From: a virus | Taxonomy: Duplodnaviria > Caudoviricetes | Length of the DNA: 64,000 nucleotides | IMG/VR virus record: IMGVR_UViG_3300022309_000005 | Span: 8,806-72,805 of that record | Reading direction: 5' to 3' (one strand) | Shown here: positions 1 to 64,000 of the stretch, one piece after another | How positions within the stretch are numbered: the first letter of the stretch is position 1 | Layout: every line of letters starts with the position of its first letter | Program-made: the position numbers and the translations under genes | The notes under the pieces: generated by a model | Databases searched by the model: none | What the model saw: the letters and a program-made list of their open reading frames with translations, nothing else | Told to the model about the DNA's origin: nothing

Positions 1-93
1 ACGGAGCCGTTCCCGCCGACGAGGACGCACGACGCGGCAGGGACGCTGCGCACAGGGTATCGGCCAGAGCATGAAGACGAAGTGGAGGAGTGA
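1..93 (+). CDS. Partial CDS (C-terminus), homolog of 35262-35576
   Basis: Frame 1 reads ...RTHDAAGTLRTGYRPEHEDEVEE*, matching ...RTHDVHGVRRTG...EDELEE*. Confidence 0.7.
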   Translation, partial: TEPFPPTRTHDAAGTLRTGYRPEHEDEVEE

Positions 94-95
94 CG

Positions 96-362
96 ATGGG
101 ACTGCCGAAGATGCCGCTGGTATTCGAGCCGCACGTTGATGAAGTGGATCTCGTCCTGAACCGAGACGGCTACGAGCTGAAGCGCGAGGAGGTGGAGGCG
201 CTCAACAAGATGCCCGAGCTGCTACGCGACTTCGCGCGGCACGTCCTGGAGCGGCCGAAGCGCCAGGAGCAGGGCGACGTCATGCCGCAGACGTTCGAGT
301 CCTGGGCGGCAGATCTGATCGTGCTCGCGAAGGACGCCCGCGAGCTGCTGGGGGAGGAGTGA
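96..362 (+). CDS. Hypothetical phage protein
   Basis: GGAGGAG SD with stop/start coupling. Confidence 0.7.
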   Translation: MGLPKMPLVFEPHVDEVDLVLNRDGYELKREEVEALNKMPELLRDFARHVLERPKRQEQGDVMPQTFESWAADLIVLAKDARELLGEE

Positions 363-363
363 C

Positions 364-576
364 ATGCTGCGGAGCCAAGTGAAGATCTCGGCGATGCTCG
401 TGGGCATCGAGGAGTACGAGAACGGCGCGCATCCGTTCACAACCGCCGTCGAAGTTCGTCCGGGCGAAACCGTCGAGGATCTGGCGTGGCGGCTGCTCAC
501 CATTAGCGACATGCGGCACCCGTTGCTTGCGCACGCGCTCGAGATTCGGCTCGTCATGCCGGCCGAGGAGGAGTGA
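364..576 (+). CDS. Hypothetical phage protein
   Basis: GAGGAG-TGA-C-ATG junction. Confidence 0.7.
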   Translation: MLRSQVKISAMLVGIEEYENGAHPFTTAVEVRPGETVEDLAWRLLTISDMRHPLLAHALEIRLVMPAEEE

Positions 577-577
577 C

Positions 578-910
578 ATGGACGAGTTCAAGGACGCATC
601 GCCCCCGCCGTGGACGGTGGACGAAGACGGCGCCATGCTCGACGCCAACGGCGAGCAGGTGGGCCATATCATGCCCAAGAGGCGAGCGCGTGACGCGGCA
701 CTCGTCTCGCGGGCGGTGAACGCCTTCGGGCCGATGCGCGAGGCGCTGGCCGAACTCGAGGAGGCGGTGTCCACCGGGGCGGCGCCGTTCAAGCCGGAAT
801 ACGCGCTCGAATGGATGATCCGCGAAGGCGGCGAGGCGACCGTAAAACCGGAGTTGCTGCTCAAGTGCGTCCGCGCCCTCCGCGCGGCCAATGGGGAGGG
901 CGAGCGATGA
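578..910 (+). CDS. Hypothetical phage protein
   Basis: SD, coupled ATGA overlap with next gene. Confidence 0.72.
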   Translation: MDEFKDASPPPWTVDEDGAMLDANGEQVGHIMPKRRARDAALVSRAVNAFGPMREALAELEEAVSTGAAPFKPEYALEWMIREGGEATVKPELLLKCVRALRAANGEGER

Positions 911-1392
911 TCGAGCTGATCAATGGACTGTTCGCGGTCTACCTGAAGGAGTACCCGGACGAGGGCTCGGCGCTCATCGAGGCCGAAGACAGCGACGAGG
1001 CAATCGGGCTTGCGTGCGAGCGTGACGACGAATACGGACACGGCGGCCCATGGGTCGGCGAACGGGCCGAGGCCCTGACCGCCGAGGCGATGACGCCGGA
1101 GGCGATGGTCGTTCGGGTCGCGGACGGAGAGGCGGACCCGGCCGGCACCATCGAGGGGCAGTGGCTCGCCAACGTCGCGTGCGGGCAGGCGATGGAGATC
1201 GAGCGGTTGCGCGCCGCACTGGCCGCTGCCGAGAAGAGAGCAGGAGAGTGCCGCGCCGGTTGGGCGTCCGCCGTCGAGGCGTTGTGGTGGTGCAGTGGCG
1301 CCCCGGAGTTCCAGGTTGGCGGCCGGGCGCGCAAGGGCTGGGAGTCGGAGGTAGAGCCGGCCCTCATGCTGTGGGCGGAGCGGAAGCCATGA
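907..1392 (+). CDS. Hypothetical protein, N-terminal two-thirds homologous to 36766-37227
   Basis: Shared VYLxEYPDEGSALIEA...MEIERLR, unrelated C-termini. Confidence 0.8.
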   Translation: MIELINGLFAVYLKEYPDEGSALIEAEDSDEAIGLACERDDEYGHGGPWVGERAEALTAEAMTPEAMVVRVADGEADPAGTIEGQWLANVACGQAMEIERLRAALAAAEKRAGECRAGWASAVEALWWCSGAPEFQVGGRARKGWESEVEPALMLWAERKP

Positions 1393-2168
1393 CGACGCCA
1401 CGACGCCCGACCGACGAGGAGTTCGAGACGCTCGCCGCTGCCCACGACGGCACCCAGGGATGCCAGGACATGGAGGCCGAGGCCCGCCGCGCCCGCTCCG
1501 GGGAGGAGCAGGCCGGGCGGGATAGAGACGACCTCGCGCGCGCCAACGCGAGCCTGGCCCGAGAGCGAGACCTGGCCATCGAGGCGCACTACAACGCGAC
1601 GGCGAAGCGTGACGCCATCCGCCAGCGCGTGATCGACCTGTTCGACGGCGGATTCACGACGCGGCGGCCGGAAGCGCAGGCGGCCGCCGACGCACTCCGG
1701 GAACTGGTCGGACTGTCGGACGCCGGACCCGTCGCCGGAATGGCGCGACATGCCGAGGTCAGGGCGAGGGAACGCGCCGAGTCTGAGCGGGACGAAGCTC
1801 GGGCCTGGGCCGCGAAGGTCGAGGCGGCCTTCGGCGACGCACAGCGCGAGCTGAGCACCATCCTCGCCCGCGGCCCGGACGAGAAGCTCGACGACGCGGC
1901 CCGGCGAGTGGTTGCGGAGTGCGACGCCCTGCGCGCCGAGGTGGAGCGGCTCAAGGCCGAGTTGCACGCCGCCCGGATGGCAGAGGAGCGCCAGTCAGCG
2001 GCGCGAGCGGTCGCGGAGCGTGAGCGCGAAGATCTGCCACGGATCAAAGCGATTCTCGTCGAGACACGGACACAGCGGGACGGGGCGCTGGAGCACGTCG
2101 CGAAGCTGGAGGCGCAGATCGACCGGATGCGGCAGCGCATCCAGGAACTGGAGGAGCATCATGGGTGA
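1389..2168 (+). CDS. Coiled-coil phage protein, mosaic homolog of 37224-37958
   Basis: Shared ARSGEEQAGR and RDGALEHVAKLEAQIDRMR...ELEEHHG. Confidence 0.8.
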   Translation: MTTPRRPTDEEFETLAAAHDGTQGCQDMEAEARRARSGEEQAGRDRDDLARANASLARERDLAIEAHYNATAKRDAIRQRVIDLFDGGFTTRRPEAQAAADALRELVGLSDAGPVAGMARHAEVRARERAESERDEARAWAAKVEAAFGDAQRELSTILARGPDEKLDDAARRVVAECDALRAEVERLKAELHAARMAEERQSAARAVAEREREDLPRIKAILVETRTQRDGALEHVAKLEAQIDRMRQRIQELEEHHG

Positions 2169-2514
2169 AGATCGGATGACGTGGGAGGAGTTCGAGCGGC
2201 GCGTGGTGACGGCAGTCGTGGCGGCGCTGGCGCTGCGGGGCAAGATCCCGGGGCAGGAGTTGAGGGACGAGTTCGAGGCGCTTCTCGGCTACAGCGAGGG
2301 CAGCAGGGTCCTGGCCGCCCTGGACAAGCCGCCGCGGTTCTGCTCCGACTGCGGGAAGCCGCACACGCGGGCGCTCCAGACGCAGTGCTGGGACTGCGAG
2401 GAGGCGCGCGCGAAGAAGGCGCGGGAAGAGCGGGAGGCGGAGATCCGCGCCGACGAGCGAGCGAAGGTGGAGGCGGAGATCCGCGAGAAGATGGCGAAGG
2501 GAGGGGAGTTCTGA
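2161..2514 (+). CDS. CxxC zinc-finger protein, homolog of 37951-38301
   Basis: CSDC...CWDC plus charged helix; SD. Confidence 0.75.
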   Translation: MGEDRMTWEEFERRVVTAVVAALALRGKIPGQELRDEFEALLGYSEGSRVLAALDKPPRFCSDCGKPHTRALQTQCWDCEEARAKKAREEREAEIRADERAKVEAEIREKMAKGGEF

Positions 2515-3164
2515 TGGGCGCGCCCTTGACCGCGGATCTTCCGGACGAGTTGGCGGACGATCTCGCCGCTGTCGATGGCGTTGCGGCGTTGCCGAATCGT
2601 CCGCCGTGGCAGCCCCGGACGCTTGCCGACGTGGACTGGCTCCTCGAGCGGATGGGCCAGCTCGACGCCGAAGCGGCGGAGAATCAGACCGTGGCGGACG
2701 CGGCGACGCAGCGAATCCTCGAGCGCCTGGACCGGGCCAACGGGCGGCTCAAGAGGCAACGGGACTACCTGGAGAGCCTCGCTGCGGCGTACGCGCGGGA
2801 GCACCGGAAGGAGATCATCCCGGGCAAGAAGAAGTCGCGCGAGCTGCCCAACGGCGAGCTGTGCTGGAGGAAGACGGGCGGGCGGCTGGTACTGAACCAG
2901 GACGATCTGGTTTCGCTCGCCCCCGGCGAAGAAGCGCCGAAGAGCGCGACGGCGCAGCTCCTGGAGTGGGCGAAGGCTCGCCGCTGCACGCATCCCGAAC
3001 TCGTGCGCGTGAAGGAAGAGCCGGCCCTGGCTGAGATCCAGAGGTACTGCGCGGCGCTGGATCCGGCCCCCATCCCGCCCGGGATGCACTGGGAAGACGA
3101 GGATCCGTACGGCAGGCTCGAGGTGAAGCCGGCTGGGAGCGCGCTCGCGAAGGTGACGAAGTAG
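2514..3164 (+). CDS. Mu Gam-like host-nuclease inhibitor / DNA-end-binding protein
   Basis: Coiled coil followed by KKSRELPNGELCWRK motif typical of Gam-like proteins; precedes recombinase. Confidence 0.7.
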   Translation: MGAPLTADLPDELADDLAAVDGVAALPNRPPWQPRTLADVDWLLERMGQLDAEAAENQTVADAATQRILERLDRANGRLKRQRDYLESLAAAYAREHRKEIIPGKKKSRELPNGELCWRKTGGRLVLNQDDLVSLAPGEEAPKSATAQLLEWAKARRCTHPELVRVKEEPALAEIQRYCAALDPAPIPPGMHWEDEDPYGRLEVKPAGSALAKVTK

Positions 3165-3193
3165 ACAACGACGCAACGACACGGAGACGATGC

Positions 3194-4141
3194 ATGGCTT
3201 TCACGAAGGCAACAAAGAGGAAGGCGAAGCTCAAAATCGCGCTGAAGGGCGCGGCGGGGACGGGGAAGACGTTCTCGGCGCTGGTGATCGCCCGGGTGCT
3301 GGGCGGCAAGACGGCGCTCGCGGATTCTGAGCACGGACGCGCGCTCTTGTACGCGGATCGCTTCGACTTCGATCACCAGTCCCTCGAGACGTTCTCGCTC
3401 GACACCTACGTTGCGGTCCTGCGCGAGATGGCGGATGGGGGCTACTCGGTTGGCATCCTGGACAGCATCTCCCACGCCTGGGTCGGCAAGGGCGGCGCGC
3501 TCGAGGAGGTGGACCGGAGAACGGGAGCCCACGAGAGCAAGTTCAGCAGCGGATGGAAGGCCGTGACGCCGAAGCAGAACAACTTCGTGGACGCTATGCG
3601 CGGCTACCCCGGGCACTTGATCGCCACCATGCGCACCAAGATGGAGTACGTCCTCGAGGAGAACGACCGCGGCAAGAAAGTCCCCAAGAAGGTGGGGCTC
3701 GCCCCGGTGCAGCGCGAGGGGATGGAATACGAGTTCGATTTCATCTTCGATCTGGACGGGGACAAGATCCACGTCACCAAGTCGAGCTTCTCAGCGCTGG
3801 ACAACGCTGTCCTGACGCGGGACGAGCTGCCCGGCGCCATCGAGAAGATCAAGGCGTGGCTCGAGGACGGCTCGCCGCCCGCTCCCCCAGCGCCCAAGAC
3901 GGTCACCCCGTACGAGAAGCTCGAGCGCCTCATGGCTGCGCGTCCGGACGTGCCTCCGGAGGCGTGGAAAGAGTACCTGAAGCGCGACCGGAAGCGCGCG
4001 GGCCGGCAGGCCGTGACGGAAGAGGACGTGGTCGCGACGCTGGCCGCGTTCCCCCTGCCGCCGCCCCACGACCCGAAGACCGGCGAAGTGTCCGAGCCTC
4101 CCCCTCCAGGGGACGAGCACGCGCCGGGAGGTGGGCAGTGA
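3194..4141 (+). CDS. AAA-domain (Sak4-like) phage recombination ATPase
   Basis: Walker A GAAGTGKT, ILDSISHAW, GHLIATMR, QREGMEYEFD motifs. Confidence 0.82.
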   Translation: MAFTKATKRKAKLKIALKGAAGTGKTFSALVIARVLGGKTALADSEHGRALLYADRFDFDHQSLETFSLDTYVAVLREMADGGYSVGILDSISHAWVGKGGALEEVDRRTGAHESKFSSGWKAVTPKQNNFVDAMRGYPGHLIATMRTKMEYVLEENDRGKKVPKKVGLAPVQREGMEYEFDFIFDLDGDKIHVTKSSFSALDNAVLTRDELPGAIEKIKAWLEDGSPPAPPAPKTVTPYEKLERLMAARPDVPPEAWKEYLKRDRKRAGRQAVTEEDVVATLAAFPLPPPHDPKTGEVSEPPPPGDEHAPGGGQ

Positions 4142-4500
4142 GCGCCCCCAAGCCGTCCTTCACCACGGATCTCCAACAGGCCATCGAGGCTTCGCTCCTG
4201 TCCCTGGTCCGCAAGGGCGACTGGCTCGTACTCGACTACCAGCGGCGCGTCCAGGTCCCGGTCGAGCGCCTTCGGGAGATCTACGAGGCCATCGACTTCG
4301 AGCGCGTCAAGGCGCTGTGCATCGAGCGAGCAGAGGAACGAATCGCCGACGCCTACATGAACGCGATGGCGACGGAGATCGCCACGGACGTGAAGCACAT
4401 CCTCAGCAACCGCGAGCTGCGCGAAGACCTGCGCTCCATCATCCGCGCCAAGATCAAGGCAGCGGCGGCGGCAGTCACGAAGGACGGAGGTGCAGCTTGA
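4138..4500 (+). CDS. Hypothetical protein (GTG start)
   Basis: GTGA overlap with GGAGG SD; ordinary protein composition. Confidence 0.7.
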   Translation: MSAPKPSFTTDLQQAIEASLLSLVRKGDWLVLDYQRRVQVPVERLREIYEAIDFERVKALCIERAEERIADAYMNAMATEIATDVKHILSNRELREDLRSIIRAKIKAAAAAVTKDGGAA

Positions 4501-4769
4501 GCGGGTTGAGAGACAAGCCGGCGTATCCCGGCATCGAGACCATCCAGGGCGAGGTGTCAACCATGCATTTCGGCACGCCCGGGATGACGTACCGGGAGGC
4601 GGCGGCGCTCCACATCATGGCGGGGTTCGCCAGCGACCCGGACTGGACCAATCGCAGAACGTCACAGGCCACCAACGCCAGCGCGCTGGCCGTCGAGTGG
4701 GCGGACGCGCTGATCTCCGCGCTCGAAGCCCCGGACGCGACCACGCCGAAGGAGGCCCCCACGCCTTGA
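4497..4769 (+). CDS. Conserved small phage protein (TTG start), homolog of 40291-40557
   Basis: GMTYREAAALHIMAG...LAVEWADALI motif. Confidence 0.78.
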   Translation: MSGLRDKPAYPGIETIQGEVSTMHFGTPGMTYREAAALHIMAGFASDPDWTNRRTSQATNASALAVEWADALISALEAPDATTPKEAPTP

Positions 4770-4980
4770 CCTTGGGCTGCATTCCGCGGCCCCGCGCCAC
4801 TGGCCAGTATCCCCCGGCTGCCCGGTGGCGTGTCTTTCGCGCGGCGAGTCGGCGACCCCAACCGGCTCGCATGATGGCAGGGACCACACCGGAACCCCGG
4901 CCATCATCACCGCTCGGCCGGACCTGTCCCTTCTCCGCTCCTCGGGGCAGGCCGGCCGGCGGGGGCGCCATCGGGTGAGG

Positions 4981-5010
4981 TTGATGGGCGAGCGGTGGGC
5001 GTGGTAGGGT
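4981..5010 (+). promoter_or_regulatory. Sigma70-type promoter TTGATG-N18-TAGGGT with extended -10 TG
   Basis: Conserved at 41032-41061; no credible ORF downstream. Confidence 0.55.
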
Positions 5011-5016
5011 GCTGGC

Positions 5017-5310
5017 GTTTCCTCGCTGAGCGGCGCGCAGTAGGCGCGCGGGACGAGCGAATCCTCCCGCCGTCGCACCGCTTGGGCTGACTGGCTGCGG
5101 CGAACAGCCAGACACGTCGGCCCCGGTCATCCCTCGCGGGACAGCCGGGGCCGAGTAGTCTGTGGGAGGTGGCGTCCAGGCCGGCCCCGTCGAGCACCCT
5201 GGCCGGCGCGATGTGAAAGTCGCGCCGGAGGGGATCCCCGGGCCAGCGTCCAGGGGTAGCGGATCAGCCGGTGGCGAGGACGGCGGCCCGGGGCCGAGAG
5301 GCTCCGGGCC
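5017..5310 (+). ncRNA. Candidate structured ncRNA locus of phage A
   Basis: Stacked hairpins 5033-5049, 5091-5111, 5117-5154, 5203-5228, 5286-5309 (GAGA loop); long-range stem 5063-5070/5162-5169; core conserved in B. Confidence 0.55.
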
Positions 5311-5332
5311 GTGGTGTCTGCGCCAGCGCGTT

Positions 5333-5908
5333 CTACCACTCCCCGGACAGCGACAACTGAGGGATCGGCGCGAGCGGCCTGGCGGGGCGAATGAGCGCGG
5401 CGGCCCCGAGGAACAGCGGACCCCAGACCCGGCGCTCGACATGCCCGCCAACCACGAGCGCCCCGGCCGGTGACGCCAGCGACAGCGTCCCCAGGTCCGT
5501 CCCGACGAGTACCCCAACCCGCCAGTCCGGTCGGACGGTGACGATGCGCTCGACGGTCCTGACGGCCTCCACCTTGGCCTTGGCCTTGCTCTCCGCCTTC
5601 AGCTCGACGGTCACCGGCTCGCGCACCTCCTCCCGCACCGTCTCGACGAGCGGCCGGTCTGGGCATGGCGAGCCCGGGGGCGCCGGGAGCTCGCGCGTCA
5701 CCGTCCGGATGCGGACAGGCCCCTCGACGCGCTTCACCACCTCGCGGTCCTGGTACTCAATCCGCTCCTGGACATCCACGATGACCCGCTCTTCGACGCG
5801 CACCGGGGCCGTCCACCGTCCGCCGACGAACGCCAGCGCGCCCACCGCCACCACCACGAGCGCGCACGCCAGCCGCGCGCGGAGCGCCTCGAGGAACCGA
5901 ACCATCAC
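5333..5908 (-). CDS. Spanin-position protein: N-terminal TM helix, beta-rich C-terminus
   Basis: Directly downstream of endolysin; TM ALVVVAVGALAFVGG; homolog 41648-42220. Confidence 0.65.
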   Translation of the reverse strand: MMVRFLEALRARLACALVVVAVGALAFVGGRWTAPVRVEERVIVDVQERIEYQDREVVKRVEGPVRIRTVTRELPAPPGSPCPDRPLVETVREEVREPVTVELKAESKAKAKVEAVRTVERIVTVRPDWRVGVLVGTDLGTLSLASPAGALVVGGHVERRVWGPLFLGAAALIRPARPLAPIPQLSLSGEW

Positions 5909-6444
5909 GCCACCTCGGGCGGAGCGATGGGCTCGAAGTCGCGCGGCTCCGGCGACGGCGCGCCGAAGCCCACCTCGACCCGCCCGGGGTCGTCACCCAG
6001 GAAGAGCGCCCGCTCCAGCGCCCGCCGCCGAACGAGTCCGCGCAACTCCCGAAGCTCTCCGGTCCTGCGGTCCCGGGCCTTGGTCCACTTCAGGAACTCG
6101 TCGGCCGCGGCCTGTGTGTTGCCAGCGCGGACGTGCGCGAGCAATTTGGACTTGCGCAGGTTCTCCAGGCCGATGTTGTAGACCAAGCTCACGAGCGCCC
6201 CGAACTGGTTGGGCGTGACGCTGGCGCCCTGGAGCGCGGCCTCGACGCCGGCCCCGAAGTCCGCGAGCCGCTCGAGGAGACGGTCGTACGCCTCGGCCTC
6301 AGTGATGCGCATGCCGCGCCGCACGTGCGGCCCGGTGTCGCCGTAGCCGATGGTCCACACTTTCGCTGGGCATAGGTACGCCTCGGCCTGGAAGGTCTCC
6401 TCTCTACGGATCAGCGCGATGGCTTCTTGGCAGGTCTCCATCAC
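5905..6444 (-). CDS. Endolysin, GH24 phage lysozyme
   Basis: E-x8-C-x5-T triad (EETFQAEAYLCPAKVWTIGYG), NQFGALVSLVYNIG, GLVRRRALERALFL. Confidence 0.93.
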   Translation of the reverse strand: MMETCQEAIALIRREETFQAEAYLCPAKVWTIGYGDTGPHVRRGMRITEAEAYDRLLERLADFGAGVEAALQGASVTPNQFGALVSLVYNIGLENLRKSKLLAHVRAGNTQAAADEFLKWTKARDRRTGELRELRGLVRRRALERALFLGDDPGRVEVGFGAPSPEPRDFEPIAPPEVA

Positions 6445-6707
6445 TGCACCTCGGGTGTTGCGCGTTGGCCATTCATCCTATGCAACCCGTCGAGCCAGAC
6501 GGTGAGCGGTCGGGCTCCGGCGCATACGACGCACGCCAGACGCTCGGGCTCCCCGGGCTCGCACTTGCCGTGCCTAGCGCACAGATAGGCGGTCACCGAT
6601 GCCAGCGCCAGTACGAAGCCGGCCTGCACCTTCGTCTTGCGCGCCATCTTCCACGCCCACGAAGCGAAGCCCGTCTTTCTCCTTCGTCGCTTCGTGGCCT
6701 CGGCCAT
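6441..6707 (-). CDS. Small membrane protein (holin/antiholin candidate)
   Basis: Basic N-terminus, one TM, Cys-rich tail, upstream of endolysin; homolog 42760-43026. Confidence 0.55.
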   Translation of the reverse strand: MAEATKRRRRKTGFASWAWKMARKTKVQAGFVLALASVTAYLCARHGKCEPGEPERLACVVCAGARPLTVWLDGLHRMNGQRATPEVQ

Positions 6708-6710
6708 GCC

Positions 6711-6887
6711 CTACCGCCGATCCATGAGCACAGCCGGAGCAACCGACGGCCCGCCTACGCGCGCATGAGACGCGATTGCTCGTGCGCTGGTCTCGTAGAG
6801 CACCGCCGTCGCGAGCACGAACACGACGACAAAGAGCGCCGCCAGAGCGACGCAGCGCGCGCAGATGCTCAGGGCGGGGCGAATCAT
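6711..6887 (-). CDS. Small membrane protein (holin candidate)
   Basis: Hydrophobic VALAALFVVVFVLATAVLY; homolog 43030-43206. Confidence 0.55.
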   Translation of the reverse strand: MIRPALSICARCVALAALFVVVFVLATAVLYETSARAIASHARVGGPSVAPAVLMDRR

Positions 6888-7078
6888 CGGCCGCCGCTCG
6901 CCGTGCCCGTGGTCTGGATGTCCGGGCGCTTGGGGAAGATCGGCATACGCTTGTCCTTCTCTTCGCTCTGCTGCTCGGTGCAGTCCCTCGAGCCCTTGCA
7001 CTGGACGGTCACGCACGCCAGGAGCGAAAGGGACAGCATGAGGACGGACAGCGAAAGTGCCATGAGAACTTGTCGCAT
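6884..7078 (-). CDS. Small lipoprotein
   Basis: Signal peptide with LLAC lipobox; near-identical homolog 43203-43397. Confidence 0.7.
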   Translation of the reverse strand: MRQVLMALSLSVLMLSLSLLACVTVQCKGSRDCTEQQSEEKDKRMPIFPKRPDIQTTGTASGGR

Positions 7079-7079
7079 G

Positions 7080-8168
7080 CTACTGTCTCCCTACGATGTC
7101 AACGTAGAAATTGCGGATGGATGTTGAGAAATTGATAGCGGTTGTGGTTGGTGGACCGCCAATTGTCGTCTGAAGGCCGTAAATCCTAATCTCATTGAAC
7201 GACGCTCCCTGGATTGAGCCGCCGTAGGTTTCGGCCCAACCCATTGCGCCGGTGGCGTATTGAAGCGCGTTGATTGAATGGTTGACGAGATCTGCCATTG
7301 GTCCGGCCAGAATGACCGACACGTAGGCCCCGGCGCCACCAATTGAGACGGATGCGATGTTCATTCCGCCGAGCAGCGAGACTCCTCCGACCCCATCTGT
7401 CTGAATCCTGGCAAAAGCCTTGTGTGTGCTGGCGGGTGTGATTTTGTTGACGATTGCGACATTTGAGTTTGGGTTGGGAACCAACGACATGTCAAGATCG
7501 CCGTTTGACAGCGTGCATGCGTTCTGTCTGACGGCTGCTGTCGCGGCTGTGCCGTTGGCAAGCACGGCGCCAGCGAACCCGGCCCCGCCCGTTGCCTGGA
7601 CGCCAGGCTTGCCCGCTGCGCCAGTGGCCTCGGCGGATGCGCCTTTCAGGTTTTGCGTCGCCTCGACGTTTCCGGTGATGACGAGCCCGGTCGAGGAGAG
7701 CGCGGCCTTCTTCGTCCCGAGGACGGAGAGCCCGAGCACGCCCGCCGCATCCTTGTACATGCCCGTGCCCTGCTCCGCCTTGAAGGTGTAGCTTGGAGTG
7801 GCGGCGAGCCCGTTCGGAGCCCAATACCCATCGGCGGAGTCAACGTTCCCTTCGTTGGTGCTGATCCCGACTCCGGCGATCTTCAGCTTCAGCTCTCCCG
7901 CAACGGCGACGCCGATCTCGTTCGCCGCAATCCGATACATGCCGGTGTCCGGATCGAGCCCGAAGGCAAGTCCGGGCGCGGCCTCTGTGCCATCGACGAT
8001 CTTCAGCGAGGCCAGCATCCCGCCCTGCCCGCTCCTGGACAGCGAATCGGTCAACGCCGTGGCGATGTCCGAAAGCGTCTGGTTCGCCCAGGTGGGCGTG
8101 ATGGTCGTCCCATCGACAACCGGGTTGCCGGCCGGAAGTGTGTAGGTGCCGCTCGGGTTGCGCGCCAT
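7080..8168 (-). CDS. Tail fibre / receptor-binding protein
   Basis: Conserved N-terminal MARNPSGTYTLPAGNPVV anchor, Gly-rich repeats, divergent lower-GC C-terminus. Confidence 0.82.
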   Translation of the reverse strand: MARNPSGTYTLPAGNPVVDGTTITPTWANQTLSDIATALTDSLSRSGQGGMLASLKIVDGTEAAPGLAFGLDPDTGMYRIAANEIGVAVAGELKLKIAGVGISTNEGNVDSADGYWAPNGLAATPSYTFKAEQGTGMYKDAAGVLGLSVLGTKKAALSSTGLVITGNVEATQNLKGASAEATGAAGKPGVQATGGAGFAGAVLANGTAATAAVRQNACTLSNGDLDMSLVPNPNSNVAIVNKITPASTHKAFARIQTDGVGGVSLLGGMNIASVSIGGAGAYVSVILAGPMADLVNHSINALQYATGAMGWAETYGGSIQGASFNEIRIYGLQTTIGGPPTTTAINFSTSIRNFYVDIVGRQ

Positions 8169-8179
8169 GGTGTCGTCTC

Positions 8180-9934
8180 CTATCTCACGTTCCGGAGCGC
8201 CTCGGCAAGACGCCGCCGCCTGCGCCTCTCCTCGGGCTCACGCGGAGTCTCCTCCGGCTCCATCGCCAGCGCCCGCGCCATCGCCGAGCCCAGACCCGCC
8301 CCGGTCGCCATGCGCTCGGCGACGGGCGTCATGGCCGCCAGCCTCGACGCGCCGAAGAGCGCCCGCGCGGCCGGATCTGCCACGCCAGCGGCCCAGGTCG
8401 AAGGGCCGCGACCTCGGGCGATGTTGAGCGCGGCTCGCCCGAACAGCGGGGCCGGGCTCCCTGTGGTGGTGGCCGCGGTCATCTCCAGCACGCCCGGCCC
8501 CATCCCGCGCCTGGAGGCCGCGGCAACGCCGCGCTCGGCCGCCTCGGACGCCTGGATCAGCCTGCCGAGCCGCTGCTTCGTCGGGATGAAGCTCTCCGCC
8601 GCCTCGACGACCTCTGGGGTGGCGGTTGGGCTGGATGCGGCTTCCATGATCGCCCGCTCGTTCGCCTCGCGCATCATGGAGGCGATCTCCTTGCGCGCTT
8701 CGTTGATCGCCTTGCTGTCGATCACCTCGTAGGCAACAGGCTCCTGGAGGCTGCGCTTCAGGCTCTCCGCCTGGCCCAACCCAAGCCTACCACGGCGCCC
8801 GAGCCCGGCCTGCTGACCGAGCCGCGCCTTCTCAACCGCCTGTTCGCCAGCCCGGACATACAGCTCGGGGACGGCTTCGATCATCGTCTGCGGGCGCAAC
8901 TCTGCCGATCTGATGACAAGGTCTCGCGCCAGGATCCGTGCGTCTGGACCCTGGACGCCTGCCCGCTCGAGCGCATCGATGATCTCGCCGTAGGTCGCGC
9001 CCACGGCCTCCCGCTTGCTGGTGAGCCGCTCGAGCGCGCCCTGCGTCGTCCCGAACGGAACGATTCCGCCTTCGCGGATGGCGGCAAGGGCTACCTCGTC
9101 GGGGATCTTCCGAACGCCGCCACGAAGCTGATCCGCCCCGCCCAGCAGCGTCCGCAAGCCCCACTTCGCCGCCGACTTCTCCGCCGCACGGCCGGCCGCC
9201 CGAAGCGCCGCCGGGGCCGCCTTCCCGAGCGCAGCGCCGGCCAGACCTCCGGCGGTCCCGAGCGCCGCGCCGCGGCCGACCTCACGCAGGGCCTCCGGAC
9301 TGCCCGGGGGCTCCGCGCTCGCGCCCAGGCCGGCCAAGCCCCCGGCGCCGCCCGCCGAAACCAGGAGGCGAGCGGCGTTCGCCGCCGGCGTCCCGCCCAT
9401 GCCGGGCTGGGCGCCGGGGAGGAGCGCGGTGGCGAGCGAGCCCGCCAGCTCGCCGGCCATGTACTCCTGCGGGCGCTGCTTCTGGGCCTGGACGAGTTCC
9501 GTCCGCATCCGGTCCCGGAGCTGCTCGTAGGCGAGCGGATCGTCCCGGACCGCCGCGAGTTGCTGGGCGAGGGCCTCTTCTTTGATGCGGCGGATCTCCG
9601 GAGTGTCGTCGGGCGATGGAGCGAACTGCGGCCCGAGCGTCACCGGCGGCGGCTGGAGTCCGGCCCCGGTCGCCAGCCCGGCCCCCAGCTCCTCGCCGAA
9701 TCCGAGCGTCCCGCCCTGGGACAGGCCGAGGATCTGGGCGCGGTTCGGCGTGATGGCGCCCGGGTCGTAGCCCCCGGAGAGTCTGACGCCCTGCGCGTAC
9801 GGATCCGGCGTCACGTCCGGCAGGCCCAGGGCCGCGGCCTCGTCCGGGGTGAGCAGGCGTCCGGGCGCGGCGGGCGGCTCGGTGTCCAGGCCCAGCGCCC
9901 GCGCTTCTTCTGCGGAGAGAAGTCGAGGGGGCAT
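8180..9934 (-). CDS. DNA ejection / internal virion protein 3
   Basis: Ala/Gly-rich helical protein in the ejection position; homolog 44508-46259. Confidence 0.7.
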   Translation of the reverse strand: MPPRLLSAEEARALGLDTEPPAAPGRLLTPDEAAALGLPDVTPDPYAQGVRLSGGYDPGAITPNRAQILGLSQGGTLGFGEELGAGLATGAGLQPPPVTLGPQFAPSPDDTPEIRRIKEEALAQQLAAVRDDPLAYEQLRDRMRTELVQAQKQRPQEYMAGELAGSLATALLPGAQPGMGGTPAANAARLLVSAGGAGGLAGLGASAEPPGSPEALREVGRGAALGTAGGLAGAALGKAAPAALRAAGRAAEKSAAKWGLRTLLGGADQLRGGVRKIPDEVALAAIREGGIVPFGTTQGALERLTSKREAVGATYGEIIDALERAGVQGPDARILARDLVIRSAELRPQTMIEAVPELYVRAGEQAVEKARLGQQAGLGRRGRLGLGQAESLKRSLQEPVAYEVIDSKAINEARKEIASMMREANERAIMEAASSPTATPEVVEAAESFIPTKQRLGRLIQASEAAERGVAAASRRGMGPGVLEMTAATTTGSPAPLFGRAALNIARGRGPSTWAAGVADPAARALFGASRLAAMTPVAERMATGAGLGSAMARALAMEPEETPREPEERRRRRRLAEALRNVR

Positions 9935-11041
9935 CTACTCCTCCACCCAGCCTTTGGCCGTCTTCGTGTACCGCTTCCCGCCGATGGTGCGCGTTTCGGC
10001 TGGCGTCAACGGTGGAGCGGCGAGGCCGAGATCCGGCAGGACTTCGGCCGGATCCAGGCCGGCGTTTCGGACGTAGCCGCCGAACTCCCGAGACAGCTTC
10101 AGGGCCGGCGCCGCCTGCGCCGTGTAGAGTCCCTGCCCGAGCCTCACGAAGGACGAGCGCTGATCCGGGGTCAAGAATTGGCCGTCGAGTGCCTTGTTGT
10201 AAAGGTTCTTGATCTGCTCCGGGATGCCAGCGGCGTTGCGGGCCGTCGCGTACTCGCCTTCACGGACTGCCGAGCCCGGGTCGAGCATCTTCATGTAGCT
10301 GAAAATCATCGCCATGTCGCCGGCCGCGTTGGACGAGGCGGCGCCGCGCTGGAGCTTGTCGAGCGCAACGCGCAGGGAGATCGCTTCCTTCACGGGTTGG
10401 AGGCCCATGAACTCCTTGCGGATGTCCTGGCCCAGCTTCGTCAGGTCCTCGCCCTTCTTTGTGGTCGCCGCCCGCTCGGCCGCCTCGAGCTTGCGCGCCG
10501 CCTGCCCGGCCTCGAACTCCTGCCCGCCGAGTCGCTCGCCGCGGGCGAACTCCTGCTGCTGGAGCCGCTGCGCGTACGGCCCGAGGAACGGATCCCCGGA
10601 CACAGCGGCGGTCTGGATCATCCGCTGGCGCCCGAGCAGCGCATCGGCGAGGGCCTGTTGCCGCTCCTCCGGCGTCGCCTCCGGGAGGATGCCCGAGGCG
10701 TCCGGCGCGGTGAGGCCCTGGAGCGCCGCCGCTCGGCCGCGGGCCTGGGCGCGCTGGTTGGCGGCGATGGCCTCGCGCGCCTGGCGCTCTCCGAGGAGCG
10801 AGGCCCCGGTCTGGAGCACGTCGCCGATCCCGCCCAGGGCCGCGCCCCATCCCGTCGTGTGCTGGCGTCCGAGGCCCTGCCGAAGGGCCGCGGCCTGGGC
10901 GAGCTGCTGGCGCAGAAGCTCGTCTCGCCCCGCCAGCTCGCCGAGGTCGAGGACCTCCTCGTAGGGCGTGGTCCCGGGCACGGCCGGCGCCGCCCCGTAG
11001 GCTGGACCGCTCATCATCGCTCGGAGTCGCTGCGGCGCCAT
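9935..11041 (-). CDS. DNA ejection / internal virion protein 2
   Basis: GDMAMIFSYMKMLDPGSAVREGE motif; homolog 46260-47366. Confidence 0.75.
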   Translation of the reverse strand: MAPQRLRAMMSGPAYGAAPAVPGTTPYEEVLDLGELAGRDELLRQQLAQAAALRQGLGRQHTTGWGAALGGIGDVLQTGASLLGERQAREAIAANQRAQARGRAAALQGLTAPDASGILPEATPEERQQALADALLGRQRMIQTAAVSGDPFLGPYAQRLQQQEFARGERLGGQEFEAGQAARKLEAAERAATTKKGEDLTKLGQDIRKEFMGLQPVKEAISLRVALDKLQRGAASSNAAGDMAMIFSYMKMLDPGSAVREGEYATARNAAGIPEQIKNLYNKALDGQFLTPDQRSSFVRLGQGLYTAQAAPALKLSREFGGYVRNAGLDPAEVLPDLGLAAPPLTPAETRTIGGKRYTKTAKGWVEE

Positions 11042-11042
11042 G

Positions 11043-11819
11043 TCAGAGCCCCAGGAGGAACGGGAGGAACTGGAGGAGCGCGCCGCCCGCCTGGGCGCCG
11101 CCGCCGATGGTGTCGGCGAGCATCTGCTGCTGTGACTGCCACCGGGCGATGTCCGCGTTGGACTGGGCGATGCCAGCCGGAAGGAGCTGGGCGCCCTGGG
11201 TCTGCTGGACGCCCGGCATGGCAAGGAAGCCCTGGAGCTGGGCCAGCTCCTCGAGCGGCTGAGCGCGGCCACGGAGGGCCTCGGCGAGGGCCTGCTGGCG
11301 GGCGGTGAGGTTCTGCCCGAAGAGCGCCTGACCGGCGGCGGTCCCCTGGCCGATGGCGGCGTTCAAAGCCGTCTGGTAGGCGTCCGTGCGCTGGGTCCCG
11401 AGCTCGCCCATGGCGCCGCGGTACGCCTCGGAGGTCGGGTCGAGCCCCTGCCCGAGGAGCTGCGTCCGGAGCGCCTCCTCGCGCCGCGCCCACATCGGAT
11501 CCAACCGGGAGGCCGCCTGCCCGTAGGCCGCCTCGATGGCCTGCTGTCGGGCCTGCTCGCCCGTGCCGAGTCCCGGGAGGCCGCTCAGGTCGAGCGGCTG
11601 GCCCAGCGCCGCCGCGGCCTGGCCGCCCACCTGCAGGGCCGCGCCGGCGAGAGGGCCGCCGAAGCCGGTCTGCATCGTCCAGCCGCCGCCCGGGGTCTGC
11701 TCCCAGGTCTGCGTCCCGAAGGGCGTTGTGATGTCCGGCCGGTTCGCCGCCGTGGTCTGCTGGGCCTGCTCGCGAGCCAAGCCCAGGAAATCCGGGGGCC
11801 TCGGTGCCTGTTGACCCAT
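11043..11819 (-). CDS. DNA ejection / internal virion protein 1
   Basis: Gln/Ala/Gly-rich, TANRPDITTPFG N-terminus; homolog 47368-48147. Confidence 0.75.
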   Translation of the reverse strand: MGQQAPRPPDFLGLAREQAQQTTAANRPDITTPFGTQTWEQTPGGGWTMQTGFGGPLAGAALQVGGQAAAALGQPLDLSGLPGLGTGEQARQQAIEAAYGQAASRLDPMWARREEALRTQLLGQGLDPTSEAYRGAMGELGTQRTDAYQTALNAAIGQGTAAGQALFGQNLTARQQALAEALRGRAQPLEELAQLQGFLAMPGVQQTQGAQLLPAGIAQSNADIARWQSQQQMLADTIGGGAQAGGALLQFLPFLLGL

Positions 11820-11820
11820 G

Positions 11821-12237
11821 TCAAGCCGCCTTTCTGCGCTCGATCTCGGCGCCCGCAGGGAGCCGAAGCTCGAGGATGAGCAAGTCGTCGCCAGCCGCCC
11901 AACCGTCCGCAATCCGGCATTTTTCCACGAATCCCATGCGCTTGGCCAGTGCCACGGACCGCGCCCGGTGCGCCGGGACGAGCCCCAGGGCGAGCGAGCG
12001 TCCAACCTGGCCGAGGTACTCGAAGAAGGCCGCCCGGAGGGTCCGCGCCGCGATGGGGGCGTCGAGCGCGACGTGGCACTGGCACCCCGACTCCGTCCAG
12101 GCGTCGAAGGCAACCATCCCGCGGATCTCCCCGGCGGAGTCCACGGCGGCGATGGCACGGGCGCCGGCGGTGAACGCGTAGCCCGTCCGGCTGGCGATCC
12201 AGCCGATCTCGTCGGGCGTGGCGGCGCGAGCCTTCAC
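11821..12237 (-). CDS. GNAT-fold acetyltransferase-like virion assembly protein
   Basis: GMVAFDAW...SVALAKRMGFVEK; position between tail tube B and ejection genes. Confidence 0.72.
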   Translation of the reverse strand: MKARAATPDEIGWIASRTGYAFTAGARAIAAVDSAGEIRGMVAFDAWTESGCQCHVALDAPIAARTLRAAFFEYLGQVGRSLALGLVPAHRARSVALAKRMGFVEKCRIADGWAAGDDLLILELRLPAGAEIERRKAA

Positions 12238-13802
12238 AGCGGCCCCCCGGTCGTAAAGGTGACGTCCACGCCCACCAGCGTGCTCCGGGCGATGGCATTC
12301 CAACGCACGGCGACCGCGGCCTCGCGCCCCATGCCGGACGCGCCCCTGACGGGCGCCGTGGTGAGGTAGTCCGGACCCCACTTGGACACGCCCCAAACGG
12401 CCGAGCCCCACGCGCTCGGGCCGCCGCCTCCAACGCCGCTCGGGCCGGCTGGCTCGTCCGTGGCGTATCCGTACCGCGCCACCGTCGTCGAGGCGATGTT
12501 GGCCGCCCCGCCGACGAAGATCGGGCGGATCGTCTGGATCTGCTTCCACCGCTGATCGCCGAGGGTCTGGTAGGCCGTCAGGATGGAAGCCTCAACCGGC
12601 GCCCCGTCGTCGAGCCAGTTGATGGTCCGGCACACCCGCCCGTCCGCCGTGCCGAAGAAGAGCAGGCCATCCCAGGTCGCCGCCGAGAAGATGGGGAGGC
12701 CCCTCCAGCGAGTGGCCGCGCCGGTGACCGTCGATATGGCGATCTGCTCGGTGGGCGAGCCTCCCACGGTCGGAATGGCGACAAGGATCGCGCGGTCCAA
12801 CGGATGCAGGTAGAGCGCCCAGCCCCGTAGGGTTCCGCGCTGCGCCGCGAGCGCCGAGAAGATGGGGTCCACCCAACGGGTCACATAGATCTTCCGGTCC
12901 TGTGGATCCGACCCGAGCACGAGCCGGGAGAGCGGTAGCACGCCGATCAACGTCAACAGGAGCAGCTCTCCGCCGCTGTCCATGGCGATGGTCCGTCCGC
13001 GCGGCACACCCCCGGTGTACCAGGCGCCCTTGACGGCCCAGGTCGAAGCGCTCGCCGGGTCCGTGCCCTGGTACACAACCACGTCCCCGCCGCTCCCGAC
13101 GATGACGAGCAGATCGTCCGGGCCGGCCCCGCCGTCGTAGCTCCAGGTCCACGCGCCGACGACGGTTCCGCCGTGCGGCAGGAGCGCGCCCACGGCGAAC
13201 TTGACCGCCGTTCCGTAGATGGCTCCGGCCGGCAGATACCAGAGATTCGCGGTGTCGCGTTCGGCGAACCAGACGCGGCCCTTGTGCGTCGTCACGAAGA
13301 CGAGTTTTGACGGATCCACGCCGTTGATCTCGGTTGGACCCGCGCCGCCGTCCACCTTCGACCACGTCTGTGATGCCTCGGAGTAGATGTAATATCCGTT
13401 CGCTTCGTCGCACGATAGCAGAAAATGACCAGCAGCAGTCACGCATCCGCGCGACACGGAATATCCAGAGTCCCCAGACACAACCGGGAAGACGGCGACT
13501 TGCGACGGTGGGCCGCCGTAGGCCGTGACGTTCCAGATTCCCGTGGCCGTGGTGGCAAACAGGCGATCTCCACTGGATGCCGCGGCGGCTCCGGCGAACG
13601 CCATCATGCTGCGCACTTCACCGTTCGCGCCTCCCGTCAAGCCGCTCAGCCACTCGTCGAAGCCGCTCCGCGCCCGCAGCCCGAGCTCGTCCGGGATGGC
13701 GTTCCAGGCGTACACACAGCGATCCGCGCGCATCGCCCCGGCCGGGGAGACGGCGTCGATCCCCATGCTCGGCGCTGGGATGTTGGCGCTCGAGACGGGC
13801 AT
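12234..13802 (-). CDS. Tail tubular protein B / DNA stabilisation protein (P22 gp10 / T7 gp12 position)
   Basis: 522 aa beta-propeller-like (HKGRVWFAER...), synteny. Confidence 0.8.
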   Translation of the reverse strand: MPVSSANIPAPSMGIDAVSPAGAMRADRCVYAWNAIPDELGLRARSGFDEWLSGLTGGANGEVRSMMAFAGAAAASSGDRLFATTATGIWNVTAYGGPPSQVAVFPVVSGDSGYSVSRGCVTAAGHFLLSCDEANGYYIYSEASQTWSKVDGGAGPTEINGVDPSKLVFVTTHKGRVWFAERDTANLWYLPAGAIYGTAVKFAVGALLPHGGTVVGAWTWSYDGGAGPDDLLVIVGSGGDVVVYQGTDPASASTWAVKGAWYTGGVPRGRTIAMDSGGELLLLTLIGVLPLSRLVLGSDPQDRKIYVTRWVDPIFSALAAQRGTLRGWALYLHPLDRAILVAIPTVGGSPTEQIAISTVTGAATRWRGLPIFSAATWDGLLFFGTADGRVCRTINWLDDGAPVEASILTAYQTLGDQRWKQIQTIRPIFVGGAANIASTTVARYGYATDEPAGPSGVGGGGPSAWGSAVWGVSKWGPDYLTTAPVRGASGMGREAAVAVRWNAIARSTLVGVDVTFTTGGPL

Positions 13803-13805
13803 GGG

Positions 13806-14528
13806 CTACCCGTATCCCGTCGGGGGGAGGTTCTGCCAGTCGAGCAGGCGGAGACCTGGGCCTGGACGATCCAGCGGCAGGGCCGGGTGAGCCGGAATCG
13901 ACGTGGCGATGGCGATCCGCTTCAGGCGCTCGAACTCGGCGCGCGCCGCCTCCGCCCCTGGGAGCTGTCGGCGCTCCCGGAACATGAAGATCAACATCGG
14001 AACCAACAGGGTCGCGTCGAAAAGAAGCACGTCGGTGTTGAGCGTCGGCGCGTCCTTGGCCGGCGTGGTTGTCGCCGCCAGGGCCACCCAGTGCCGCGAG
14101 AGGTACTCGTAGGCGATGGTCTCTCCGGCTGCTGGGGGCTGTGGCCAGAGCTCCACCTTGCCCGCCAGCGGCCGGAAGGTGGCGGTGTAGGCCGTGGCTC
14201 CCGAGGTGGCCTTGAGGTACTGCCAGATCTCCCCGTTGACGGGCTGCATCTGCACCTCGACGGAGCGATTCCACGCCGTCTGGGTCAGCATCCGCGAGAA
14301 GTCCGCCGGGAGGTTGTAGGACGTGTCCGTGGTGGTGGCGAAGCTGGCCTCGACCCGTAGCTGCACCCACTCGGCATCGAGCGCCAGCGCGCGCCCCCCG
14401 CTCTTCAGGAGGGCGCGCATCTGAACGATGGCTGGATCCGTTGAGCCGAACACGTCCGACACCGCCTCGAGTCCACACTCGACGGCGGCATCCGAGACGA
14501 CTTCGGCGACGGTTCCGAAGAGCGCCAT
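13806..14528 (-). CDS. Tail tubular protein A / head-tail adaptor
   Basis: YNLPADFSRM...YEYLSRHWV, synteny. Confidence 0.78.
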   Translation of the reverse strand: MALFGTVAEVVSDAAVECGLEAVSDVFGSTDPAIVQMRALLKSGGRALALDAEWVQLRVEASFATTTDTSYNLPADFSRMLTQTAWNRSVEVQMQPVNGEIWQYLKATSGATAYTATFRPLAGKVELWPQPPAAGETIAYEYLSRHWVALAATTTPAKDAPTLNTDVLLFDATLLVPMLIFMFRERRQLPGAEAARAEFERLKRIAIATSIPAHPALPLDRPGPGLRLLDWQNLPPTGYG

Positions 14529-14537
14529 CGCGTCCGC

Positions 14538-15326
14538 CTACTGGGCGTTGACCAGCGCGTTCACCGTCGCCTGAAGCTCGGCGATGTCGTGGCGTAGGTT
14601 GGTGACGGCGGTCGTGGTGATGTTCTGCTTCGCCGCGAGCTGCGCGATGGCCGCCGTGGTCGGTGCGAGGTCAGCGCTTCCGGCGTTGGCTGCCTGGGTG
14701 ACGGCGGCGATGATGTTGTCGCCGGGGTCCACGCCGCCGCTGCTGTCGGTGATGGTGGCGGCCGGCGTCACGGCGGCGATGGTTCCGGTCTCCGGACCTC
14801 CGCCGCTGTCTCCGGTGAGCGCCGCCACGGCGTACTGGGAGGGGTAGGACGGGTACTGAAGCTCGAATTCTGCCAGCCCCTCGCCATCGACCGCGGAGGC
14901 GCCGCGAGCGTTCGCGACCTTGTCTCCGGGAGCGACTGCATCGTCGATGACGCCGGGCGTGGCGGTCGCGTAGACCTCGCCACCGTCGGCATACCCGGCC
15001 GCCGCCTTGCCAATGGCCTTGCCGGTGATCTGGTACCAGCCGAACTCGCCAGCACCACACGCCGACATCGCCACCGCCACCGGACCGGCAAAGGCGCCGC
15101 TGCCCTCGACGAGGTTGGTGGAGTGGTCATCCTCGAGGTAGCACGCCCAGGAGCCCACCGCGGTTCCGGCGACGCCCTTCAGGTAGATGAACTCGGCCGA
15201 GCCGTAGCTCTCGTCTCGGAAGGCGGCCCGCGTGCCGAGCGAGTGCTGCTGGGTGGTGGAGGACTGCTGGCAAGGCTGCAAGCCGAGCTGCCCGCCGTAC
15301 TGCTTCCAGGTTCCAATCGTCGCCAT
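14538..15326 (-). CDS. Capsid decoration/cement protein with C-terminal extension
   Basis: EFIYLKGVAGT, GPVAVAMSA, FGWYQITGKA core ending near QYP, then coiled-coil tail. Confidence 0.65.
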   Translation of the reverse strand: MATIGTWKQYGGQLGLQPCQQSSTTQQHSLGTRAAFRDESYGSAEFIYLKGVAGTAVGSWACYLEDDHSTNLVEGSGAFAGPVAVAMSACGAGEFGWYQITGKAIGKAAAGYADGGEVYATATPGVIDDAVAPGDKVANARGASAVDGEGLAEFELQYPSYPSQYAVAALTGDSGGGPETGTIAAVTPAATITDSSGGVDPGDNIIAAVTQAANAGSADLAPTTAAIAQLAAKQNITTTAVTNLRHDIAELQATVNALVNAQ

Positions 15327-15347
15327 CGCGTATTCCCTTCTTTCGCC

Positions 15348-15998
15348 TTACTTCGTGGTCTTGCTGTCCTTCGGCCGCTCGGCAGCCGCCTTCTCGAGCG
15401 CCTCGATGCGCGCCATGAGCTGCTCGTTTTTCTCGCGCAGGTCCGAGAGCGGCGCCTCGCTGCTCATCGCCGCGAGGTAGTTCTGCGCCTTCTGGCGCTC
15501 GGTGACGATCCCGCGCCCCATCTGCTGGAGCGCCGAGTCCGGCACCGCCGCGAGCTGCTCGACCGTGGCGACGCCGAAGTGCTCCATCTCCTTCACGCGC
15601 TCGGGCGGCAGGGCGCCCCACTTCTCCAGCGGCATCCCGGAGACCTGCTGCGCGCCGTTCCGGAAAGCCTCGTACTTCTCCGGGTACAGGTACGGATCGA
15701 GGTTCGGCCGGACGGGGCGCTGCACGACGGCATCTTTGTCGCCGGGAGTGAGGATCTCGATGTACTCCTCTGGCTTGTAGATCGGCCGGCCGGCCGGCTC
15801 CACCCACCGCTTTTTCATCTCGCCGGTCTTCGTGTCCAGTTCCTCGATGTGGCCGCCGTACGTGGCCACCTCGTCGAGCTTCGAGACGTGGAAGAAGCGG
15901 ACGAACTTCGCATCCGCCGGCTTGATGTCTCCTCGGCGGACGACTTCGAGCTCGTTGATGGCCGCGAGCGACGGCGATCCCAGCTTGAACGGCTGCAT
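15348..15998 (-). CDS. Conserved phage protein after capsid (helix-hairpin-helix-like segment)
   Basis: GVATVEQLAAVPDSALQQMG; homolog 51678-52328. Confidence 0.75.
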   Translation of the reverse strand: MQPFKLGSPSLAAINELEVVRRGDIKPADAKFVRFFHVSKLDEVATYGGHIEELDTKTGEMKKRWVEPAGRPIYKPEEYIEILTPGDKDAVVQRPVRPNLDPYLYPEKYEAFRNGAQQVSGMPLEKWGALPPERVKEMEHFGVATVEQLAAVPDSALQQMGRGIVTERQKAQNYLAAMSSEAPLSDLREKNEQLMARIEALEKAAAERPKDSKTTK

Positions 15999-16072
15999 GC
16001 ATCACCTCGCGGGTGTTCGGGTGAAGGTGGGCAGGCCCGGCCACCCGTAACCAGGCCCGCCCGGTGCAACAG

Positions 16073-17047
16073 CTAGTCGCCCTTGAGCCGGCCGCAGTAC
16101 TGCATGCCGGATCCGCAGAGGTTGCCGGCGAAGCCGAGGAACTGGGCCGTCGCGTCCTGGTTGTACGCGGGCCGCTCCTTCTGGCCGAGCGGGACCATGT
16201 TCGTCCCGGCGTGCGGGCGCCAGCGGATCTTCATCGTGTTGATGAAGTACATGTCCGTCGCCGTGGCGAACCCGCCGACGCCGCCGTCGAGCACCACGTC
16301 CGCGCCCATGTACTTGAGGGCCGGGAAGCCCAGCTCGCCCACGGCTGCCTGCGTGAACTGCTGGAGCACCTGGAGGCTCGCCAGGAAGGTGGCCCAGATG
16401 GTGGAGCCCGCGAGGATGAGGTCCGGCCTGTCGGTGCCGCGCACGCACTTCGCCCAGAGCGCGTTCATGCTCGCCTGGATGGTGCCGCTCGTCGGCGTCA
16501 CGGCAGGATCCACGAGCTGGCTCCGCCACCACTCGTTCCCCGGGGTCGCCCGGTTGATGCCGCCGTAGGTGCCCACCGTGGGGTCCTGTGGGATGGCGAT
16601 GTCGAGGCCGGTGATCGCCTTGCCGCCGGAGCCGGTGCCGTCCGAGTAGATGCCCTGGGCGATCTGGTTCGCCATCGTGGCCTGGGCGTTGCGCACCTTG
16701 CCGGCGAGCAGATCGACGATCTGCGCCTTGCCGCCGTTCTGGATGCCCTCGAGGCCGGACATCACGACGCCCACCGCGTACTGCTTGATCGCGTACTCGG
16801 CCGCGGTGAGGACCTCGGCGTTGGCGGTGGGGAGGACGTCGTAGCCGGAGAAGTACCCTCCGTTCGCGTTCTCCGTGTAATCCAACGGCTCCACGATCTT
16901 GTACCCGCCGTCGAAGGTGCGCATCCGCCCCCTCTTCGACAGCTGGGCCAGGACGGCGTTGTTCTTCGTGACGTTGTCGGCGGTCTCTTTCGAGTGCGCC
17001 GCGAGGGAGGTTGCGAGGATCTGACCGTAGTTCGGATTGCCCGGCAT
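16073..17047 (-). CDS. Major capsid protein
   Basis: NPNYGQILATS...DNVTKNNAVL...YSDGTGSGGK motif set; about 95% identical to 52406-53380. Confidence 0.9.
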   Translation of the reverse strand: MPGNPNYGQILATSLAAHSKETADNVTKNNAVLAQLSKRGRMRTFDGGYKIVEPLDYTENANGGYFSGYDVLPTANAEVLTAAEYAIKQYAVGVVMSGLEGIQNGGKAQIVDLLAGKVRNAQATMANQIAQGIYSDGTGSGGKAITGLDIAIPQDPTVGTYGGINRATPGNEWWRSQLVDPAVTPTSGTIQASMNALWAKCVRGTDRPDLILAGSTIWATFLASLQVLQQFTQAAVGELGFPALKYMGADVVLDGGVGGFATATDMYFINTMKIRWRPHAGTNMVPLGQKERPAYNQDATAQFLGFAGNLCGSGMQYCGRLKGD

Positions 17048-17169
17048 GGCGTGTCACCACTGGAAAGCTCTGCGCAGCTCTTCGCGCGTGGGTGGCCCTT
17101 CGCCACTCGCCGCGCCCCGCTGCGTCTGGGGCTTCCCGGGTGAGTCTCCGACTCCCGGCGCTTCGTCTT
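17048..17169 (-). promoter_or_regulatory. Structured leader upstream of the major capsid gene
   Basis: Hairpins CCGGGAGT/ACTCACCCGG, GCCCC/GGGGC, GTGGC/GCCAC; conserved at 53381-53501 with a loop change. Confidence 0.5.
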
Positions 17170-18279
17170 CTACTCCGCCGCGAGCAGGGCCGTCAACGTG
17201 TCCTCGACGGTCGCTCGCCTGGCCGGCACCGGAGGGGCGCCGGGGTGCGTCTTGATGCTGCTCGACGCCTGGATGGCCGCTTGCGTGGAGGCGATGTTCG
17301 CCTTCGCAACTTCCGCGGCCTTCCGCTGCTCGATGATGGCCCGGATCTCCGGGTTCATCGCAACGGCTTGATCGTAGGCGGTTTCGAGGTCCGGCGCAAG
17401 ACCGGACTGGATGAGGAGCCCCATCTTCTCGCGCACATCCTGGAAGAAGGGCCGATCCTTGCCGAACGCCTCGACCGCATCCGCCGCGCGCTCCTGTTCG
17501 CGCTGCGCGCTCGACGTGGCCGCAGTGGCGATCTGCTGCTGGAGGGCGGAAATCTGCTGGAGGGCCTGATCGAGCCGCGGATCCGAGCGGGGCTGGGGCT
17601 TGCCGTCTGCCCCGCCGAGCCCGAGCGCGTCGTTGATGGCCTCCAGGTCGATCCGGTTGCGCTTGATGAGTGTCGCCACGGCCTCCGGCGCCCTGGGGCT
17701 CTGGAGCGTCGCGGCGAACTGCAAGAGGCTCTGGATCGCTGGGAGGGGCTCGGCACCCATCGCGCGCAGCATCGGCTCGTAGGGCCGGATGGCGCCCTCG
17801 ATCTCCTCCCGCCATCGCTTGTTTTCGATGGCCCTGGTCATGGCCGTCGAGACGTTGCGCTCCCGCCGGTCGATCTCCTGCTGCGCCCACTCCGGGAGCT
17901 CGCTGAAGCGCTCGCGCATCGCCGGCCCCCACGCCTGGGGGGCGCGGATCTTCGGGGCGGCCTTCGCCGGGTCCGCGGCGACCTCGGGCGGCTTCTCGCC
18001 GGGCGCCGCGGGCTCGGCCTTCGCCTCGGGCTTGAGCTTCTCGGCCTTGGCGCCCTCCGAAGCCTTCGCCGCCGGCTCCGTGGCCTTGGCGAAGCGCCCG
18101 GCGTCGTCGCGTGGCTTCTCGGCCTTCGCGGGCTCCGGAACGGCCGGCGCCGTCTCCACCGGGGTCTCGGGGGTGGCCGAAACCGCCGCCGGGATGGCCG
18201 CCTGTGGTGAGGTCGGAGCAGCTCCGGCCTCGCTCACCGCCGCGTCGTACGCCTCGCCAATCGCTTGATCCAGGTCCAT
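17170..18279 (-). CDS. Capsid scaffolding protein
   Basis: Pro/Ala-rich N-terminus with PRDDAGRFAK, helical core, DLETAYDQAV; lies between portal and capsid. Confidence 0.82.
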   Translation of the reverse strand: MDLDQAIGEAYDAAVSEAGAAPTSPQAAIPAAVSATPETPVETAPAVPEPAKAEKPRDDAGRFAKATEPAAKASEGAKAEKLKPEAKAEPAAPGEKPPEVAADPAKAAPKIRAPQAWGPAMRERFSELPEWAQQEIDRRERNVSTAMTRAIENKRWREEIEGAIRPYEPMLRAMGAEPLPAIQSLLQFAATLQSPRAPEAVATLIKRNRIDLEAINDALGLGGADGKPQPRSDPRLDQALQQISALQQQIATAATSSAQREQERAADAVEAFGKDRPFFQDVREKMGLLIQSGLAPDLETAYDQAVAMNPEIRAIIEQRKAAEVAKANIASTQAAIQASSSIKTHPGAPPVPARRATVEDTLTALLAAE

Positions 18280-18303
18280 GGTTCCCTCGGGTGTGTCGCG
18301 GGC

Positions 18304-18741
18304 CTACCGCCCGCGGTCCTGCTCGTGCATGGCGCGGCCGATGGTCTCCTCGAGCCGCCGTGTTCCGTCGCCCCCGCCGCTCAGGAAGCGGGCGCGGTCC
18401 TTCTCCGCCTTGGCCCAGACTCCGGCATAGTCTCCGGCGTCCGCGAGCCCGTTCTGCCGCATGTACTCCCGCCGCTTCCGCCGCGAGCCGATGTCCGTCC
18501 CGTCCGTGGCCCGCGTGCCGTCCATGTAGAGGTCCGTCACCACCGCCACCCGGCCGAACGTGTCCGCGGCCTCGGGCGCCCGGTACTCGGACGCCGGGAC
18601 GAGCGCGCGCCGCTCGCGATCCCAGATCCACCGCCCGCGCTGCGGCTTCGCCTCGCCGAAGACCGCCTCGTGGTGTTCGCGGAACCCGTCCGTCACCTCG
18701 TACCGCTGGGTGCTCCGGCTCTTGTGGCTGCGCTCGCTCAT
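18304..18741 (-). CDS. Conserved phage head-module protein
   Basis: DGTDIGSRRKRREYMRQNGL; homolog 54636-55073. Confidence 0.75.
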   Translation of the reverse strand: MSERSHKSRSTQRYEVTDGFREHHEAVFGEAKPQRGRWIWDRERRALVPASEYRAPEAADTFGRVAVVTDLYMDGTRATDGTDIGSRRKRREYMRQNGLADAGDYAGVWAKAEKDRARFLSGGGDGTRRLEETIGRAMHEQDRGR

Positions 18742-19001
18742 GGTGTCGGATCTCCAGTGTTCGGATCTCGACAGCCGCGGCCGAACTGGCAACCAGGGAA
18801 CGGCGCCTCCTTGCACTTGATGCCCACCCATCGGCATTTGAAACCGTGCGGGTTCGGCATCTGGCACCGGCCGCATTGCAACCGCTCGAAGCCGGTGGGG
18901 GCGAAGAGGTCGTGACCGATGATCTGGCAATCGCCAGGACGCAACAGTTCGTCCGGCAATGGCGTTTGACTTGGATCGTTGAGCTGCTCGTGCTCGCCCA
19001 T
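18738..19001 (-). CDS. Cys-rich hypothetical protein (variable slot after portal)
   Basis: Seven Cys; ATGA coupling; replaced by 55070-55381 in B. Confidence 0.6.
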   Translation of the reverse strand: MGEHEQLNDPSQTPLPDELLRPGDCQIIGHDLFAPTGFERLQCGRCQMPNPHGFKCRWVGIKCKEAPFPGCQFGRGCRDPNTGDPTP

Positions 19002-19016
19002 CGCCGCCTGCCCCTT

Positions 19017-21035
19017 CTAGATGTTCGGCTCGCCCATGCGGCGCGCGGCCTGCTGAAGCAGCAGCTTGCGCGCCGTCTCGTCCACGTTCGCGTCCGCCTG
19101 GTTCTTCTCGATCTGCGCCTTGGCCTGCACCTCGGCCTGCTGTCCGATGATGTTGGCCTTCAGCTTGAATTGCTCCTTGGCGATCTCCTGCTGACCCTTG
19201 AGCTGCTGCGTCTGGAGCTTCATCGCGTCGGCGCCGGAGGGTCCGCCCTGTGCGCCGAGTTGCGGACCCGCCTGCTTCGCCGATTCGATGGCCCGGTCGA
19301 GCACCGCCTCGATGTCCGAGCCCCCGCGCACGCCGGCAACCACCCACTGGAGCAGTTCGAGCACCTCGGGGAGCGCCTGGGGCATCGCCTGGATCAGCGG
19401 CATCACGGCGGCGATGAACTGGGAGATGGCCGCAGCAACCTCGGTGCGCTCGTTCTTGAGCGCGTCGAAGTCCGTCATCGCCAGCGACTCGGGCTGGATC
19501 TGGATCCGGTACTCCTGGCCGCGCTGGCGGAGCAACTCGAGCGCCTGGGGCGCAAGCTGCGCGTCCGTCGTGCGCATGACGTTGGAGCGCTCCAGAAGCG
19601 TCGCGTCCTCGAAGCGCCGCGCCATCACCCGCGCTCGGAGCGTCTGCACTTCCGAGGCGAACTGGGCGAAACGCTGCTGTCTCCACTGGAGCCGCACCGA
19701 GCCGAAGCGGGCCATGATGCGGTCTTGCGTCGCGGTCCGCCCAGGCTCCGCCGCCTGCCCGCGCATCACGTCCGACATTCCGGTGATCTGCCGGAGCGCG
19801 TTGATCTGCTCCGTCCTGTACTCACGAAGCGCCATCAAGGCGGAAACGACCTGATCCAGCGGCATCCAGTCCACGGAGCCTTTGAGTCCGCCATTCGTCG
19901 CCAGGGCGGCAAAGTTCGTCACCGGGATCATCTTGTTTTCAGACGAGTCGGTTAGCAATCCCTGAAGTGTCGGATTGGATGCGTCAAAGATGCCCACCAC
20001 CCGAAGTGCGCGCTCCAGCCTGCCGATCCGCGTCGAGAGGTCGTTGATCTCCTTGTAGATGTCCTGGGCAACGCAGTAGTCCGGTTTCGGTATGTACTTG
20101 ACCGTAACCGCGTTGAGGCACATCGGCGCCGGGCACGGGAAGAAGCCTGGCAGCTCCAGCGGATCCGCCTGCCCACCGGACGGGTTGAGCTTGACGCCCT
20201 TGGGGGCGAGGACGGAATCTGCGCCCTCGACGTACCAGAACACCTCGCGCGTGTCCCGCATCCAGACTTCCCACAAGCGCACGTGATCCCACGGGCCGGC
20301 CGCCTCCATGGCGCGTCCGTTCGTCTGACCGGGCTGGTCTTCCTTGCCGGCGACGGGCAGGCGCTCCACCGCCTCCTTTCCGAACCGACGCTGCATCTCC
20401 GGGATGGGCACGTCCACGCCGAACGCCACCCAGCGCACCTCCGGCCAGACGCGCGCCGGGCTCCAGAGGATGTCGCCGTGGTGCACGTAGTCCGTCTCGA
20501 CGCGCTCATTCGGCCGGCGGTACTCGCCGGGCACCGCCGGCGCCAGCTCCGCCCCGGTGACCGGGTCGAGCTTGGCCGCCACGCCCTGGAGCTGGACCAT
20601 CTCGCCGATGTCGTAGCGGATGCGCACCAGTCCGAAGTCCACAAGGAGCGAGTCCTCGAGCGCGCTCTGGAGCGCGGCCCGGAACGTGTCATCGTCGCCC
20701 TGGATGTCGGCGTTCAGGATCCGCTCGAGCATCTCGCCGGACACCCGGGCGGCGTCGTCGGATGGGTCCGCGAACCGGCGAGAGACGGACACGCTCGGGT
20801 CCGATCCGAACATCATCGCCCGGAGGGTCTGGATGTCCGACGTGAAGATGTTCCAGTGGACGAGCGCCCGCGGACTTTCGCGCCCCTCGTCGAGGTACGC
20901 CTTGATGGCGTCGGCGGCGTCCTTCCGCCAGCCCTCCAGGGCCTTGCGCGCAGCCTCGAACTCGCGGCCGATGCGCGCCGCCCACCCGCGCGGATCGTCC
21001 TGGTACTGCGTCTCGGCGGTGGACGTGTCACCCAT
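19017..21035 (-). CDS. Portal protein
   Basis: 672 aa after terL; ITGMSDVMRG...ATQDRI motif, Gln-rich barrel tail. Confidence 0.9.
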   Translation of the reverse strand: MGDTSTAETQYQDDPRGWAARIGREFEAARKALEGWRKDAADAIKAYLDEGRESPRALVHWNIFTSDIQTLRAMMFGSDPSVSVSRRFADPSDDAARVSGEMLERILNADIQGDDDTFRAALQSALEDSLLVDFGLVRIRYDIGEMVQLQGVAAKLDPVTGAELAPAVPGEYRRPNERVETDYVHHGDILWSPARVWPEVRWVAFGVDVPIPEMQRRFGKEAVERLPVAGKEDQPGQTNGRAMEAAGPWDHVRLWEVWMRDTREVFWYVEGADSVLAPKGVKLNPSGGQADPLELPGFFPCPAPMCLNAVTVKYIPKPDYCVAQDIYKEINDLSTRIGRLERALRVVGIFDASNPTLQGLLTDSSENKMIPVTNFAALATNGGLKGSVDWMPLDQVVSALMALREYRTEQINALRQITGMSDVMRGQAAEPGRTATQDRIMARFGSVRLQWRQQRFAQFASEVQTLRARVMARRFEDATLLERSNVMRTTDAQLAPQALELLRQRGQEYRIQIQPESLAMTDFDALKNERTEVAAAISQFIAAVMPLIQAMPQALPEVLELLQWVVAGVRGGSDIEAVLDRAIESAKQAGPQLGAQGGPSGADAMKLQTQQLKGQQEIAKEQFKLKANIIGQQAEVQAKAQIEKNQADANVDETARKLLLQQAARRMGEPNI

Positions 21036-22467
21036 GGCTGAGCCTCTCGTAGTGGGCCTGGAACAAAGCCTCGATGGAGTTCGGCGGCGGCCTCTGTTCG
21101 GCCGGCGGCTTGGCGAGCGCGAACTTCATCGGGCGCGCGGAGCAGGCGAGGTAGCGGAAGGCGTCGGCGGTGTGGCTGGCCCAGTCGTGGACGGGCTGCT
21201 TCTTGTAGACCTTGCGCTCTTCGTCCCACTGGTAGCGATAGGCCCCAAGCCTCCGGAGGCCCTCGGCGCAGCGCGCGTGGACGCGGATCGGCTGCTCGAG
21301 GAGCCAGCGCACGGCCCCGATGCCGTCCACGAGCGAGAGCTCCGGGGCGATGGTGACGCGGCCCGGGTAGTCCGCGGAGAACAACTCCACCGTCGAGATC
21401 CCGGTCTGGAGGCTGTGCGCGCGGGCGTCGTGCGGCAGGATGATCCGGGCGTACTGGTAGCCGCGCTCCTTCAGGATGGCGAGCCCACCCTTCCGAGGAG
21501 CACCGTCCACGACCCGGTCTTCGGACAGCCCGATCCCGCTGTACTCGTCCCAGTCGATGATGACCGGCAGGCCGTCCGCGTCGAGCCGGAAGAACCACAT
21601 CGCGGTCCCGTCCGAGTACCCGAGATCGAAGACCACGAAGACGCCGTCGCGCGGGTGCGCGAAGTCACCGAATCCGCCGCGGGTCCGGAGCGCCTCCAGT
21701 AGCTCACCGTAGACGCTGCCCTTGTCGGCGCGCGGGTACTTGCCGCGCAGGTACTCGTCGATCCACTCCTGGTCCTTGCCTGCGATCAGGTCGCGGTAGT
21801 AGCCGTCCGGCAGGTTGGCGATGTTCTCCGCATCCGGGGCAAGGCCCGAGGGCTGCTCGAACAGCTCATGGTTGTCGGGGCGCTTCACCGAGAACAGCTC
21901 GTAGCCCCAATGCGAGGTGGCCCACGGATTCGTGTCCAGCCACATGCCGGACCACGTCGGGCCTCCGTCGCGCTTGGCCGGGAAGCGCCGTAGGCGCGTC
22001 TGGAGGGCCTCGAACACCTCGCGCGCGATCTCCCGGCCCTCGTTCAGGTAGGCGCCTGTCAACTCCAGGGAGAGGAGCTTCTTCACGTCCCCGGGCCGGT
22101 CGAGCGCTCGGAAAAGCACCTCCGCCTCGAGGCTCGTCCCATCGCCGCACGGCTTGTTGATGCGGAAGGCGAAGTCCGTCTCGTTCCAGGTCCCGAGCGC
22201 ACCCAGCCATTGCTCGAAGGTCCTCCGGGTAGTGTCACGCAGCTCCCGGTAGGTGTTCCTCACCACCGCCCACCGCGTGCATCGCTTCCCCTGCGCGTTC
22301 GGGGCCTGGGCCGCGGCGCGCCGGAGGAGCTCCATCACGCATGCCGACGACTTGCCGGAGCCCACCGGCCCCACGCAGGCGCGCACGAAGGCGTCGCTCT
22401 GCATGAATTGCCACAGCGTGGGCGGGGCGGCGTAGTCGATCAGCATGGCGAGGATCAGGAACTTCAT
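21028..22467 (-). CDS. terL: Terminase large subunit
   Basis: Walker A GPVGSGKS, LELTGAYLNE Walker B, nuclease DLGYSD...PHDA...HTADAFRY. Confidence 0.95.
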   Translation of the reverse strand: MKFLILAMLIDYAAPPTLWQFMQSDAFVRACVGPVGSGKSSACVMELLRRAAAQAPNAQGKRCTRWAVVRNTYRELRDTTRRTFEQWLGALGTWNETDFAFRINKPCGDGTSLEAEVLFRALDRPGDVKKLLSLELTGAYLNEGREIAREVFEALQTRLRRFPAKRDGGPTWSGMWLDTNPWATSHWGYELFSVKRPDNHELFEQPSGLAPDAENIANLPDGYYRDLIAGKDQEWIDEYLRGKYPRADKGSVYGELLEALRTRGGFGDFAHPRDGVFVVFDLGYSDGTAMWFFRLDADGLPVIIDWDEYSGIGLSEDRVVDGAPRKGGLAILKERGYQYARIILPHDARAHSLQTGISTVELFSADYPGRVTIAPELSLVDGIGAVRWLLEQPIRVHARCAEGLRRLGAYRYQWDEERKVYKKQPVHDWASHTADAFRYLACSARPMKFALAKPPAEQRPPPNSIEALFQAHYERLSHG

Positions 22468-22727
22468 CGGGCGCGCGGGTGGGAGGTCGGCATGGTCACG
22501 ATGCCTCGGTGCTCATCCTGCCATCTGGAATAGTCCGTTGCGGTGCGCGACCTTGCGCGGCGGACGGACCAGCCAAGCAGCCGGTATCCGAGCGCACGCA
22601 GACCCAGGCCCAGGATCCAGATCCATCGCCAAGCGCCGAGACATCTTCCGCCGATGTGTCTCGGCGGATACTCGCCTACGCCCACGGCCGAGCAGACGCC
22701 GCACTTCCACGTCGCGAACCCGCTCAC
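22464..22727 (-). CDS. Hypothetical Cys/Trp-rich membrane protein (variable slot)
   Basis: GTGA/ATGA coupling; absent in B. Confidence 0.5.
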   Translation of the reverse strand: MSGFATWKCGVCSAVGVGEYPPRHIGGRCLGAWRWIWILGLGLRALGYRLLGWSVRRARSRTATDYSRWQDEHRGIVTMPTSHPRAR

Positions 22728-22939
22728 GCCCTGCTCCCAGCCTCGGCCATCTCCTCGGCGCGCTCCTCGCCGGGCCGCTCCATCTCGCCGGAGCAGTACG
22801 GGCACCGCTCGCCGCACGCCTCGCACTTGGGTTCCATCTCGGCGCCGCCCTCGCCTCCCGCCATCGGGCCGGCGTTCGGCTTCCGGAGGGCGTCGGCCAT
22901 CATCCTGCGCTTCATGTCGGGGTTGTCGTAGGGCATCAC
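22724..22939 (-). CDS. Small CxxC-CxxC protein, homolog of 58847-59077
   Basis: MPYDNPDMKR...CEACGERCPYCSG. Confidence 0.72.
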   Translation of the reverse strand: MMPYDNPDMKRRMMADALRKPNAGPMAGGEGGAEMEPKCEACGERCPYCSGEMERPGEERAEEMAEAGSRA

Positions 22940-23100
22940 GTCTCCTTGGGTGTCGCGGTGTTCGTCTCGGGCTTCGGCGCGTACTGGAGCACGACCGGTC
23001 GGGCTGGCAGCCGGATCCGAGCGATCTCGTACGCGCGCCGCAGTTGCTCTTCGTACTCCAGCCTGGGCGGAACAGCGTCGTTCGACATATCGATCTTCAC
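22936..23100 (-). CDS. 54-aa hypothetical protein not in ORF track
   Basis: VKIDMSND...YAPKPETNTATPKET*, coupled on both sides; tail shared with 59077-59319. Confidence 0.55.
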   Translation of the reverse strand: MKIDMSNDAVPPRLEYEEQLRRAYEIARIRLPARPVVLQYAPKPETNTATPKET

Positions 23101-23432
23101 TTCGTCTCGCCCTCCCTCCGGATGACGACGGTCAACGCGCCGCCGTCCGCGCCCGCGTGCTCGAGCGGCTGGGTGGGCTTGCCCCAGCCCCGATCCAGGA
23201 GCGCCGACGCGGCCGAAACGCGCGCCGATGGCTGGGCCTCTTCGTTCTGGGCGATCTCGACCAGGGTGCGGATGGCGACCTCGGTGTGTTCCCGCGCGAG
23301 CTCGCGGACGGGGCCGGCAGTCTTTGGCCGCCCGCTTGGGTTGCCGCTTTGGCCGGGCTGGAACGGCCGGCCAACGGGCATCTTCCGTGCGGCTGATTCG
23401 TCGCTGTTAGCTGGCGTCGGGTTGTCCGCCAT
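23097..23432 (-). CDS. terS: Terminase small subunit
   Basis: GRPFQPGQSGNPSGRPK...RVSAASALLDRGWGKPTQ motif upstream of terL. Confidence 0.85.
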   Translation of the reverse strand: MADNPTPANSDESAARKMPVGRPFQPGQSGNPSGRPKTAGPVRELAREHTEVAIRTLVEIAQNEEAQPSARVSAASALLDRGWGKPTQPLEHAGADGGALTVVIRREGETK

Positions 23433-23438
23433 TGGGCT

Positions 23439-23467
23439 ACCATGCATGACCATGCCCTACGTGTCAA
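23439..23467 (-). promoter_or_regulatory. Promoter TTGACA-N17-CATGGT for terS/late operon
   Basis: Exact -35, 17-nt spacer, ATG 6 nt after -10 (leaderless). Confidence 0.7.
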
Positions 23468-23823
23468 GCCCGGCGCTGCCCGAGCCTCGGCGGCGTGGGC
23501 TTCTCGCCGCCCCCGCCGATGATCCGGCCGGTGTTCGTCTCGACGGCCACGGCGCGGTCATCGTAGATGCGGGCGAACCTCGGGTGCTTGATGTTCGTGG
23601 CCTCCAGCTCGATGCCCAGGTGGAGCTTCGTCCAGGCCCGGATCGCGCGCACCGCCGCTGGAGTGTTGGCCCTGGCGCTGAAGATGACCACCTCGATCCC
23701 GTCGTCGAGCCAGCCCTTCACGCGCTCCAGCATCAACGGGATGGGGTCGCCGATGATGGTTGGGCCTCGGAATCCCGTGTACTTGGCGAACGTCCCGTCG
23801 AGGTCGAGCGCATAGGTGGGCAT
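23464..23823 (-). CDS. Stand-alone HAD-superfamily phosphatase
   Basis: Motifs DLDGT, FSAR, K, YDDR. Confidence 0.82.
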   Translation of the reverse strand: MPTYALDLDGTFAKYTGFRGPTIIGDPIPLMLERVKGWLDDGIEVVIFSARANTPAAVRAIRAWTKLHLGIELEATNIKHPRFARIYDDRAVAVETNTGRIIGGGGEKPTPPRLGQRRA

Positions 23824-23872
23824 GCGTGGCATATACCACCGTAGAGGCCGGCCGAAAAGCGCGCACGGGCAC

Positions 23873-23901
23873 TTGACACCGATTCTTAATCCGCGTATGG
23901 T
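23873..23901 (+). promoter_or_regulatory. Strong sigma70 promoter TTGACA-N17-TATGGT of the early cassette operon
   Basis: Near-consensus; GATT-N3-AATC inverted repeat in spacer; conserved at 60470-60498. Confidence 0.85.
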
Positions 23902-23948
23902 GCTGTTCGTAGGGCGGCGCAGGGGCCGCCCGGGATGGAGCGGACGAC

Positions 23949-24167
23949 ATGGCGACCACGACGATGATCAACCCGAAGTTCTACGTCGCGCGCCGTGACA
24001 CCCGCTGGGACGTGTACCCACAGCGGGAACCGGAAACCGTGGTGGCCCGCGACTGGCATGGCTTCTGGGCGTACGCCCCAGGCGTGGGCTGGTTTAAGTC
24101 GCCCGCGTCCTACGTGACGTTCCAAGAGATCACCGAAGCCGAGGCGCTCGCGCTGGCCCAGGCGTAG
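23949..24167 (+). CDS. Early cassette ORF, slot 1 (B)
   Basis: GGAG SD; aromatic-rich 72 aa; unrelated to 60547-60804. Confidence 0.75.
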   Translation: MATTTMINPKFYVARRDTRWDVYPQREPETVVARDWHGFWAYAPGVGWFKSPASYVTFQEITEAEALALAQA

Positions 24168-24187
24168 CCCGCCGGTCCGCCGGCCCT

Positions 24188-24240
24188 CTCGCCGCCCGAG
24201 ACGTAGGGGGCGCCCGGTTCGAGACCGGGAGGCGAGTTCA
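24188..24240 (+). ncRNA. tRNA-like element (acceptor stem, D-like hairpin, T-arm, no anticodon arm)
   Basis: CTCGCC/GGCGAG, GCCC/GGGC, CCCGG-TTCGAGA-CCGGG, 3' TTCA; conserved at 60827-60878. Confidence 0.6.
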
Positions 24241-24254
24241 CGAAGCGAGGAGGG

Positions 24255-24626
24255 ATGAGCATGACGAAGACGACCACGAACAGCCCCACGCCTGGACCGT
24301 GGGTGTTCAAGAAGCTGAGCGATGTTGACCAGATCCGCCGGGTCATCCGAGGCAACGGCGATACGATCAACGTGGCGGCTCAATCCCAATGGTTCGACAG
24401 CTCGACGCCAGAGGCGGAGGCCGACGCGAATTGGCAGCTCATGGCGTCGGCGCAGCAGCAGGCGGAAGCGCTGAAGTCCATCTTGCAGCGCGCCGAGGGG
24501 CTCCGCAACGCTCTGGCGCTGGTCTGCGGCTCCGGCGCGGTGCCGGCGAAGTTGAGGCGCCCGCTGGAGGCGGTGGCCGGCGAGGTCGAGGAGATTCGGG
24601 CGACGGCCGAGAAGGCGCTCGGGTAG
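24255..24626 (+). CDS. Early cassette ORF, slot 2 (TPGPW...ANWQLMASA phage family)
   Basis: GGAGGG SD; TPGPW motif. Confidence 0.78.
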   Translation: MSMTKTTTNSPTPGPWVFKKLSDVDQIRRVIRGNGDTINVAAQSQWFDSSTPEAEADANWQLMASAQQQAEALKSILQRAEGLRNALALVCGSGAVPAKLRRPLEAVAGEVEEIRATAEKALG

Positions 24627-24666
24627 CCCCTCCCCGGCCGCTGACGCCGGGGGACAGGAGACGAAC

Positions 24667-24831
24667 TTGAAGACCGAGAACGACGCGGATCTTTGGGCGC
24701 AGTGGCTAGCGCACGGCAGGGGCGGAACGTGCGCGGCATGCGAGCGCGCGGCGCGGGCGATGGACTACCGTGGGTGCTGCACGGAATGGGTGGCGAAGTT
24801 CGAGGCGGCCGGAGCTGGTCCGCGCTGCTGA
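24667..24831 (+). CDS. 54-aa Cys-rich early ORF (TTG start, not in ORF track)
   Basis: AGGAG SD; MKTENDADLWAQW...CAACE...GCCTEW. Confidence 0.55.
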   Translation: MKTENDADLWAQWLAHGRGGTCAACERAARAMDYRGCCTEWVAKFEAAGAGPRC

Positions 24832-24909
24832 GCTGACCCGTTCGTCCGGCCGGGTGACGCCGGACCACCACGCCAGCACATCGCCCGGTGGCGCGGGCCT
24901 GGAGAAGCG

Positions 24910-25290
24910 ATGAACTACCTGAACTGCACGCCGCACGCTGTTGTCATCTACGACGCCGATGGCAAGAACATCCTCGCGACGATCCCGCCGAGCCAGTGGA
25001 CGATCCGCGTCCAGACCCCGCCCCAGCGCCTGGTCCGGACGGTCGAGATCGAGGGCGTGAGTGTGCCCGTCGTCTCGGCCCAGGACTTCGAGACCGGCGA
25101 GGTGACCGGCGTCCCGCCCTGTGACGAGTTCGAGCAGGGGCGCACGGCCCTGATCGTGGGCGTCATCGGCGCCGAGGCCGTGGACAGCCTCTGGAACGGC
25201 CCCGTGTACGTTACGGACACCGGGCCGGAGTCCGCGGTGCGCGACTTGAGCGGGCGGATCCTTGGGGTGCGGCGGTTGCAGCTCCCGTAG
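24910..25290 (+). CDS. NxTPH-family protein, candidate Crn4-like ring nuclease (anti-CRISPR type III)
   Basis: N-terminal NCTPH and C-terminal RDxxGRIxG motifs; the link to Crn4 is from memory. Confidence 0.5.
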   Translation: MNYLNCTPHAVVIYDADGKNILATIPPSQWTIRVQTPPQRLVRTVEIEGVSVPVVSAQDFETGEVTGVPPCDEFEQGRTALIVGVIGAEAVDSLWNGPVYVTDTGPESAVRDLSGRILGVRRLQLP

Positions 25291-25310
25291 CTGGGGCGGG
25301 GTCGCTGGAC

Positions 25311-25363
25311 GGGCGGCACCGTGCCGCCCGAGACGCCCCCGGGAGGGGGCAGGAGATCGAGAC
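25311..25363 (+). repeat. Double-hairpin spacer; 3' part resembles a solitary type I-C CRISPR repeat
   Basis: GGGCGGC-N5-GCCGCCC then GAC-GCCCCC-GGGA-GGGGGC-AGGAGATCGAGAC; recurs at 61415-61466. Confidence 0.5.
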
Positions 25364-25364
25364 G

Positions 25365-25835
25365 ATGACCATCCCCGCCACAGCAGCCCGCGAAGCGGTG
25401 CTGGCGATTCACCGGCGCATGGCCGCGGCCCTGGACGCTGTCAGAGATTCGGCGCTCGAGGAGCTGATGCCCAGCGCAGCCGCGCCACCGCCGCCCCCAT
25501 TAGAGGGGCCGGGGCTGGCGCAGGCGGCTGCGCCCATGCTGGATCGGCTCTCGGAAATCGAACTCACCGCGAGCGCTCCCGTGGTGCCCGATGCCCTCAT
25601 GGTGCCCATGCCAGTCGGGCAACTGCGCGCCCTCCGACGCGCACTCTCCGCAGAGGATGAACGGGCGCGGAAGGATCGCGCACTTCGCGAGCGGTGGATC
25701 GGTCAGCTCGTGCTGGCGCGCGCAGAACTGGTGTTCGTGAGCCAGGAGGAGGCGGTCCGCCGCGCCCGGGGGCGCATTCACACGGTGGCGTGCGAGCTGA
25801 TCGACGGGACCTCCGAGCTGGGGTCCACGCCATGA
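25365..25835 (+). CDS. Early protein, C-terminal part homologous to 61939-62487
   Basis: Shared EGPGLA...RKDRALRERW...AVRRARGRIH. Confidence 0.75.
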   Translation: MTIPATAAREAVLAIHRRMAAALDAVRDSALEELMPSAAAPPPPPLEGPGLAQAAAPMLDRLSEIELTASAPVVPDALMVPMPVGQLRALRRALSAEDERARKDRALRERWIGQLVLARAELVFVSQEEAVRRARGRIHTVACELIDGTSELGSTP

Positions 25836-26134
25836 CCGCGCCCGCCCTCGGAAGCCGCATCCGCCGCGCCCGCGAGGCCGCCGGCATGGGCCTGCGGGAG
25901 CTGGCGCGCGCCGCCGGCAAGTCCGCCGCGTGGCTGTCGCGGCTGGAGCGCGGCGAGAACATGGGGGCCAGCGTGCGCACGATCCAGACGTTCGCCCGGC
26001 TGCTGCGGATCGACCCGGACGCGCTCCTGCTCGCCGCCGGGAAGGTCCCGCCGGACGTGCTCCGGCGCCTCCAGGACAACCCTGGCCTGTGTGAGATGGT
26101 CCGGCTCTGGGCCGACAAGGAGAAGACACGATGA
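25832..26134 (+). CDS. XRE/Cro-C1-type HTH transcriptional regulator
   Basis: LGSRIRRAREAAGMGLRELARAAGKSAAWLSRLERG. Confidence 0.9.
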   Translation: MTAPALGSRIRRAREAAGMGLRELARAAGKSAAWLSRLERGENMGASVRTIQTFARLLRIDPDALLLAAGKVPPDVLRRLQDNPGLCEMVRLWADKEKTR

Positions 26135-26451
26135 GCGATTCTGTTTGGTGCGACGGATGCGGACGCGAAGAGGATCGACGGATGCGCGCCATAGCCCCCG
26201 AGGGCTGGACGTTCCTGCGCCTGCGCTCCGGGGAGACCGGCAAAGAGGAGTCCTACGTCTACGCCTGCTCGCCAGCGTGCAGGGCCGCGCTCGACGCGCG
26301 ATGGGAGCCGGGGCCCGGTCGCCTCGAGCCGACCCTGGGTGAACTGGCGTTGCGCGCCGAGTACCGCCGGCCGCTCGACGAGCTGTTGCGGGCCCTGGAC
26401 GAGTTCCGCGCGGCGATCCAGGACGCGGCCAAGGATGGCCGACAGCCATGA
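26131..26451 (+). CDS. CxxC zinc-binding hypothetical protein
   Basis: CDGC...CSPAC; ATGA coupling. Confidence 0.7.
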   Translation: MSDSVWCDGCGREEDRRMRAIAPEGWTFLRLRSGETGKEESYVYACSPACRAALDARWEPGPGRLEPTLGELALRAEYRRPLDELLRALDEFRAAIQDAAKDGRQP

Positions 26452-26744
26452 CCGCCCCCCGCCAGCCCCGCCCCCCGTGTGCCGAGGTGCTCGCCGATGG
26501 CCAGGCGTGCGGGCGCCCGGTCAAGTGGGGGAGCATCTGCCCGGCGTGCTACCAGTTCCGGCGGCGGCACGAGAAGGCCGCCGCGGAGGGCCGCGAGCTC
26601 GCCACCTACCGCGCCGGGGAGCCGCAGACGACGATCACGATCTCCCTGCCGGAGAGCATGGCCGCGCGGCTGGACGTCATCGCCGGCAGGCGCGGGCGCA
26701 GCGCCCTGCTCCGCACCTGGATCGAGCCCCACCTCCGGGGCTGA
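26448..26744 (+). CDS. Zinc finger plus ribbon-helix-helix regulator ending the early operon
   Basis: CxxC N-terminus; QTTITISLPESMAARLDVIAG-RGRSALLR; homolog 62484-62780. Confidence 0.75.
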   Translation: MTAPRQPRPPCAEVLADGQACGRPVKWGSICPACYQFRRRHEKAAAEGRELATYRAGEPQTTITISLPESMAARLDVIAGRRGRSALLRTWIEPHLRG

Positions 26745-26745
26745 T

Positions 26746-26889
26746 CTACCGACCCTCCCCGTCGTCCCCATCGTCCCCGTCGTCCGGCGGGCGCATGCAC
26801 CACTCCCAAGCCAAGTCTGCGGCGGCGCGGGCGGAGAAGACGCACACCACGATGGCTACGGCCACGAGCGCCAAGTCCTCGCCCGTCAT
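26746..26889 (-). CDS. Small membrane protein with acidic tail
   Basis: TM then AWEWCMRPPDDGDD; homolog 62782-62919. Confidence 0.65.
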   Translation of the reverse strand: MTGEDLALVAVAIVVCVFSARAAADLAWEWCMRPPDDGDDGDDGEGR

Positions 26890-27458
26890 GGCGGCCCCAG
26901 GAGCGGGAGCTGGCCGCCATCGACGAACGAGAGATCTGCGGGCCGGTCCTGCGTCGGCCACGTCAGCAGCACGCACCCGAACGGCGGCGAGGAGTTCCAC
27001 CGCTTGCCCTCGGGCACCTCCGGCGTACCGAACTGTGTCCGGTTGGCGAGGAAGCGCGTCAACAGGTACGGCGCGGCGCCCCTGTCTCGCCACGGCTCGA
27101 CAAGCGTTTGCCACCAGGGTTGCTCCGTCCGGCACCCCGGGACGAGCATCACCACCTCGGCCCGGCTTCGCCACGCCTTCGCCACCCATGGGGCGATGCT
27201 CAAGAACGGAGGGTTGCACCAGACCCGCTCGCCGTCCCACCGCTGGAGCAGGCCATCATCCTGTCGCGTCCAGAATCGGCCGATGATCTTTGCAGCGGGC
27301 GAGCGCGGATCGCTCGCCACGTCTATGGTGAACCGGTGCCGGGCGTGCAGCTCGGAGATCAGCGCTCGCGGCGTGTACCGCTCGTCCGCCTCGAGGTCCC
27401 CACGTCCGTTGACGGACTGCTGGGGATGGTTCTTGGCCTTCACGCCTTGCAAGCCCAT
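26886..27458 (-). CDS. Phage Dam-like N6-adenine DNA methyltransferase
   Basis: DERYTP, FTIDVAS, VWCNPPF, PGCRTEQPWW motifs. Confidence 0.85.
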   Translation of the reverse strand: MGLQGVKAKNHPQQSVNGRGDLEADERYTPRALISELHARHRFTIDVASDPRSPAAKIIGRFWTRQDDGLLQRWDGERVWCNPPFLSIAPWVAKAWRSRAEVVMLVPGCRTEQPWWQTLVEPWRDRGAAPYLLTRFLANRTQFGTPEVPEGKRWNSSPPFGCVLLTWPTQDRPADLSFVDGGQLPLLGPP

Positions 27459-27492
27459 GCGCGGCCCTCCAGCACATCGGCGATGGTCGCGG

Positions 27493-27783
27493 TCACGGCT
27501 GCACCGCCCCGATGGCCTGGAGTGCCTCCTCGACCGTCTCGACGACGCAGACTTGGCCCCGCCAGCCGTCGTGCCACGCCTGCTCATCCGGAGTCAACCG
27601 GCGCTTCGAGGGCGGCGCGGTCCCGTCCTTCACCTCGATCAGCGTGTTGACCTTCCGATACCCGGCGACGAGATCGGGAAAGCCGCGCCCGAGCCCGCTC
27701 GTAATCGCCACGCTCGCGCCCACCTTCCGGAGCGCCTCGACGATCTGCCCCTGGTTCCGGTCCACCTTCGCGGCGCGTCTCAT
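27493..27783 (-). CDS. VRR-NUC-like PD-(D/E)XK nuclease (resolvase candidate)
   Basis: KVDRNQGQIVEALR, GFPDLVAG, LIEVKDG, LTPDEQAWH. Confidence 0.82.
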   Translation of the reverse strand: MRRAAKVDRNQGQIVEALRKVGASVAITSGLGRGFPDLVAGYRKVNTLIEVKDGTAPPSKRRLTPDEQAWHDGWRGQVCVVETVEEALQAIGAVQP

Positions 27784-27923
27784 GCGACCCCCAGGGCCTT
27801 GGCGAACATCCAGCCGAGCGCCAGCACATCCAGAGCCAGGACCGCCGGAACCGGAATGTAGCTCAGCGCCGGAGGATAGCTCGCCCACTGTCTCGTTTCG
27901 TGTTTCACGTTCTCCGCCTCCAT
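27780..27923 (-). CDS. Small membrane protein
   Basis: Hydrophobic C-terminus; ATGA coupling. Confidence 0.45.
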   Translation of the reverse strand: MEAENVKHETRQWASYPPALSYIPVPAVLALDVLALGWMFAKALGVA

Positions 27924-27939
27924 GACTTCATGCGCGTTG

Positions 27940-29016
27940 CTAGTCGCGCCTCGTTTCGGTCTGCCGCTTGATCCACTCCGCCACGGCCACCCGTTCCGAC
28001 TCCTCGGTGACGTCCGGCGTCCACTCCCATCCGGCCGCCACGCGATCCCCGAGGAAGGCCGAGCGGCACCCCTCGCACAAGTCCCGCCCGTGCTCCTTGT
28101 GTTGGCAGGGCCGGCCGCAGACCTCGCAGTCTGGAGGCCCTCCGGCGCTCCCGCGCCTGTCGCCCGCCGAGACGTACTCCTCGAGCTTCGACGGGGCCGC
28201 GAACGCGCGCATGGGGCAGGGAGGGTCGAGCGAGCGCGCCCAGGCGTCCGCGAGGAAGGCGACGTAGGCGGCCCGGAGGCGCTCAACTCCGTACCTCTTG
28301 AGCCCTTCTGCTACATGCACCCACGTTCCCCGCGCCAGCGTCTCCTGGCGCCCGGACCGCTCGGCCGCCCAGGTCGCGAACTCCTGGGCCGCGGACGGCT
28401 TACGCTCCCGCTTCCCGGTGCCCTGCTCGACCAGCCTGAAATCCCCCCGCGAGGCCGCCTGGGCGGGCTCCTGGGCGTCTTTCGCGGGCGGGGTAGGGGT
28501 CTGGACGGGTCCAGACGCGAGCGGCTCCAGGGCGGGCGCGACGGCGCCCGCAAGAGGTGTTGACTCTAAGATGCTCGCTGATCGCTGATCGCTGATCGCT
28601 GTAAGGGCCGGAGCGGAGCCGGAGACAGAGCCGGGAGCCTCTCCGGCTCCACCCGGAGAAGCGCGCTCGCCGGTCCCGGCTCCCCTCCCGCGCCGGAGGT
28701 TGCCCTTGGCCGCGTGGCCGGCGGCGCTCTGGGCCGCCCGGATGCGCAGGTAGCGGGAGGCGCCCCGGACGCGGTAGGCGCCGCCGTCCAGCGGCTCCAG
28801 GAAGCCGTGGACGAGCAGCGCCGGCATCATCCGCTCAACGTCCGGCCCGAAGCAGCCCGCGAGGCCAACCTGGGTGGTGGTGTCGGTCTTCGTGCGCCAG
28901 GAGATCTCCCACAGCTCCTCGAGGCCCCACATCACGACGCCGGGGTGCAGGCCCAGACCGTTCGCGATCATCGCGGCCTTGCGGCGGGCGTCCAGCTCGA
29001 CGGACAGGTACGGCAT
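27940..29016 (-). CDS. Replication initiator (lambda O/replisome-organiser type) with C-terminal zinc finger
   Basis: N-terminal winged-helix-like region, low-complexity linker with internal DNA repeats, CEVC...CEGC. Confidence 0.65.
   Translation of the reverse strand: MPYLSVELDARRKAAMIANGLGLHPGVVMWGLEELWEISWRTKTDTTTQVGLAGCFGPDVERMMPALLVHGFLEPLDGGAYRVRGASRYLRIRAAQSAAGHAAKGNLRRGRGAGTGERASPGGAGEAPGSVSGSAPALTAISDQRSASILESTPLAGAVAPALEPLASGPVQTPTPPAKDAQEPAQAASRGDFRLVEQGTGKRERKPSAAQEFATWAAERSGRQETLARGTWVHVAEGLKRYGVERLRAAYVAFLADAWARSLDPPCPMRAFAAPSKLEEYVSAGDRRGSAGGPPDCEVCGRPCQHKEHGRDLCEGCRSAFLGDRVAAGWEWTPDVTEESERVAVAEWIKRQTETRRD
28575..28601. repeat. TCGCTGA x4 tandem repeat inside initiator gene (candidate ori iterons)
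   Basis: Directly visible; adjacent AT-richer TTGACTCTAAGAT. Confidence 0.55.
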
Positions 29017-30011
29017 CAGGCTACCCCTTCCCGCGCTTCGAGGTACGCCCGGACGAAGACCGCCGCGACCTGGGGGACGATGGCGTTGCCGAAGCCTTTG
29101 AGCGCCCCGCTTCGGTTGTACCAGTGCGTTTCCGGAATCGCGGTGTCGGCTTGCTCTCCGGGGCGCACCACAGCCACTCGTCCGGATACCCCATGAGCCA
29201 GCGGGCGAAGTCCGGGTTGAGTTGGCCGCGCGGTTCCGTCTCCGCAGGGGAGCCAGACGAGGTCGGACCATGGGCCGCGAGCTGCGCCTGGTGCGCGAGC
29301 GCCGTCACCGACAGCCCGATCTGACAGCCCCGCTCCTGCGCCCGGCGCTTGCGAGCGATGGCCGCCTCCGGGCTGCTCTTGTACTCGTTCGCCGTGGGCG
29401 TCCCCCAGCCGGCCAGCGCCACCATGGCCGCGAGGTCCGCGCCCGAACTGCGCATCGCCTCGCGGATCGCCCCGGCCTCCGAGCGCACTCCCTTGTCCGC
29501 CAGGGCGGCCGTCACCGTCGGCCACCCAGTAAATCCGGTGCCTCTCATGCGGCGCCCCGACGCTCGCAGCAGGCAGCACAGCCGCCCCGAAGGCGTAGCC
29601 GCAACCCTCCAGGTCAGCCGATACAGAATCGAGCCACCCGAGGCCATCAGGTCCCGCAACCTGCTCTCCAAACACGACTGGAGGGCGGCGCTCCCGGATG
29701 AGTTCGAACCACACGGGCCAGAGGTGCCGCTCGTCGGCGAGAGCTCTCCGCCGGCCAGCGACCGAGAACGGCTGGCACGGACAGCTTCCGGTCCAGACAG
29801 GAGCTCCAACTGGCCAACCGGCGAGACGTAGGGCAAGGGGCCAACCTCCGATTCCGGAGAAGAAGTGACACTGAGCGGCGCCGCAGTCCTCGGGCGCGAG
29901 CTCGCGGATGCTCCGGGTTTCCACATCGCCGGCGGGGATGTGCCCGGCCGCAGCCAGGTTGCGGAGCCAGTGCGCCGCGAACGGGTCGATCTCGTTGTAC
30001 CAGACCGCCAT
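29016..30011 (-). CDS. C5-cytosine DNA methyltransferase, alpha polypeptide
   Basis: FFSGIGGW (I), GSCPCQPFS (IV), GEQV (VI), ERHRIYWVA (VIII), GFGNAIVPQ (X). Confidence 0.92.
   Translation of the reverse strand: MAVWYNEIDPFAAHWLRNLAAAGHIPAGDVETRSIRELAPEDCGAAQCHFFSGIGGWPLALRLAGWPVGAPVWTGSCPCQPFSVAGRRRALADERHLWPVWFELIRERRPPVVFGEQVAGPDGLGWLDSVSADLEGCGYAFGAAVLPAASVGAPHERHRIYWVADGDGRPGGQGSALGGRGDPRGDAQFGRGPRGHGGAGRLGDAHGERVQEQPGGGHRSQAPGAGAGLSDRAVGDGARAPGAARGPWSDLVWLPCGDGTARPTQPGLRPLAHGVSGRVAVVRPGEQADTAIPETHWYNRSGALKGFGNAIVPQVAAVFVRAYLEAREGVA
29021..29926 (-). CDS. Nested alternative-frame beta polypeptide of the C5 MTase (start uncertain)
   Basis: GWPT/GWGTP repeats and GQLNPDFARWLMGYPDEW (motif IX), as in M.EcoHK31I-type enzymes. 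Confidence 0.75.
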   Translation of the reverse strand: MWKPGASASSRPRTAAPLSVTSSPESEVGPLPYVSPVGQLELLSGPEAVRASRSRSLAGGELSPTSGTSGPCGSNSSGSAALQSCLESRLRDLMASGGSILYRLTWRVAATPSGRLCCLLRASGRRMRGTGFTGWPTVTAALADKGVRSEAGAIREAMRSSGADLAAMVALAGWGTPTANEYKSSPEAAIARKRRAQERGCQIGLSVTALAHQAQLAAHGPTSSGSPAETEPRGQLNPDFARWLMGYPDEWLWCAPESKPTPRFRKRTGTTEAGRSKASATPSSPRSRRSSSGRTSKRGKG

Positions 30012-30304
30012 CACGCACCCCCTCCCGCCGCGCGCCACTCGTCCTCGAGGATGACCTTGCCGGCAAGGTTGCGACCGGCCTTCGTCGGGATGTACCCGTC
30101 CCGCGTCTGCGACTTCGCGACCAGCTCGCGCTCGAGCAGCCGCTGGAGCAGGTCGTTGACCGCGTTCGTCGAGCGGATGCCCAGCAACGCCCCAAGCGTA
30201 CGAACCGTTTGCGGCATGTCCGGCGGCTCCCAGAACATAGGCCGGCAGAGCTCGACCAGGGCCTCGAGCTGTCTCGGCGTCGGGGCCTCGCTCCTACGCG
30301 ACAT
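30011..30304 (-). CDS. LexA-N-terminal-like winged-helix DNA-binding protein
   Basis: TPRQLEAL...PQTVRTLGALLGIRSTNAVNDLLQRL. Confidence 0.75.
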   Translation of the reverse strand: MSRRSEAPTPRQLEALVELCRPMFWEPPDMPQTVRTLGALLGIRSTNAVNDLLQRLLERELVAKSQTRDGYIPTKAGRNLAGKVILEDEWRAAGGGA

Positions 30305-30470
30305 GGGGCGCCTCCGGCTTGGGCTCGAACTTCGGGCAGGTCTGCGCCGTGTCGCTCGTCGCGACGGGGTAGAGCGGCCCATCGTCGCGGGCGTAGCAGG
30401 TCAGGACGCCCCACATCACCGGCTCCAGGTGGCGGCACTGGCCGCAGGTCCTCGGCGTCGTCTCAGCCAC
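30294..30470 (-). CDS. Small Cys-rich protein
   Basis: CGQCRH...C...CPKF. Confidence 0.55.
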   Translation of the reverse strand: MAETTPRTCGQCRHLEPVMWGVLTCYARDDGPLYPVATSDTAQTCPKFEPKPEAPHVA

Positions 30471-30771
30471 CGGAAAGCTCCCCGGCACCCGCCGCGCCTG
30501 CCGACTTCAGGATCTCGATGTGCGTCAGGGCAACGCCGCCGCTCTTGCCGGCGACGCTCACAACCACCGTGCCGTCACCGAGCGCCCACGCCTCAGAGCG
30601 CGTCGTCGTGTCAACCGGCGGCACGCCCTCGATGGGCGGGTAGATCGGCCAGTACCTCACCGAGGTTCCAACCGGGTGCGCCGCATTCCATGACTCGGCG
30701 GTGTGTCCGCCGTTCAATTGTCTACGCCTCGCGCTTCGCTTTCGATCCATCGCTCTCCCCACGTATGGCAT
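30463..30771 (-). CDS. Hypothetical protein
   Basis: WNAAHPVGTSVRYWP...TTTRSEAW motif; coupled. Confidence 0.7.
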   Translation of the reverse strand: MPYVGRAMDRKRSARRRQLNGGHTAESWNAAHPVGTSVRYWPIYPPIEGVPPVDTTTRSEAWALGDGTVVVSVAGKSGGVALTHIEILKSAGAAGAGELSGG

Positions 30772-31370
30772 CACACCACCTCGTCCTTTATGGCTCGCAC
30801 CGCTTCCCCGGCCCGCGACAACTCCGCCCGCGTTCGGCACTTCTTCGCCCGCGCCCAGCACATCGCGGCCTCTTCCCCGAAGCCGAGCGCCTCGAGGTGC
30901 CGTCCAGCCCAATCCCAGCCCTCGACGGCGGCTTCAAGCGTCGGCGGCTCGTGCATCCACTCGTGGCACGTCCGGCACAGGCCCACGCAGTTGCGCTCCG
31001 ACTCCAGAAGCCGGCCCTTGCCCCTGCCGAAGAGGTGGTGTGGGTCGGCCATAAGCGCCTCTCGGCAACGTTCGCACCACGCCAAGTTTCCATACGCCAT
31101 TCCGGAGCGCTTCACGAGGTCATCCCGGATGACGCGCATCCGCTCCCGGTGCTCGTCCTTGGCGCGCGCCTTCAACAGACGGGCCGCCCCCTTCGAGGGC
31201 TTCGGGTGTGCCAGCTTGGCGGGCCGCGCCTTCTTCCGGGCGGCGAGCGCTTCGGCGGCGGCGATCGCGGCCTGAAGCGCGCCGAGCGCCGAGGTGAGCG
31301 TCCGGATCGCCGGCGCCCCGTCGAGCAGTTGCGCCTGGATCGTCTTGGCATGCGCGAGTTTCAGCTTCAC
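30771..31370 (-). CDS. HNH (NinG-like) endonuclease
   Basis: CERC...DPHH...NCVGLCRTCHEWMH. Confidence 0.78.
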   Translation of the reverse strand: MKLKLAHAKTIQAQLLDGAPAIRTLTSALGALQAAIAAAEALAARKKARPAKLAHPKPSKGAARLLKARAKDEHRERMRVIRDDLVKRSGMAYGNLAWCERCREALMADPHHLFGRGKGRLLESERNCVGLCRTCHEWMHEPPTLEAAVEGWDWAGRHLEALGFGEEAAMCWARAKKCRTRAELSRAGEAVRAIKDEVV

Positions 31371-31377
31371 ACACGGG

Positions 31378-31578
31378 TCACGCAAAGGGCACCTCCTCGA
31401 CCTTCTCGGCCAGCGGCTCGAAGCAGTTGCACTCATCGGCCCGGATGTCGCCAGCGAACACGATCTGCCCGTCCTCGACCCAAAACGGCACGGGAGCGCG
31501 GCAGATCCCGCGACCCGGAAGATGGCGATGCTGTTCGCACCGCCGGCACATCGAGCACGTCTTCTTGTCGTCGCTCAT
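31378..31578 (-). CDS. Small Cys-rich protein
   Basis: CSMCRRC...C...CNCF. Confidence 0.6.
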   Translation of the reverse strand: MSDDKKTCSMCRRCEQHRHLPGRGICRAPVPFWVEDGQIVFAGDIRADECNCFEPLAEKVEEVPFA

Positions 31579-31832
31579 GGCTTCGTGCTCCTCCCCGCGT
31601 GTGCCCTCGCGAGCCACGCCTGATATCGTTGATCCCGCTCGTACCCGCAGCCCAGCCTGGTCACCAGCTGGCTGATCTCGTTTCGGAGCGGGACGTGCCC
31701 ACAGCGCCGGCAGTAGGACAGCCAGGCAAGGTGCTTGCCCGCCGGCTTGATGTTGTGCGGCCCGGAAAGCGGAACGTCGTCCGCCGGGCTAAAGTCGGCC
31801 TTGCTGGCCTGCACCCATCCGGGGCTAGCCAT
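31575..31832 (-). CDS. Hypothetical protein
   Basis: CRRCG...NEIS...GC; coupled. Confidence 0.6.
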   Translation of the reverse strand: MASPGWVQASKADFSPADDVPLSGPHNIKPAGKHLAWLSYCRRCGHVPLRNEISQLVTRLGCGYERDQRYQAWLARAHAGRSTKP

Positions 31833-32046
31833 GGTCGCCACCGCGGACAAGCTTGCGAGCCGCGGCGTAGACGGCCAGCAGGCGGTCAGATTCGGATCTC
31901 TTTGTCGGGCAGCGGCACCCGCCGTTGGTGCCAGGCCCAGGCCACCGTCGCACGCGGCAAGAGTTGTCGCCGCAGCCCTGGAGGATCCGTTCTGTGAGTT
32001 CCACCTCGGCCCTCAGCCGGTCCAGCGCGGACGTGTTCTCACCCAC
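31825..32046 (-). CDS. Small Cys-rich protein
   Basis: GCGDNSC...GTNGGCRC. Confidence 0.6.
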   Translation of the reverse strand: MGENTSALDRLRAEVELTERILQGCGDNSCRVRRWPGPGTNGGCRCPTKRSESDRLLAVYAAARKLVRGGDHG

Positions 32047-32395
32047 GGGACACCTCCGGGAACTCGCGCGAGCCATCTACGAGGCGCCTGCTGTGCTCAT
32101 CGGCACGGCGACCGCATCCCGTCCGAGAGCAGATCTCTCCCGGGTCCCCGTCGCAGGCCGGCGGGCAAGGAAAGGGGCACGAGTCTCCGCTGCACCGGCC
32201 CCATGTCCGATCCTTGCCGGGCCAGAAGTGAAGGCATGCGCCGCGCCCGGCCTCGATCTCCTCCGGCGTCGCCAACCACTCAGGGAGCACGCTCCAGGAG
32301 TAGATCCGGCTCACCCATTCCCACTGCCAGCCCGTCCGCCAGCCGAGCCAAAGGGCGGCGCAGAACAGCCACCAGCGCCAGCGAGGGCGGTTCAT
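32039..32395 (-). CDS. Trp/Cys-rich hypothetical protein
   Basis: ATGA coupling; Trp-rich N-terminus. Confidence 0.55.
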   Translation of the reverse strand: MNRPRWRWWLFCAALWLGWRTGWQWEWVSRIYSWSVLPEWLATPEEIEAGRGACLHFWPGKDRTWGRCSGDSCPFPCPPACDGDPGEICSRTGCGRRADEHSRRLVDGSREFPEVSRG

Positions 32396-33537
32396 CGGGT
32401 CCCCTCGCTCTCTCCGGCGCCCGGCGAGACGAAGAGGTGGCAAGGGCAGATTGTTTCGCCCGGCTGGTTGCCGCAGCACTGCGGCCTGTGTTCCGATTTG
32501 CGATGCGCGCATGGGATCACGCCCCCGAGGTCCCGCGCACAGAGCGGGTCCCCGGCCTGCGCCAGCTTCCGCGCCTCCTCCGCGGCCATGTCGCCGAGCC
32601 GGGCGAGGTCGGGCGCCGCGCCCACGTCGGCCGGGCGCGCGGGCTGGAACCTCGAGGGGTCCCAGTCGCACGGACCCGCCGCCCGGTAGCTCGGCCCGAG
32701 CAAGAACCTGCACCGCTCCGAGTGGCGGCACTCGCTGCACGGCCGCGCCCCGTCGTCCGTCCGGGGCGCCTGCTCAGGAGGGGCGGCGGGGCGTGCCTCC
32801 CGGATGGCGTTCTGGGCATCGACAAGAAGCTCAATGTCACCCGTGAAGCCTGGGAGGTTCTCGCGGATCGCCGTGGTGGCCGCCTGACAAGCTCGGTCTG
32901 CCTTGGCGAGCGCCCCCTCCAGCTCCGCTACCCTGGCGCGGGCCTGTTCCTCCAGGCGCATGAACTGGTCTCGATCCGCCCGCCCCTCCGCGAGCTTGCG
33001 CTCCGCATCCGTGCATCGCTTCACCACGTCCAGCCCGCTGGCCAATGTTGCGTCGCGTAGCGCCCTTGCTCGATCTGCCTCGGAGAGCAGCGCGTTATGC
33101 TTGCGCGAAATCTCGGCACGCTCTCGAAGCGCCTGGTCCCGCTCCCCCTCCGCCTTCGCCAGCGCGGCCCGCACCTCCTCCAGCGCCTTCGCCCATGAAT
33201 CCGTCTCGCGGTCGAATCGCTCCTGAAGGGCCTGCCGGAGCGCGCGCTCGCCCTTCATCTCGGCCAGGGCCTTGTCCCGCTCCTCCTCCACCTCCATGTA
33301 GCTGTCGCCGGACACCCGGGCGTCGCGCTCCTCGCGCATGTCCTCCAGCGCGTCCTGCGCCGCTTCGAGGGCGGCGAGGAGGGCGGGCATGTACGTCTCC
33401 GCTAGCGCGCGCGCGTTCTGCAAGTACCGCTCTCGTTCGAGAGCGCTCGCGCCGACATGTGGCAGATCCAGCAGGCCGTTGGCCAAATTCCGAATCAGAA
33501 CGATCCGCTCCGCCGTCAACACCTTCGTCTCCGTCAT
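32392..33537 (-). CDS. Long coiled-coil protein with C-terminal Cys clusters (Ead/Ea22-like position)
   Basis: PALLAALEAAQ followed by heptads; CSECRH and CAH..CC motifs. Confidence 0.7.
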   Translation of the reverse strand: MTETKVLTAERIVLIRNLANGLLDLPHVGASALERERYLQNARALAETYMPALLAALEAAQDALEDMREERDARVSGDSYMEVEEERDKALAEMKGERALRQALQERFDRETDSWAKALEEVRAALAKAEGERDQALRERAEISRKHNALLSEADRARALRDATLASGLDVVKRCTDAERKLAEGRADRDQFMRLEEQARARVAELEGALAKADRACQAATTAIRENLPGFTGDIELLVDAQNAIREARPAAPPEQAPRTDDGARPCSECRHSERCRFLLGPSYRAAGPCDWDPSRFQPARPADVGAAPDLARLGDMAAEEARKLAQAGDPLCARDLGGVIPCAHRKSEHRPQCCGNQPGETICPCHLFVSPGAGESEGTR

Positions 33538-33746
33538 GGCTTGACCTTCCTCGTCCGCGCCTTGTGGGCAGACGCCAGCAGCTTCAGGAGCTTGTGCTCG
33601 GCTTCGCTTGCGATGAGGCGCACCGTCCCGAGAAGCGCCGTGTCGGAGCCGGACAGCTTCGCCGTCCCCAGCATCGCCAGCCTTCCCCGGCACGCGCGCA
33701 GCCACCGGAGCGCGCTCCGGATGTCCTTCTCGGCGGCGGCGTTCAT
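33534..33746 (-). CDS. Hypothetical protein
   Basis: ATGA coupling both sides. Confidence 0.6.
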   Translation of the reverse strand: MNAAAEKDIRSALRWLRACRGRLAMLGTAKLSGSDTALLGTVRLIASEAEHKLLKLLASAHKARTRKVKP

Positions 33747-34006
33747 CGGCGTCCCCTCGGGTATCCCCTGCGGTTGTTCATCTTGATCAGCGCGTCCACT
33801 CCCGGCTCGTGCTGGTCCGGGCTCGAAGTCGGGCGCGGTGCCGGCGGGGGAGGACCTCGGCGGATCGGAATCTCGGCGCGCTGCGTTGCGGCGTAGTCGT
33901 CCATCCGCCTTGACGCGTTCCTGTCGTGCGCCTCCAGCAGCTCCTCGAGGCGGCGCTGAGCAAGGAAGACCTCGACGCGCAAGGGCTCGCGGCGGCGCGG
34001 CGTCAC
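33743..34006 (-). CDS. Hypothetical protein (GTG start)
   Basis: GTGA overlap with RHH gene. Confidence 0.55.
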   Translation of the reverse strand: MTPRRREPLRVEVFLAQRRLEELLEAHDRNASRRMDDYAATQRAEIPIRRGPPPPAPRPTSSPDQHEPGVDALIKMNNRRGYPRGRR

Positions 34007-34227
34007 GACTTCGACCCCCGCGCCTTGGGCGCCTTCTCGCTCGACTTCTCGGCGGAGAGCGCGGCCGTGCAGAGCAGCCGCACCGCTTCCGAGTCGCATA
34101 CCGGACGGCCGAACTCTCGCTGAAGGCTGAGCGCGAACGCCTGCACTCCCTCCCAGAGTTCTTCGTTGAAAAAGATGGTGCGCCGCTTCATCGGCTTGGA
34201 CTTCGGATCCTGGACGGGAAGATTCAA
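34003..34227 (-). CDS. Ribbon-helix-helix (Arc/Mnt-like) regulator, first gene of leftward operon
   Basis: KRRTIFF strand, EELWEGVQAFA and SEAVRLLCTAAL helices; GGAGG then TTG. Confidence 0.72.
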   Translation of the reverse strand: MNLPVQDPKSKPMKRRTIFFNEELWEGVQAFALSLQREFGRPVCDSEAVRLLCTAALSAEKSSEKAPKARGSKS

Positions 34228-34266
34228 GTTGCCTCCGTGCGCGCGTGGCGCTTGCGTGTATGCGGT

Positions 34267-34317
34267 CATATACCACGGCACCCGGCGCTTGACAAGTAGG
34301 ACGTGACGTGCCACATT
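34267..34317. promoter_or_regulatory. Divergent promoter pair with overlapping -35 boxes
   Basis: Plus: TTGACA(34289)-N17-CACATT; minus: TTGTCA-N17-TATATG. Confidence 0.78.
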
Positions 34318-34360
34318 GCGGCCACGCTCGGGCGACCGGGGCAACGAAGCGGAGGAGCGC

Positions 34361-34606
34361 ATGTCGAAGAAGATCTCGAAGCGGAAGGCGGCGCAGGCCA
34401 AGAAGGCGGCGGCGAAGAGGGCGCGGTACGAGGCCCGCAAGGACAAGGACACCAGCAACAGCAAGTGCGCGGAGCGGCGCCGGGCGCGCAACCGGGGCGT
34501 TCCGATGTCGTCGCGCTCGCACGAGTCCGCGCCGTGGTGGGACCGCGGCATCCGCGGATCCTTCGGCGCGTTCATCGAGAAGTCGGCCGTCGCGGCGAGG
34601 GCGTGA
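34361..34606 (+). CDS. Highly basic 81-aa protein, first gene of rightward operon
   Basis: GGAGGAG SD; KKISKRKAAQAKKAAAKRAR...ERRRARNR. Confidence 0.72.
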   Translation: MSKKISKRKAAQAKKAAAKRARYEARKDKDTSNSKCAERRRARNRGVPMSSRSHESAPWWDRGIRGSFGAFIEKSAVAARA

Positions 34607-35265
34607 TGGCGGAACGCCCGAAGCCGGTTGACTGCCGGGAGTGCGTCCATGTCCGTAACGTCGTGGACGGGGTGTCCACTGAGTGCGCCACGGCCGGGGC
34701 CGGTTATCCGCCGCTCAGGTGGGCCGAGTCTACGTCCGGCAAGTGCGTCTCCTTCGAGCCCAAGCCCGCCCCCGCATCCCCGCCAGCGAGCGCGGACCGG
34801 GAGGGGGCGCCCGCTATCGCCCCTACGGCCGAGAACATCCGAAAGCTCGTGATCAACGTCGAGACGTTGAATCGCGGTTACATCGAGATGCGCCAATGCG
34901 CCAAGGACCTATGCGGATCGCTTCAGTGTCTATTCGAGGCGACCATGGCCCTTGCGCCCTACCCTCCTGAGATCGCGGAAGGTGTGCTCGCCGTTGTCGG
35001 CGTCGCCCGATCCACGCTTGAAGAGGCGAGGCGACAGGATCCAGCGCTCTTCAAGGAGGCCCGGAGGGCGCGGCCGGCCGGCGACCCGAGGGACGCGCTC
35101 CTGCGGCGGTGCGCGACGGACTTCGCGCGGGTGCGCGATTGCGAGCCCGACCTGGACGCCCACTTGGACATGCGCAGGATCGCCAGCGGCGCGCTCGAGG
35201 CCCTCCGCGTCGCCGGAGTGGAGCCGGCCCCCGAGGCGGCGCAGGAAGGGAAGGCGAGCCGATGA
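34606..35265 (+). CDS. Hypothetical protein with N-terminal Cys cluster
   Basis: TGATG coupling; CRECVH. Confidence 0.65.
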   Translation: MAERPKPVDCRECVHVRNVVDGVSTECATAGAGYPPLRWAESTSGKCVSFEPKPAPASPPASADREGAPAIAPTAENIRKLVINVETLNRGYIEMRQCAKDLCGSLQCLFEATMALAPYPPEIAEGVLAVVGVARSTLEEARRQDPALFKEARRARPAGDPRDALLRRCATDFARVRDCEPDLDAHLDMRRIASGALEALRVAGVEPAPEAAQEGKASR

Positions 35266-35576
35266 CGCCCCCGCCGGACTGGCTGGAGGCGGCGCGGCCC
35301 ATCCTGGAGTCGATCGGATGGAGGGGCTACGGAGAGCTGTCGGATCACTTCTACTGCGAATTCTGCGGGGCCTCCTCGCTCGCGTCCGATGAAGTCCCGC
35401 ACGCCGAGGACTGCGCGGTCCTGGCCTTCCGCCGCGCCATCGCCCACGAGGAGGGGCTTCGGGCCAACGCGCGGATCCGGACGGATCCGCTCCTGCCAGT
35501 GGCGCGGACGCACGACGTGCATGGGGTGAGGCGGACGGGGTGCGTGGCGGAGCAGGAAGACGAATTGGAGGAGTGA
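35262..35576 (+). CDS. Zinc-binding hypothetical protein
   Basis: CEFCG...HAEDC; homolog at 1-93. Confidence 0.7.
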   Translation: MTPPPDWLEAARPILESIGWRGYGELSDHFYCEFCGASSLASDEVPHAEDCAVLAFRRAIAHEEGLRANARIRTDPLLPVARTHDVHGVRRTGCVAEQEDELEE

Positions 35577-35578
35577 CG

Positions 35579-36184
35579 ATGGCGACGATGAAGGTTGAGA
35601 AGGGCGAGTTGCGGATCGACGTGGAGGAGCTGATCAACTCGCTTCCGCCCGAGGAGAAGGCGAAGATCGCGAAGCTGATCGGCGCCGACATCCACGCATG
35701 GGCGCAGATGGCCGAGGCCATCGCGGATCCGGCCGGCTTCTTCAACGCAGACGAGTGCTGGTGGCACGGAAGCGACGCCATGCTCGAGGTGCGCGCGAAG
35801 CTGCTGCCGCTCGCGCCAGAAAACGCGCGCCGCGTCGCCGAGAAGTTGCAGCAGCAGCTCGACCAGGAGAAGGCGGACACGCGCCGCCATTCTAATTGGG
35901 CCTGGGCGATGTACCACGCGCGCTCGGGCTTCGACGGCGCTCGCTGGCCGGAACTCCCGGACTGGGCGCCGGCCGCCCGCGACGAGATGCGGGTGCGGGA
36001 CGCGGCGCCGGGCATGAAGGCGGCGCTCGCGAAGCTGGAGGCGCGCATCCTTGAGGCCAGCAAGAGCACGCCCTGGAGCGGGGACGTGTCCACTACGCTG
36101 GATCGCGTGGAGTCGCTCGCCGTCGAGACGAGCATCTTGCGCGAGTGCGTGGCCGCCCTTCGTGCCGCCAACGGGGAGGGCTGA
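35579..36184 (+). CDS. Hypothetical protein
   Basis: SD; protein-like composition. Confidence 0.7.
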   Translation: MATMKVEKGELRIDVEELINSLPPEEKAKIAKLIGADIHAWAQMAEAIADPAGFFNADECWWHGSDAMLEVRAKLLPLAPENARRVAEKLQQQLDQEKADTRRHSNWAWAMYHARSGFDGARWPELPDWAPAARDEMRVRDAAPGMKAALAKLEARILEASKSTPWSGDVSTTLDRVESLAVETSILRECVAALRAANGEG

Positions 36185-36185
36185 C

Positions 36186-36482
36186 GTGGACGCCGACATC
36201 CGAGATCTGCTGTCCGCCGTGAAGCCGCTCCAGGACCGCGCCTTTGCGGCCTGGTCCGTCGAGAGGGCGCAGGGTCCGCGCCGGGTCGCCCTGGCCAAGC
36301 TGCACGACCTGTTGAGCCGCGCGTACCGCGAGACGCTCCAAGACCTGGGCGCCGAGTGCGGACGGTGCCAGCAGTGGGCCTCGCGGGGAGCCGCGCCGGG
36401 CAGGATCGGGACGTGCGCGCGGACGCAGCAGGCACGCCACGACTACACGCTGGGATGTCTGGAGTTCGAGGAGGCGAAGTAA
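36186..36482 (+). CDS. Hypothetical protein with Cys cluster
   Basis: GTG start after GGAGGG; CGRCQQW...CLEF. Confidence 0.6.
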   Translation: MDADIRDLLSAVKPLQDRAFAAWSVERAQGPRRVALAKLHDLLSRAYRETLQDLGAECGRCQQWASRGAAPGRIGTCARTQQARHDYTLGCLEFEEAK

Positions 36483-36769
36483 TGGAACGGACGCTTGACG
36501 AAGCGGTTGCGGCATTCGATGACGACGCGCTCCTGAAGATGATGGTCGCACAGGTCGCCCGGACGTTCCCCAAGTTTGACGGGGCGCCGGAGCCCGTGAA
36601 GCGGGCGCGGGACAGGTTCGTTGCGCTCGCGTCTGCCGCTCCGGTGATGCGCGAGGCGCTGGTCTACATCCTGAGCGAGCACGCGGCTCAGTTCGGCAAG
36701 TGCGGTTGCGGCATCTGCACCAGGGCCTCCGAGGTCCTCCGCGCGGCCGATGGGCAGGGCGAGCGATGA
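36482..36769 (+). CDS. Hypothetical protein
   Basis: TAATG coupling; shares end junction with 578-910. Confidence 0.65.
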   Translation: MERTLDEAVAAFDDDALLKMMVAQVARTFPKFDGAPEPVKRARDRFVALASAAPVMREALVYILSEHAAQFGKCGCGICTRASEVLRAADGQGER

Positions 36770-37227
36770 AGGAGCCGATCCAGGGGCTGTGGGAGGTCTA
36801 CCTGACGGAGTACCCGGACGAGGGCTCCGCGCTCATCGAGGCGCCTGACGCCACGGAGGCGATCCGCATCGCGCGGCACACGGACCCCGAAGCGTGCGGC
36901 GGGCCATGGGAGGGCGAGCCGGCCGACGCCCTGACCGCCGAGGCGATGACGCCGGCGGCGATGGCGACGCGGATCGCCAACGGAGAGGCGGACGCATCCG
37001 GCACCATCGAGGGGCAGTGGCTCGCCACCGTCGCGTGCGGGCAGGCGATGGAGATCGAGCGGCTGCGCGGGATGCTCCGGCGCGCGGCGAGGCTAGCCAA
37101 GCACACGAACGCGGCGCTGGGCGCGCACGGCCCCTGCCGCAACAACAGTTGCAGTGAATGCGGCCTGACGTTCGACGAGGCCGGCGCGCTGCTTCGCGAT
37201 CTTCGAATGGAGGGCCTGGACCGATGA
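36766..37227 (+). CDS. Homolog of 907-1392 with different C-terminus
   Basis: See 907-1392. Confidence 0.78.
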   Translation: MKEPIQGLWEVYLTEYPDEGSALIEAPDATEAIRIARHTDPEACGGPWEGEPADALTAEAMTPAAMATRIANGEADASGTIEGQWLATVACGQAMEIERLRGMLRRAARLAKHTNAALGAHGPCRNNSCSECGLTFDEAGALLRDLRMEGLDR

Positions 37228-37958
37228 CGACGCCGAAGCCGGAGAGGATGACGGACGCGGCGGTGGACGAGGATGTAATGTTCCTTGGCCGACTGCTTCC
37301 AGAGGTGGCATGCCAGGCGCTGGCGCGGATTTCGTGCGAGCTGCGCTGTGCCCGAGACGGCGAGGCGAAGGCCATTCGCGGCATGGCGGAAGCGCTGGCC
37401 GAGCGCAACTCCGCCCGCTCCGGGGAGGAGCAGGCCGGGCGGGAGCGCGACGGCTACCGGGAGGCGGCGCGACGGCTGCGCGTGCTGGCCCGCAACGAGA
37501 TGGCGATGGGGGCCATTCTGGAAGAGCGGGCCGGGAAGGCGGAGGCTGAGCGGGACGAGTCGCGGACGGCGCTCGACGAGATGCGCGCGAAGTCGTGCCA
37601 GCTTTACGAGCGGCTGGAGAAGCAGAGCGCGGAGTTGACGCGCGTTCAGGGCGCCGAGGCGTGGGAGAGAGACCGGGCCGAGACGGCGGAGCGGGAGCGG
37701 CACGAAGCGCGCAGGGAGCGCGACGCGGCGCAGGTCGTGGCAAAGGAAGCCGGGCGCCAGCTCGGCGAGGTGGGCGCGGCGAAACTCGAGGCGGAGTGCG
37801 AGCGGGACCTGGCGCGCGCCGAGGTGGAGCGGCTCAAGGCGATGCTCGACGAGGTGCGGTGCCAGCGGGACGGGGCGCTGGAGCACGTCGCGAAGTTGGA
37901 GGCGCAGATCGACCGGATGCGCTGCCGCATCCGGGAGCTGGAGGAACATCATGGGTGA
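37224..37958 (+). CDS. Coiled-coil protein, mosaic homolog of 1389-2168
   Basis: Shared internal and terminal blocks. Confidence 0.78.
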   Translation: MTTPKPERMTDAAVDEDVMFLGRLLPEVACQALARISCELRCARDGEAKAIRGMAEALAERNSARSGEEQAGRERDGYREAARRLRVLARNEMAMGAILEERAGKAEAERDESRTALDEMRAKSCQLYERLEKQSAELTRVQGAEAWERDRAETAERERHEARRERDAAQVVAKEAGRQLGEVGAAKLEAECERDLARAEVERLKAMLDEVRCQRDGALEHVAKLEAQIDRMRCRIRELEEHHG

Positions 37959-38301
37959 GCAGGCGAGAAGGATGCCGCGGGAAGAGTTCCTGCGCAGGAT
38001 GCTGGTGCTCGTCGAGCAGTTGTCGGACGTGCATGCAACCGGCCGCAGCGTCGAGGGGATCGGCAAGCCGCTGAGGGACGAAGCCGAGGCCCTGGTCGGG
38101 TACAAGGCGCATCACCTCATCGAGATGCTGGAGGTCCCGCCCCGTATCTGCGCCAGGTGCGGAAGCCTGCACCACGGCTGGCAGGCGGTGTGCGGACGCT
38201 GCCAGGAGGAGGGGGCCGAGGCCAAGAAGAGGGCCGAGTTGCGAGCCGAGATCGAAGCCGAGGTCCGCGCCGAACTGGCGCAGAAGGGCGGCGCGCAGTG
38301 A
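37951..38301 (+). CDS. CxxC zinc-finger protein, homolog of 2161-2514
   Basis: CARCG...CGRC. Confidence 0.75.
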   Translation: MGEQARRMPREEFLRRMLVLVEQLSDVHATGRSVEGIGKPLRDEAEALVGYKAHHLIEMLEVPPRICARCGSLHHGWQAVCGRCQEEGAEAKKRAELRAEIEAEVRAELAQKGGAQ

Positions 38302-39194
38302 GCGAGCGAGGACAGAAGAAGGGCGCCGGGCTGGTCTTCGGCCTCTCGCGCGAGGGCTACGACGGCGATCCGGCGGACCACTGGAGCACGATCAAGACGA
38401 TGGACCGGAGCCCGGCCCACTACCTCGCCGCGGAGGCTCAGGGGACGCCGGACACGGACGCCCGGAAGGTCGGGCGGGCCGTCCACCTTGCGGTCCTGGA
38501 GCCGGAGCGGTACGGGGGCGAGGTCGCGGTCTGGTCCGGGAAGGTGCGCAACGGCCGCGCCTGGGAGGAGTTCCAGGCCGCCAACGCCGGCAAGGAGATC
38601 TTGACCCAGCGCGAGGCCGCCCACGTCTCGGCGATCCAGCGAGCGGTCCGGGGCTCCCTGATGGCGCGACCCTACATCGCCGGCGGGCGAGCCGAGGTGT
38701 CCATGTTCTGGGGCTACCACGAGCTCGACCCGGCGACGTGGCTCCCCGGGTGGGCGCCCATCCGCCTCAAGGGCCGGGTCGACTACGTGACCGACGAGGT
38801 GCTCGTGGACCTGAAGACGACCCGGGACGCGAGCCCGGCCGGCTTCGGGCGCGAGGCCCTGCGCTACGGCTACCACGTCCAGGCGGCCCTCTACGCGGAC
38901 GGCTACGAGGCCGCGACCGGGACGCGCCTCCCGTTCGTGCTCGTGGCGGTGGAGAGCGCCCCTCCGCACGTGGTCCAGGTGTACGGGGTGCCGGACCACT
39001 ACCTCGAGGCCGGCCGGGACGCCTACCGGGCGATGATCCGGCGGCTGGCGATGTGCCGGGCGGCGAACCAGTGGCCGGGGTACTGCGAGGTGCCCATGGA
39101 GCTGGAGCTGCCGAAGTGGAGCGGCCTGGACGATGACGAGGAGGACATCTCTGATCTTGATCTCGGCTTCCAGGAGGAGGGCGGCGATGCCTAG
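38298..39194 (+). CDS. RecE/exonuclease VIII-like PD-(D/E)XK exonuclease
   Basis: GRAVHLAVLEP, KGRVDYV...VDLKTT, YGYHVQAALYADG. Confidence 0.88.
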   Translation: MSERGQKKGAGLVFGLSREGYDGDPADHWSTIKTMDRSPAHYLAAEAQGTPDTDARKVGRAVHLAVLEPERYGGEVAVWSGKVRNGRAWEEFQAANAGKEILTQREAAHVSAIQRAVRGSLMARPYIAGGRAEVSMFWGYHELDPATWLPGWAPIRLKGRVDYVTDEVLVDLKTTRDASPAGFGREALRYGYHVQAALYADGYEAATGTRLPFVLVAVESAPPHVVQVYGVPDHYLEAGRDAYRAMIRRLAMCRAANQWPGYCEVPMELELPKWSGLDDDEEDISDLDLGFQEEGGDA

Positions 39195-39777
39195 GGGAAT
39201 GGACTTCGACGAGCTGTTCGCCAACGACAAGTTCCTGAAGGCCGGCGAGTTCCAGGGCAAGGATGTGACGCTTACGATCTCGGGCGTGCGCCGGGAGACG
39301 TTCGAGACCGAGGACGAGAACGGCAAGAAGGGCAAGATCGAGAAGAAGGCGATCCTCTCGTTCGCCCCGACCGCCGCCGGCAGGCCACCGCCGAAAGATA
39401 TCGTCTGCAACAAGACGAACGGCTTCTGTCTCAAGGCGATGTTTGGGCGCGACACCGGGGCCTGGATCGGCAAGCGCGTTACCCTCTACCCCACGCTGGT
39501 CAAGGCGTTCGGCGCGCAGGAACTAGCGATCCGGGTGCGAGGCTCGCCCGACATCGCGCAGACCTTCACCTTCAAGCTGAAGTTGCCCCGCAAGAAGGAC
39601 ATCCCAACGACCATGACGAAGACGGAACCGAAGGCGAAACAGAACGCCGCCCCAGCGCCCGCACCGGCCCCCATCCCAGCCCCCCAGCCCGACACCCGCT
39701 CCCCCGCCGACTTCGCGCCCGAGTCCGAGCCTCCCCCTCCCGGGGACGAGCGCGCGCCGGGAGGAGGTGCGCAGTGA
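39187..39777 (+). CDS. Exonuclease partner, probable ssDNA-binding/annealing protein
   Basis: FLKAGEF...NKTN...WIGKRVTLY...AIRVR; Pro-rich tail; follows RecE-like gene. Confidence 0.6.
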   Translation: MPRGMDFDELFANDKFLKAGEFQGKDVTLTISGVRRETFETEDENGKKGKIEKKAILSFAPTAAGRPPPKDIVCNKTNGFCLKAMFGRDTGAWIGKRVTLYPTLVKAFGAQELAIRVRGSPDIAQTFTFKLKLPRKKDIPTTMTKTEPKAKQNAAPAPAPAPIPAPQPDTRSPADFAPESEPPPPGDERAPGGGAQ

Positions 39778-40028
39778 ACCGCTACTTCGAGATCGAGACG
39801 GACGGCGGGATCCTGCGCATCCCACATCATGACGCGCCCGAGGTGCTGGCGAGGCACGCCACCGCCTTGATGCCGGCCTACTTCGTGACGTTCCTGGAGG
39901 AACTCGTCGAGCGCATGGACGACGGCCAACGGGGCGCGGTCGCGGAGCAGTTCGGGCGGCTCACGGAGCACAGGCAGGCCGAGATCCGGGCGATGTTCGA
40001 GGACCTGGCGCCGGGAGGTGGGCAGTGA
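39774..40028 (+). CDS. Hypothetical protein
   Basis: GTGA coupling. Confidence 0.65.
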   Translation: MNRYFEIETDGGILRIPHHDAPEVLARHATALMPAYFVTFLEELVERMDDGQRGAVAEQFGRLTEHRQAEIRAMFEDLAPGGGQ

Positions 40029-40294
40029 GCGCTCGCGAGTGGAAGCCCGACGAGAACGGCACGCTGCACGCCTGCACCTTCAACGCCAGGGGTCCAAACT
40101 GGATGGTCGCTGCGTGGATCGACGTCCGCGGCGAGTGGACCGCCAACGGACAGGAGGCCCCCGCGCGCTCGGGCGGCAGGACGTGGCGAGAGACCGGGAT
40201 TCCGGACGAGGCCGAGGCGAAGACCCTTGCCGAGCGCTGGCTCGACGAGCGCGAGGCCGAGACGAAGACCACGACGGACGGAGGTGCAGCTTGA
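40025..40294 (+). CDS. Hypothetical protein
   Basis: GTGA coupling. Confidence 0.65.
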   Translation: MSAREWKPDENGTLHACTFNARGPNWMVAAWIDVRGEWTANGQEAPARSGGRTWRETGIPDEAEAKTLAERWLDEREAETKTTTDGGAA

Positions 40295-40557
40295 GCGGGT
40301 TGAGAGACAAGCCGGCGTATCCCGGCGAGCAAGAGATCCAGATCCAGGACGCTCCGAACATCCGGTATCCCGTGCCCGGGATGACGTACCGGGAGGCGGC
40401 GGCGCTCCACATCATGGCGGGATTCGCCACTGACCCGGGATGGAACGAGGCCCCCGCGACGAATCCAGCCATCCCGGCGGCCCTGGCCGTCGAGTGGGCG
40501 GACGCGCTGATCGCCGCGCTCGAAGCCCAGGACGCGACCACGCCGAAAGAGCAGTGA
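40291..40557 (+). CDS. Homolog of 4497-4769 (TTG start)
   Basis: GMTYREAAALHIMAG. Confidence 0.78.
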   Translation: MSGLRDKPAYPGEQEIQIQDAPNIRYPVPGMTYREAAALHIMAGFATDPGWNEAPATNPAIPAALAVEWADALIAALEAQDATTPKEQ

Positions 40558-40583
40558 ACGCAGCACAGCCAAGGAACAGTACC

Positions 40584-40850
40584 ATGCCGAAGTTCAGGAA
40601 GAAGCCGGTCGTCATCGAGGCGGTCCAGTACAACGACGGGGAGCAGCCCGAAGAGTTGGCCGCGGACGCAGCAGCCGGCCGGGTGGACTACGGCGACGAC
40701 GGGCTGATGAGAATCGAGACGCTCGAAGGACGGATGATCGCGCAGCCCGGTGACTGGATCATCCGGGGCGTCAAGGGCGAGCTGTACCCGTGCAAGCCCG
40801 ACATCTTCGCCGCGACGTACGAGCCGGCAGAGGAGGTCCCCACGCCTTGA
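40584..40850 (+). CDS. PGDYG/PGDW-type small phage protein
   Basis: FRKKPVVIEAVQ...TLEG...PGDWIIRGVKGELYPCKPDIFAATYE. Confidence 0.85.
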   Translation: MPKFRKKPVVIEAVQYNDGEQPEELAADAAAGRVDYGDDGLMRIETLEGRMIAQPGDWIIRGVKGELYPCKPDIFAATYEPAEEVPTP

Positions 40851-41031
40851 CCTTGGGCCGCATGCCGCGGCTCCGCGCCCCTGGGCAGTATCCCCTGGCT
40901 GCCCGGTGGCGTGTCTTTCGCGCGGCCCGAGCGTCCCCCAGCGCTCGAGCCGAAGTCGTGCCCGCCAGGCCGGACCTGTCCCTTCTCCGCTCCTCGGGGC
41001 AGGCCGGCCGGCGGGGCGCCATCGGTGGAGG

Positions 41032-41647
41032 TTGATGGGCGAGTGGTGGGCGTGGTAGGGTGCTGGCGTTTCCTCGCTGAGCGGCGCGCAGTAGGCGCGC
41101 GGGACGAGTTAATCCTCCCGCCGTCGCGCCGCTTGGGCTGACTGGCTGCGGCGAACAGCCAGACACGTCGGCCCCGGTCATCCCTCGCGGGACAGCCGGG
41201 GCCGAGTAGTCTGTGGGACATGGCGTCCCGGCCGGCCCCGTGGTAGGGTTCTGGCGCGATGTCGGGGTGAGCAGGCCCCGCGTGCCGAGGCCGCCTCCTA
41301 CCCCCTCCGGAGGCGGCCTCACCTTTTGCGGTCCGGCCGGCGCGTGGTAGGGTGGCGTTTTCCGGGGAGGCTCCCGCCTACGGCGGGGCGTCGGTTGGGC
41401 TCGCGAGGGCGCCGATGCGACCGTCACGGCGCGGACCAGCAGCATCCGCCCGCGTCGTGCAGTGCCACGTGGGCGGGAGCGCTCCCCATCTTGCGGTCCA
41501 GCCGGTCCCATCGAGCACCTCTGCCCGGGCTGTACGACCCCGGGGAGGATCCCCGGGCCAGCGTCCAGGGGTAGCGGATCAGCCGGTGGCGAGGACGGCG
41601 GCCCGGGGTCGAGAGGCTCCGGGCCGTGGTGTCTGCCCCGGCGCGTC
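41032..41647 (+). ncRNA. Candidate structured ncRNA locus of phage B with three promoter-like modules
   Basis: CGTGGTAGGGT at about 41051, 41239, 41343; many hairpins; core shared with 4981-5330. Confidence 0.55.
41287..41327 (+). terminator. Intrinsic terminator-like hairpin (12-bp stem, C-rich loop, T-tract)
   Basis: GAGGCCGCCTCC-TACCCCCTCC-GGAGGCGGCCTC-ACCTTTT. Confidence 0.65.
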
Positions 41648-42220
41648 CTACCGCTCCCAGGACAGCGACAGCCCCACGGCGGGCGCCAGGGGCCGCGCGA
41701 CGGGCACCAGGGCGAACACCCCGAGGCTCAGGGGCCCCAGGACGCGCCGCTCAACGTGCGCCCCCGCGGCGAGCGCCTGGATGGGCTGCGCCAGCGACAG
41801 CGCCCCCAGGTCCGCCCCGACGAGTACCCCGGCCCGCCAGTCCGGGCGGACGGTGACGATGCGCTCGACGGTCCGGACGGCCTCCACCTGGGCCTTGGCC
41901 TCGCTCTCCACCTTTCGCTCGACGGTCACAGGCTCGCGCACCTCCTCCCGGACCGTCTCGACGAGCGGCCGGTCTGGGCAGGGAGAGCCCGGGGGCGCCG
42001 GGAGCTCGCGCGTCACCGTCCGGATGCGGACCGGCCCCTCGACGCGCTTCACCACCTCGCGGTCCTGGTACTCGATCCGCTCCTGGACATCCACGATGAC
42101 CCGCTCCTCGACGCGCACCGGGGCCGTCCACCGCCCGCCGACGAACGCCAGCGCGCCCACCGCCACCACCACGAGCGCGCACCGGCCGTGCGCCCGAGCG
42201 GACTCCAGGAGCCGGCCCAT
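41648..42220 (-). CDS. Spanin-position protein (B)
   Basis: Homolog of 5333-5908. Confidence 0.65.
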   Translation of the reverse strand: MGRLLESARAHGRCALVVVAVGALAFVGGRWTAPVRVEERVIVDVQERIEYQDREVVKRVEGPVRIRTVTRELPAPPGSPCPDRPLVETVREEVREPVTVERKVESEAKAQVEAVRTVERIVTVRPDWRAGVLVGADLGALSLAQPIQALAAGAHVERRVLGPLSLGVFALVPVARPLAPAVGLSLSWER

Positions 42221-42763
42221 CTACTCCCCCTGCTCCGGCGGGGCGATGGGCTCGAAGTCGCGCGGCTCCGGGGACGGCGCGCCGAAGCCCACCTCGACCC
42301 GCCCGGGATCGTCGCCCAGGAAGAGCGCCCGCTCCAGCGCTCGTCGACGAACGAGCCCGCGCAGCTCCCGAAGCTCTCCGGTCCGGCGGTCCCTGGCCTT
42401 GGTCCACTTCAGGAACTCATCGGCCGCCGCCTGCGCGTTGCCGGCGCGGACGTGTGCGAGCAGCCTGGACTTGCGGAGGTTCTCCAGCCCGATGTTGTAG
42501 GCCAGGCTCACGAGCGCCCCGAACTGCTTGGGCGAGACGTGGGCGCCCTGGAGCGCAGCCTCGACGCCGGCCCCGAAGTCCGCGAGCCGCTCGAGGAGAC
42601 GGTCGTACGCCTCGGCTTCGGTGATGCGCATGCCCTGGCGGACGTGCGGCCCGGTGTCCCCGTAGCCGATGGTCACCACGCCAGCCGGGCACAGGTACGC
42701 CTCGGCCTGGAAGGTCTCCTCTCTGCGGATCAGCGCGACGGCTTCCTGGCAAACGTCCATCAC
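42221..42763 (-). CDS. Endolysin, GH24 lysozyme (B)
   Basis: Homolog of 5905-6444. Confidence 0.93.
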   Translation of the reverse strand: MMDVCQEAVALIRREETFQAEAYLCPAGVVTIGYGDTGPHVRQGMRITEAEAYDRLLERLADFGAGVEAALQGAHVSPKQFGALVSLAYNIGLENLRKSRLLAHVRAGNAQAAADEFLKWTKARDRRTGELRELRGLVRRRALERALFLGDDPGRVEVGFGAPSPEPRDFEPIAPPEQGE

Positions 42764-43026
42764 TGCACCTCGGGTGTTGCGCGTTGGTCATTCAGCTTGT
42801 GCAACCCGTCGAGCCACACGGTGAGCGGGCGCGCTCCGGCGCAGACGACGCACGCCAGCCGCTCGGGCTCTTCGGGCTCGCACTTGCCGTGTCTGGAACA
42901 CAGGTAGGCGGTCACCGAGGCAAGCACCAACACGAAGCCGGCCTGTACCCTCGGCTTGCGCGCCACCCTGCCGGCCCACGAAACGAAGCCCGTCCTTTTC
43001 TTGCGCCGCTTCGTGGCCTCGACCAT
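42760..43026 (-). CDS. Small membrane protein (B)
   Basis: Homolog of 6441-6707. Confidence 0.55.
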   Translation of the reverse strand: MVEATKRRKKRTGFVSWAGRVARKPRVQAGFVLVLASVTAYLCSRHGKCEPEEPERLACVVCAGARPLTVWLDGLHKLNDQRATPEVQ

Positions 43027-43029
43027 GCC

Positions 43030-43206
43030 CTACCGCCGATCCATGAGGGCCGCCGGGGCAATCGAGGGGCTGCTCGCGTGCTTGTGCGCAGCGATTGCTC
43101 GGCTGCTCGTCTCGTAGAGCACCGCCGTTGCCAGTACGAACATGACCACGAACAGCGCGGCCAGCGCGACGCAACGAACACAGACGCCAAGGGCGGGTCG
43201 AATCAT
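43030..43206 (-). CDS. Holin candidate (B)
   Basis: Homolog of 6711-6887. Confidence 0.55.
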   Translation of the reverse strand: MIRPALGVCVRCVALAALFVVMFVLATAVLYETSSRAIAAHKHASSPSIAPAALMDRR

Positions 43207-43397
43207 CGCTTGCCGCTCGCGGTGCCCGTGGTCTGGATGTCTGGGCGCTTGGGGAAGATCGGCATACGCTTGTCTTTCTCCTCGCTCTGTTGTTCGGTGC
43301 AGTCCCTTGGGCCCTTGCACTGGACGGTCACGCACGCCAGGAGCGAGAGGGACAGCAGGAGGACGGACAGCGAAAGGGCCATGAGGACTTGTCGCAT
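43203..43397 (-). CDS. Small lipoprotein (B)
   Basis: LLAC lipobox. Confidence 0.7.
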   Translation of the reverse strand: MRQVLMALSLSVLLLSLSLLACVTVQCKGPRDCTEQQSEEKDKRMPIFPKRPDIQTTGTASGKR

Positions 43398-43398
43398 G

Positions 43399-44496
43399 CT
43401 ACTGTCTCCCGAAGACGACGACATAAAAGATCTTGCTCGCAGTGGCAAAGTTGATTGCATTCACAACCGCCGGAGGGGGCGTGTATGTAATGAAAGACCC
43501 ATAGACGCGAACTCCGGCAAACGGCGGGCCAACCGGAGACACAACCGCGCCGTAATTATCTATGGGATTCGGTGAGCCGAAGGAGTACTGCTGAACGATG
43601 ATTGCAACCGCGTTCTGTTCGGAAAGCGGCTCCGCAAGCGTCAATTCGACATACGCCTGGGTTCCGCCAATTGCGACCGAGGCGATGTTCATTCCGCCAA
43701 GGAGCGCCACTCCCCCCAGGCCATCGGTCTGCACGAACGCCCAAGCCTTCGCGATGCTGGCCGGAGTGATACGGTTCTTGAGGCCGACATTTGGATTTGG
43801 GTTCGCGACGCCATCAAGATCGAGATCCCCATTCGACAGCTTGCACGCCGTCTGCCTCGTGACTGCTGTCGCCGCCGTTCCATTGGCAAGCACGGCGCCA
43901 GCGAATCCCGCCCCGCCCGTGGCCTGGACGCCCGGCTTGCCCGCGGCGCCCGTGGCTTCAATGGATGCGCCCTTCAAGTTCTGAGTCGCCTCGATGTTGC
44001 CGGTGATGACGAGCCCGGTCGAGGAGAGCGCGGCCCTTTTTGTCCCGAGGACGGAGAGCCCAAGCACGCCCGCCGAGTCCTTGTATATCCCGGTCGTCTG
44101 CTCCGACTTGAATGCGTAGCTCGGGGTGGCGGGAAGCCCGTTCGGAGCCCAGTACCCATCAAAGGAGTCAACATTCCCTTCGTTGGTGCTGATTCCGCCT
44201 CCAGTGATCTTCAGCTTCAGCTCTCCGGCTACCGCAATGCCGAGTTCGTTCTCGGCGATACGATACATGCCGGTATCGGTATCGAGCCCGAATACGAGGC
44301 CTGGCCCGCCCTGGGCACCATCGACGATCTTCAGCGGCCCCAACATCCCGCCCTGTCCGCTCCTGGACAGCGATTCGGTCAAGGCCGTTGCGATGTCCGA
44401 AAGCGTCTGGTTCGCCCAGGTGGGCGTGATGGTCGTCCCCTCGACAACCGGGTTGCCGGCCGGAAGCGTGTAGGTCCCGCTCGGGTTGCGCGCCAT
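43399..44496 (-). CDS. Tail fibre (B)
   Basis: Homolog of 7080-8168 with divergent C-terminus. Confidence 0.82.
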   Translation of the reverse strand: MARNPSGTYTLPAGNPVVEGTTITPTWANQTLSDIATALTESLSRSGQGGMLGPLKIVDGAQGGPGLVFGLDTDTGMYRIAENELGIAVAGELKLKITGGGISTNEGNVDSFDGYWAPNGLPATPSYAFKSEQTTGIYKDSAGVLGLSVLGTKRAALSSTGLVITGNIEATQNLKGASIEATGAAGKPGVQATGGAGFAGAVLANGTAATAVTRQTACKLSNGDLDLDGVANPNPNVGLKNRITPASIAKAWAFVQTDGLGGVALLGGMNIASVAIGGTQAYVELTLAEPLSEQNAVAIIVQQYSFGSPNPIDNYGAVVSPVGPPFAGVRVYGSFITYTPPPAVVNAINFATASKIFYVVVFGRQ

Positions 44497-44507
44497 GGTG
44501 TCGTCTC

Positions 44508-46259
44508 CTATCTCACGTTCCGGAGCGCCTCGGCAAGGCGCCGCCGCCTGCGCTTCTCCTCGGGCTCGCGCGGAGTCTCCTCCGGCTCCATCGCCAGCGC
44601 CCGCGCCATCGCCGAGCCCAGGCCCGCCCCGGTCGCCATGCGTTCGGCGACGGGCGTCATGGCCGCCAGCCTGGACGCTCCGAAGAGCGCCCGCGCGGCC
44701 GGATCTGCCACGCCAGCGGCCCAGGTCGAGGGGCCGCGGCTGCGGGCGATGTTGAGGGGTATGCGCGTCAGGAGCGGCCACCAGCTCCCGGAGGCCGCCG
44801 AGGCTGCTGTCTCCACCACCCCGGGCCCCATGCTGCGCGTCGACGCCCGCTGCACGCCTCTCTCCGCGGCCTCTTCCGCCTCGATCAGTCTCCCGAGTCG
44901 CTGCTTCACCGGAATGAAGCTCTGGGCCGCCTCGACGATCTCCGGCGTTGCGGTTGGCGCAGCGGCCGCCTCCATGATGGCGCGCTCGTTCGCCTCGCGC
45001 AGTATGGATGCGACCTCTCGGCGAGCTTCGTTCAGCGGCGTCTCTTCAATGCGACCGTATCGGGCCTGTTGCTGGAGGGAGCGCTTGAGGTCTTCGGCCT
45101 GGCTCAGCCCGAGCTTTCCGCGGCGCCCAAGCCCGGCCTGTTCCCCGAGCCGCGCCTTTTCGACGAGCTGCTCGCCGGTACCAACGTACAGCTCGGGGAT
45201 GGCCTCGATGGTCGTGCGGGGGCGAATCTCAGCGGAGCGCAGAACGAGATCGCGCGCCAGGATCCGCGCGTCCGGACCCTGGACCCCGGCCCGCTCGAGC
45301 GCGTCGACAATCTCGCCGTAGGTGGTGCCCACCGCTTCGCTCTGACGGACCAGGCGACCGTAGGCCCCTTCGGTCGTGCCGAACGGGACGATGCCGCCCT
45401 CGCGGATGGCGGCAAGGGCCACCTCGTCGGGCAGCTTGGCGCGCGTGCTGAGTTGATCCGCCCCGCCCAGGAGCGCCCGGCGCCCCCACTTCGCCGCCGA
45501 CTTCTCTGCCACCCGGCCGGCCGCCCGAAGCGCAGCCGGGGCCGCCTTCCCGAGCGCAGCGCCGGCCAGACCGCCGGCGGTCCCGAGCGCCGCGCCGCGG
45601 CCGACCTCGCGCAGGGCCTCCTGGCTGCCCGGGGGCTCCGCGCTCGAGCCCAGGCCGGCCAGACCGCCAGCGCCTCCGGCCGAAGCCAGGAGGCGAGCGG
45701 CGTTCGCCGCCGCCGTCCCACCCATGCCTGGCTGGGCGCCCGGGAGAAGTCCGGTGGCGAGCGAGCCCGCCAGCTCGCCGGCCATGTACTCCCGCGGGCG
45801 CTGCTTCTGAGCCTGCACCAGCTCCGTCCGCATCCGGTCCCGGAACTGCTCGTAGGCGAGCGGATCGCCCCGGACCGCCGCGAGCTGCTGGGCGAGGGCC
45901 TCTTCCTTGATGCGTCGGATCTCCGGGGTGTCGTCGGGCGAGGGGGCGAATTGTGGCCCGAGCGTCACTGGGGGAGGCTGGAGCCCGGCCCCGGTCGCCA
46001 GCCCGGCCCCCAGCTCCTCGCCGAAGCCGAGCGTCCCGCCCTGGGACAGGCCGAGGATCTGGGCGCGGTTCGGCGTGATGGCGCCCGGGTCGTAGCCCCC
46101 GGAGAGCCTCACGCCCTGCGCGTACGGATCCGGCGTCACGTCCGGCAGGCCCAGGGCCGCAGCCTCGTCCGGGGCGAGCAGACGTCCGGGCGCGGCGGCC
46201 GGCTCGGTGTCCAGACCCAGCGCCCGCGCCTCTTCGGCGGTGAGAAGTCGAGGGGGCAT
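44508..46259 (-). CDS. Ejection protein 3 (B)
   Basis: Homolog of 8180-9934. Confidence 0.7.
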   Translation of the reverse strand: MPPRLLTAEEARALGLDTEPAAAPGRLLAPDEAAALGLPDVTPDPYAQGVRLSGGYDPGAITPNRAQILGLSQGGTLGFGEELGAGLATGAGLQPPPVTLGPQFAPSPDDTPEIRRIKEEALAQQLAAVRGDPLAYEQFRDRMRTELVQAQKQRPREYMAGELAGSLATGLLPGAQPGMGGTAAANAARLLASAGGAGGLAGLGSSAEPPGSQEALREVGRGAALGTAGGLAGAALGKAAPAALRAAGRVAEKSAAKWGRRALLGGADQLSTRAKLPDEVALAAIREGGIVPFGTTEGAYGRLVRQSEAVGTTYGEIVDALERAGVQGPDARILARDLVLRSAEIRPRTTIEAIPELYVGTGEQLVEKARLGEQAGLGRRGKLGLSQAEDLKRSLQQQARYGRIEETPLNEARREVASILREANERAIMEAAAAPTATPEIVEAAQSFIPVKQRLGRLIEAEEAAERGVQRASTRSMGPGVVETAASAASGSWWPLLTRIPLNIARSRGPSTWAAGVADPAARALFGASRLAAMTPVAERMATGAGLGSAMARALAMEPEETPREPEEKRRRRRLAEALRNVR

Positions 46260-47366
46260 CTACTCCTCCACCCAGCCCTTGGCCGTCTTCGTGTACCGCT
46301 TCCCGCCGATGGTGCGCGTTTCGGCTGGCGTCGGCGGGGGGGCGGCGAGGCCGAGATCCGGCAGGACTTCGGCCGGATCCAGGCCGGCGCGCTGGACGTA
46401 TCCGCCGAACTCCCGAGACAGCTTCAGGGCCGGCGCGGCCTGCGCCGTGTAGAGACCCTGCCCGAGCCTCACGAAGGACGAGCGCTGATCCGGGGTCAAG
46501 AATTGGCCATCGAGCGCCTTGTTGTAGAGGTTCTTGATCTGCTCCGGGATGCCGGCTGCGTTGCGGGCCGTCGCGTACTCGCCTTCACGGACTGCTGAGC
46601 CCGGGTCGAGCATCTTCATGTAGCTGAAGATCATCGCCATGTCGCCGGCCGCGTTGGACGAGGCGGCGCCGCGCTGGAGCTTGTCGAGCGCAACGCGCAG
46701 GGAGATCGCTTCCTTCACGGGCTGGAGGCCCATGAACTCCTTGCGGATGTCCTGGCCCAGCTTCGTCAGGTCCTCGCCCTTCTTCGTGGCCGCCAGCTTC
46801 TCGGCCGACGCGAGCTTGCGCGCCGCCTGCCCCGACTCGAACTCCTGCCCACCGAGCCGCTCGCCGCGGGCGAACTCCTGCTGCTGGAGCCGCTGCGCGT
46901 ACGGCCCGAGGACTGGATCTCCGGACACGGCGGCGGTCTGGATCATCCGCTGGCGCCCGAGAAGCGCATCGGCGAGGGCCTGTTGCCGCTCTTCCGGCGT
47001 CGCCTCCGGGAGGATGCCCGAGACGTCCGGAGCGGTGAGGCCCTGGAGCGCCGCGGCCCGACCGCGGGCCTGGGCGCGCTGGTTCTCAGCGATGGCCTCG
47101 CGGGCGCGCCCCTCGCCGAGGAGCGAGGCCCCGGTCTGGAGCACGTCGCCGATCCCGCCCAGGGCCGCGCCCCATCCCGTCGTGTGCTGGCGCCCGAGCC
47201 CCTGCCGAAGGGCCGCGGCCTGGGCGAGCTGCTGGCGCAGAAGCTCGTCTCGACCCGCCAGCTCGCCGAGGTCGAGGACCTCCTCGTAGGGCGTGGTCCC
47301 TGGCACGGTTGGCGCCCCGCCGTAGGCCGGACCGCTCATCATCGCTCGGAGTCGCTGCGGTGCCAT
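46260..47366 (-). CDS. Ejection protein 2 (B)
   Basis: Homolog of 9935-11041. Confidence 0.75.
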   Translation of the reverse strand: MAPQRLRAMMSGPAYGGAPTVPGTTPYEEVLDLGELAGRDELLRQQLAQAAALRQGLGRQHTTGWGAALGGIGDVLQTGASLLGEGRAREAIAENQRAQARGRAAALQGLTAPDVSGILPEATPEERQQALADALLGRQRMIQTAAVSGDPVLGPYAQRLQQQEFARGERLGGQEFESGQAARKLASAEKLAATKKGEDLTKLGQDIRKEFMGLQPVKEAISLRVALDKLQRGAASSNAAGDMAMIFSYMKMLDPGSAVREGEYATARNAAGIPEQIKNLYNKALDGQFLTPDQRSSFVRLGQGLYTAQAAPALKLSREFGGYVQRAGLDPAEVLPDLGLAAPPPTPAETRTIGGKRYTKTAKGWVEE

Positions 47367-47367
47367 G

Positions 47368-48147
47368 TCAGAGCCCCAGGAGGAACGGCAAGAACTGGAG
47401 GAGCGCGCCGCCCGCCTGGGCGCCGCCGCCGATGGTGTCGGCGAGCATCTGCTGCTGCGCCTGCCACCTGGCGATGTCCGCATTGGACTGGGCGATCCCC
47501 GCCGGGAGGAGCTGGGCGCCCTGGGTCTGCTGGACGCCTGGCATCGCCAAGAAGCCTTGGAGCTGGGACAGTTCCTCAAGCGGCTGCGCGCGCCCGCGTA
47601 GGGCCTCGGCAAGGGCCTGCTGGCGCGCCGAGAGGTTCTGGCCGAACATCGCCTGTCCGGCGGCGGCCCCCTGTCCAATGGCGGCGTTCAGCGCGCTCTG
47701 GTAGGCGTCCGTGCGCTGCGTCCCGAGCTCGCCCATGGCGCCGCGGTACGCCTCCGAGGTCGGGTCGAGCCCCTGCCCGAGGAGCTGCGTCCGGAGCGCC
47801 TCCTCGCGCCGCGCCCACATCGGGTCCAATCGGGAGGCCGCCTGCCCGTAGGCCGCCTCGATGGCCTGCTGTCGGGCCTGCTCGCCCGTGCCGAGCCCGG
47901 GGAGGCCACTCAGGTCGAGCGGCTGGCCAAGGGCCGCAGCCGCTTGGCCCCCCACCTGTTGGGCCGCGCCGGCGAGCGGGCCCCCGAAGCCGGTCTGCAT
48001 CCCCCACTGCCCCGTCGCCGGATCCTGCGTCCAGGTCTGCGTTCCGAATGGCGTCGTGATGTCCGGCCGGTTCGCCGCCGTGGTCTGCTGGGCCTGCTCG
48101 CGAGCCAAGCCCATGAAATCCGGGGGTCTAGGTGCCTGTTGACCCAT
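47368..48147 (-). CDS. Ejection protein 1 (B)
   Basis: Homolog of 11043-11819. Confidence 0.75.
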   Translation of the reverse strand: MGQQAPRPPDFMGLAREQAQQTTAANRPDITTPFGTQTWTQDPATGQWGMQTGFGGPLAGAAQQVGGQAAAALGQPLDLSGLPGLGTGEQARQQAIEAAYGQAASRLDPMWARREEALRTQLLGQGLDPTSEAYRGAMGELGTQRTDAYQSALNAAIGQGAAAGQAMFGQNLSARQQALAEALRGRAQPLEELSQLQGFLAMPGVQQTQGAQLLPAGIAQSNADIARWQAQQQMLADTIGGGAQAGGALLQFLPFLLGL

Positions 48148-48148
48148 A

Positions 48149-48562
48149 TCAAGCCGCCTTTCTACGCTCGATCTCGGCGCCCACTGGGAGCCGCAGCTCG
48201 AGGATGAGCAAGTCGTCGCCAGCCGCCCAGCCGTCCGTAATCCTGCATTTTTCCACGAATCCCATGCGCTTGGCCAGCGCCACGGACCGCGCCCGGTGAG
48301 CCGGGACAAGCCCCAGGGCGAGCGAGCGGCCGACCTGGGCGAGGTACTCAAAGAAGGCCGCCCGGAGGGTCCGCGCCGCGATGGGGGCGTCGAGCGCGAC
48401 GTGGCACTGACACCCCGACTCCGTCCAGGCGTCGAAGGCGACCATGCCGCGGATCTCCCCGGCGGAGTCCACGGCGGCGATGGCGCGGGCGCCGGCGGTG
48501 GGCGCGTAGCCCGTCCGGCTGGCGATCCAGGCCAGCTCCTCGGCGGTGGCCGCTCGCGCCAT
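48149..48562 (-). CDS. GNAT-like protein (B)
   Basis: Homolog of 11821-12237. Confidence 0.72.
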   Translation of the reverse strand: MARAATAEELAWIASRTGYAPTAGARAIAAVDSAGEIRGMVAFDAWTESGCQCHVALDAPIAARTLRAAFFEYLAQVGRSLALGLVPAHRARSVALAKRMGFVEKCRITDGWAAGDDLLILELRLPVGAEIERRKAA

Positions 48563-50130
48563 CACAGCGGCCCCCCGGTCGTGAAGGTGACGTCCACGCC
48601 CACCAGCGTACTCCGGGCGATGGCGTTCCAGCGCACGGCGACCGCGGCCTCGCGCCCCATGCCGGACGCGCCGCGGATCGGGGCCGTGGTGAGGTAGTCC
48701 GGCCCCCACTTGGACACACCCCAGACAGCGGAGCCCCACGCGCTCGGACCGCCGCCGCCAACGCCGCTCGGGCCGGCGGGCTCGTCCGTGGCGTACCCGT
48801 ACCGCGCCACCGTCGTCGAGGCGATGTTGGCCGCCCCGCCGACGAAGATCGGGCGGATCGTCTGGATCTGCTTCCACCGCTGATCGCCGAGCGTCTGGTA
48901 AGCCGTCAGGACCGACGCCTCGACGGGCGCGCCGTCGTCGAGCCAGTTGATGGTCCGGCACACCCGCCCGTCCGCCGTGCCGAAGAAGAGCAGGCCATCC
49001 CAGGTCGCCGCCGAGAAGACGGGGAGGCCCCTCCAGCGCGTGGCCGCCCCGGTGACCGTCGAAATGGCGATCTGTTCGGTGGGCGAGCCGCCCACGGTCG
49101 GAATGGCGACGAGGATCGCGCGGTCCAGTGGGTGCAGGTAGAGCGCCCAGCCCCGGAGGGTCCCGCGCTGCGCCGCGAGCGCGGAGAAAATGGGGTCTAC
49201 CCAGCGCGTGACGTAGATCTTCCGGTCCTGCGGATCCGAGCCGAGCACGAGCCGGGAGAGCGGGAGCACGCCGATCAGCGTCAAGAGGAGCAGCTCTCCG
49301 CCGCTGTCCATGGCGATGTTCCGGCCGCGCGGCACGCCTCCGGTGTACCAGCTCCCCTTGACTTCCCAAGTCGAAGCGCTCGCCGGATCCGTGCCCCGGT
49401 ACACAACCACGTCCCCGCCGCTTCCGACGATGACGAGCAGATCGTCCGGGCCCGCACCGCCGTCGTAGCTCCAACTCCACACCCCTACGACAGTTCCACC
49501 GTGCGGCAGGAGCGCGCCCACGGCGAACTTGACCGCCGTGCCATAGATGGCTCCGGCCGGCAGATACCAGAGATTTGCGGTGTCACGTTCGGCGAACCAG
49601 ACGCGACCCTTGTGCGTCGTCACGAAGACGAGCTTGGACGGGTCCACGCCGTTGATCTCGGTTGGTCCGGCACCGCCGACAACCTTGGACCACGAAGCCG
49701 AGGATTCCGAATACAAATAATATCCGTTCTCCTCGTCGCAGTACGCGAGAAAGTGTCCGGCCGCAGTCACGCAACCGCGAGACACGCCATAACCCGAGTC
49801 CCCGGATACCGTCGGGAACACCGCAATTTGCGACGGAGGGCCGCCGTAGGCCGTGACGTTCCAAATGCCCGTGGCCGTGGTTGCGAACAGGCGATCTCCG
49901 CTGGATGCCGCTGCGGCCCCCGCGAACGCCATCATGCTGCGCACTTCGCCGGTCGCGCCGCCCGTCAAGCCGCTCAGCCACTCGTCGAAGCCGCTCCGCG
50001 CCCGCAGCCCAAGCTCGTCCGGGATGGCGTTCCAGGCGTAGACGCAGCGATCCGCGCGCATCGCCCCGGCCGGGGAGATGGCGTCGATCCCCATGCTCGG
50101 CGCTGGCATGTTGGCGCTCGAGACTGGCAT
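48562..50130 (-). CDS. Tail tubular protein B (B)
   Basis: Homolog of 12234-13802. Confidence 0.8.
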   Translation of the reverse strand: MPVSSANMPAPSMGIDAISPAGAMRADRCVYAWNAIPDELGLRARSGFDEWLSGLTGGATGEVRSMMAFAGAAAASSGDRLFATTATGIWNVTAYGGPPSQIAVFPTVSGDSGYGVSRGCVTAAGHFLAYCDEENGYYLYSESSASWSKVVGGAGPTEINGVDPSKLVFVTTHKGRVWFAERDTANLWYLPAGAIYGTAVKFAVGALLPHGGTVVGVWSWSYDGGAGPDDLLVIVGSGGDVVVYRGTDPASASTWEVKGSWYTGGVPRGRNIAMDSGGELLLLTLIGVLPLSRLVLGSDPQDRKIYVTRWVDPIFSALAAQRGTLRGWALYLHPLDRAILVAIPTVGGSPTEQIAISTVTGAATRWRGLPVFSAATWDGLLFFGTADGRVCRTINWLDDGAPVEASVLTAYQTLGDQRWKQIQTIRPIFVGGAANIASTTVARYGYATDEPAGPSGVGGGGPSAWGSAVWGVSKWGPDYLTTAPIRGASGMGREAAVAVRWNAIARSTLVGVDVTFTTGGPL

Positions 50131-50133
50131 GGC

Positions 50134-50856
50134 CTACCCGTATCCCGTCACTGGGAGGTTCTGCCAGTCGAGCATGCGGAGCCCGGGGCCTGGACGATCC
50201 AGCGTCAGGGCCGGGTGAGCCGGGATCGACGTGGCGATGGCGATCCGCTTCAGGCGCTCGAACTCGGCGCGCGCCGCCTCTGCTCCGGGGAGCTGTCGGC
50301 GCTCCCGGAACATGGCGATCAGCATCGGAACCAGCAGGGTCGCGTCGTAGAGCAACACGTCGGTGTTGAGCGTCGGCGCGTCCTTGGCCGGCGTGGTTGT
50401 CGCCGCCAGGGCCACCCAGTTCCGCGAGAGGTACTCGTAGGCGATGGTCTCCCCGGCCGCCGGGGGCTGCGGCCAGAGCTCCACCTTGCCAGCCAGCGGC
50501 CTGAAGGTGGCGGTGTAGGCCGTGGCTCCCGAGGTGGCCTTGAGGTACTGCCAGACCTCCCCGTTGACGGGCTGCATCTGCACCTCGACGGAGCGATTCC
50601 AGGCCGTCTGGGGCAGCATCCGCGAGAAGTCCGCCGGGAGGTTGTAGGACGTGTCCGTGGTGGTGGCGAAGCTGGCCTCGACCCGGAGCTGCACCCACTC
50701 GGCATCGAGCGCCAGCGCGCGCCCCCCACTCTTCAGGAGGGCGCGCATCTGGACGATGGCCGGATCCGTTGAGCCGAAAACGTCGGACACCGCCTCGAGT
50801 CCACACTCGACGGCGGCATCCGAGACGACTTCAGCGACGGATCCGAAGAGCGCCAT
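50134..50856 (-). CDS. Tail tubular protein A (B)
   Basis: Homolog of 13806-14528. Confidence 0.78.
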   Translation of the reverse strand: MALFGSVAEVVSDAAVECGLEAVSDVFGSTDPAIVQMRALLKSGGRALALDAEWVQLRVEASFATTTDTSYNLPADFSRMLPQTAWNRSVEVQMQPVNGEVWQYLKATSGATAYTATFRPLAGKVELWPQPPAAGETIAYEYLSRNWVALAATTTPAKDAPTLNTDVLLYDATLLVPMLIAMFRERRQLPGAEAARAEFERLKRIAIATSIPAHPALTLDRPGPGLRMLDWQNLPVTGYG

Positions 50857-50864
50857 CGTCGGAC

Positions 50865-51659
50865 CTACTGGTTATCGATGATCTGGTTGACCTTCGCCGC
50901 CAGCTCGGCGACGGCATCCGTCAGGGTCCTGACCGAATCGCGGTTGTCGTTGACCTTCGCCGCGAGCTGCGCGATGGCGGCCGTGGTGGGGGCGATGTCG
51001 GCGCTCCCGGCGTTGGCGAGCTGAGTCACGACGGCGATCGTGTCGTCCCCGGGATCCACGCCGCCGGACTGATCGACGATGAGATCGACGGTGGCGACGG
51101 GGTCGATGGCTCCGTTGGGCGGGGTGGGCGCGCCGCTGTTGTCCACGATGGGCTGGACGGCATAGGCGGACGGGTAGTGGGGATACTGGATCTCGAACTC
51201 GGCGAGGCCGTTGTCGAAGTCGCGGTTGGATGCCCCGCGAGCCCCGGAGACCTTGTCTCCGGACACCACGGCATCATCGATGACGCCGGGCGTGACGGTG
51301 GCGTACACCGGGCCGTTGTCGGAGTAGTCCGCGGCGCAAAGGCCGAGCGCCTTGCCGGTGATCTGGTACCAGCCGAACTCGCCGGCCCCGCAGGCCGACA
51401 TCGCCACGGCCACCGGGCCGCCGTAGGCGCCGCCGCCCTCGACGAGGTTGGTGGAGTGGTCGTCCTCGAAATAGCACGCCCAGGAGCCGACCGTGGTCCC
51501 GGCGACGCCCTTCAGGTAGATGAACTCGGCCGAACCATAGGCATCATCCCGGAAGGTGGCCCGCGTGCCCAGCGGGTGATTCTGTGTCGTCGAGGCCTGC
51601 TGGCAGGGCTGCAAGCCGAGCTGCCCGCCGTACTGCTTCCAGGTTCCAATCGTCGCCAT
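50865..51659 (-). CDS. Capsid decoration protein with extension (B)
   Basis: Homolog of 14538-15326. Confidence 0.65.
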   Translation of the reverse strand: MATIGTWKQYGGQLGLQPCQQASTTQNHPLGTRATFRDDAYGSAEFIYLKGVAGTTVGSWACYFEDDHSTNLVEGGGAYGGPVAVAMSACGAGEFGWYQITGKALGLCAADYSDNGPVYATVTPGVIDDAVVSGDKVSGARGASNRDFDNGLAEFEIQYPHYPSAYAVQPIVDNSGAPTPPNGAIDPVATVDLIVDQSGGVDPGDDTIAVVTQLANAGSADIAPTTAAIAQLAAKVNDNRDSVRTLTDAVAELAAKVNQIIDNQ

Positions 51660-51677
51660 CGCGTGCGTTCTCCTTGA

Positions 51678-52328
51678 CTACTTCGTGGTCTTGCTGTCCT
51701 TCGGCTTCTCGGCGGCCGCCTTCTCGAGCGCCTCGATGCGCGCCATGAGCTTCTCGTTGTTCTCGCGCAACTCGGCGAGCGGGGCGTCGCTGCTCATCGC
51801 CGCGAGGTAGTTCTGTGCCTTCTGGCGCTCGGTGACGATCCCGCGCCCCATCTGCTGGAGCGCCGAGTCCGGCACCGCCGCGAGCTGCTCGACCGTGGCG
51901 ACGCCGAAGTGATCCAACTCCTTCACGCGCTCGGGCGGGAGGGCGCCCCACTTCTCCAGCGGCATCCCGGAGACCTGCTGCGCGCCGTTCCGGAAAGCCT
52001 CGTACTGCACAGGATACAGGTACGGGTCGAGGTTCGGCCGGACGGGGCGCTGGACGATGGAGTCCTTGTCGCCCGGCGTGAGGATCTCGATGTACTCCTC
52101 GGGCTTGTAGATCGGCCGTCCGGCCGACTCCACCCACCGCTTCTTCATCTCCCCGGTCTTGGGATCCAACTCCTCGACGTGCCCGCCGTACGTGGCCACC
52201 TCGTCGAGCTTCGAGACGTGGAAGAAGCGGATGAACTTCGGATCCGCCGGCTTGATGTCTCCCCGGCGGACCACTTCGAGCTCGTTGATGGCCGCGAGCG
52301 GCGGCGGTCCCAGCTTGAACGGCTGCAT
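51678..52328 (-). CDS. Conserved post-capsid protein (B)
   Basis: Homolog of 15348-15998. Confidence 0.75.
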   Translation of the reverse strand: MQPFKLGPPPLAAINELEVVRRGDIKPADPKFIRFFHVSKLDEVATYGGHVEELDPKTGEMKKRWVESAGRPIYKPEEYIEILTPGDKDSIVQRPVRPNLDPYLYPVQYEAFRNGAQQVSGMPLEKWGALPPERVKELDHFGVATVEQLAAVPDSALQQMGRGIVTERQKAQNYLAAMSSDAPLAELRENNEKLMARIEALEKAAAEKPKDSKTTK

Positions 52329-52405
52329 GCATCACCTCGCGGGTGTTCGGGTGAAGCGGGCAGGCCCGGCCACCCGTAACCAGGCCCGCCCGCCCGGTGC
52401 AACAA

Positions 52406-53380
52406 CTAGTCGCCCTTGAGCCGGCCGCAGTACTGCATCCCGGAGCCGCACAGGTTGCCGGCGAAGCCGAGGAACTGGCTCGTCGCGTCCTGGTTGTAGG
52501 CCGAGCGCTCCTTCTGGCCGAGCGGGACCATGTTCGTTCCGGAGTGCGGGCGCCACCGGATCTTCATCGTGTTCAGGAAGTACATGTCGGTGCTCGTCGC
52601 AAAACCCCCGACGCCGCCATCGAGCACCACGTCCGCGCCCATGTACTTGAGGGCCGGGAAGCCCAGCTCGCCCACGGCCGCCGAGGTGAACTGCTGGAGC
52701 ACCTGGAGGCTCGCCAAAAACGTCGCCCAGATGGTGGAGCCGGCGAGGATGAGGTCGGGCCTGTCGGTGCCGCGCACGCACTTGGCCCAGAGCGCGTTCA
52801 TGCTCGCCTGGATGGTGCTCGGGGTGGGCGTCACCGCCGGATCCACGAACTGGCTCCGCCACCACTCGTTGCCGGCCGTGGCGCGGTTGATGCCGCCATA
52901 GGTGCCCACCGTGGGGTCCTGGGGGACGGCGATATCGAGGCCGGTGATGGCCTTGCCGCCGGAGCCCGTCCCATCGCTGTAGATGCCCTGGGCGATCTGG
53001 TTCGCCATCGTGGCCTGGGCGTTGCGCACCTTGCCGGCGAGCAGATCGACGATCTGCGCCTTCCCGCCGTTCTGGATGCCCTCGAGGCCGGACATCACGA
53101 CGCCCACCGCGTACTGTTTGATGGCGTACTCGGCCGCGGTGAGGACCTCGGCGTTGGCGGTGGGGAGGACGTCGTAGCCCGAGAAGTAGCCGCCGTTCGC
53201 GTTCTCGGTGTAGTCGAGGGGCTCGACGATCTTGTAGCCGCCGTCGAAGGTGCGCACCCGGCCGCGCTTGTTGAGCTGGGCCAGGACGGCGTTGTTCTTC
53301 GTGACGTTGTCGGCGGTCTCTTTCGAGTGCGCCGCGAGGGAGGTTGCGAGGATCTGCCCGTAGTTCGGATTGCCTGCCAT
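52406..53380 (-). CDS. Major capsid protein (B)
   Basis: Homolog of 16073-17047. Confidence 0.9.
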   Translation of the reverse strand: MAGNPNYGQILATSLAAHSKETADNVTKNNAVLAQLNKRGRVRTFDGGYKIVEPLDYTENANGGYFSGYDVLPTANAEVLTAAEYAIKQYAVGVVMSGLEGIQNGGKAQIVDLLAGKVRNAQATMANQIAQGIYSDGTGSGGKAITGLDIAVPQDPTVGTYGGINRATAGNEWWRSQFVDPAVTPTPSTIQASMNALWAKCVRGTDRPDLILAGSTIWATFLASLQVLQQFTSAAVGELGFPALKYMGADVVLDGGVGGFATSTDMYFLNTMKIRWRPHSGTNMVPLGQKERSAYNQDATSQFLGFAGNLCGSGMQYCGRLKGD

Positions 53381-53501
53381 GTGACTCACCACGAGAAAGC
53401 TCTGCGCAGCTCTTCGCGCGTGGGTGGCCAGTCGCCACTCGCCGCGCCCCGCTGCGTCTGGGGCTTCCCGGGTGAGTCTCTGACTCCCGGCGCTTCGTCT
53501 T

Positions 53502-54611
53502 CTACTCCGCCTCGAGCAGGGCCGTCAACGTGTCCTCGACGGTAGCCCGCCTGGCCGGCACCGGAGGGGCGCCGGGGTGCGTCTTGATGCTGCTTGACGC
53601 CTGGATGGCCGCTTGCGTGGAGGCGATGTTCACCTTCGCGACTTCCGCGGCCTTCCGCTGCTCGATGATGGCCCGGATCTCCGGGTTCATCGCAACGGCC
53701 TGATCGTAGGCGGTTTCGAGGTCCGGCGCAAGCCCGGACTGGATGAGGAGCCCCATCTTCTCGCGCACGTCCGAGAAGAACGGGCGATCCCTGCCGAACG
53801 CCTCGACCGCATCCGCAGCGCGTTCCTGTTCGCGCCGCGCGCTCGACGTGGCCGCCGTGGCGATCTGTTGCTGGAGGGTGGCAATCTGCTGGAGGGCCTG
53901 ATCGAGCCGCGGGTCCGAGCGGGGCTGGGGATTGCCGTCTGCCCCGCCGAGCCCGAGCGCGTCGTTGATGGCCTCCAGGTCGATCCGGTTGCGCTTGATG
54001 AGCGTCGCCACGGCCTCCGGCGCCCTGGGGCTCTGGAGCGTCGCGGCGAACTGCAAGAGGCTCTGGATCGCCGGGAGGGGTTCGGCGCCCATCGCGCGCA
54101 GCATCGGCTCGTAGGGCCGGATGGCGCCCTCGATCTCCTCCCGCCACCGCTTGTTTTCGATGGCCCTGGTCATGGCCGTCGAGACGTTGCGCTCCCGCCG
54201 GTCGATCTCCTGCTGCGCCCAGTCCGGGAGCTCGCCGAACCGCTCGCGCATCGCCGGCCCCCACGCCTGGGGAGCGCGGATCTTCGGGGCGGTCTTCGCC
54301 GGGTCCGCGGCCACCTCGGGCGGCTTCTCGCCGGGCGCCGGGGGCTCGACCTTCGCCTCGGGCTTGGGCTTCTCGGCCTTGGCGTCTCCAGCCGCCTTCG
54401 CCGCCGGCTCCGGGGCCTTCGCGAAGCGCCCGGCGTCGTCGCGTGGCTTCTCGGCCTTCGCCGGCTCCGAAGCGGCCGGCGCCGTCTCCACCGGGGCCTC
54501 GGGGGCGGCCGGAACCGCCGCCGGGGTGGCCGCCTGTGGTGGGGCCGGAGCCGGGCTGGCCTCGCTCACCGCCGCGTCGTACGCCTCGCCAATCGCTTGA
54601 TCCAGGTCCAT
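53502..54611 (-). CDS. Scaffolding protein (B)
   Basis: Homolog of 17170-18279. Confidence 0.82.
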   Translation of the reverse strand: MDLDQAIGEAYDAAVSEASPAPAPPQAATPAAVPAAPEAPVETAPAASEPAKAEKPRDDAGRFAKAPEPAAKAAGDAKAEKPKPEAKVEPPAPGEKPPEVAADPAKTAPKIRAPQAWGPAMRERFGELPDWAQQEIDRRERNVSTAMTRAIENKRWREEIEGAIRPYEPMLRAMGAEPLPAIQSLLQFAATLQSPRAPEAVATLIKRNRIDLEAINDALGLGGADGNPQPRSDPRLDQALQQIATLQQQIATAATSSARREQERAADAVEAFGRDRPFFSDVREKMGLLIQSGLAPDLETAYDQAVAMNPEIRAIIEQRKAAEVAKVNIASTQAAIQASSSIKTHPGAPPVPARRATVEDTLTALLEAE

Positions 54612-54635
54612 GGCTCCCTCGGGTGTGTCGCGGGC

Positions 54636-55073
54636 CTACCGCCCGCGGTCCTGCTCGTGCATGGCGCGGCCGATGGTCTCCTCGAGCCGCCGTGTCCCGT
54701 CGCCCCCGCCGCTCAGGAAGCGGGCGCGGTCCTGCTCCGCCCTGGCCCAGACCCCGGCGTAGTCGCTGGCGTCCGCGAGCCCGTTCTGCCGCATGTAGTC
54801 CCGCCGCTTCCGCCGCGAGCCGATGTCCGTCCCGTCCGTGGCCCGCGTCCCGTCCATGTAGAGGTCGGTCACCACCGCCACCCGGCCGAACGTGTCCGCG
54901 GCCTCGGGCGCCCGGTACTCGGACGCCGGGACGAGCGCGCGCCGTTCGCGGTCCCAGATCCACCGCCCACGTTGCGGCTTCGACTCGCCGAAGACCGCCT
55001 CATGCTGCGCTCGGAATCCGTCCGTCACCTCGTACCGCTGCGCGCTCCGGCCCTTGTGGCTGCGCTCGCTCAT
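54636..55073 (-). CDS. Conserved head-module protein (B)
   Basis: Homolog of 18304-18741. Confidence 0.75.
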   Translation of the reverse strand: MSERSHKGRSAQRYEVTDGFRAQHEAVFGESKPQRGRWIWDRERRALVPASEYRAPEAADTFGRVAVVTDLYMDGTRATDGTDIGSRRKRRDYMRQNGLADASDYAGVWARAEQDRARFLSGGGDGTRRLEETIGRAMHEQDRGR

Positions 55074-55381
55074 CGCCGCTTGCCCTTCTTCTTCGTCTCC
55101 TCGACGGGCTCGTAGGCCGCCTCGAAGAGATCCGCTTCCATCGTGAAGAGTCCGCCCGGGCCCTTGATGAGGTAGCATCCAGGACGAACTCGCAAGAAGC
55201 TGCGATCCGGCATCCCGACCATGAAGTCGCCCGGGCTCCTCGGCGACAGCGCGCCCTCGTTCTCCATCTGGGCGCCGAAGCCGCCGAGCCGAGCGAAGTC
55301 CCGCAGGGACTCCGCCATCAAACCTTCGTCCGATGGGGCCAAAACCGCCTCTACCAGAACCGGCTTCTTCTTGTAGAACAT
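55070..55381 (-). CDS. Divergent PGDW-type protein in the post-portal variable slot
   Basis: YKKKPVLVEAV...PGCYLIKGPGG...DLFEAAYEP resembles 40584-40850. Confidence 0.72.
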   Translation of the reverse strand: MFYKKKPVLVEAVLAPSDEGLMAESLRDFARLGGFGAQMENEGALSPRSPGDFMVGMPDRSFLRVRPGCYLIKGPGGLFTMEADLFEAAYEPVEETKKKGKRR

Positions 55382-55393
55382 CGTCTCGACCTC

Positions 55394-57412
55394 CTAGATG
55401 TTCGGCTCGCCCATTCGGCGCGCGGCCTGCTGGAGCAGCAGCTTGCGCGCCGTCTCGTCCACGTTCGCGTCTGCCTGGTTCTTCTCGATCTGCGCCTTGG
55501 CCTGCACCTCTGCCTGTTGTCCGATGATGTTGGCCTTCAGCTTGAATTGCTCCTTGGCGATCTCCTGCTGGCCCTTCAACTGCTGGGTCTGGAGCTTCAT
55601 CACGTCGGCGCCGGACTGCCCGCCCTGCGCGCCGAGCTGAGGCCCCGCTTGCTTCGCCGCTTCGATGGCCCGGTCGAGCACCGCCTCGATGTCCGAGCCC
55701 CCGCGCACGCCGGCCACCACCCACTGGAGCAGTTCGAGCACCTCGGGGAGCGCCTGCGGCATCGCCTGGATCAACGGCATCACGGCTGCGATGAACTGGG
55801 AGATGGCCGCGGCAACCTCGGTGCGCTCGTTCTTCAGCGCGTCGAAGTCCGTCATCGCCAGCGACTCGGGCTGGATCTGGATCCGGTACTCCTGGCCGCG
55901 CTGGCGGAGCAGCTCTAGCGCCTGGGGCGCAAGCTGCGCGTCCGGTGTGCGCATGACGTTGGAGCGCTCCAGGAGCGTCGCGTCCTCGAAGCGCCGCGCC
56001 ATCACCCGCGCCCGGAGCGTCTGCACTTCCGAGGCGAACTGGGCGAAGCGCTGCTGCCTCCACTGGAGCCGCACCGAGCCGAAGCGGGCCATGATGCGAT
56101 CCTGCGTCGCGGTCCGCCCAGGCTCCGCCGCCTGGCCGCGCATCACGTCCGACATCCCGGTGATCTGCCGGAGCGCGTTGAGCTGCTCCATCCGGTACTC
56201 GCGCAGTGTCATCAAGGCCGAGACGATCTGATCCAGCGGCATCCAATCCACGGAGCCCTTGAGCCCGCCATGCGTCGCCAGGGCGGCGAAGTTGGTCACC
56301 GGGATCATCTTGTTTTCGGACGAGTCGGTGAGCAATCCTTGAAGTGTCGGGTTGGAGGCGTCATAGATGCCCACCACCCGCAGCGCGCGCTCCAGCCTGC
56401 CGATCCGCGTCGAGAGGTCGTTGATCTCCTTGTAGATGTCCTGGGCAACGCAGTAGTCCGGTTTCGGCACGTACTTGACGGTGACCGCGTTGAGGCACAT
56501 CGGCGCCGGGCACGGGAAGAAGCCGGGAAGCTCTAGCGGATCCGCCTGCCCACCGGACGGGTTGAGCTTGACGCCCTTGGGTGCAAGCACCTGGTCAGCG
56601 CCCTCGACGTACCAGAACACCTCGCGCGTGTCCCGCATCCAGACTTCCCACAGGCGAACGTGGTCCCACGGCCCGGCCGCCTCCATGGCGCGTCCGTCCG
56701 TCTGGCCGGGCTGGCTCTCCTTGCCGGCGACGGGCAGGCGCTCTACCACCTCGGCGCCGAACCTGCGCTGCATCTCCGGGATGGGCACGTCCACGCCGAA
56801 CGCCACCCAGCGCACCTCGGACCAGACGCGCGCCGGGCTCCAGAGGACGTCGCCGTGGTGGACGTAGTCCGTCTCGACGCGCTCGTTCGGCCGGCGGTAC
56901 TCGCCGGGCACCGCCGGCGCTAGTTCTGCTCCGGTGACCGGGTCGAGCTTCGCCGCCACGCCCTGGAGCTGGACCATCTCGCCGATGTCGTAGCGGATGC
57001 GGACCAGCCCGAAGTCCACAAGGAGCGAGTCCTCGAGCGCGCTCTGGAGTGCGGCCCTGAACGTGTCATCGTCGCCCTGGATGTCGGCGTTCAGGATCCG
57101 CTCGAGCATCTCGCCGGACACCCGGGCGGCGTCGTCGGACGGGTCCGCGAAACGGCGAGAGACGGACACGCTCGGGTCCGAGCCGAACATCATTGCCCGC
57201 AGGGTCTGAATGTCCGACGTGAAGACGTTCCAGTGGACGAGCGTCCTCGGCGACTCGCGCCCCTCGTCGAGGTACGCCTTGATGGCGGCCTCGGCGTCCT
57301 TCCTCCAGCCCTCCAGGGCCTTGCGCGCGGCATCGAACTCGCGACCGATGCGGCCGGCCCACCCGCGCGGATCGTCCTGGTACTGCGTCTCGGCGTTGGA
57401 CGTGTCACCCAT
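55394..57412 (-). CDS. Portal protein (B)
   Basis: Homolog of 19017-21035. Confidence 0.9.
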   Translation of the reverse strand: MGDTSNAETQYQDDPRGWAGRIGREFDAARKALEGWRKDAEAAIKAYLDEGRESPRTLVHWNVFTSDIQTLRAMMFGSDPSVSVSRRFADPSDDAARVSGEMLERILNADIQGDDDTFRAALQSALEDSLLVDFGLVRIRYDIGEMVQLQGVAAKLDPVTGAELAPAVPGEYRRPNERVETDYVHHGDVLWSPARVWSEVRWVAFGVDVPIPEMQRRFGAEVVERLPVAGKESQPGQTDGRAMEAAGPWDHVRLWEVWMRDTREVFWYVEGADQVLAPKGVKLNPSGGQADPLELPGFFPCPAPMCLNAVTVKYVPKPDYCVAQDIYKEINDLSTRIGRLERALRVVGIYDASNPTLQGLLTDSSENKMIPVTNFAALATHGGLKGSVDWMPLDQIVSALMTLREYRMEQLNALRQITGMSDVMRGQAAEPGRTATQDRIMARFGSVRLQWRQQRFAQFASEVQTLRARVMARRFEDATLLERSNVMRTPDAQLAPQALELLRQRGQEYRIQIQPESLAMTDFDALKNERTEVAAAISQFIAAVMPLIQAMPQALPEVLELLQWVVAGVRGGSDIEAVLDRAIEAAKQAGPQLGAQGGQSGADVMKLQTQQLKGQQEIAKEQFKLKANIIGQQAEVQAKAQIEKNQADANVDETARKLLLQQAARRMGEPNI

Positions 57413-58847
57413 GGCTGAGCCTCTCGTAATGGGCCTGGAAGAGGGCCTCGATGGAGTTCGGCGGCGGCCTCTGCTCGACCGGAGGCTTGGCGAGCGCGAA
57501 ACTCATCGGGCGCGCGGAGCAGGCGAGGTAGCGGAACGAGTCGGCGGTGTGGCTGGCCCAGTCGTGCACGGGCGTCTTCTTGTACACCTTCCGCTCTTCG
57601 TCCCACTGGTAGCGGTACGCGCCCAGCCTCCGGAGGCCCTCGGCGCAACGCGAGTGGACGCGGATCGGCTGCTCGAGGAGCCAGCGCACGGCCCCGATGC
57701 CGTCCGCAAGAGACAGTTCCGGGGCGATGGTGACTCGGCCCGGGTACTCGGCCGAGAAGAGTTCCACCGTCGAGATCCCTGTCTGGAGGCTGTGCGCGCG
57801 GGCGTCGTGCGGCAGGATGATCCGGGCGTACTTGTAGCCGCGCTCCTTCAGGATGGCGAGCCCGCCCTTCCGTGGAGCACCGTCCACTACCCGGTCCTCG
57901 GACAGCCCGATCCCGCTGTACTCGTCCCAGTCGATGATGACGGGCAAGCCGGCGTCGTCGAGCCGGAAGAACCACATCGCGGTCCCGTCGCTGTAGCCGA
58001 GGTCGAAGACCACGAAGACGCCATCCCGCGGGTGTGCGAAGTCCCCGACTCCGCCGCGAGTTTTGAGCGCCTCCAGCAGCTCGCCGTAGACGCTGCCCTT
58101 GTCGGCGCGCGGGTACTTGCCTTCAAGGTACTCCGCGATCCACTCTTTGTCCTTGCCGGCCATGATGCGCCGGTAGTAGCCGTCCGGCAGGTTCGCGACG
58201 TTCTCCGCATCGGGGCCGAGCCCAGAGGGCTGCTCGAATAGCTCGTGGCCCTCGGGGCGCGTCACCGAGAACAGCTCGTAGCCCCAATGTGAGGTGGCCC
58301 ACGGGTTGGTGTCCAGCCACATGCCGGACCACGTCGGGCCGCCGTCACGCTTCGCCGGGAAGCGGCCCACGCGGTGCTGCATCCCGTCAAACACCTCGTG
58401 AGCGATCTCCCGGCCCTCATTCAGGTAGGCGCCGGTCAACTCCAGGGACAGGAGCTTCTTGACGTCCCCGGGCCGGTCGAGCGCGCGGAAAAGTATCTCC
58501 GCCTCGATGCTCGTCCCGTCGCCGCATGGCTTGTTGATCCCAAAGGCAAAGCTCGTCTCGTTCCATCGTCCGAGCGCTCCAAGCCACTGCTCGAACGTCT
58601 TTCGCGTCGTGTCGCTCAGTTCCCGGTAGGTGTTGCGTACCACCGCCCAGCGCGTGCGACGCTTTCCCTGCGCGTTCGGGGCCTGGGCCGCGGCGCGCCG
58701 GAGAATCTCCATCACGCACGCGCTCGACTTGCCGGAGCCCACCGGCCCCACGCAGGCCCGGACGAAGGCGTCCGACTGCATGAAGCGCCACATCGTGGGC
58801 GGGGCGGCGTAGTCGATCAGCATGGCGAGGAGGACGAGGAGCCGCAT
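57405..58847 (-). CDS. terL: Terminase large subunit (B)
   Basis: Homolog of 21028-22467. Confidence 0.95.
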   Translation of the reverse strand: MRLLVLLAMLIDYAAPPTMWRFMQSDAFVRACVGPVGSGKSSACVMEILRRAAAQAPNAQGKRRTRWAVVRNTYRELSDTTRKTFEQWLGALGRWNETSFAFGINKPCGDGTSIEAEILFRALDRPGDVKKLLSLELTGAYLNEGREIAHEVFDGMQHRVGRFPAKRDGGPTWSGMWLDTNPWATSHWGYELFSVTRPEGHELFEQPSGLGPDAENVANLPDGYYRRIMAGKDKEWIAEYLEGKYPRADKGSVYGELLEALKTRGGVGDFAHPRDGVFVVFDLGYSDGTAMWFFRLDDAGLPVIIDWDEYSGIGLSEDRVVDGAPRKGGLAILKERGYKYARIILPHDARAHSLQTGISTVELFSAEYPGRVTIAPELSLADGIGAVRWLLEQPIRVHSRCAEGLRRLGAYRYQWDEERKVYKKTPVHDWASHTADSFRYLACSARPMSFALAKPPVEQRPPPNSIEALFQAHYERLSHG

Positions 58848-59077
58848 CAGGTCGCGCGCCCACCCATCGGCGCCCTCGCCTCGGCCATCTCCTCGGCGCG
58901 CTCCTCGCCGGGCCGCTCCATCTCGCCGGAGCAGTACGGGCAGCGCTCGCCACAAGCCTCGCACTTGGGCTCCATCTCGGCGCCGCCCTCGCCTCCCGCC
59001 ATCGGGCCAGGGTTGGGCTTCGAGGTGAGGGCCTGGGCCAGCATCTTGCGCTTCATGTCGGGGCTGTCGTAGGGCAT
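58847..59077 (-). CDS. Small CxxC-CxxC protein (B)
   Basis: Homolog of 22724-22939. Confidence 0.72.
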   Translation of the reverse strand: MPYDSPDMKRKMLAQALTSKPNPGPMAGGEGGAEMEPKCEACGERCPYCSGEMERPGEERAEEMAEARAPMGGRAT

Positions 59078-59319
59078 CACGTCTCCTTGGGTGTCGCGGT
59101 GTTCGTCTCCGGCTTCGGCGCGCACCTCTTGACCGCCTGCGCCGCGTTCCAGAGCAGGTCGCCGAACTGGACCTGTTCCGGCGTCAGGCCGGCCACCTCG
59201 GGGTACGCGAGCGCGATCCGTTGCTGCATCACCCACGCGTCGAAGGTGCGCGCGTACTCCACCGGAGCCTTGCCATTCTCGCGGACGACGATGGAGACGG
59301 TGACCGCGTCGGTGCTCAT
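59077..59319 (-). CDS. Hypothetical protein (variable slot)
   Basis: Ends APKPETNTATPKET like 22936-23100. Confidence 0.65.
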   Translation of the reverse strand: MSTDAVTVSIVVRENGKAPVEYARTFDAWVMQQRIALAYPEVAGLTPEQVQFGDLLWNAAQAVKRCAPKPETNTATPKET

Positions 59320-59477
59320 GGCTTCGTCTCCGGCTCCGACTTCAACATCCTGCGCCACTGTTCGTACTGCTGGGCGGGCATGCGGACCACGACTGGACGG
59401 GCACGCTCGCGATCGAGCGCGCGCAGCACCTCGGCAGACGCGTCCTGGATCCGCTTGCGGGCGTCTTGATCGCTCAT
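59316..59477 (-). CDS. Hypothetical protein (variable slot)
   Basis: ATGA coupling; ends SEPETKP. Confidence 0.6.
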   Translation of the reverse strand: MSDQDARKRIQDASAEVLRALDRERARPVVVRMPAQQYEQWRRMLKSEPETKP

Positions 59478-59695
59478 GTCTTCAGCTCCTCCGGCGCCGC
59501 ATCGGTGAACCATCCGGCCCATGGTGAGACGCCGAAGGCCCACCACCCACGCCCGACCCATTTCTGAAGCAGACCGGTCGCGCGCTTCTCGGGCATGCCG
59601 GACCACTCAACCTCCTGCGCCACAACGCCAGTACCGAGGGCGGGGCCATGCCGGCGCAGCGCGGAGTAGAGCGCGATCTCGTCCGGCTTCCTCAT
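59474..59695 (-). CDS. Hypothetical protein (variable slot)
   Basis: KWVGRGWWAFGVSPWAGW; coupled to terS. Confidence 0.65.
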   Translation of the reverse strand: MRKPDEIALYSALRRHGPALGTGVVAQEVEWSGMPEKRATGLLQKWVGRGWWAFGVSPWAGWFTDAAPEELKT

Positions 59696-60030
59696 GGCTT
59701 CGTCTCGCCCTCCCGCCGGATGACGACGGTCAACGCCCCGCCGTCCGCGCCCGCGTGCTCGAGCGGCTGGGTGGGCTTGCCCCAGCCCCGATCCAGGAGC
59801 GCCGACGCGGCCGAAACGCGCGCCGATGGCTGGGCCTCTTCGTTCTGGGCGATCTCGACCAGGGTGCGGATGGCGACCTCGGTGTGTTCCCGCGCGAGCT
59901 CGCGGACGGGGCCGGCAGTCTTTGGCCGCCCGCTTGGGTTGCCGCTTTGGCCGGGCTGGAACGGCCGGCCAACGGGCATCTTCCGTGCGGCTGATTCGTC
60001 GCTGTTAGCTGGCGTCGGGTTGTCCGCCAT
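59692..60030 (-). CDS. terS: Terminase small subunit (B)
   Basis: Identical to 23097-23432 except the C-terminal end. Confidence 0.85.
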   Translation of the reverse strand: MADNPTPANSDESAARKMPVGRPFQPGQSGNPSGRPKTAGPVRELAREHTEVAIRTLVEIAQNEEAQPSARVSAASALLDRGWGKPTQPLEHAGADGGALTVVIRREGETKP

Positions 60031-60422
60031 TGGGCTACCATGCATGACCATGCCCTACGTGTCAAGCCCGGCGCTGCCCGAGCCTCGGCGGCGTGGGCTT
60101 CTCGCCGCCCCCGCCGATGATCCGGCCGGTGTTCGTCTCGACGGCCACGGCGCGGTCATCGTAGATGCGGGCGAACCTCGGGTGCTTGATGTTCGTGGCC
60201 TCCAGCTCGATGCCCAGGTGGAGCTTCGTCCAGGCCCGGATCGCGCGCACCGCCGCTGGAGTGTTGGCCCTGGCGCTGAAGATGACCACCTCGATCCCGT
60301 CGTCGAGCCAGCCCTTCACGCGCTCCAGCATCAACGGGATGGGGTCGCCGATGATGGTTGGGCCTCGGAATCCCGTGTACTTGGCGAACGTCCCGTCGAG
60401 GTCGAGCGCATAGGTGGGCATG
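59738..60422. repeat. 685-bp perfect direct repeat, copy 2
   Basis: Identical to 23140-23824 at offset 36598. Confidence 0.88.
60062..60421 (-). CDS. HAD phosphatase (second copy)
   Basis: Identical to 23464-23823. Confidence 0.82.
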   Translation of the reverse strand: MPTYALDLDGTFAKYTGFRGPTIIGDPIPLMLERVKGWLDDGIEVVIFSARANTPAAVRAIRAWTKLHLGIELEATNIKHPRFARIYDDRAVAVETNTGRIIGGGGEKPTPPRLGQRRA

Positions 60423-60469
60423 AGTGGCATATACCACCGTAGAGGCCGGCCGAAAAGCGCGCACGGCAC

Positions 60470-60498
60470 TTGACACCGATTCTTAATCCGTGTATGGT
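60470..60498 (+). promoter_or_regulatory. Strong early promoter TTGACA-N17-TATGGT (A)
   Basis: Same as 23873-23901. Confidence 0.85.
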
Positions 60499-60546
60499 GC
60501 CTTTCGTGGGGCGGCACTGGGGCCGCCCGGGATGGAGCGGAGCGAG

Positions 60547-60804
60547 ATGACCTGCAACGTGACCTACGACGCGGCGACCGGAAGCGCGAAAGTAGCGGTG
60601 ACTGCGGCCGAGCTGGAGCGCATGGGGCGCATGTACTTTGGCCCAGCAACACAGATCCATTGGTCGGCAGAGGATGCATGCATTTGGCACGCGTTCCTGC
60701 GCGGAGGCAAGGCTGGCGACCGGATTCACGTCTCCGTGGTGAAGGCCGAGAGCGGCGACGTGATCATGTCGTTCGATACCGAGTTGAGGCAGCCCAACAA
60801 CTAG
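60547..60804 (+). CDS. Early cassette ORF, slot 1 (A)
   Basis: GGAG SD; unrelated to 23949-24167. Confidence 0.7.
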   Translation: MTCNVTYDAATGSAKVAVTAAELERMGRMYFGPATQIHWSAEDACIWHAFLRGGKAGDRIHVSVVKAESGDVIMSFDTELRQPNN

Positions 60805-60826
60805 CCCCCGCCGGTCCGCCGGCCCT

Positions 60827-60878
60827 CTCGCCGCCCGAGACGTAGGGGCGCCCGGTTCGAGGCCGGGAGGCGAGTTCA
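60827..60878 (+). ncRNA. tRNA-like element, second copy
   Basis: Stems identical to 24188-24240; the two differences lie in loops. Confidence 0.6.
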
Positions 60879-60896
60879 CGAAGCGAAGCCAGGAGG

Positions 60897-61379
60897 ATGC
60901 GCATGGCGGAGATCACGCGGTACGCACAGAAGGCGGACGGCTCCAGAAACGTGGGCGTGCAGATCGGCGCGGTGTCGGTCCTGTTCCAGCCGTCCGGCCC
61001 CGAGCACGACGCGGACGCTGAGCGCCTCGCCGAGCAGGTTGCGGGCGCGGCTGATCACCTCGCGCAGCTCGGGTTGGATGTGGCCAACAAGAGCGCCAGC
61101 ATCGCGGATCTCCGCCGCCGCGTCGAGGCGTCCGAAGCCCGGCTGAGCGCATCGCTCGACGGCAAGCGGCGCTTCTTCGGTCCCGTCCTGGTGAAGCCGA
61201 ACACGGATGGAGACTGGGGCGGGACGGTGTGGGCGCTCGACCCTGAGAAGCAAGAGGGCGGGCGGGGCATCATGTTCGCGAGCCTGGCGGAGCTGCGCCT
61301 GGAGCACCCGGAGCTGTGGCCCATCGGCGTCATGGACGGCGGGATCCTCATGGACGCCTGGACGATGTTGCCCAAGTAG
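60897..61379 (+). CDS. Early cassette ORF, slot 2 (A)
   Basis: AGGAGG SD; unrelated to 24255-24626. Confidence 0.72.
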   Translation: MRMAEITRYAQKADGSRNVGVQIGAVSVLFQPSGPEHDADAERLAEQVAGAADHLAQLGLDVANKSASIADLRRRVEASEARLSASLDGKRRFFGPVLVKPNTDGDWGGTVWALDPEKQEGGRGIMFASLAELRLEHPELWPIGVMDGGILMDAWTMLPK

Positions 61380-61414
61380 CCCCTCCCCGGCCGCTGACGC
61401 CGGGGCTGACTGAC

Positions 61415-61466
61415 GGGCGGCAACGGGCCGCCCGAGACGCCCCCGGGAGGGGGCAGGGAGCGAGAC
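61415..61466 (+). repeat. Double-hairpin spacer / CRISPR-repeat-like unit, second copy
   Basis: Stems identical to 25311-25363, first loop differs. Confidence 0.5.
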
Positions 61467-61467
61467 G

Positions 61468-61671
61468 ATGCGGTACGAGATCGAATTCATGGACGAAAAG
61501 CAGTTTTGGATCGTCGATTCTGATGAGGAGTTGCGCGTTGGCGACATCATCGAGACCGGACAGCAAGAGCTTCGGGTAGCTGGCCGGAGAGCGCTCGCCA
61601 CGAAGAAGATCGTCGGCTTCAACGAGTACCGAGTTGAAGCTTTCAGGCTGCGCTGCGTGAAGGTGGACTGA
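61468..61671 (+). CDS. Early cassette ORF (67 aa, beta-rich)
   Basis: GGGAG SD; lower-GC codon usage. Confidence 0.7.
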   Translation: MRYEIEFMDEKQFWIVDSDEELRVGDIIETGQQELRVAGRRALATKKIVGFNEYRVEAFRLRCVKVD

Positions 61672-61672
61672 C

Positions 61673-61936
61673 ATGGCCCATTCCGACACTTTGTCGCCAC
61701 ATGGATCTTGGCCGCTCAAGGTTTCTGGAACTGTCTGGCGATCCGATATGCCGGATGATCCGCCGGACAGAATCGAGGAGAACGAAGGCCCGTGCAGCAA
61801 TCCACACGGTCGGACTCCGGACGAGATCTATGCCTTGCTCGTGGCCTGGTACGGACCCACGGCGTGCGCGGACTTCCTCGCCGATGGCGTGATGTTCCGC
61901 TATCGCAACGGGAAGCGCACCGAGGGGGTTTGGTGA
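61673..61936 (+). CDS. Early cassette ORF
   Basis: Adjacent coupling; GTTP-like GRTPDEIY motif. Confidence 0.6.
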   Translation: MAHSDTLSPHGSWPLKVSGTVWRSDMPDDPPDRIEENEGPCSNPHGRTPDEIYALLVAWYGPTACADFLADGVMFRYRNGKRTEGVW

Positions 61937-61938
61937 CT

Positions 61939-62487
61939 ATGACCTCCCCATCCCCAGCGGCCCCGCTGAAGCCCGGAGATCGCGTGCGCCTGCCGAGCGG
62001 GCGTGAGGCGACGCTGCATCACATCCACGTCCCCGGCCCGCCCGATGGGGCTCCTCCTGGGACGACGTTCCCGCGCGCATGGAAGGTCGCCGGCTTCCCG
62101 GAACTCACCTACTACGAGGACGAGCTGACGCTCGTGGAAGCCGCGCCCCCGCAGCCCCCAGTAGAGGGGCCGGGGCTGGCGGAGGCGGCGCGCCAGCTCG
62201 CCAATGCCGTAGTGGCATGGCCAGTCGGCCCGTTTGCGATGCAGACGCCAGAGGGCGAGCGCGTCTGGTGTGCCCTGGGCATCCTTGGCCGCGCCCTCGC
62301 CGCCGAGGAGGCGCGGGCACAGAAGGATCGCGCACTTCGCGAGCGGTGGCGTGATCGGCTCTTGCTGGCGCGCGCAGAGCTGGTCGTGGCAAGCCAGAAG
62401 GAGGCGGTCCGCCGCGCCAGGGGGCGTATTCACGATGTGGTGCGCGAACTGATCGCCGGAATCTCCGAGCTGGGGTCCGCGCCATGA
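61939..62487 (+). CDS. Early protein, C-terminal part homologous to 25365-25835
   Basis: Extra N-terminal LKPGDRVRL beta-domain-like segment. Confidence 0.72.
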   Translation: MTSPSPAAPLKPGDRVRLPSGREATLHHIHVPGPPDGAPPGTTFPRAWKVAGFPELTYYEDELTLVEAAPPQPPVEGPGLAEAARQLANAVVAWPVGPFAMQTPEGERVWCALGILGRALAAEEARAQKDRALRERWRDRLLLARAELVVASQKEAVRRARGRIHDVVRELIAGISELGSAP

Positions 62488-62780
62488 CCGCCCCCCGCCA
62501 GCCCCGCCCCCCGTGCGCCCAGGCGCTCTCAGACGGCCAGGCGTGCGGGCGCCCGGTCCGGTGGGGCACCGTCTGCCCGGCGTGCTACCAGTTCAACCGG
62601 CGGCACGCGAAGGCCGCCGCGGAGGGCCGCGAGCTCGCCACCTACCGCGCCGGCGAGCCGCAGACGACGATCACGATCTCCCTGCCGGAGAGCATGGCCG
62701 CGCGGCTGGACGTCATCGCCGGCAAGCGCGGCCGCAGCGCCCTGCTCCGGCGCTGGATCGATGACCAGCTCGGCCCCTGA
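62484..62780 (+). CDS. Zinc finger plus RHH regulator (A)
   Basis: Homolog of 26448-26744. Confidence 0.75.
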   Translation: MTAPRQPRPPCAQALSDGQACGRPVRWGTVCPACYQFNRRHAKAAAEGRELATYRAGEPQTTITISLPESMAARLDVIAGKRGRSALLRRWIDDQLGP

Positions 62781-62781
62781 T

Positions 62782-62919
62782 CTACCAGTCCCCGTCGTCG
62801 TCCCCGTCGTCCGGCGGGCGCATGCACCACTCCCACGCCCACCCGGCGGCGGCGCGGGCGAGGTAGACGACGGCGACCAGGACGGCGACGGTCAGCGTTG
62901 CGGCGGTTTCGTCGGTCAT
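62782..62919 (-). CDS. Small membrane protein (A)
   Basis: Homolog of 26746-26889. Confidence 0.65.
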   Translation of the reverse strand: MTDETAATLTVAVLVAVVYLARAAAGWAWEWCMRPPDDGDDDGDW

Positions 62920-63245
62920 GGCGGCCCCAAGAGTTGAAGACGTCCGCCCCCGAGCAGCGCGAGCGCGACCAGCCCGCCGACAGCGGATCGGACCCGAGCT
63001 GCGCGCCTGCGCTGCACCTGGCGATACACCGCCGCCAAGCTCATGTGCTCCTCTGAGCAGTACCGCCGCCGGCCCCGTGGGCAGTCCGCGCGGCACCATC
63101 CGCACCTGGGGCGGGAGCGGCGGGAGGGCTGGATGTAGTGCCCTTCGAGGTACTGGCGCGGGCGGCCCTCCCGGGGCTGCGGGTTGACGGAGCCGCAGCC
63201 GCAGCCGCAGTAGCGGAGGCCGGAGATCTTGACGGTGGCAATCAT
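62916..63245 (-). CDS. Cys-rich zinc-binding protein with TM tail
   Basis: YCGCGCG...CGWC...YCSEEH. Confidence 0.68.
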   Translation of the reverse strand: MIATVKISGLRYCGCGCGSVNPQPREGRPRQYLEGHYIQPSRRSRPRCGWCRADCPRGRRRYCSEEHMSLAAVYRQVQRRRAARVRSAVGGLVALALLGGGRLQLLGPP

Positions 63246-63931
63246 GCGCCCTCCGCGAACAGGACGCCCTGACGTAGCCGGTCAACGCAGGCGTCGAGGT
63301 ACTCGGGCACCAGCTCGATCCCGATGAAACGCAGCCCGAGCCGCTTCGCCGCCGCCGCTTCGGGGCCGGAACCGAGCCAGGGCGAGAGCACGAGGTCTCC
63401 CGGCTTCAGCCCCGCTCGCTGGAAGCCCCACGATGCCAGCGCTTCGGGCTTCTGGGTGGGGTGGACGCGCGTCCCGTTGTTGTGCTCTTTCGACGCCTGG
63501 CACAGCCCGTCCCACATGAAACGGAACATCCGCATTGGTCCCCCAAGGTTCGTCCAGGCGAGTTCCGCATCTGCTTGTGCGCGTTCTGGTATCGCGTCGG
63601 TCCGCTTGTCCCAGCACCACCACGACGAAGACGGCGGCAGCCTGTGCGCATAGTGGTTCGCCCCCCAGAGCACCAGCCGCTCGAACTCGAGCCAGCGTGC
63701 TGGATCGAACGGCCTGTCGTCTCCAGCTACGGGCGCCCAGTTCTTCCCATCCTTGGCGACCCCGGTCGGCCGTGGTCCACCGGAGGATCTCCGCGTGTCG
63801 ACAGCGATTCCATACGGCGGGTCACCCCACAGCAGCGCCACGTCATCGGGCTTGATCCCGAGCGCCCGGAGCACCTCGCGGTTGTCGCCCTGGTACAGGT
63901 CGATCCCGGGCTCGTGGTAGTAGGGCGTCAC
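63242..63931 (-). CDS. N6-adenine/N4-cytosine DNA methyltransferase (beta class)
   Basis: DPPYG before HPTQKP and WLGSG. Confidence 0.9.
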   Translation of the reverse strand: MTPYYHEPGIDLYQGDNREVLRALGIKPDDVALLWGDPPYGIAVDTRRSSGGPRPTGVAKDGKNWAPVAGDDRPFDPARWLEFERLVLWGANHYAHRLPPSSSWWCWDKRTDAIPERAQADAELAWTNLGGPMRMFRFMWDGLCQASKEHNNGTRVHPTQKPEALASWGFQRAGLKPGDLVLSPWLGSGPEAAAAKRLGLRFIGIELVPEYLDACVDRLRQGVLFAEGA

Positions 63932-64000
63932 GGCTTCACCGCCCCGATGGCCCGGAGCGCCTCCTCGGGCGACTCGACGACGCAGACCTGGCCGCGCTAA
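63928..64000 (-). CDS. Partial VRR-NUC-like nuclease (C-terminus), homolog of 27493-27783
   Basis: RGQVCVVESPEEALRAIGAVKP*. Confidence 0.8.

Follow-up and report, generated by a model that had tools for sequence, protein, structure and literature searches.

A conserved non-coding locus with putatively exchangeable, protein-free cassettes between converging operons of an uncultured Mx8-like podovirus

The gap between the converging early and late operons of an uncultured high-GC phage is read here, with a probability of about 0.55, as a conserved non-coding hub, in which a set of hairpins, a promoter (P1), exchangeable protein-free units and a terminator tail appear to follow one another and from which small RNAs are likely produced. 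The entities conserved among relatives are the promoter module (about positions 4750 to 5011) and the tail (5179 to 5319); the intervening cargo varies, and so do the genes on either side. This organization is more interesting than a single large structured RNA.

Results

The window, i.e., the whole 64,000-nucleotide stretch of DNA that was analyzed, corresponds to bases 8806 to 72805 of a 72,805-bp IMG/VR virus record from a sediment metagenome, and the record has a terminal direct repeat of 126 bp. Self-comparison showed that two related units of ~36.3 kb make up the 72.8-kb record, with aligned blocks that are 78 to 98.6% identical. The locus occurs as copies A and B, which by this comparison are orthologous, each belonging to one of the two related phage units of the record; the two copies described in the initial annotation are both present, but as one locus per ~36.3-kb unit and not as two in one genome. 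In each unit, the minus strand encodes terminase, portal protein, major capsid protein, amidase, and lysozyme, whereas an early/recombination operon that includes a gene for an AAA_24 (Sak4-type) protein lies on the plus strand. The major capsid protein is 56% identical to that of Myxococcus phage Mx8, the nearest cultured relative, and the best capsid match from genome collections (60%) belongs to a Planctomycetota metagenome-assembled genome, where it is encoded on a short contig. The phage is an uncultured Mx8-like podovirus with a high GC content (70%) and a genome of ~36 kb. Pieces of the stretch also occur in 24 public runs, including soil, estuary, mangrove, and sediment runs; no RNA run was among those listed, which has no bearing on expression. 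Elsewhere in the same phage, self-comparison revealed short conserved islands amid unrelated genes at 24168-25846.

Gap A extends from the plus-operon stop codon (4767-4769) to the minus-operon stop codon (5333-5335), i.e., over 4770-5332, and gap B occupies 40851-41647; the operon stops confirm the boundaries of the 560- and 800-nt gaps between converging operons that had been reported for A and B. On the left of A is the last gene of the plus (early/recombination) operon (4497-4769, plus strand; GC3 of 0.90), which matches phrog_2201 and whose final ~20 nt already lie inside the conserved non-coding module. On the right is the last gene of the minus (late/lysis) operon (5333-5908, minus strand; GC3 of 0.91), which encodes a membrane protein in the spanin position that belongs to an 18-protein family; the lysozyme gene lies upstream of it. 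Within the gaps, GC content is flat across codon positions in all six frames (0.72 to 0.77), compared with a GC3 of 0.90 to 0.96 and a GC2 of ~0.5 in the neighboring genes. Every open reading frame in the gaps translates to Arg/Pro/Gly-rich junk, and the frames are, as first noted, unshared between A and B, with translations that differ. The locus is protein-free in both gaps. A reading in which the cassettes encode very small proteins (moron open reading frames), like the promoter-early stem-loop (PeSL) cargo of T4-type phages, could draw on that analogy and on some frames of 31 to 45 codons on the plus strand. However, flat codon-position GC in every frame against a GC3 of at least 0.90 in phage genes, the junk translations in frames not common to A and B, and the finding of no conserved Shine-Dalgarno sequence plus start codon behind any junction in the junction comparison all speak against small proteins, to which we give almost no credence.

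Coding, fold, and motif analyses together supported the description of a protein-free, strongly folded locus with a plus-strand promoter. The putative promoter P1 (4981-5010, plus strand) has a sigma70-like, extended -10 architecture, TTGATG (4981-4986)-N18-TAGGGT (5005-5010), with TGG before the -10 box. The promoter proposed earlier thus corresponds to a P1-like site that is identical in B at 41032-41061, and P1 is kept up to base 5011 in 4 metagenome runs. TAGGGT occurs 6 times on both strands of the 64-kb window versus 19 times expected from composition, and four of these six occurrences are inside this locus, each of them plus-stranded and preceded by GTGG; the GTGGTAGGGT motif is present once in A and three times in B. 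No TAnnnT hexamer was found on the minus strand of either gap. Only 14 TAnnnT hexamers with a usable -35 box exist in the 72.8-kb record, P1 among them. They also include an early-array promoter (TTGACA-N17-TATGGT) and the leftward promoter of the genetic switch, the latter likewise with a TAGGGT -10 box. The consensus matches at P1 (TTGATG-N18-TGG-TAGGGT) and at two junction repeats in B, J3 (TTGCGG-N16-TGG-TAGGGT) and J2 (ATGGCG-N18-TGG-TAGGGT), mark predicted promoters under sigma70 rules, which may not be those of the host. J2 has a poor -35 box, and the terminal junction repeat (J-end) is without a -10 box. From its distribution, the promoter motif does not appear to be a chance feature.

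Upstream of P1 are three hairpins. T1 (4794-4839, plus strand), which was found by the terminator scan, is a predicted intrinsic terminator of the plus operon and consists of a hairpin followed by GTGTCTTTCG. Two U.G pairs form on the plus strand only, with folding energies on the plus and minus strands of -23.8 and -18.5 kcal/mol in A and of -26.1 and -20.5 kcal/mol in B. H2 (4871-4907 in A and 40928-40947 in B, plus strand) is variable; that upstream hairpins keep their position and differ in sequence, as had been observed, holds for H2 between A and B. In metagenome variants, T4875C in H2 occurs together with A4903G, turning a U-A pair into C-G, and this is the sole compensatory change seen. 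H3 (4916-4957, plus strand; -31.9 kcal/mol on the plus and -28.3 kcal/mol on the minus strand), a conserved hairpin with a 13-nt pyrimidine-rich loop, lies just upstream of P1. One metagenome variant carries T4927C in H3, by which a U.G pair becomes C-G and the bulge shifts to the other arm, with the stem kept. The B copies of T1 and H3 are at 40875-40920 and 40968-41009 (plus strand), respectively.

Between P1 and the tail, A has one cargo unit and B has three unrelated units, with two further junctions. Cargo cassette 1 (RNA1; 5012-5178, plus strand, 167 nt), the core of the initial annotation, is one unit in A and has its B copy at 41063-41229 (plus strand; 96% identity, ~6 differing positions). 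The near-identity reported for a core of ~155 nt stands, but the near-identical block is larger, with 95.7% identity over 281 nt (4910-5190). The A/B identity of 96% lies within the 78 to 98.6% range of the record's blocks and is therefore not by itself a sign of selection; the near-identity of RNA1 in A and B would be most simply explained by shared cargo. RNA1 contains small hairpins and a long hairpin (5109-5162; 41160-41213 in B) flanked by CAGAC/GTCTG. In agreement with the earlier description of a 5117-5154 hairpin with a GCGA loop, this big hairpin folds slightly better on the minus strand (-41.9 versus -40.5 kcal/mol), where it is followed by GTGTCTGGCTGTTCG. The proposed closing stem between 5063 and 5162 was absent from the minimum-free-energy fold, and in B two of its eight pairs are broken (GG to CA at 5168-5169) and uncompensated. 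No covariation was detected in RNA1, for which there are only two copies with ~6 differences, two of them breaking a proposed stem.

J2 and cargo cassette 2 (RNA2, ~75 nt) occupy 41222-41335 of B (plus strand), with J2 at 41222-41249 and its -10 box TAGGGT at 41244-41249. RNA2 is little more than a small 5' hairpin plus a predicted terminator, and it closes with a 12-bp GC stem and then ACCTTTTGCGG. J3 and cargo cassette 3 (RNA3, ~140 nt) follow at 41324-41496 (plus strand), with J3 at 41324-41353 and its TGG-TAGGGT at 41348-41353. The T-run of the preceding predicted terminator, TTTTGCGG, is at the same time the -35 box of J3, 16 nt from the -10 box, and J3 may thus be regarded as a composite terminator/promoter junction. 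RNA3 is closed by a long outer helix (-83.8 kcal/mol on the plus and -72.1 kcal/mol on the minus strand). J-end, delimited by junction comparison at 5171-5198 (plus strand), is like the B junctions in its left half and has GTCGAGCACC in place of the GTGGTAGGGT of the others. RNA1, RNA2, and RNA3 are alike only in their first few bases and in the junction. We rejected the idea that the cassettes are paralogues of each other, as they have no similarity apart from their ends.

The conserved tail module (5179-5322, plus strand) comprises a hairpin at 5203-5228, GGGGATCCCC, a second hairpin with a GAGA loop at 5285-5310, and then GTGGTGTCTGCG (5311-5322), and it ends ~10 nt short of the late-operon stop codon. 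The B copy of J-end plus tail is at 41491-41637 (plus strand), with the GAGA hairpin at 41600-41625 and GTGGTGTCTGCC after it. The tail is 97% identical between A and B, and two relatives (X2 and X3) keep it with three changes. It is predicted to act as a plus-sense terminator. The first tail hairpin in A has energies of -21.2 (plus) and -18.1 (minus) kcal/mol. The claim that wobble pairing in the GAGA hairpin favors the plus strand was borne out by a G.U pair there and by energies in A of -32.3 (plus) and -24.7 (minus) kcal/mol; the C-to-T change at 41609 does retain pairing as U.G, and the GAGA hairpin in B has energies of -29.6 (plus) and -17.8 (minus) kcal/mol. In the antisense orientation, C.A mismatches weaken the stem, which is without a U-tail.

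Relative to dinucleotide shuffles, the whole-gap fold had z scores of -6.1 on the plus versus -3.9 on the minus strand in A and of -5.1 versus -3.5 in B. Single-cassette z scores were modest (-2 to -3), with -2.95 (plus) and -1.57 (minus) for RNA3; RNA1 folded relatively better on the minus strand (-4.9, compared with -2.9 on the plus strand). T1, H3, the first tail hairpin, the GAGA hairpin, and RNA3 are all more stable on the plus strand by virtue of G.U pairs, and all T-runs of the locus are on the plus strand. Within the window, only this locus has strong stems with GTGTCT immediately behind them, namely T1 and the tail on the plus strand and the big hairpin of RNA1 on the minus strand. 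Promoters, U-tails, and most wobble pairs therefore appear to point to the plus strand, with the big hairpin of RNA1 as the exception. The hairpin-preserving changes in H2, H3, and the GAGA hairpin would support selection on the hairpins. Such changes are equally expected of terminators, and all of them are in terminator-type elements.

The exchange of cargo among relatives was evident from contigs of 4 metagenome runs from 4 studies, all of them DNA contigs, which were compared with positions 4700-5400. These contigs match 4700-5011 and 5179-5319 at 95 to 100%, and none spans 5012-5178. One alternative cargo, with a continuation beginning right after 5011 (one base past the -10 box), was identical in three runs; a second alternative continuation begins after 5015, and a third, weaker one begins after 5007. 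The occurrence of unrelated sequence after the -10 box and the return of homology at 5179 indicate that the near-identical core is a swappable cassette. The initial picture of one large conserved structured locus is thus wrong, since relatives replace the core with other sequence. The A/B indel and the metagenome divergence points fall at 5011/5012 and 5178/5179. In two runs, the contigs that run into the tail at 5179 carry, immediately before it, the final 16 to 30 nt of the cassette 2 terminator; this direct joining suggests that cassette 2 is the last unit in those phages and that they have an A-type J-end. The left limit of homology is at ~4745-4754, in the last codons of the upstream gene, where the likeness of A and B ends too, and on the right one relative diverges after 5319. 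Together, the retention of RNA1 at 96% in both units and the recurrence of cassette 2 in a new context suggest that cargo travels intact.

Searches for described RNA families found no match to the locus. An Rfam scan gave 0 matches at the gathering score in the window, and in permissive scans of both gaps with Rfam 15 the best subthreshold E values were 0.28 to 9, far below the cutoffs. No tRNA or tmRNA was called by ARAGORN. The placement of the locus at an int/att position did not hold, as a six-frame search of the 72.8-kb record found neither PF00589 nor PF00239; the same recombinase searches gave matches in 14 and 12 of 14 control genomes. In many temperate phages, the attachment site is located where the late and early operons end. 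The locus shares that setting and has a repeated motif of 25 to 30 nt, and it might on these grounds be taken for attP or another recombinase target, with the GGCCGG...GTGGTAGGGT repeats as core or arm sites. Against this, the record has no tyrosine or serine recombinase domain and no tRNA-like sequence, the motif is spaced like a promoter, and the two units carry it in different numbers. A record without an integrase argues that this is not an int/att locus, and we consider a recombinase target extremely improbable.

Homologues beyond the runs described above were sought with several probes. There was no blastn match to the gap among 50,697 phage records, no exact match to a 25-mer of the core in viral and genome contigs, none to a promoter 30-mer in viral and metagenome contigs, and none to a 24-mer of the alternative cargo or a 22-mer of the tail in viral contigs. 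The neighboring 191-amino-acid protein, used alone and as a family alignment against genome, viral, and metagenome contigs, retrieved one unrelated 1-kb contig only, and the upstream structural protein found no match in viral contigs. Relatives of the lysozyme and capsid proteins (at most 60% identity) have loci without similar DNA. Where operons converge in the Mx8 genome, there is no gap of this kind, and the 706-nt gap that precedes uoi/int in Mx8 bears no relation to the locus. A search for short-complementarity targets within the record yielded chance-level matches, except for one 19-nt match.

Discussion

A model of the locus is proposed on the basis of motif, fold, and comparative analyses. 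T1, with its U-tail, together with H2 and H3 would end and stabilize the early mRNA. The host-type sigma70 extended -10 promoter P1 would come next on the plus strand, and behind it would lie the cargo units, each running from a promoter to a terminator-like hairpin and split from the next by composite terminator/promoter junction repeats. The tail terminator would stop plus-strand transcription ~10 nt short of the late operon, which is proposed to keep antisense transcription out of the lysis genes. Recombination at the junction repeats, the conserved promoter, and the tail may swap, add, or remove cargo among related phages. The likely products are plus-strand RNAs, of ~150 nt from P1 in A, with additional units of ~75 and ~140 nt in B. 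At least the P1 unit may well be transcribed into one or more small plus-strand RNAs, a proposition for which we judge the odds to be even or slightly better. The analyses show the module boundaries, the motif repeats, the lack of a coding signal, and the strand bias of promoters, U-tails, and wobble pairs; promoter activity, the accumulation of discrete RNAs, and a function of these RNAs beyond that of the joints are inferred.

Alternatively, the locus may be a terminator zone with recombination scars, whose cargo consists of empty or decayed cassettes (a leader joined to a trailer) and is without function; the hairpins would then be terminators, partly bidirectional, of both operons, and the repeated promoter motifs would be joints that module exchange left behind. 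Such a zone would be in keeping with the finding that the supported structures are all terminator-type hairpins, three of which share the form of a stem plus GUGUCU, and with the conservation of the joints and not of the cargo. Cassette 2 has hardly anything beyond its small 5' hairpin and its terminator, short conserved islands occur elsewhere in the phage (24168-25846), and neither an Rfam match nor covariation was found. However, RNA1 (167 nt) and RNA3 (~140 nt) exceed a simple leader and terminator in length and in the elaborateness of their folds, both units retain RNA1 at 96% identity, cassette 2 recurs in other metagenomes, and intact extended -10 motifs are kept at three junctions. On balance, functionless cargo seems to us a possible but doubtful explanation. 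A further possibility is that the junction repeats form a dedicated, integron-like array of RNA cassettes, in which a constitutive host-type promoter at the silent end of the phage genome expresses exchangeable small structured RNAs that related soil and sediment phages trade by recombining at the common terminator/promoter joints; we regard such an array as quite improbable, and that its RNAs would serve, for example, as decoys or antisense RNAs against host defense or competing phages is speculation.

The big hairpin in the core of the locus raises the possibility of a sense/antisense arrangement, since its minus strand has a GUGUCU tail like that of a terminator. The late mRNA would pass its stop codon by 180 to 220 nt and end on the minus strand in this hairpin (5162 to 5109) with the tail GUGUCUGGCUGUUCG; the P1 RNA would cross the same hairpin in the opposite direction, and interference between the RNAs or polymerases would tune expression of the lysis genes or of the cassette. 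The slightly greater stability of the hairpin on the minus strand, its GNRA loop there, a minus-strand GUGUCU tail like that of two plus-strand terminators, and the better z score of RNA1 on the minus strand are all consistent with this arrangement, and the antisense of the GAGA hairpin is such a poor predicted minus-strand terminator that late read-through into the locus is plausible. The big hairpin, with its minus-strand tail, could thus also stop read-through from the late operon. The minus strand, however, is without a promoter-like hexamer, and in B the hairpin is separated from the late stop codon by 430 nt and two plus-oriented terminators. Moreover, the existence of relatives without RNA1 means that the late operon cannot depend on the big hairpin, and we think a sense/antisense function unlikely. 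The preferred reading remains that of a plus-oriented hub with exchangeable units.

The closest parallel to such a hub is found in T4-type phages. PeSLs combine a strong sigma70-like promoter with a terminator stem-loop, and recombination between these elements, which border variable genes, shuffles phage modules (Arbiol et al. 2010, PMC2839356; Comeau et al. 2014, PMC4122927). In both systems, a composite sigma70-like promoter/terminator motif is repeated at the borders of variable cargo, and insertions, deletions, and replacements between relatives start and end at the motif. Here, a predicted terminator stem-loop is joined to a putative promoter at J3, where the 12-bp GC stem and T-run overlap the -35 box; H3 stops 24 nt short of the P1 -35 box, and the big hairpin ends 9 nt before the J2 repeat. 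The motif is likewise present in several copies that coincide with breakpoints, with one promoter copy plus J-end in A and three plus J-end in B. The systems differ in that the present phage is a high-GC (70%) Mx8-like podovirus of ~36 kb and not a T4-type myovirus, in that its cargo is protein-free and without a Shine-Dalgarno element, and in that the array lies between converging operons and not in an early hyperplastic region; neither a small protein gene with a Shine-Dalgarno sequence nor a hyperplastic region of the T4 type was found. By analogy, the locus would function as a PeSL array does, although it falls outside the PeSL family.

Two further comparisons are instructive. The locus resembles bidirectional terminators in having GC-rich hairpins where genes converge, and some of these hairpins could serve either strand. 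It differs from them in its length (560 to 800 nt), in its 1 to 3 conserved promoter motifs, and in that most of its hairpins are plus-biased by G.U pairs, with U-tails on the plus strand. Phage morons and small RNA genes are promoter-gene-terminator units, as in the cargo region of Stx phages, and some encode only RNA. The candidate autonomous promoter-to-terminator units described here similarly lie between phage modules and are present or absent among relatives, but in Rfam scans they have no sequence or family relationship to described phage small RNAs, and several of them are chained by a shared junction repeat.

In sum, should the cassettes not be expressed, the locus would be a case of conserved non-coding joints that outlive the surrounding genes in a mosaic phage genome. 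If they are expressed, shuffling at joints would extend from T4-type phages to a lineage of high-GC Mx8-like podoviruses, and the traded cargo could be RNA genes instead of small proteins. RNA1, RNA2, and RNA3, as well as the two or more other cargo starts seen in metagenomes, would in that case represent undescribed accessory phage RNAs, and such RNAs would be candidates for roles in host takeover or counter-defense.

Organization of the record

The 72.8-kb record that holds the window (G000:C1) is formed by two related phage units arranged head to tail, 78-98.6% identical and offset by about 36.3 kb. It is entered in IMG/VR as linear and 100% complete and carries a 126-bp terminal direct repeat (G000:C1 1-126 and 72677-72802); neither an integrase nor host flanks were found on it. 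The record may be a tandem element or, alternatively, two co-occurring strains may have been merged into one circle by assembly.

Genes bordering the gap

In both units, the non-coding gap (A and B) is bordered by the last late gene (5333-5908 and 41648-42220, minus strand), which lies in the spanin position after lysozyme. Its 190-aa product carries a hydrophobic helix at the N terminus and has an aromatic residue at the very C terminus (EW/EF). A search of 5.8 billion proteins yielded just 18 relatives, and no Pfam or PHROG family is assigned to any of them. Ahead of gap B, an extra gene of 88 aa is inserted (40584-40850, plus strand); it matches phrog_419 and related families and weakly resembles a nucleotide pyrophosphohydrolase PHROG. 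This gene and the unrelated last gene of A share identical final codons and stop because the conserved non-coding module starts inside coding sequence.

Regulatory signals

Within the 64-kb window, strong GC hairpins followed immediately by GTGTCT are confined to this locus, at 4830 and 5314 (plus strand) and 5115 (minus strand) in A and at 40911 and 41629 (plus) and 41166 (minus) in B. This arrangement resembles an intrinsic terminator of a phage-specific type, the tail being poor in U.

Between the conserved hairpin H3 and the -35 box of the sigma70-like promoter P1 sits a 19-nt stretch (window 4956-4974). At 18 of its 19 bases it is complementary to the start-codon region (CCGATGACGCCCCCGCCGG) of an early plus-strand gene in each unit, at record 8647-8665, just ahead of the window start, and at window 35259-35277; the BLAST E value within the record is 0.013. 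The complementarity may reflect chance in GC-rich DNA, or it may mark long-range pairing or an antisense site.

Across the whole 72.8-kb record, TAnnnT hexamers are very rare (n = 110, both strands), and the few accompanied by a -35 box fall at the genetic switch, the early-array promoter (23896 and 60493; TTGACA-N17-TATGGT), a cluster at 7081-7187, and P1. On sequence grounds, TAnnnT hexamers paired with -35 boxes would thus provide a usable promoter map for this phage.

Follow-up and report, generated by a model that had tools for sequence, protein, structure and literature searches.

A hypervariable phage operon with conserved structured linkers and a Crn4b-type ring-nuclease homologue: a candidate counter-defence array

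Results

In this phage lineage an operon of six to nine small genes lies behind one promoter, and its front genes are unrelated from one phage to the next while the structured linkers between them are kept. With moderate confidence, we read this array as an accessory operon that is hypervariable and most probably serves counter-defence, with the linkers serving as homologous handles for swapping genes. Counter-defence is the most likely role because one cargo gene, B4, is a relative of an enzyme that destroys an immune signal, and homologous exchange is favoured over an integron because an integrase is absent and the linkers vary from slot to slot.

The locus was analysed in a 64-kb window (the whole stretch of DNA studied here) of a 72.8-kb record, which comprises two tandem phage copies of ~36.3 kb, A and B, is exactly two unit lengths long and has no host flanks. 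These were compared with a third phage, C (L024, a 36,308-bp Logan contig from a separate data set, holding a single unit), and with contigs from three other metagenome studies, including runs X2 and X3. The lineage is a rare group of uncultivated soil and sediment phages with genomes of ~36.3 kb and 70% G+C, and their large terminase shares 52% identity with the Myxococcus phage Mx8 enzyme. The array operon sits in inverted orientation, with replication genes on one side and packaging genes on the other. The open reading frames listed in the original prediction were confirmed (72, 123, 54 and 126 aa at 23949-25290 in B; 85, 160, 67 and 87 aa at 60547-61936 in A). The ATG codons at 24255 and 60897, however, belong to the conserved linker; B2 and A2 probably begin at 24261 and 60903 instead (Table 1).

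Table 1 Features of arrays B and A, in positions of the 64-kb window
Feature	Position	Strand	Description
Promoter of array B	23873..23901	+	TTGACA-17-TATGGT; sole 10/12 promoter in its phage copy
Leader hairpin H1 of B	23912..23931	+	GGGCGGC-loop-GCCGCCC; a few bases past the predicted transcript start
B1	23949..24167	+	Cargo, 72 aa, slot 1; no known family
Spacer 1 of B	24168..24254	+	Hairpin 24171-24184; tRNA-like T unit 24188-24236; T-arm 24213-24229; SD GGAGGG 24249-24254
B2	24261..24626	+	Cargo, 121 aa; phrog_1273 (function unknown)
Spacer 2a of B	24627..24666	+	Hairpin H2, CCCCGGC-CGCTGAC-GCCGGGG, 24632-24652
B3	24667..24831	+	Cargo, 54 aa, TTG start; within an insertion missing from A and C
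B3/B4 spacer	24832..24909	+	Hairpin H2', GTCCGGC-CGGGTGAC-GCCGGAC, 24844-24865
B4	24910..25290	+	Cargo, 126 aa; Crn4b-type ring-nuclease homologue; T7/H9/R111 conserved
Spacer 2b of B	25291..25364	+	H1' 25311-25329; GAGACG motif; H3 25335-25350; SD AGGAG 25351-25355
B5	25365..25835	+	156 aa; C-terminal half common to A5 (55% over 125 aa); short motif common to C6
B6	25832..26134	+	XRE-type HTH regulator; in B and run X2, missing from A and C
B7	26131..26451	+	106 aa, Cys-rich; no family
B8	26448..26744	+	98 aa; four invariant Cys, then ribbon-helix-helix; conserved last gene
Promoter of array A	60470..60498	+	Hexamers and palindrome identical to B; sole 10/12 promoter in its copy
Leader hairpin H1 of A	60509..60528	+	Counterpart of H1 in B
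A1	60547..60804	+	Cargo, 85 aa
Spacer 1 of A	60805..60902	+	T unit 60827-60874
A2	60903..61379	+	Cargo, 158 aa
Spacer 2 of A, undivided	61380..61467	+	H2 61385-61405; CTGACT linker; H1' 61415-61433; H3 61439-61454; then SD
A3 and A4	61468..61936	+	Cargo, 67 and 87 aa; lower G+C (0.55 and 0.61)
A5	61939..62487	+	182 aa; partial homologue of B5
A6	62484..62780	+	Cys4 + RHH regulator, 86% identical to B8

Both arrays had been predicted to follow the same strong promoter, and this was borne out: the hexamers of the two sigma70-type promoters are identical, and these are the only matches of at least 10/12 in the window. An AT-rich palindrome, GATTCTTAATC, lies between the hexamers of promoter B (23881-23891), is found at the two promoters only, and is a candidate operator. 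Shortly downstream, leader hairpin H1 of B folds better than shuffled sequence (z -2.6).

Every linker begins at a gene's stop codon and extends to the ribosome site and ATG of the following gene; the building blocks of the linkers are three hairpin families (H1, H2 and H3) and a tRNA-like unit (the T unit). The hairpin sites are palindromes with arms of 5-7 bp and 4-8 bp between the arms; the 5' leader hairpin recurs inside the operon as H1', and H2' is paralogous to H2, its stem differing by two compensatory pairs (CC..GG to GT..AC). When the leader hairpin and spacer 2 were folded against shuffles, four of the five folds gave z values from -2.05 (spacer 2b of B) to -2.86 (spacer 2 of A), the fifth being spacer 2 of C (-1.36). 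Spacer 1 had no folding excess over shuffled sequence (z +0.25 to +0.83), and linker covariation was without statistical support in a sample of three or four sequences. The CCCCGGC hairpin and the 'double hairpin' described previously are adjacent in A and C but are split in B by the insertion of B3 and B4.

Self-BLAST aligned B 23100-23951 with A 59698-60549 (98.6%, the block ending on the ATG), B 24168-24248 with A 60807-60886 (97.5%, beginning directly 3' of the TAG), B 24623-24652 with A 61376-61405 (100%), B 25308-25367 with A 61412-61470 (93%, ending on the ATG) and B 26445-26903 with A 62481-62933 (86%, including the Zn/RHH gene), so that break points fall on start or stop codons or on hairpin edges. 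In an all-against-all BLASTP the cargo proteins had no mutual similarity, apart from the A5/B5/C6 family and the RHH protein. Together these two comparisons uphold the claim that unrelated cargo occupies the same slots between conserved linkers.

The linkers are also kept in further relatives, where the original prediction had proposed to look for them. The promoter is likewise the same in phage C and in contigs of the other metagenomes. In phage C the leader and spacers 1 and 2 persist at 90-94% identity around yet another set of cargo genes, and in the contigs of the three other studies the breaks fall at the same edges. Slots 1 and 2 each hold at least four different cargoes, with break points identical to within 0-3 bases. 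Joints found in these studies connect 23951 to 24168, 24651 to 25308 with CTGACT between them (the form seen in A and C), and 25367 to 25829; three loose ends (23946, 24168 and 24623) lead to other cargo, which, as far as the listed sequence runs, again finishes with TAG followed by CC. In run X3, forms with and without B3/B4 are both present. Moreover, inserted genes carry a copy of a linker motif: the C2 gene of phage C lies between two T units and B3 between H2 and H2'. These population data, in which cargo is exchanged exactly at spacer edges, fit the proposal that the spacers act as recombination handles.

The same data could in principle arise from ordinary phage mosaicism, with the linkers as pieces of a recently shared backbone and the cargo brought in by rare illegitimate events, from which outcomes at gene boundaries were selected. 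Because the identity of the linkers to phage C is equal to, and not above, that of the coding backbone, shared ancestry could by itself explain their conservation, and the unremarkable folding of spacer 1 and the absence of a recombinase point the same way. Mosaicism of this kind sits poorly, however, with at least four cargoes in each of two slots at almost identical break points, with insertions accompanied by linker-motif paralogues that bear compensatory stem changes, and with linkers that differ between A and B by 6 mismatches in 171 bases when the structural genes differ by ~10%. We judge it unlikely.

As to the tRNA-like unit claimed for spacer 1, part of the description holds. The T-arm of the T unit is canonical (5-bp stem closed by a G-C pair, 7-nt loop of the TTCGA type) and stacks on an acceptor-like stem, but the unit was not called as a tRNA: ARAGORN found none in its default and mitochondrial modes and drew inconsistent cloverleaves at a lowered threshold, and the Rfam tRNA model gave no match even at E<=10. 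There is no anticodon arm or D-arm, the acceptor strand and T-arm being separated by 16-20 nt with one small hairpin. The tRNA-like fold is the minimum-energy fold in three of the four copies, and in the diverged T unit it lies 2.7 kcal/mol above the minimum; the fourth copy has one compensatory pair (T-stem C-G to G-C) and one repaired pair.

As had been suggested for the cargo, the structure of B4 was predicted (pLDDT 95) and compared by Foldseek; it matched Crn4 9r7b (E 3.7e-8, probability 1.00, TM 0.70/0.76), the next unrelated match having an E of 0.5 (Crn4 reference structures: PDB 9r7b, 9sma and 9qs9). The B4 family profile matches Crn4b at E 2e-17, PADLOC gives an Unk_01 match, and identity to the solved Crn4b is ~26%. 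Among 81 B4 homologues, R111 is invariant, H9 nearly so (>=90%) and T7 nearly invariant, and these residues align with the NLTPH and VRD motifs of Crn4b; Thr, His and Arg are the residues named as catalytic in Crn4 (PMC12830947). Taken together, the shared fold of the model, the family profile and the conserved Thr/His/Arg identify B4 as a Crn4b-type ring-nuclease homologue with a predicted Crn4 fold. Crn4b orthologues are reported from a few phages and plasmids and regarded as likely anti-CRISPRs, a role proposed rather than assayed (Chi et al. 2025, PMC12830947). B4 is the one gene among ~20 cargo genes with a link to defence, the remainder being singletons without a family.

Both operons end in a zinc-finger/RHH gene, as originally described, with the correction that B has two extra genes, for an XRE HTH regulator and a 106-aa protein, before it. 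These two genes, B6 and B7, are bracketed by an 11-bp direct repeat, GCCATGACCGC (25829-25839 and 26445-26455). B8, A6 and C8 all pass the Pfam threshold for RHH_1, and B8 is a probable autorepressor. In phage P22, the RHH repressor Arc shuts down its own promoter, and Arc and Mnt control ant in immI.

That precedent raises the question of whether the array is instead a module of the P22 immI kind, for immunity, antirepression or lysogenic conversion, or a set of morons expressed from the prophage. The relation to Mx8 through the large terminase, together with an RHH regulator at a strong promoter, would suit such a module, as would the inverted position of the operon and the many cargo genes without known function. 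It is nevertheless quite improbable, given the ring-nuclease homology of B4, the extreme turnover of small ORFans behind one strong promoter, which is a signature of acr-aca operons, and the fact that no integrase was found, so that stable lysogeny is not evident.

Discussion

A counter-defence operon with exchangeable genes would work as follows. A host-type promoter would drive all of the small genes, the operon being expressed early, and the terminal Cys4 + RHH protein would probably shut the promoter down again by autorepression, by a logic like that of Arc or Aca proteins. Front genes would be replaced wholesale between phages and the linkers kept, as co-infecting relatives recombine by homology inside a linker; because the linker runs from a stop codon to a ribosome site and ATG, this would exchange whole reading frames and leave expression intact. 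A RecE-like exonuclease VIII encoded by the phage (phrog_412, E 5e-65) probably assists the exchange. At the mRNA level the linkers may supply hairpins that protect 5' and 3' ends, sites at which the regulator controls translation and possibly processing sites, and cargo genes other than B4 may likewise have anti-defence roles.

The closest precedent, by analogy, is homologous exchange at the PeSLs (promoter-early stem-loops) of T4-type phages (Arbiol et al. 2010, PMC2839356). These are conserved ~100-bp intergenic cassettes, made up of the upstream stop codon, a stem-loop, an SD and a start codon, that flank small non-essential ORFan genes; it is at the cassettes that indels and replacements distinguish close relatives, and homologous recombination between cassettes has been proposed, an extra gene bringing with it an extra cassette copy (Arbiol et al. 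2010, PMC2839356; Comeau et al. 2014, PMC4122927). Common to both systems is a stem-loop cassette from stop codon to SD and ATG at the points of insertion, deletion or replacement. PeSLs, however, have a sigma70-like promoter per cassette and ~50 dispersed copies in a T4-type myovirus, whereas the linkers here have no promoter of their own, one serving the whole array, are largely slot-specific, include a tRNA-like unit and belong to a 36-kb, 70% G+C Mx8-like phage.

The layout also resembles that of acr-aca operons, in which RNA hairpin motifs bound by Aca proteins occur in 5' UTRs and between genes, and in which an RHH-type regulator, Aca14, shares an operon with a ring nuclease (csx20-rhh) (bioRxiv 10.64898/2026.07.27.740549). 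Shared features are a strong inverted-repeat promoter, variable small genes with a conserved DNA-binding regulator last, a hairpin that immediately follows the transcript start and recurs in gaps between genes, and a ring nuclease in the cargo (csx20 there, the Crn4b-like B4 here). The terminal RHH regulator gene is accompanied by the promoter and palindrome to which binding is predicted; the likeness to Aca14 is one of RHH class and operon layout, and no cargo gene here is a validated Acr. In addition, the arrays are longer than described acr operons, with exchange at structured linkers. We know of no described acr operon with an equivalent of the N-terminal Cys4 module or of the tRNA-like unit.

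It is rather improbable that the linkers go beyond homologous exchange and form dedicated, recombinase-free 'plug-and-play' parts. Each slot would then be released from the polycistronic RNA by RNase P or RNase Z at the tRNA-like unit, or between 3' and 5' protective hairpins, the Cys4 + RHH protein would gate the slot by binding hairpin H1, an incoming ORF would be expressed and regulated at once, and the T units would be the counterpart of attC.

The original prediction called the array an integron-like, integrase-free anti-defence array. Its anti-defence part is plausible in view of the Crn4b homology of B4 and the acr-aca-type layout, and 'integrase-free' is correct: neither the Phage_integrase (PF00589) nor the Resolvase (PF00239) profile matched in the 72.8-kb record, with positive controls. 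The integron comparison has some force, as there is one upstream promoter, followed by promoterless swappable ORFs with folded sites between them. A site-specific cassette system could accordingly be imagined in which a host recombinase (e.g. Xer-type) acts on the hairpins or T-arm site of units made of an ORF and a site; the sites are palindromic, the T-arm has the classic shape of a tyrosine integrase target, C2 and B3 each resemble an ORF with one site copy, and the T units hold their structure while the sequence drifts, as attC sites do. Yet the phage lacks a tyrosine or serine recombinase, and there is no single attC-type site after each cassette: spacers 1, 2a and 2b differ from one another, and only motifs recur. 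Across phages, homology takes in the full linker and breaks off at codons, with no fixed crossover point in a palindrome; alleles are exchanged in fixed slots, without insertion at attI, and the contigs of other studies yielded no evidence of circular cassettes or empty sites beyond what homologous exchange predicts. On the missing integrase, the slot-specific linkers and the homology spanning the full linker, we rejected the integron model, and consider site-specific exchange by a host enzyme very unlikely.

Almost no credence can be given to an assembly artefact, in which both phages and their cargo differences would be chimeras of a mixed population, since the exact two-unit length of the record, without host flanks or integrase, and the near-identical 850-bp block shared by its copies are outweighed by the same architecture with different cargo in an independent single-unit contig (L024) and the same junctions in three further studies, and a chimeric A/B join would not produce the linker/cargo pattern.

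The locus unites two known phenomena, gene-shuffling linkers of the PeSL type and autoregulated operons of the acr-aca type, in a high-G+C lineage that is distant from both the T4 and the Pseudomonas models. The ~20 orphan genes beside the ring-nuclease homologue are candidates for new counter-defence functions, and the short conserved linkers offer search hooks for more cargo in raw metagenome reads; were the plug-and-play reading true, they would be hooks for harvesting unknown counter-defence genes from metagenomes. Phage T7, a podophage, has an early operon transcribed by host RNA polymerase, with an anti-restriction gene first and intercistronic hairpins, RNase III sites, at which the transcript is cut and its pieces stabilised. 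RNase III-type long duplexes were not seen in the present array, although its structured intercistronic hairpins are alike, and the tRNA-like unit between its cistrons offers a concrete setting in which possible punctuation of a phage operon's mRNA in the manner of tRNAs can be tested.

Conserved linkers separate unrelated genes in two related phages

Self-comparison showed that the window contains two diverged phage genomes of about 36.3 kb, B and A, which lie head-to-tail within the 72.8-kb record. Each carries an operon that opens with a predicted promoter (TTGACA-17-TATGGT at 23873 and 60470, the sole sites in the 64-kb window to match 10/12 consensus positions) containing an AT-rich palindrome that is private to it. 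The small ORFs listed for the two arrays in the original prediction were present as given. When the arrays (genes B1–B8 and A1–A6, the front ones being cargo) were compared by self-comparison and alignment, the first conserved block reached the first gene's ATG (23951 / 60549). Further blocks ran from the base that follows the TAG of the first gene up to the ribosome site of the second (24168–24248, 97.5%), from the second gene's stop codon region through a hairpin (24623–24652, 100%), and from a second hairpin up to the ATG that opens the following gene (25308–25367, 93%), with high similarity also over the last gene of the operon. The proteins encoded between these blocks are unrelated by protein comparison, except for the last gene and a partly shared family (A5/B5/C6, the last from phage C, described below).

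Each linker (spacer 1, spacer 2a, spacer 2b) extends from the upstream gene's stop codon to the ribosome site of the next gene, often including its ATG. The first ATG of the 123-aa and 160-aa ORFs (at 24255 and 60897, respectively) falls inside the conserved linker GGAGGGATG, and in phage C this linker ATG is not in frame with the gene that follows; translation probably begins at the second ATG of each ORF (24261 and 60903). A special signal in the TAG ahead of each linker was considered and dropped: at the G+C of the window, about 70%, TGA would be expected to be commonest, and yet about 43% of the ORFs that are confidently coding (29/67, whole window) stop at TAG, so that here it is a mere part of the conserved block.

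Positions of the main features in the window
Feature	Position	Strand	Description
Phage B	about 1–35500		self-comparison
Phage A	about 35500–64000		self-comparison
Promoter, B	23873–23901	+	predicted sigma70-type, TTGACA-17-TATGGT; consensus match
Promoter, A	60470–60498	+	predicted sigma70-type, TTGACA-17-TATGGT; consensus match
H1 (leader)	23912–23931	+	GGGCGGC-loop-GCCGCCC; few bases past predicted transcript start
T unit (spacer 1)	24188–24236	+	6-bp acceptor-like stem, small hairpin, 5-bp T-arm, loop TTCGAGA
H2 (spacer 2a)	24632–24652	+	CCCCGGC-CGCTGAC-GCCGGGG
H1' (spacer 2b)	25311–25329	+	repeat of H1
H3 (spacer 2b)	25335–25350	+	GCCCCC-GGGA-GGGGGC
HAD-like gene, terS, terL, structural genes	from 23832 down	−	other side of operon B
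Dam methylase and other early genes	from 26886 on	−	adjoin operon B
RecE-like exonuclease VIII	38157–39194	+	phrog_412, E 5e-65; DUF3799 PDDEXK; phage A early region

Cargo swapping at the linkers is a property of a phage population

A third phage, C, was reached through the HAD-like neighbour gene on a 36,308-bp Logan contig (L024) from another data set. It has the same promoter, its leader and spacers 1 and 2 align at 90–94% identity, and every slot between them is filled by different genes again. The promoter block also matched sequencing runs of 14 studies, with no RNA run among those listed; contigs from 4 of these were compared with array B, and informative joints or loose ends were found in three runs. 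In one soil run (X5), 23951 was joined to 24168 over other sequence. In another (X3), 24651 was joined to 25308 with CTGACT between, which is exactly the form of A and C without B3 and B4; these two genes were also present in the same run. In freshwater sediment (X2), 25367 was joined to 25829, while loose ends at 23946, 24168 and 24623 led into other coding sequence, ending in TAG then CC, where the letters stop. Since the spacers are conserved in these further relatives (phage C and the contigs of all three runs), the observation stands and describes a population, not merely a pair. This confirms the swap pattern as a property of phages in several soil and sediment metagenomes. The proposal that the spacers are sites of cargo exchange is likewise borne out by break points at linker edges in A, B, C and the metagenome contigs. 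Separately, one soil run contained B2 with an in-frame 183-nt internal deletion (24271–24455), with spacers 1 and 2a intact.

Other routes to relatives led away from the array. An IMG/VR scan found no relatives of the ribbon-helix-helix (RHH) protein encoded last in the operon; among 5.8 billion proteins there was one, whose 2-kb contig lacks the array because it begins at the gene. The closest contigs by terS homology (59–71%) were without the array, distant HAD homologues were located in unrelated phages, and the contexts of two homologues of B4 (contigs L059 and L060) were without these spacers.

The linkers carry recurrent structured elements

As non-coding elements, the linker motifs are confined to the array operon, and they recur at added genes. 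A 13-mer, GCCGCCCGAGACG, is common to spacers 1 and 2b. In phage C, gene C2 is flanked by two T units, the second of which has drifted in sequence while keeping its structure: it has G-C in place of C-G as the first T-stem pair, and at the seventh acceptor position a C-G pair repairs the former G/A. In phage B, gene B3 lies between H2 and an H2 paralogue, GTCCGGC-CGGGTGAC-GCCGGAC, in which both outer pairs are altered on both sides. These compensatory changes come from 3–4 sequences only, too few for statistical covariation. When folding energies were compared with those of shuffled sequences, the leader (z −2.6) and spacer 2 of B and A (z −2.05 and −2.86, respectively) folded better than shuffles, spacer 2 of C showed a weaker excess (z about −1.4), and spacer 1 showed none (z about 0). 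No Rfam family, tRNA or CRISPR-DR model matched, either at the gathering score or at E<=10; for CRISPR-DR models this covers hairpin H3 with its tail (25332–25363).

The most unusual part of the array is the T unit, originally described as tRNA-like. The description holds for its canonical T-arm and acceptor-like stem but does not extend to a tRNA gene: ARAGORN reported no tRNA with default or mitochondrial settings, and no Rfam tRNA match was obtained even at E<=10. At a lowered threshold, ARAGORN drew cloverleaves that were inconsistent from copy to copy. When copies were folded in isolation, the acceptor/hairpin/T-arm shape was the minimum-energy fold of three, and lay 2.7 kcal/mol above the minimum in the diverged copy. 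Two pattern scans of viral contigs gave no match, and a metagenome scan gave 28, of which those identified were genuine tRNAs, a number of them intron-containing, and coding sequence; none of the 28 carries the spacer 1 flanks, and no further T-unit copies were found by these scans in IMG/VR or JGI metagenomes. The second T unit of phage C is followed by a 258-nt ‘gap’ that contains an uncalled 63-codon open frame (L024 9137–8946, minus strand) with a TTG start and a zinc-ribbon look (CPKC...CGGC); the stop of this frame overlaps an ATG belonging to the gene that follows.

B4 is a homologue of Crn4 ring nucleases

Against 15 billion proteins, most of the cargo genes proved to be singletons, and they belong to no family; Pfam, PHROGs and PADLOC gave no cargo match except for B2, B4 and A3, and an Atlas search with A2 returned nothing usable. 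B4 has 455 representative homologues. A structure model built from 81 of them (pLDDT 95) retrieved only Crn4 ring nucleases with Foldseek (9r7b, E 3.7e-8, TM 0.70/0.76; next match E 0.5), and the family profile matched Crn4b (E 2e-17) and Crn4a (9e-10). In addition, B4 matches PADLOC Unk_01, annotated as ‘sometimes fused to CARF’, Unk01 being the former name of Crn4 (PMC12830947), and its structural neighbours in the ESM Atlas include SAVED/TIR fusion proteins. Across the 81 homologues R111 is invariant, and H9 (90% or more) and T7 are nearly so; all three align with the Thr, His and Arg of Crn4 that Chi et al. (PMC12830947) implicate in catalysis and in the binding of cOA. The same study reported rare Crn4b orthologues of phages and plasmids as likely anti-CRISPRs; among cultured phages, we found B4 homologues in two Bacillus phages only. 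The presence of a ring-nuclease homologue next to them provides practical grounds for testing the orphan cargo genes.

The operon resembles acr-aca operons

The zinc-finger/RHH protein originally noted at the end of both operons is 98 aa long; four of its cysteines are invariant, and it has a Pfam RHH_1 domain. An XRE HTH protein is encoded in array B as well. For the Cys4 + RHH protein, modelling gave a structure too poor for use (pLDDT 53), and a sequence search against the PDB gave nothing significant. The overall layout matches that of acr-aca operons, in that a strong promoter (predicted here) with an AT-rich palindrome precedes variable small genes and a terminal regulator, and a hairpin directly past the predicted transcript start recurs between genes. 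The RHH-type Aca14 shares its operon with the ring nuclease Csx20 and is autorepressed via an AT-rich inverted repeat, and hairpins bound by Aca proteins occur in the RNA of acr-aca operons, both in 5' UTRs and in intergenic positions (2026 preprint, 10.64898/2026.07.27.740549); the likeness of Aca14 to the protein described here lies in RHH type and operon layout. Taken together, the Crn4b homologue and this layout indicate that the operon is probably a counter-defence array, as first suggested, while the rest of the cargo consists mostly of singletons without a family. By analogy, the operon may be expressed early and autorepressed, and cargo other than B4 may have anti-defence roles. The hairpins might act at the RNA level, in protecting 5' or 3' ends or binding the regulator, with the T unit and the CTGACT stretch that separates H2 from H1' as candidate sites of RNA processing.

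Exchange is better explained by homologous recombination than by an integron-like system

The original prediction, which proved partly right overall, called the array integron-like and integrase-free. No tyrosine or serine recombinase is encoded in the 72.8-kb record. In addition, the linkers vary by slot, and homology between phages covers the whole linker and stops at codons, which is not the outcome of integron-type crossover, where the core site is fixed. These features instead fit homologous recombination between co-infecting relatives. Phage A encodes a RecE-like exonuclease in its early region; since the genes adjoining it are without a family, a partner annealing protein was not identified.

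A closer precedent is given by the PeSLs of T4-type phages. These are conserved cassettes of ~100 bp, each running from a stop codon through a stem-loop and SD to a start codon; they flank ORFan genes and are the means of ‘modular shuffling’, with an extra gene accompanied by an extra cassette copy (PMC2839356; PMC4122927). The array shares with these its conserved stop-to-start linkers at ORFan swap points and the added motif copy at an added gene. PeSLs, however, each have their own promoter and number about 50 per genome, whereas the array has a single promoter and mostly slot-specific linkers. ‘Integron-like’ should therefore give way to PeSL-like homologous shuffling inside an acr-aca-like operon.

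Two further features of gene content were observed. The genes found only in B, which encode the XRE HTH protein and a Cys-rich protein of 106 aa, lie between the two copies of an 11-bp direct repeat, GCCATGACCGC (25829–25839 and 26445–26455), an overlapping stop/start junction that occurs once in A and once in C. A3 and A4 (61468–61936) and C3 (L024 8725–8982) have a G+C (0.55–0.61) and a GC3 clearly below those of the phage, which suggests recent import from another source.

Genomic placement of the operon

The structural genes of A and B are 88–92% identical, and many segments have been replaced. Among cultured phages, the large terminase is closest to that of Myxococcus phage Mx8 (52% identity), and TerL scans of viral and genome collections returned only distant phages (<=55%). 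The operon is on the plus strand, inverted relative to the minus-strand genes on both sides. The HAD-like gene adjoining the promoter (23464–23832, minus strand) is optional: in contigs from two soil runs, 23471 is joined to 23852 with 17 other bases between. The record consists of two diverged genomes without host flanks or an integrase, and L024, from a separate data set, is exactly one unit. The tandem arrangement could be genuine, as a heterodimer or concatemer, or could reflect an assembler fusing two co-existing variants via the near-identical block at 23100–23951.
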